A stretch of 20,000 nucleotides of DNA from Eremomyces bilateralis CBS 781.70 (GCA_010015585.1 ML975159.1), one strand, 5' to 3'; counted from the stretch's first letter, positions 1 to 20,000 are shown. The notes: generated by a model from the sequence alone, not told the origin. Numbers and translations are program-made.

Positions 1-122
1 TTCATGGCCTCAGCCATGATTTGATTCATTGTTTGTGTTAACAATTCCCAGCAAGAGCAGAAAATCCACGTGAGATAGGATTCCACATGTCCAAACGATG
101 AAATGTTTGTTTTGCAATGGGG

Positions 123-128
123 ACGCGT
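123..128. promoter_or_regulatory. MCB (MluI cell-cycle box) ACGCGT upstream of the rad55-like gene
   Basis: GACGCGTC palindrome about 240 bp upstream of the ATG at 364. MCB elements are typical of fungal replication and repair genes, but a single hexamer can occur by chance. Confidence 0.4.
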
Positions 129-363
129 CAAGCCATCATCACAGCACATTCACCTCGCTCTCTTCTTCTCATTGCCTCACAACAATATAGAACCTCTTTC
201 AAGGGCATTATTCAATGGGATTGGGCAATGTAAACCATTGCTTTATTTACATGGAGGAAGTTGATGTGGTTTCTCCCCTCTACTCGTCCCGTGCTTGAAC
301 TTTGTCCTCCGACAGTGTACCAAACTATCATTCTGAGAATCCGAGTCTATAGTCCCCTACAGG

Positions 364-1857
364 ATGTCGACACCCCATCCAAGCTCCCAGTCTGTGCCGT
401 CTTCATTATCACGTAAGATGATCTTTCCAATCAGGAAGGGGCTTGAGCTAATTCGGACCAGATCGCCTTGCGAGTGTTTCGGTCCTGGAGGCGCTCCAAA
501 CGGAGTCCCTTGCCACTACACCTCTATCAACGCAGCTACGTAGCCTGGACATTCGTCTCCATGATGGGAAGGACCCTCAATATTCTAGCGATGTGAGGAG
601 CGGAGGCTTGCCGCGCAGGCAGATAGCTGAGTTGTACGGACCTCCCGGCTCCGGAAAGACGGAGTTCTGGTAAGTATACTACGCAACACAGTTGACAGTT
701 CCTGACCATTCGACAGTATTCAGCTCGCAGCAAACGCTGTCTGTAATGGAGGGAATGTTCTTTGGATTGGTGCGAGACTATATCCGAGTCCCTTTTGGCA
801 TGATATCTAACATTTACTGCTATCAGATTGCAGCACGAAGCTATTTCGTCCTCGTTTCGACCAAGTCCTAGCAGCTGTGAATCCAAAGGCTTCTACAAGT
901 TTCCCAGGCCAGATGAAAGAGCGAGGGGCCGGACTTCGCCATCTAGCGACGCCGTCGCTTGCGCATCTTCTTAGCATTATCAAACGCCCTCCTTCACAAT
1001 TGGGTCTGGAGAAGAAGAGTCTCATGATACTCGAGTCGCTATCTACAGTTGTGGACCTAGCATATCAGCGCCTCACTAAGGAGCAGGAGAAGGAAAAGAA
1101 GAAGGATGGGGCTTGGCGAGGAAGCCGGAAATACGCTGTGCTCAATGACGTCGCATCTTCACTCAGCAAAATCGCTGCTATTCATAATATTGCCATCGTC
1201 ATCACAAATCAAACCATAACGCGTATTACGGGAGGTGGTCGAGCTCTGCTCTGTCCATCAATATCAGGACCGGAATGGGAGAACTGCATATCGACGAAGA
1301 TGGTAGTGTTTAGAGACTGGGGTCGTAAAAGAGCCACCTCACAGGGCAATGGTGAAGATGAAAAAGTTGGCGGTGTGCATGTCATTGGACTTTTGAAAGC
1401 CCGTGGAGAGAGATTGGACCAAAACGGCCGTTTTGGTGCTGTAATTCCGTTCGTCATTCACGAGGTGGGCCCCCTCCCTTTGCTGCGAATCCGAAGATCA
1501 AAACTAAGTGTACAACAGCATGGAATTGAAGAAGTCGACTTACAACCATCTGCCATGCCACTGGCTATGCCGCTTTCGCCAACGAGGCCATCCACAAGAG
1601 TTCTGGCGGACGTGATACCCGACTCGGAGGATGAGCTTGGATCGGACGGAGATTTCGATTGGTTCGAAGAGGCGGACTTTGCAATGGTTACTGACGAACC
1701 GAGTGAGCAGGAGAAGGATGCTAGCCAGGAAGATCGCGGAGAGGGCAGGAAAGAACAAGCCGGCTTCGCAATGTTGGCTGGCGAACCAAGTGGGCAGGAG
1801 AAGGATGTCGGTCAGGGGGATAACGGAGAGGGTATGGAAGAAGAAGCGGTGACCTGA
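364..1857 (+). CDS. rad55: Rad55-like Rad51/RecA-family paralogue (DNA repair). Exons 364-412, 462-669, 717-769, 827-1464, 1519-1857; the last intron is tentative
   Basis: Manual splicing with GT-AG introns 413-461 (GTAAGA..GCTAAT..CAG), 670-716 (GTAAGT..CTGAC..CAG) and 770-826 (GTGCGA..CTAAC..CAG) gives one continuous frame. The product contains SHRLASVSVLEAL, GGLPRRQIAELYGPPGSGKTEFC (Walker A), NVLWIDCS, LMILESLS (Walker B-like), HNIAIVITNQ and an acidic tail with VIPDSEDE. The RecA-fold assignment is firm; Rad55 specifically rests on recalled motif similarity. Confidence 0.85.
1672..1845 (+). repeat. Two-copy 87-bp (29-aa) tandem duplication in the Rad55-like C-terminal tail
   Basis: 1672-1758 encodes ADFAMVTDEPSEQEKDASQEDRGEGRKEQ and 1759-1845 encodes AGFAMLAGEPSGQEKDVGQGDNGEGMEEE. 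The two DNA copies are colinear and share GCAGGAGAAGGATG. Confidence 0.9.
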
Positions 1858-4800
1858 GTCGAGAGAGCAATCCAGCTGGAGCCAGTTGAAGGCGCGATAC
1901 TGGCTGGGAATCTATGTATCCTTCAGCAGAGGCGCTGATCTAGATCATTAGTATCAATGGCCTAGGCCCAAAGCCTCACCCCACGACATCCATGATCGAC
2001 AATGTCGTCCCGTCACAGTACTACTCTCATGCTGTCGTACGGAGGAGCATCCTTACCCGACACAACCCGTTGCGAAACGCCATCTCGCACAAACCAAGTA
2101 TCCCATGCTGCAATGTCTGGATATTCATGACACTCTTCAAAATATGACAGGTCAACTGGAGCATGTCGTGATCTCCAGCCAAACGCCCCATACCCCACAC
2201 CCCCGCGCTACCCCGCGCTTGCAGTCAAGATCCTCGTTCACCTCCGGAACTTCGTCCCAGAATTCCGTCCCTTGTGTCCATTATGAGTCCCAGAGAATTG
2301 GGAGCGGATTTGTGTCTATGTCTTCCTTGAAGCCTGCTAACTTGAGATTCGGTGTACTGTGAGTTGTCACAACGTTTGCACAACGAGGCGGGGAAGATTC
2401 GGGATTCCCCACGGATGAACCTTCTCATGGAGAGTAATGGAGTGCGCGAGCGGCCTCCGAAATCTTAGCGGAAAGGTTTGTTATTTGGGGGTATTAAGCC
2501 GAAGTTCGTTTGATGCGGTTGGAAGTTGTATATTTTCTCATGCACAATCCTCAATGTTGAGGACTCAACAGCCATTGTTGTACACCGATATTTGGAAGAC
2601 CGGAAGTTATTGAAGCACAGTATGTAACAGGTATGTGGCTTCCCAGATTGCTTGAATCTACGACTGACCAGGTATTGCAGTCCTCAATGGTTCGATAAAC
2701 GATTCATAGAAACATGCCTTGCGCAAACTACCGAGGATATATTCCACCGAGAGTGATATATCACCATTGTTCCCACTCCTCCCAGTCTACGATATTGGAT
2801 TACGATTGCCTTGCACAAAAGTATGCAGGTTTACCGTAAATGAGACGAACCACTTCCGGCCAGGAGCCCTGTCCGCCTCGCTTTCGGCCCCAGAACCGAA
2901 TAGATGAAGCGGGAGACCTTGGCAGCTGTCCCAGGAAACCAAAGCGTTGAGGATTCTCTTCCTTGCTCGATCGAAATCAGTACTAATTATACCGGTCATG
3001 AATTAAAGGTTCCTGGTCGTTCTTCCGCAACGAGATTACTCATACTCGATGCACCGAGGCCAATTCCAACCCGTCATGAATTGACTGGCCTGCGACACCA
3101 TCAATGGATTACGTTAAATCACATCATCAGCTGGCTACAACGATGTTTCCTGCTTTGTCACTCCCCAAGCTAGGATCATGAGCCGGATAATGAGTGCGGA
3201 CACTGTGAACGACTGACTGCGGAATACTTCGTAACAGAACTCATACACAAAAACCATGAGGCAAGTCCATAACCTCATTTATTTTTCAAGTTTCCAAGTA
3301 TATTTGGTCAAAAACCAAACACTGCATAATTATATCTCAAATGGCTCATATCTGAGTTTCAAATGAGTCCTTCCATCCCAACAACCTCCTCTCACGTCGG
3401 TCCGAATCTGTTTTATAGGACCGCGCGAGATTATGAAATGATGATGCCAAAGCATCCACGTAACGCTTTAATCAACCGACCCCTGAGTCTTCTAGAAAGA
3501 CCAAGGGTAACGAACGAGTCTGTCTCTCACCACCGCGGTCCTTGACCGAACCTCGACCAGGACCGTCCACTCCCATGTAAATACCCCGTCGACGACCGCA
3601 CCCCAACATCCGAAGCCCCAGCCCTCCCCTCCGCAAGCACCCCGCGCATGAGCCCCAACAACCGGGGCCCCGGATCCGCGTCGTAGATTGCCCTATATTG
3701 ATACTCATATACCTTATCGCACGCCCCGTCTGGGCCCACTCATACCACCGCAACGCCTCCCTTGAGTCCCTTCCCTCTCTGCCTATTCGTAACCGGCTCG
3801 ACTGCTAAATTTGGGACCAGCGCAACAGATGCCCATTTTGGGCGTCTGAAGAAGACCCGCGTGTCTGGAATTGAGTGTAGCGTGACGAATCCATCGTGCC
3901 GTTGGATTTCCGCGGATGGGCTTCGATGGTGATGAAACCGAGGCTTCTTGTTTCAGAAAGACGACATACGGTCATTTTGCCACAGTCGGTAAGTTGCAGG
4001 TCCATAGGCCAAGAGCTGGTTGTCTGTCTAGCGGCATGTAGAGATGGTCTTTCGGCGTATCCGCTTTCTTGAGTAGACTACATGTGGCGATTCTAATAGG
4101 CAGCTATCGTACGGTAATGAGAAAGGTCGAGCGTTCCTGAAAAATCTCTTGCTGTTGTGGACAGATGTCTACGTTGGTGCGAAGCCATTCACCGAAATAT
4201 GCCAAGTTCAAGACGAGACGATCCCTAAGCTCTCCATTCAGGCTCCGCTGGCCGTAGTGCATTCCATATCGACGATCATGCCGTGGCTCAATAACTGCAG
4301 TAGGATAGGTTACCAAACTGAAGTTCCCCAGATTGAAAATGAATGGAGGACTGGAAGAGATTGAAATCCTGCCTCAGGCATCAGTGCTACATGTCGATCA
4401 TCAATTTGAGTCCTCCGCTGGCATGCGCGAAGGCATGTGATATCAATTCATCTTAACGACAATGTATGACGACAGCGGTCTCCTGTGCCAAGTGGAGAAG
4501 TGTTTACGGCTTGGATGGTTCGTATTCCTGTGCTCCGCGCGTCTCTGGGACGTGTCGAAGTGTCGGATATCAGGATACAGTATTAACCGCGACAATCAGG
4601 GGCTGGCACATTATACGAAGTAGTCCACTTCAGATGAAATTCAATTCTAGACAATGCCGTCATCTCTCAGTTCTCATGATCCATCTCAAAGCACGGGAAC
4701 GTGAACGCGGCATCACCGGCGTACAGATCAAATATCGACGTTGCGTCGCTCAATCCTATTAGGCCTCGCCATGGTGGCCGAAAATCTATTCTGAACAAAC

Positions 4801-5195
4801 ACGTCGTATGCAAAGTACATGTATGAAGAAGAAAAAGGTAGAGAAATCCGAGACGCACAAAGCACCGGAAAAGTATGATTGGAGATGTGTATGTTGTTGT
4901 AGCCCGAAACATTCCCGCCGGAAAGCGGGAACCACGGAGTGATCATGTTGATGATTGATAAAGCGTGAGGGAAGAAGAGAAGATAAGAAAAACAAGATCA
5001 TAGCCATCGCTGGGCTTCCAAAAAACAATATCGGTCTATTTCAAGGGGGTTGTGATGCGTTCCATTCATGTCCGTTCCGAACCCAGTCAACCTTTCGCTT
5101 CATGCCCATCGATAAGAAAAACCCATTCGAGAGAAAAAGGATAACAATGAAATCCTCCTTCTCCTACGTTTCGTTTACCCCCTACTGTCGTGATC

Positions 5196-6762
5196 TCACT
5201 CCCGGTCGCCTCCCAAAAACCCATTTCCTAACCCTTGGATGTTGGGTAATGGCAATTTCCTCTGACTGCCTTCCGATCGCCCGATGATCTCGCTGATCGA
5301 CATGCCTATGGTGCCACTTTCCCGCGGCACGTATGGACTCGGACCCTCGGCGTTCGGCTCCAGCGGTGCTAGCGCAGGCGGCGGCATCATCGCGGGTTGT
5401 CCGAGGCTGTTGAATCCGGGGATCAAGTGGTCTCGATTGAACGCCGGCTGCGATGGAGACGTGCTGCTCGGATGGAGGTGCGAAGGATTAGACCCGGGAG
5501 GATGTTGGTGCTGGAGGGAGAGGTGGCGGATGGTCGGCAGTGTGAGCGCTTCGTTCGGAGGGAAGTTGTAGTGGTAGTTTGGACGCAGGCGGGGTGAGTG
5601 GGCGGGCGTGGCGAGCGGAGTGTGGTCGGGGGTCGGAGATGTCGAGGAGTGAGAGAAAGAGGGGGATGGAGGGGCGGTGGAGTAAGGAGACGACGGGCGA
5701 GATCGCTTGCTTCGGTGCGCATAGGGGTCGAGTGTGGGGAATGGATGGGGATCGTACTCATGCGAGTGCGACCGGGACATCGGCTGTGAGGATGGGGCGG
5801 TCGAAGGGTGTTGACTTGAGTGCGAGCTGTATGCGTACTGTGCAAGAGAGGTCGGACGAGAGGAAGAGGAGAGTGAGTAGAGGGAAGTCGAGCTGGATGG
5901 GCCGCTTGAGAGGAAGTTGTATGGACGGTTCGAGGCGCTTGACCCTGCATTGGTTCTTCCATCCCGTTCTACTTGCGAAGCAGCAGTTGCAAGCATGTTG
6001 ATGTCGAGATGTCGTTGCATAGAATTCGGGCTGTTCCCTTGGCTCTGCGATCCGTGAGGCCGGTTGAGATGGGAGAAGCCAGCGGCATTGGATGCATACG
6101 ATGCGAAGGAGTGCGGAGGAGAGACGTCGGGAGATGCGATGTTCGACGGTGGAGCGGAACGAGAGATCGTTTTCGGCGGAGGCGGCATCATGCGTGGGAT
6201 TCCATTCGCATCCATCCCCGAGTTTTGAGCCGCGGCAGCGACAGCAGCAGCGGCGGCATGTTGTTTGTTCCCTCTCCGGGAGTTGGGGTTGTTGTGAATT
6301 CTCGAGTGACGAGTCAATTCGTCGGAGCGGGAAAAGCGTTTCAAGCAACCCGGATACTGGCATGCATGAGGTTTTTCGCCGGTATGTGTCCGGATATGAC
6401 GAGTCTGGTGCTCCAGACGGTGAAAAGCCTTGTCACACAGGGGACATTTGTATGGTCGAGGTAAATCCTGTCTAGGTTCCTCCATGGTTTGGGACGATTT
6501 TGGTTGCAGCATTGAATATATCAGACTGATGTTCGATGCTGCCATAGGTTGTTGGATGGTGGAGGAGGATGTGGAGGATGGAGATGTAGATGTTGGGGAA
6601 GCACTCGGGGGAGAGGCGGAAATAATATCCAAAAAACCTCTCGGCACTGGAGCCGGCGATGATGATTCGCGGCCCACGGCTTGCTGGGGTTCGGAAGAGA
6701 TGGCCGAATGTGGGTTGAGAAAGATTTCGAAAGGCGGCGGGCAAATTCGATGATGCTTGCAT
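5196..6762 (-). CDS. creA: C2H2 zinc-finger carbon catabolite repressor CreA/Cre1. The full-length form (521 aa) needs a +1 frameshift at 6720-6722; the first in-frame ATG at 6545 gives 449 aa
   Basis: Two Mig1/CreA fingers ([62 protein letters not shown]), an Ala-rich tract, the conserved block [29 protein letters not shown] and the C-terminal [19 protein letters not shown]. No intron in the body. The 5' end is discussed in the findings. Confidence 0.97.
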
Positions 6763-7039
6763 GTGAAAAATGAAAGCCACAGAAAGCGTGTTCCTGAGTT
6801 TTGACGCTGCCTGGGCCCTGTGGAGTGCGGACACTGGAGTGTGGTGGCGGAAATGATGTCGGAGCCGGATGTGGGAAAGGTCCGTGTAAACCACCAAGGC
6901 CAAGCTGTCCACTTTGTCCACTTTCCAGATGATAAGGCGGAAGGGAGTGGTACTCTGTGGTAGAGATATCGACGGCCTGCTGGGGAGAAACACTACAGTG
7001 GACACGATGGAAAATCCTTTTCTGGTTTCTGAACAGTGC

Positions 7040-7450
7040 GAGAACCGACAGGAGAGTGGAATGCGAAAATGGGAGAGGATTGAAAGGGATGTAACGAGAA
7101 GAGGGAAATGGAATCGGACGAAGACGGGGGGGTACAGCAATCAATAAGTAGGACAACGTCAAGGCCGGATGTATGCCGTTCCCCAGGCGCTCCCTCAATC
7201 CGATTGTCAGACGAGGCAACTTTGGCGTACGGAGATTCCGGTGTCAAGTCAATTACCTTCTGGGGCTCCAGAGTCTGGGCAGAGGGAGAGTGGGTGACAA
7301 CCGACAACTGACAACTGACAAGCCGCCCACTGTACAGGGCAGGATCAGAGGGTGGGATTGGGGATTGCGGGTGTGCGGGAAAGCTGCTGCCCCCGGCCTG
7401 AGGTGGCTATCCGGAAAAAGAAACCCAGTAATATTAATGGTTTAATACAT
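7040..7450 (-). promoter_or_regulatory. Probable creA core promoter / transcription start region
   Basis: CT-rich tract on the minus strand (about 7050-7130), an AT-rich TAATATTAATGGTTTAATA stretch at about 7429-7447, several SYGGRG sites (7260, 7267, about 7392), and no minus-strand ATG between 6763 and about 7445. Confidence 0.45.
7295..7321. repeat. 7-bp tandem repeat (YGACAAC) x about 4 in the creA promoter
   Basis: TGACAAC CGACAAC TGACAAC TGACAA. Confidence 0.7.
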
Positions 7451-10400
7451 CATCAAACGATTCTGAGTCGCCGAGGGGGCGAGGCGTTTGGGGTGTGCTG
7501 GACGTGCTGGATCTGCTGGACTCCCCGCGAACCAGACCTGCGTGGGCAGCAATGAGACAGGGCCAGGGGGGAGACTGGCTGTGAGCCGCGGATCGTAGGC
7601 AGGGGACTCGGCTGAGGGGGGAAAGATGGGGTTTTCCGGGGATTTCTGTTGAATCCAACCAAGGGCATTTAGAAAGGCCGAAATCTTCGGTAAGGGGATC
7701 CTCAGTGCATATCGGTACGGAGCTGACCTGACTTCTTAAGATACATCCGGCTATTTGCTCCTAGCCTCCTACGCTTCCTCCTGGCAAAATGGAACGTGGG
7801 GAATGCTGAATGCATCGCTTAACCGCCCTGGCGATAGATACCGTTTGCCCCGAAAAGGCCAATTCTGAAGACACTGAACCTCAACTTCCTCAAGACCGCA
7901 AGGCTGACTGGACGAAAAGAAAAGGGATGAAACATTGCTCCTCACTGCTTTTTCCCTGTCGTGGAAGTCACTGGTCTGGGTTTTCCGTTCAATCTCCTGT
8001 CGTATCTGGTCGTATCGTATCTGGTCGTTCTCATTCGATTGCGGAACACTCCATGAAGCAGCGAAGAGTGTCAGACCAATCGTTCGTGCCATCCGGGAAC
8101 TGCAGGGAGATCCTCTAGGCTGGAGGAGCGGGATCACCACATACTCGATGGGGGATGAGCTGCAAGGAATGAAGCAATCTAATTAATATTATTCTAAAAG
8201 CAGTACCGGATGCAAGGCATCGTATGTATTAAAGATATCATTTCGCTTCACCGTGATTCGACTGTATAGACCCCCCCCAACCATTCATTATTGCTACATA
8301 TCACGGCTTGATTCTTGATGAAGGCAGCATCTGAAGCTCAACAATTCGGTATATTACAGCCAAGCCAAGACTCCTCCGTACTTCCGTCCCCCGTGCCTCA
8401 CCAGTCTCCCACCGCAAGCGGCAAGCCACATCAGGCGCCATCAAATATCAACCCAAATGTACGGTGAGATCAGAGATGTGATCCGCCATCCCTGCATTGA
8501 GCGGGTTTGTAGAGGCTAGAGTGGAAGTGGATGGGGATGTGGGGGCGCCACGCCTCATCGCTCCGGTTTAATAAGGGGAACCCGAATTTTCACCCCGATT
8601 TTGCTCCGAAGGTGAAAATCCTCGTCTCTGCTGCGTCAGCATCGCATCCATGTGTCGCCTCACTGGAAGTCGGGTACAGGCCCTCCCGTCGTCGAGATAC
8701 GTCGGTAGATCCCTAAGTTAGTCATATCGGTCGAGATATCCTGCAACGCACATCTGTCTGGTGCAGCTCAACGTACAGGTATCTGATATCATGCATCTAT
8801 TTCCCGGTGATCGACACCTGTCCTTTAATGTCATCGATAAAGGATGTGTTCTCAGTTTGACAGATTGTCAACCGATTTTCGATCTGATCGCAAAAGCACG
8901 CCACATCGACAGGCTCCTCCTCGGCCTTGGTCTGGTTCCTCATCTTTGGTTCTGAAATCTGAATACATTGACGAGCCAATGCGCTGGATGAGTCTGTCCC
9001 ACTTTTCCCAGCCAGCCGCAACAGCTGTCCATGAATCTGACACCGGGGAAAGCTCTTGGACCGTTGTCCGTTGGAAATGGAGACGGGAACTGGCGTTCGC
9101 CGATGGATTCTGTCGCCATAAGAGGGGCCAGGGTCGCCCGATATGAAGTGTGGTCGTGTGTATGGCGAGACGATGATGTGATTTTCGGGCTGAATTGGTG
9201 GTATTTTGCTGTTCCGCGGTTAGTGATGGCCGATGCGAGACTGAATCGGCCGACTGGGACAAGGGCTATTTGCTCACCCCATCATCCATGGCCTCGATTT
9301 TAATCCTTGCTGGTATTCTTTTGCTGTAGTAAATGATTCAACGGTTTCCATTTCGTGATCCAGCACGTTTCCGATCGCGATTCCTGATGTGAATTATCCA
9401 CGCTGAACTCCATGATGGGATACCCCAAGCCGTTTGATACTGCCGAAGACATTCCCACAATCGATCCTCCTACATAATCGTCCTACACTGCAGGCTGACT
9501 CCCAGATTGTCAGCAGCAACCGCCGTCCAGGGGTGCATCCAACATCCGGACCAGTACTACCATTCGCAAGGCTGAGCGGCTGATGATGCAGCCAGTAGCA
9601 AGTCCGGGGCCCCAGAAGAATTCCGTTTTTCGCGCCAGCGCCCGCTACCTACCTTATCTAGATTCTAGACTAGAAATGCGGAGCGCGCAGCGGAAAAAAA
9701 GGGCCTGAACCGAAGAATACCGTTTCCCGTCCGATAAGCGCTTGGTTTGAATTAGCCGGAAACATCCAGGACGGGAATAACCAGCAGCCTAGGGATTATA
9801 GATAACGTTTGGTTGCATTTCTTGCCCTGTACGGAGTACGAGGACCTGGATAGCATGGTCAAATTGGGTGGCAAATTCGAACCGGTACGGCCAAATTCGG
9901 TTGCTCACTGGCATGGTTGCATTCTGGTTTCAAACAGATTGCTGACCTGGAGTCGACTGGCGATCATTTCGAGAACATCGCTGGGGAATTCCCCGCATTT
10001 GTGACTGCCTGAAAACGACATCAAACTGAAGTGCAGGTGAACCAGATGCTCATAGCCTCAAACTGGTTGGCAAAGATAAGACGTCCACTGTTGTCTCTCC
10101 ACCTGATGGTTTATCATATGAAGACCCCACACGCCCTTACTTGATGTCCTTTCCATTGCCACTCTCTGTCCACACGTCAACAGGTTTGGTCCTCCAGCTG
10201 CGGCCTCCGAGCAATGGAGCATGCCAATGGCAGTTTCTATATCCAATCCGATTACAATACTGGGTTTTGCTTTCATCAAATCCACGACGGAGTGACTCCT
10301 GTCGCGAAGCTGACAGACGTCTCCACAATCCACCAGGGCTTCCTTTTGAAATTCGTCATAATAGACATGAAGGACGGCCGCTATTCGATAGACCAAAGAG

Positions 10401-10988
10401 ATGTTGATATTTCAATGACCCAGGCACGGACGAATGGTCCCTAGTCAAATTCCTTGACTATTGTTGATATTAGATGTTGAAAGGGAGAACGGGTTCCCTG
10501 ATGCGGAGCAATAGGATGTCGTGTACGGAGTAACAACCGTATTCAGCCGCTGAGTCTACCCGTCTGGTTCCTTCGCTGGGTATTACGAATCATCTCCTTA
10601 ATTGTCATATCCGTTTTAGTTTATAATCTTCAAGTTGCACCTGTCTTCCAGATATGGTGAACCCCTTTCCCCGCACTTTTATCTTAAAGTTTATGTACAC
10701 CCCGACTTCCCCGAGCCATTGGTCTTGCACGTGCATGTGCCTTGTCGTGATACCACAAAGTCAAATCCCACCTAATCCTCCCTATCCAACTTCCCTCCAA
10801 TCTCCGATCGGTGCTCGACGCTCGTTCTGCGTACTGCCGATGAAGTCCGCTTAAAACAAAGTACCGATCATACCCAGCGAGGCTAACATTCCTTCGCTGT
10901 CTGACCCTTCGGACACAGTCCGATAGGTGGACAGTTACAAAGTTGAACAAGGCAAGACCTGACTGTATTCATGAATGGGGGGGGTGGC

Positions 10989-11113
10989 GTGGGGGGTCGT
11001 TACCCCAACAAATTCCCAACCCCAGCTCCAAATCTCTCCAGTAGTCACTGGTCACCACAGTCAGCCCAGATTCGGCTGGGCCGGTGGGGAAAGGCAGGCG
11101 ACCCCCACAAATT
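10989..11113. promoter_or_regulatory. Cluster of five CreA/Mig1 consensus sites (SYGGRG)
   Basis: GTGGGG at 10989, CCCCAG at 11020, CTCCAG at 11036, GTGGGG at 11084 and CCCCAC at 11103. The last has a Mig1-type AT flank (AATTTGTGGGG on the minus strand). Confidence 0.4.
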
Positions 11114-13366
11114 CGGGGCAAGAGCGGGCCTTTCCCCGTGACTAGCAACTAAATCGGACTGGTTGGGCTGTCATGACTGCCTGGGGCATCAATCAGTTTT
11201 ATACTTTTATCCACGTCGGTTGGCTTCAGTGTGTCCCATCACTCATTCCCATCAGGATCTTTCTCCTGCAGTGTCCAGTTCTCGTTGAGTCCGATATGTG
11301 TTCTTGTCGTCATTGTTACATTGGGCACAGCATGATGCGACAGAATTTCGTCGCGGAAACAACCGAATATCACCAAGCATCAGGAAATTAGCAAGCAATA
11401 ATAGGCCAGGGGTGACTGTCTGCAACGAGCTAGTCTGGATATCTGCAACAAATCAGCAACTGGATTAGACATGATAGGAAGGTAACACGTCCAACTGGCG
11501 AGCATGCTTCCTTCTTACAACGACGATGATGACGCTATTTCCGTATGGCGGTAATTGATGGTGTTATACAATCTAACATTTTGGTTGAGGATCCAAACTC
11601 CCAATCCATTTGGCTTGCAGAAGTCTTGCATAAGGGCAAGAACCCACCCTCATCTCCGGATCCCGATATGAGGACATCCAAAACCTGATGTTGAGAATTG
11701 AGATGCAGCGCGGGAAAACACATGTCCGATCGCCCCGTTCCGCATCCCCTTTTAGTGTGGAACGCAGTGCAGGGAGGAGTCGTGGGGTATATAGTGCTGA
11801 CGACTGGAAACGCAGTTGCATCGCGATATGGCATCAATGCAATGTGATCAGGTGCTAAACAGATCATTGGAACTATAATGACACCGCAGCTGCGGTTGAG
11901 AAATTGTGTCCAATATCTGCATCGAAAGGGATGGCCAGCTTGACCATTCCTTAGTCGCGCCGCTCCGTGATAGCTGTTCTGGGGCTTGGGGGTGTGCATA
12001 AACTGCATATTCCCGCTGACCGACACTTTGCTTCTCCAGATTATCGGGTTGCTAACATGGAGTGGCGCAGGGATTACGATTCGATTACGTCCTAATCTGG
12101 AGAAACCGTCAGGGCTGGGGACGGGATCGGATGGTTATCGAAATTGATCTATCCCGTCACAAGAACTGTGTTCGCGCTGCTCCTTTGCCGCTCTGAACTG
12201 GCGTCGCCGATATATCGAAAATAGGAGTGATAGGTCTCAAGAGTCAAGAGACTCTCTGCATGTGTAGTGAACGATCAACTTGTAGAATAAGACGGATAAC
12301 TACCTATTGGCGAGACGGCTTGGAAAATCATTTCCCGGCTCTAAGCGTATGGCGATCATACAATTCTACTGTGCTATGCCTGTTTAGCAGGCAGCAGTCT
12401 AGGGCGCTCCAGAAATAATTCCCTATTGTTCTCGATCGGAAACTTGTATACGCTCTATTTGGATTTTGGATGATCCTCGACAAGATAACCTGGCATCACA
12501 GAGCGGCTAAAGAGTTAGGTTACGTCCTCTCTCTGGGGAAAGTGTGGGGTGAGCCAAGATTAAATGGGCTCATGTAGTAATGGCATCTTACCAGATCATC
12601 GATGCCTAATGTCTATTCTTACGGTACGCAGTATCTACAATCGTGCCGATATTCAACACGTATGAGCACTTTCCACTACCATTCTCTCTTCTCCATTTGC
12701 CTATGAGTCGCTCAACCTCAACTGGACGGCCAGCTGACATTGAAGCTAAGACCGTAGAGCTGAAGCATGTCCGTGGACTCCGTATCTGACTCGAACTGCC
12801 AAGCATTATGGCTGAATCGCGAGATACGAATTACGATTCAAGCCAGTAGTTATACGTTTTAAGTAGACAAGGGATCAAAGTTAACTTCGTCTGGGGCGGA
12901 GACTGGAAGTACCGGTAATTAGTGCACGCTTCGTAGGGGACGAAGTCAGAGAGACCATACTAACAGAATGGATTAATCGACGACCGACAATTCCAGCCTG
13001 TCGTCCGAGAATGGTCATGGGATACCAGCGAACCCGAATCGCTAGTTGAGGCTCTTTCATGAGTTGATCGGAGGCGATATATAGGCTCATCGCATTTCGT
13101 CTCACTTGCTTCATTACCCCCAATTTGGATATCATATTTCCGGCGATCATTTATAGTTCTCCAGAGTCAAGGCTAACATCAATAGTTCAGAAATCAGAAT
13201 CAATGAATCATTCACTTAGATTCGAAACCGATGCCGATCTACCCCAGACGGTCTCCTCGCCCTCACGTCACACGACAATGAACAGGAGGACGTGTGAGAT
13301 GAATAGAGGTACGTACCAGCCGAGGTCGGGAACTTTCGGGGCGGTGGTCCGTCGACATCAGTTCGA

Positions 13367-13396
13367 CCCCCAATCCCCCATCCCCCCAATTCCCCC
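13367..13396 (-). other. G-quadruplex motif G5-N4-G6-N2-G5-N3-G5
   Basis: The plus strand reads CCCCC AAT CCCCC AT CCCCCC AATT CCCCC. Confidence 0.7.
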
Positions 13397-16340
13397 AACC
13401 ATCGGCTACTCCACATTTTACGCCTCGGCGGCCGGCTCCCGCTGTCGCTTTAGCAAAAGATGGCTTAGCGCATCCCCCCATCCCTCATTTCCTCCAGCGT
13501 TCCAGAAGCCAGATCTCGTCGGGACGAGGCCTTTCCTTTGCACGAGCCTCGCAACCCATGATGATGATTGGCGTGAGTCTGGCACTTTGGAGGCCTTTGT
13601 CCCGGGTTGGGGTCTCCCGGAGCGGCGGGACTCACCCGCGGGAGAGAAGGGGGAGAGGATTGGTACCTTTCAAGTTTCATCTTTTTTCACTGGAGAGGTA
13701 TCCGTACAACCGTACATCCATTCATGCAATATGTTTGCCCCTGAAGCCGGTATCCGGGCTTGGTCCAGATTCGACGATCGACAAGAGGCATAAGAGATCA
13801 TAGACTGGATTTCTCATATGTTGAGATTTGCATTAATATTCGATTCGGCTGCCTGGCATCTCACTAGCTGCATATCGTAGGTCAGGACTCGGGACCGAAA
13901 TCACATGTAGGTTTTCTTATCCATCATGGTTGATGCCTTCCACGGTCTCTACACTAAGCCATCCATATCAATTTGCATTATTATTGCATTCATCGCCTTA
14001 TTATTTCAAGCACAAGGATACAAACACATGAAGTTCTTATCACCCGAAGCCACTGGCCAATGAAAAGAGCCGGAGCTTCCTGCGTTCCCGGCCAATTTTC
14101 CGTCCCAGATCATCTTAAACCCGTTCCGTATGGGGTGCCGACCCGGAAAACTTTTGCCCTAGGATCGGCCAACATGGCATTTTGTATCCATCAATTTTGG
14201 ATCAGACCTCGGAAATTGTAGACGCATATTCGGATGTAAATCGGGTAGGTCCTATGCGGAAGAAAAAATACTGCATACCATTTTCGTGCCGATGGACACT
14301 GAGCACCGGTGGATACGGAAGACTGTTGCTTAATTTCCTCATATCCAGTGGCCAATACTGCCTGCAGCCTGCAATTATGGCGCTATCGCTACCACTGTGG
14401 ACTATCGGTGAGATGACTCCATTTATTCGTCTCTATTCGAGTGCGGATGTCAGGTGGCCATCAGTGATCAGCCTGAAAATTCGATTTGCCTTTCGCCTTC
14501 CGCCCTCCTGCGTCGGTTCAATGGAGATGGAAATAAGGATTATTGCCGAAGGTGCCCCTGACAAGCGGTAAATTTTCATTTTGAGCCTCATTGTAATATC
14601 CCTGTTATTCCCGGCCGGCTCATCGATATTTCTTCTCTGCCGAGTAATCACGCAGCATCATTCAATGAGTACTACAGTGCTATCCCGAGAAACTCAATTT
14701 TCTATCCCGAATCTCCTTTGTTACATGTCTCGCATTGTTGAGTTGGATGCTCTCTGCATGTCGGGCTGTAAACCTCTCGAATTCATTTCTAATCCTCGGT
14801 TGACATCTGTTCCCAACAATCACCTCGAACCTTGTATTCATGCCGGTTCATGACGTCTCATGCTCTACTCCTCGGATGATGACTTTACATCCAATTGGAA
14901 GATCCGTCCTGGTAACGTGATAGGTCGCCGCGCCGGAGTCGAACCAAACCCAATTTCGCCGAGTTGCCGTGCCTCGGGATCTACCTCATATAAACTAGAG
15001 CGGCTGGCCAGGCTTCCAGAATCTCCTTGGAATCTTGGCCGGTATGTCATCACTAGTAGAGTAGTGGGGGACTTCTTCTAAGGCGGAAAAAGCTTTTAAA
15101 GGGCGTGTGAGGTTTTTGCGGTTTGCCAAGAATCTCAGGCATTCCCCTGGGAAGTTTGCGCCACGCTGGCAACCATTTAGGGCGTGGGGCCTTGATTTAT
15201 ATTTGATAGTGAGAAGATAGTGGTAGTAGAGGTTCGTCACCATAGATGAGATCCGGACTTATCCAAGCTACTACCTACCTATCCAGGACTACTGTGGCAT
15301 TTCTTCATTCAAAGTTTCTCTCTCAACGCCCACCTGCGGAGTTTGTTGAGGCTTGGACTTAGAAAAAAAATTGCCAGCAGTCTTCAAAGAGTGGTACAAT
15401 ATCTGGGGAAGCGGCAACAAAGCCTTCCCCGCAATCTGCGTGCGACGGTTGAACGGCCCTTGGTAGCCGTCGGTCAGTGTGCCCAGTTTGTGCCATTCGA
15501 TATCCAAGAGCATCGAGCACCGTACCTTTTCGTAGGACTCATGTTCGAAGAACTTTCCTAAAACATGATGTGACGTTGATTAATAGTTTCGTCTGTTGAT
15601 TGTGAATAGGGGCAAATAGCAACTTGATGAAGATGACAAGAGATAAGCTGCTGATGCCTGATAAGGACGTTAAAGCCGCCATCAGATGTGGAGTTGGTGG
15701 AGCACCTAGCACAATAGTGACGAATATGAAATCCCAACGCCAACATCAAGGGGGTGCTTCAGCGCTTCTTTAACCAGAGTGCCAGACTCATTGGCATGAT
15801 CCGGAAAAAAGGAGGAATGGTGATATCCAAGTTAGCGTCAACAACAATGCTGCCTATTAATGTTACCTTACCATGCATGCCTCAGGAGTCGGGAGATAAT
15901 ATTTTCATGCAAAAAGTTTAACTTAAGACATTAAAGCTCCCGTCACTGAGGCTCGGATCGAGATTGGGATGCCTTTTCGTTCGAGGAAGACGTCGGCAAC
16001 CCTCGGCGCACTGGAACTCATTTTCCAATTCGCATCCCGACTATTACCGTCCTGAATGGAGTCAAGATTCTGGCTTGAAAAATAAAAGATACTACCACGA
16101 CGGTATTCCGCAGAGTTGATGGAAGTTCCAGTGGAATACGCATTCCAGAGGCGCAGCTCTATACAGTGCACAGTGCGTACATAGGTAGTAGGTACGGAGG
16201 CTTGATCCGAACAAGTCAATCGTACTCCAACAAATCATGAGAGTAGACTTCGAATGGTAGACCGATAATTAAACGGGTGGCGCATCCCTTGGTATCGTAT
16301 TGTTACTATTCAACTCTCATGAAAAGCAGTTGCGCATGTA

Positions 16341-18196
16341 TCCGTGCCCCATGACCGCCCCAAAACCTCAATTTTACCATCATCTTCAAATCTATACCAC
16401 CAAACATGTCTAAACGCGTCAAATATTCAGAGGAGACTATACAGAAAGCAGTCAAGGAGGCTACAGACCCCAAAAAAAGCAGGAAAACCTGTCAATATTT
16501 CAGCATTGGCGCGTGAGTTCCAAATCAGCCAGTTCGTCCTTCAAAGGCCGCCTTCAAGGAAAAACATCCTATACCAATCGTTCTCCGTTCGTACAAGCCA
16601 CCAAACTCGATCAGCTACAAGAAAAGGCTCCCTTAACTTGGATCTACCAGCTTGATAAGTGGGAAGCGCCTCCTACACCTACAGAAATCGAAGCGTGCGC
16701 CAACTCTGTACATACTCCGAAGAAAACGCGCTCGATACAACCCAGCCACCACCCCACGTTAGCAAGAACTGGAAATACAACTTTATTAAGCGCCATACCC
16801 CTCCGCTTATCAACCAAAAACCAGTTAAAGACGACCGCCTACGTGCTGAGGATCTTGGACATATACAGCATTGGTTTCAACTCCTTCAGGAGCAGATTCA
16901 AGAGCATGGAATCGAGGCCCGGAATATATATAATTTCGACGAAAGTGGCTTCCGCCTTGGTGAAGGGAAGCGCCAAAAAGTAGTCAGTTTCCGACCGGGG
17001 GCAAAACGAGGCAGTCCTAGTACGGAGTCATGCGAATCGGTTACGGATATCGAGTGTATCGCTGCTGATGGTTTCGTTCTCCCGCTGTACTTTATCCTAA
17101 AGGGCGAGAACCATCTTGAACGATGGTACGAAAACCGGGTTCCAGACGATTACCGTATCAATATCTCTAAGTCTGGGTGGTCAAACGACCTTATTGCCTT
17201 CGATTGGATCCAGCATTTCCATCGGTATACAAGACACCGGGCTAAGAAGGGGAAACAACTGCTCTTGATGGATAACCACGCTTCGCATCTTACCCATGAG
17301 TTCATTCAATTCTGCGAAAAAGTTGATCTTATTCTTTTCCCATTTCCTCCGCATACGACCCATTTCCTTTAGCCGCTTGATGGGAAGCCGTTTCTTGCGT
17401 TAAAACACTACTTCCGGCAGACAAATACGCATATCTCACGGTGGGGATTCGACGCAGCGGACAAGGCCTCATTCCTTACGGAAATGCCCCGGATCCGCCA
17501 AAATGCCTTCAAATCGCGTACGATTCGACACGCTTTTAAAGAGAGGGGCCTTTGGCCATGCGATCCTGAGCAGATTTTGCCAACCCTTCGGCAACAGGTT
17601 GACCAAGAGGTAGAGGAGCTTCACATATTCAATGGCTCGCCCCCAACGTCAAGTATTACGGCGACACCGACCGTATCTCCACCAAATACTATTCGTACGG
17701 TACGCCGGAAACAACAGAAGATCATGAATACGCCTGAGGCCCTACTTTCTAGCCGGAAATACCAACGTCGCGTTCACCAAGCTACAAACTCATTGATCAA
17801 GGCGGTCGAAGAGATCGAGGCGTATAAGGAGTCCGTTTCAGCCACACAACGCCAACAAACCAAAAAGAGTCGCCGCCAGGTTAAAACAGGACTTAGCCAG
17901 ACCGGTGCTTCGTACGTTAGTGAGGCGAAACGCCATATCGAGGCGCGTGGTCAGAAGGAGCGGGAGGCGGTAATTAGGAAGGCACAGCGGGACTGGCGGC
18001 GGCAAAAACAACAGGAAAATCAGCAGGAACCATCTCCTATACTCGATCAACCTACTAGTACGGAGGATCTCGGTTTTTATATCGATTTACATCCTGAGTT
18101 CTGATATATAGATGATAGTAGTGAAATTGGACTTTTGGCGTGAGTTTGACTTTAGCACCAACAACCGGAGGTTGTGGGGCGGTCATGGGGCACGGA
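16341..18196 (+). mobile_element. Fot1/pogo-family (Tc1-mariner superfamily) DNA transposon, complete, 1856 bp, copy 1
   Basis: Left end TCCGTGCCCCATGACCGCCCCAAAACCTC (16341-16369) and right end GAGGTTGTGGGGCGGTCATGGGGCACGGA (18168-18196) form an inverted repeat matching at 28/29. TA target duplication at 16339-40 and 18197-98. Internal DDE_1-type transposase; size typical of the family. Confidence 0.96.
16406..18104 (+). pseudogene. Disrupted pogo/Fot1 transposase (N-terminal HTH, CENP-B-like HTH, DD35D catalytic domain)
   Basis: Fragments: MSKRVKYSEETIQKAV.., NISALAREFQI, KLDQLQEKAPLTWI, VSKNWKYNFIKRH, IYNFDESGF, SKSGWSND, LLLMDNHASH, FPPHTTHFL*PLD; 35 residues separate the 2nd and 3rd Asp. 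Frameshifts at about 16472-78 (A7 run), about 16540 and about 16708-26. In-frame TAG at 17370-72 replaces the Q of QPLD. Confidence 0.93.
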
Positions 18197-18578
18197 TATG
18201 TTCCAAGCGCTGCTCGCATTAACAACTACATTTGTTTGCACAAGGGATCTATTATGGCGAGCTAGACCCTATGTCAAGTGGACAGGCAACGGCCAGGCTG
18301 ATTGAGGAGAGATAGTGCTCGTTAAACAGAAAAAGATCAAGTACATGAGTTGGAATCTGGTAGTGCGGCATTGATGTGTAAGGAATCAAGAATGAATCGA
18401 CTTCTTCCAAGGTAACTTTGGGTTGCTGACTTGATCTGAGCAGTTCATCGACGGAGTATCTCCCTTGTTTGACCTTTCCCCAAAGCCTCTAAGACGACAG
18501 AGAGCCGTGACATCGACGTACGAGCGATAGCCGCATAAATTGAAACGCTGTGAACAATATGAACTCCAAAAACACTCG

Positions 18579-19610
18579 TTACGCGCGTAAGTTTCTCGTG
18601 ACATGAACGACAATCTTACCCTTCGTTCGCTGGGTCTTGAGTCTTTCATATGCTTTGGGGGTATCCTCCCACTCGAATGTCTGATGAATGACAGGCTTTA
18701 CTTTGCCTTCCGTGATCCATCTCCCGATCTCGGCCAGATGTTCGGGATTGCATTGGGTAAGGTAAGGGTGATAGGGCCTCTTCCCGCCTCCAAGAAAAGA
18801 TGGCCTCAACAATCTCCCCGCTATGGACAGACCAAAGGAAAATATAGAACTGACACCAACTTGAAAGAAATGCCCATCTGGCTTCAAGAAATGGTGGCAC
18901 TCCTCGTACAGATTTTCGGGCGTCCCAACATTGTCGACGACAACATCAAAGACTTCCCCTTTCTCCTTGAGAATTTGGATGATGCTACCCTTCGTGTAGT
19001 CCAAGACCTCGTCAGCCCCCAGCTCTTTGCAAAATTCGATGTTTGCGGTCGAGCAGGAAGTCGTCACATGCGCTCCGATAGCCTTTGCGATTTGGATACC
19101 CCAGGTTCCGCAACCTCCACTACCTCCATTCAAGAACACTCTGGCACCTTGCGTTTCCCTCGCATGAGGTACGATGGTTTGGTATGCCGTGAGACCTGCA
19201 GTTCCCACTGTCGCAGCATCGTCCGGATCCACCCCGTCTGGCAAGGTTGCGATGCCGTCCACATCAGCAACAACATACTGTCCCAGGGTTCCATATTGCC
19301 TGTTGTTCTTAAATCGTCCGAAGACGACTTGTCCCATACGGTGGGTATCGTTGGCCGTCGGGATCGCCACGATCTTACCGCAGAAATCGACGCCTGGGGA
19401 TGCCGGGGTGCGGATCAGGAGGCTCGTAGGAAAGATCTCGGCGAGCTTGTAGTCGACGGGATTCAACGCCGCAGAAATGACTTCGACAATGACTTCATCC
19501 TTCGAAAGACCTTCCTTGCTTGGAGGAGTTGCGGTTTCAGTGAAATAGAGATTCTTCTCCATACCACCCGTGGTGGTCGTGAAGAGCCAGGCTTTCATGT
19601 GCTCATCCAT
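18579..19610 (-). CDS. Medium-chain dehydrogenase/reductase, NADPH:quinone oxidoreductase-like (zinc-independent, RTN4IP1/Yim1-like), 343 aa, intronless
   Basis: MKAW start, EVIVEVISAALNPVDYK, SPGVDFCG, GTLGQYVV, AATVGTAGLTAYQ, Rossmann motif VFLNGGSGGCGTWGIQIAKAIGA, LGADEVLDY, FDVVVDNVG, GKVKPVI..RTKGKIVV. No GHE zinc motif. First ATG at 19610. Confidence 0.93.
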   Translation of the reverse strand: MDEHMKAWLFTTTTGGMEKNLYFTETATPPSKEGLSKDEVIVEVISAALNPVDYKLAEIFPTSLLIRTPASPGVDFCGKIVAIPTANDTHRMGQVVFGRFKNNRQYGTLGQYVVADVDGIATLPDGVDPDDAATVGTAGLTAYQTIVPHARETQGARVFLNGGSGGCGTWGIQIAKAIGAHVTTSCSTANIEFCKELGADEVLDYTKGSIIQILKEKGEVFDVVVDNVGTPENLYEECHHFLKPDGHFFQVGVSSIFSFGLSIAGRLLRPSFLGGGKRPYHPYLTQCNPEHLAEIGRWITEGKVKPVIHQTFEWEDTPKAYERLKTQRTKGKIVVHVTRNLRA

Positions 19611-19842
19611 TGTTGATGATGAATTTGAAGGTATTGATGTCCAAATAAAGGTTTCTGGCGGTGGATTTTCTAAACAGCAATTTTTAGAGAGCGAGTCTCG
19701 CTCAAGGGACTGCGCTTTCCTGACATTGCTAGAGATTGCGCCATGTGTCAAGCTCTTTGGGTTGCACCTATAATTAAAAAAGGGTTAACATTCAATCTGA
19801 ATTATTGGTAATCAGGTGCAATTATTAATGCGCTGCGGCATA

Positions 19843-20000
19843 TCCGTGCCCCATGACCGCCCCAAAACCTCAATTTGATTACCATCATCTATATATCAGA
19901 ACTTGGGATGTAAATCGATATAAAAACCGAGATCCTCCGTACTAGTAGGTTGATCGAGTATAGGAGATGGTTCCTGCTGATTTTCCTGTTGTTTTTGCCG
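19843..20000 (-). mobile_element. 3' end of a second, inverted copy of the same Fot1/pogo transposon (runs off the window)
   Basis: TA at 19841-42, then the TIR TCCGTGCCCCATGACCGCCCCAAAACCTC. About 19884-20000 is the reverse complement of 18000 to about 18116 with 2 mismatches. 19896-20000 on the minus strand encodes RQKQQENQQEPSPILDQPTSTEDLGFYIDLHPKF* (copy 1 ends HPEF*). Confidence 0.95.

Follow-up and report, generated by a model that had tools for sequence, protein, structure and literature searches.

A tail-to-tail pair of Fot/pogo transposon copies with swapped ends around an oxidoreductase gene of Eremomyces bilateralis

Tn10 and Tn5 are bacterial composite transposons, and a sequence-only reading of a locus of the ascomycete fungus Eremomyces bilateralis CBS 781.70 claimed a similar architecture there: two inverted copies of a pogo/Fot element bracket one intronless oxidoreductase gene, and their outer ends could move the whole as a cassette. 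The locus raises the question of whether the two copies act as the carrier of the gene or came to lie around it by another route. The window, that is, the whole stretch of DNA analysed, comprises 20,000 nucleotides (GCA_010015585.1 ML975159.1) and corresponds to G000:C11:175280-195279 in an assembly (G000) of 26.9 Mb in 95 pieces.

Layout of the unit and its surroundings

The unit measures 5,378 bp and consists of two TA-flanked copies of a Fot/pogo DNA transposon (1,856 and about 1,876 bp) in tail-to-tail arrangement, separated by a spacer of 1,642 bp that contains a single gene of the MDR (medium-chain dehydrogenase/reductase) superfamily. From left to right, it is composed of the outer left TA target-site dinucleotide (16339-16340) beside the element end, copy 1 on the plus strand (16341-18196), the inner left TA between copy 1 and the spacer (18197-18198), the spacer (18199-19840), the inner right TA between the spacer and copy 2 (19841-19842), and copy 2 on the minus strand, whose 3' end (19843-20000) is the part that falls within the window. 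The far end of copy 2 is found at G000:C11:196997 (equivalent to window position 21718), where a long 5' end of subfamily B is followed by TA. Copy 2 is therefore full length, and the cassette size of about 5.4 kb, which had been proposed on that proviso, holds. About 1.2 kb in the middle of copy 2 reads N. Runs of N also occur within the family copies L010, L017, L018, L020, L026 and L055, and they are read as assembly gaps in repeats.

Contigs from two DNA runs, X1 and X2, show zero differences at the three junctions inside the window. They cover the left flank into the short end of copy 1 (to 16368) and the entire spacer with both inner ends, although both runs possibly derive from the source sample and hence do not constitute independent support. 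An artefactual copy 2, which the sequence-only reading had named as a danger to its own proposal, is ruled out by these junction contigs together with the two-copy read depth presented below. When the spacer is used to search G000, the only matches are the spacer itself and a 145-bp stretch with 71% identity in a paralogue of the MDR gene. Both flanks of the unit are single-copy as well, and a genome-wide search for the whole unit and its gene found no second unit in this assembly. With 15-30 copies evenly spread over 26.9 Mb, 0.03-0.12 pairs this close would be expected, so that the closeness of the two copies is unusual, not extreme. An imperfect inverted 11-mer, which is unexplained, is present near both spacer ends.

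The gene (18579-19610, minus strand) is intact and intronless and codes for a 343-aa oxidoreductase of the quinone/enone reductase, RTN4IP1-like type. It leaves 230 bp of spacer upstream and 380 bp downstream, as had been read from the sequence. The protein carries the domains ADH_N, ADH_zinc_N and ADH_zinc_N_2, and its predicted activity is likely to be the NADPH-dependent reduction of quinones or enones, since RTN4IP1 (2vn8), a ripening-induced protein (4ida) and quinone oxidoreductases are nearest to it among proteins of solved structure. The detoxification role suggested from the sequence would be hypothetical. The gene exists in one copy, and a paralogue with 47% identity lies on C1. Its best 119 homologues share 48-58% identity with it and every named one belongs to Pezizomycotina; its GC3 is 0.58, compared to 0.57 for the neighbouring Lon protease gene and 0.61 for creA. 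In a quick tree of 121 proteins it falls among fungal sequences on a long branch, and no sister is firmly placed. Judged by its sequence, the gene looks native and of an ordinary ascomycete quinone-reductase type. A horizontal origin was considered and discarded, neither the homologues nor GC3 giving any sign of it. The intronless state, which the sequence-only reading had mentioned, is normal for this gene family and no sign of capture, because 70 of 80 homologue loci likewise consist of one open frame.

A third run, X3, whose listing gives RNA only as a guess, is read as RNA because it skips a 62-nt GT..AG intron that is retained in the DNA runs; the alternative that X3 represents a rearranged second isolate was rejected, since the skipped segment is an intron. 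One X3 contig spans positions 18171-19750, across the MDR gene, which is probably transcribed. The parts that X3 does not cover were left out of the evidence.

The gene order of the region is creA (5196-6545, minus strand; C2H2 fingers), about 9.8 kb devoid of Pfam matches, copy 1, the MDR gene, copy 2, about 1.6 kb, and Lon on the plus strand. Most named relatives of the Lon protease, at 78-79% identity, are Dothideomycetes. A gene interrupted at a junction, from which the ancestral order could have been fixed, was sought in the flanks, and none of 71 open frames (out of 79 listed) gave a Pfam match; the flanks gave no Rfam match either. With respect to other fungi, creA and Lon may also be neighbours in Aspergillus, which a literature search did not confirm. 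In Sarea both are found on the same contig, at a distance of 33 accessions, and in Aplosporella on different scaffolds. The MDR homologue is on a scaffold other than that of CreA (Trematosphaeria, Lophiotrema, Periconia) or Lon (Cladophialophora) in all four named species checked, where placement was judged through accession numbers and the relatives are only 39-55% identical, possibly not orthologues, and too distant for gene order to count. Among 80 metagenome loci with MDR homologues, 24 of them of at least 15 kb, none has a pogo transposase, Lon, CreA or any other of the neighbours nearby (threshold E 1e-4; the controls worked), though these relatives, too, are so distant that the absence does not decide the matter.

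The transposon family and the shared body of the two copies

A DNA search of the genome with the element gives 85 matches. The end pattern has 39 exact matches against 0 for a reversed control, which demonstrates the presence of terminal inverted repeats, and TA adjoins all 41 family ends inspected, including the four of the pair. The copies L005-L007 are identical and each contains an intact gene for a 563-aa transposase, in which PF03184 (DDE_1, E 6e-22) and PF03221 (HTH_Tnp_Tc5, E 1.2e-15) are recognised in L005; the transposase fragment of copy 1 retains PF03184 (E 3.5e-16). The catalytic residues of L005 are D176, D287 and D323, with the DD35D spacing of 35, in motifs chosen by eye after those of Fot elements. 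The TA duplication, the terminal repeats, both domains and DD35D bear out the family assignment made from the sequence alone.

Copy 1 is 93.8-95.1% identical to seven other complete copies. It bears no RIP signature, its TpA/ApT ratio being 0.87 versus 0.86 in the intact copies. Coverage of the family is high in the RNA-like run X3. Run X4 contains diverged relatives of the element only, and a search for a second isolate or close relative with this stretch gave none. Ends can be assigned to subfamilies by diagnostic tags, and in nine of the ten other copies with both ends read the same tag is present at both. The exception, L010, is a chimera: mismatched ends arise in lone copies too.

The reading frame of copy 1 is broken by insertions near 16467, 16542, 16707 and 16722, and by a premature stop at 17370. 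The readable part of copy 2 is identical to copy 1 over 506 bp, namely 411 bp on the 5' side, where the insertions lie, and 95 bp on the 3' side. Thus, the transposase of copy 2, whose possible integrity the sequence-only reading wished to see checked, carries the frameshifts of copy 1 in its visible 5' part. The bodies of the pair are about 6% distant from other family copies. In copy 1, 33 of 1,856 bp (1.8%) show private substitutions, which are absent from six other copies, and at this rate zero differences over 506 bp would have a probability of about 1e-4. Since the pair is aged, as these private substitutions indicate, and yet identical over 506 bp, gene conversion between the copies, recent or continuing, may be inferred.

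The hidden middle of copy 2 was examined through summed read depth, which is no copy number, in run X2, in which single-copy contigs have a depth of 225-257. Seventeen sites were used, taken from 40 rows out of 347, and four of them, with zero depth, are uninformative. Five sites in the part known to be shared give a depth of 432 (1.8 times single-copy), a single figure for all five controls. At 18117, where the copies are known to differ, it is 270 (1.1 times). Seven sites in the hidden part, scored for the allele of copy 1, range from 394 to 528 (1.6-2.2 times); six of them are private substitutions and the other is the stop (528). The unread middle is very probably also common to both copies, because depth at the hidden sites resembles that of the two-copy control and not that of the one-copy control. 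Both transposase genes appear to be broken, as judged for the middle of copy 2 from this depth.

Swapped ends and the history of the pair

The one sharp result concerns the ends of the two copies. The 5' end of copy 1 (16341-16369, plus strand) is a short form of subfamily A in which the subterminal repeats are deleted. It agrees fully (edit distance 0) with the 3' end of copy 2, likewise short with subfamily A alleles, and this short form occurs at 2 of 41 ends, exactly these two. The 3' end of copy 1 (18129-18196, minus strand) is a long form with the subfamily B tag, of the same type as the outer 5' end of copy 2; its edit distance to the latter is 13, against 39 to the 5' end of its own copy. 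Within-copy distances are 39 in both copies. At the last five diagnostic sites scored in its 3' end, copy 2 carries A-type alleles; copy 1 is B-type at these positions, and the body common to both copies is an A/B mosaic. Each inner end carries private changes together with alleles of a different subfamily. The description of the copies as near-identical is right for the bodies, wherever they can be read, and fails for the ends, which differ reciprocally. Read across the pair, the order of ends is short-long-short-long (copy 1, A at 5' and B at 3'; copy 2, A at 3' and B at 5'), and when the spacer is turned round in silico, the two ends of each copy match, as is the rule in the family. The unit consists of long, near-identical inverted repeats around a unique segment, and these repeats are recombinant, with reciprocally exchanged ends, provided that the assembled orientation is correct. 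The feature is real and of a known kind.

One parental element with two short ends (A) and another with two long ends (B), together with one crossover in the body, would give exactly this end order with the spacer inverted. That recombination between the copies could invert the MDR gene had been noted from the sequence, and it has become the best explanation: the locus probably results from two independent insertions that were homogenised by gene conversion and underwent a crossover that flipped the spacer. According to this explanation, A and B, members of one family, would have inserted independently and tail-to-tail, one 230 bp upstream and the other 380 bp downstream of an oxidoreductase gene that presumably already resided there. 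The inverted copies, of 1.85 kb and 1.6 kb apart, would then have recombined with each other, gene conversion rendering their bodies identical and spreading the inactivating lesions to both, and an odd number of crossovers would have flipped the spacer and swapped the inner ends, leaving the short-long-short-long order. The unit would act as an invertible segment bounded by inverted repeats and driven by host homologous recombination. Inversion of the spacer is probably neutral and a switch function seems unlikely, since the 230 bp next to the gene stay with it and the 1.8 kb of repeat beyond them hardly changes when the orientation does.

The case for the flip depends on the assembly, because short contigs cannot orient a spacer placed between identical repeats of 1.7 kb. 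For this reason, the insertions and the conversion might be real and the spacer never have been flipped, its orientation having been misplaced by the assembler and each copy having matching ends. The bodies are identical over about 1.7 kb, the middle of copy 2 is not resolved, every contig of the runs ends inside the repeat, and the in silico flip restores the usual end pairing. However, copy 1 is gap-free from the left flank to the spacer, gap sizes in other copies resemble scaffold estimates, which suggests that long-insert pairs would have oriented the spacer, and conversion over 1.7 kb makes accompanying crossovers likely on general grounds. Misorientation is thus an unlikely reading, although it is the least unlikely of the alternatives. 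Local hopping is known for Tc1/mariner elements and had been kept as a plausible alternative. If one of the copies were a recent daughter of the other, the identical bodies with their common lesions would need no conversion, and the proximity of the copies, above the uniform expectation, would be accounted for. However, a daughter keeps the ends of its parent, so that one parent yields short-long-long-short or the reverse, an order that a flip leaves unchanged, and cannot make the one observed; nor would a daughter show inner ends with private changes and alleles of a different subfamily. Local hopping fails, being already contradicted unless a conversion of an end from a third copy is added, and it is to be regarded as very improbable.

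The composite transposon of the sequence-only reading would demand that the pair captured the gene elsewhere, that the outer 5' ends were paired by a transposase acting in trans, which carried the 5.4 kb into one TA between creA and Lon, and that the unit now also flips internally, that is, all the steps of the best explanation plus one. TA is found at both outer ends, three identical copies with intact and apparently expressed transposase genes exist in the family, whose copies are heavily covered in the RNA-like run, so that movement would be possible in principle, and no homologue locus among those checked has the gene beside Lon or creA. Moreover, the bases beside TA mirror each other over three positions in the outer flanks and over two in the inner ones, while the four cross pairs show 0. 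A mirror of three bases exceeds those of all 12 true family sites (two of which reach two bases). Of 276 random flank pairs, 6 reach three bases and 28 reach two. The mean mirror is 0.58 bases at true sites versus 0.47 in random pairs. Since true sites are barely more symmetric than random pairs, the mirror weighs little and gives a weak hint at one ancestral site or at a different history, and TA, being invariant, cannot mark one site. No second copy of the unit or of the spacer exists in G000, subterminal repeats are missing from the outer left end, and the transposase genes on both sides are dead. A Pack-type element inside the pair was also looked for, and neither a second cassette copy nor repeated spacer ends were found in the genome. 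With both transposase genes broken, the spacer single-copy and no pogo transposase near any of the 80 homologue loci, the claim of a gene-moving cassette is not upheld, and the composite reading, not supported by these data, is decidedly improbable, more so than misorientation and less so than a local hop. There is also a circle route, in which a circular DNA molecule made of the gene with element B inserted in it entered element A by recombination, followed by an inversion of the second copy between the terminal repeats of that copy. Inversion between the ends of an element is documented for bacterial IS (PMC3004938). This route yields the observed end order, and the outer and inner flank pairs would be the former sites, as the mirrors of three and two bases hint. 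However, three rare steps are needed, and apart from the mirrors, which weigh little, nothing speaks in its favour, so that it is scarcely credible.

Comparison with known systems

The Fot family, within the pogo superfamily, comprises fungal DD35D transposons, according to PMC7386202. The family described here resembles these Fot elements in the 563-aa transposase with DDE_1 and HTH_Tnp_Tc5 of its intact copies, in DD35D and in the TA duplication. Its terminal repeats of about 80-100 bp are also like those described there for the FotC clade. By contrast, the two copies of the pair are dead and chimeric and their ends are swapped.

Two element copies do flank unrelated DNA, and a cargo-like gene between two copies, with outer ends that could pair in principle, recalls Tn10/Tn5, in the definition given by PMC9977792, and the Ac/Ds macrotransposons of maize. 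However, the unit differs from composites in lacking an active transposase in either copy, any evidence of movement and a foreign or selected cargo. In addition, the macrotransposon, as cited in PMC3239180, uses external 5' and 3' ends, whereas here both outer ends are 5'. No working transposase is found in either flanking copy, intact ones being present elsewhere in the genome, and the unit occupies a single site, its spacer and both flanks being single-copy in G000. With these two defining features tested and absent, the unit does not belong to the composite-transposon class as PMC9977792 defines it. A literature search found no natural fungal pogo composite, which does not prove its absence; in the passages of PMC4672557 available, a role is proposed for Fot5 near fungal invertase genes and no inverted pair is mentioned. 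Were the composite reading true, it would mean that ordinary pogo elements are able to move host genes in fungi, which today is attributed chiefly to Starships.

The inversion proposed as the best explanation has known counterparts. In rice carrying two inverted Ds copies at a distance of 1.1 kb, the intervening segment was inverted in 33 of 300 plants (PMC3239180). Both cases involve inverted DNA-transposon copies about 1-2 kb apart, an inverted segment and the conservation of both elements. The rice case is an experimental hAT system in which the event was watched directly, while the present one is a natural fungal pogo pair recognised through end haplotypes, with long-term homogenisation. 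The human FLNA/EMD inversions, as presented in PMC3961182, share with it a unique gene segment between near-identical inverted repeats and an unbroken gene; here the repeats are transposon copies of 1.85 kb and the inversion is read from one assembly. As best read, the locus would be a tidy natural example of inverted transposon copies that evolve in concert and flip a gene. With respect to method, identical bodies need not reflect a recent hop, and subfamily end tags can record a past inversion in a single genome.

Recent activity and possible copying between ends in the Fot/pogo family

Elsewhere in the assembly, three loci of the Fot/pogo family to which the two inverted copies belong, L005 (C26), L006 (C17) and L007 (C2), are identical to one another and each carries an intact 563-aa transposase. 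Their frameshifted sister L008, on C52, is 99.4% identical. As judged from these sequences, L005-L008 are a subfamily that has been active recently and without RIP.

Among family loci L002-L020, private subterminal changes tend to be common to both ends of one copy; for instance, L020 carries the same 36-bp deletion at its 5' and 3' ends. Such sharing suggests that sequence has been copied from end to end within single elements. L010, a lone copy, is a chimera of subfamilies A and B. The family also includes TA-flanked mini-remnants that retain end sequence only, two of 30 bp (L054, position 175; L057, position 198) and one of 57 bp (L058, 252-308), which probably arose by internal deletions via microhomology.

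A 1,869-bp contig of run X4, from organism B, contains pieces about 80-85% alike to the Fot/pogo element of the window, and no likeness to the flanks of that element was found in X4. On this comparison, the contig is a related element in a different organism.

Transcript-like coverage upstream of creA

A 5.9-kb contig of X3, a run read as RNA, spans 9500-14368 and about 1.1 kb farther left on the minus strand, covering a gene-poor region upstream of creA (5196-6545, minus strand). It skips a single 62-nt GT..AG intron (12903-12964), and Pfam and Rfam searches of the region gave no match. As a candidate transcript lying upstream of creA, this contig may represent either a long non-coding RNA or a very long leader. 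Another X3 contig, unspliced and of lower depth (50), adjoins copy 1 (16341-18196) at 14683-16259; comparison of its open frames with Pfam revealed no recognisable frame.

Spacer ends and the left of the window

An imperfect inverted 11-mer lies close to each end of the single-copy spacer (18199-19840), at about 18215-18225 and 19821-19833. A search of the assembly did not find it elsewhere as part of a larger repeated element, and the inverted arrangement may be due to chance.

The 314-aa open reading frame at 913-1857 (plus strand), without a match in Pfam, may be the last exon of a recombination-protein gene, to judge by its resemblance to one. It contains an 87-nt tandem duplication (1666-1839) coding for acidic repeats.
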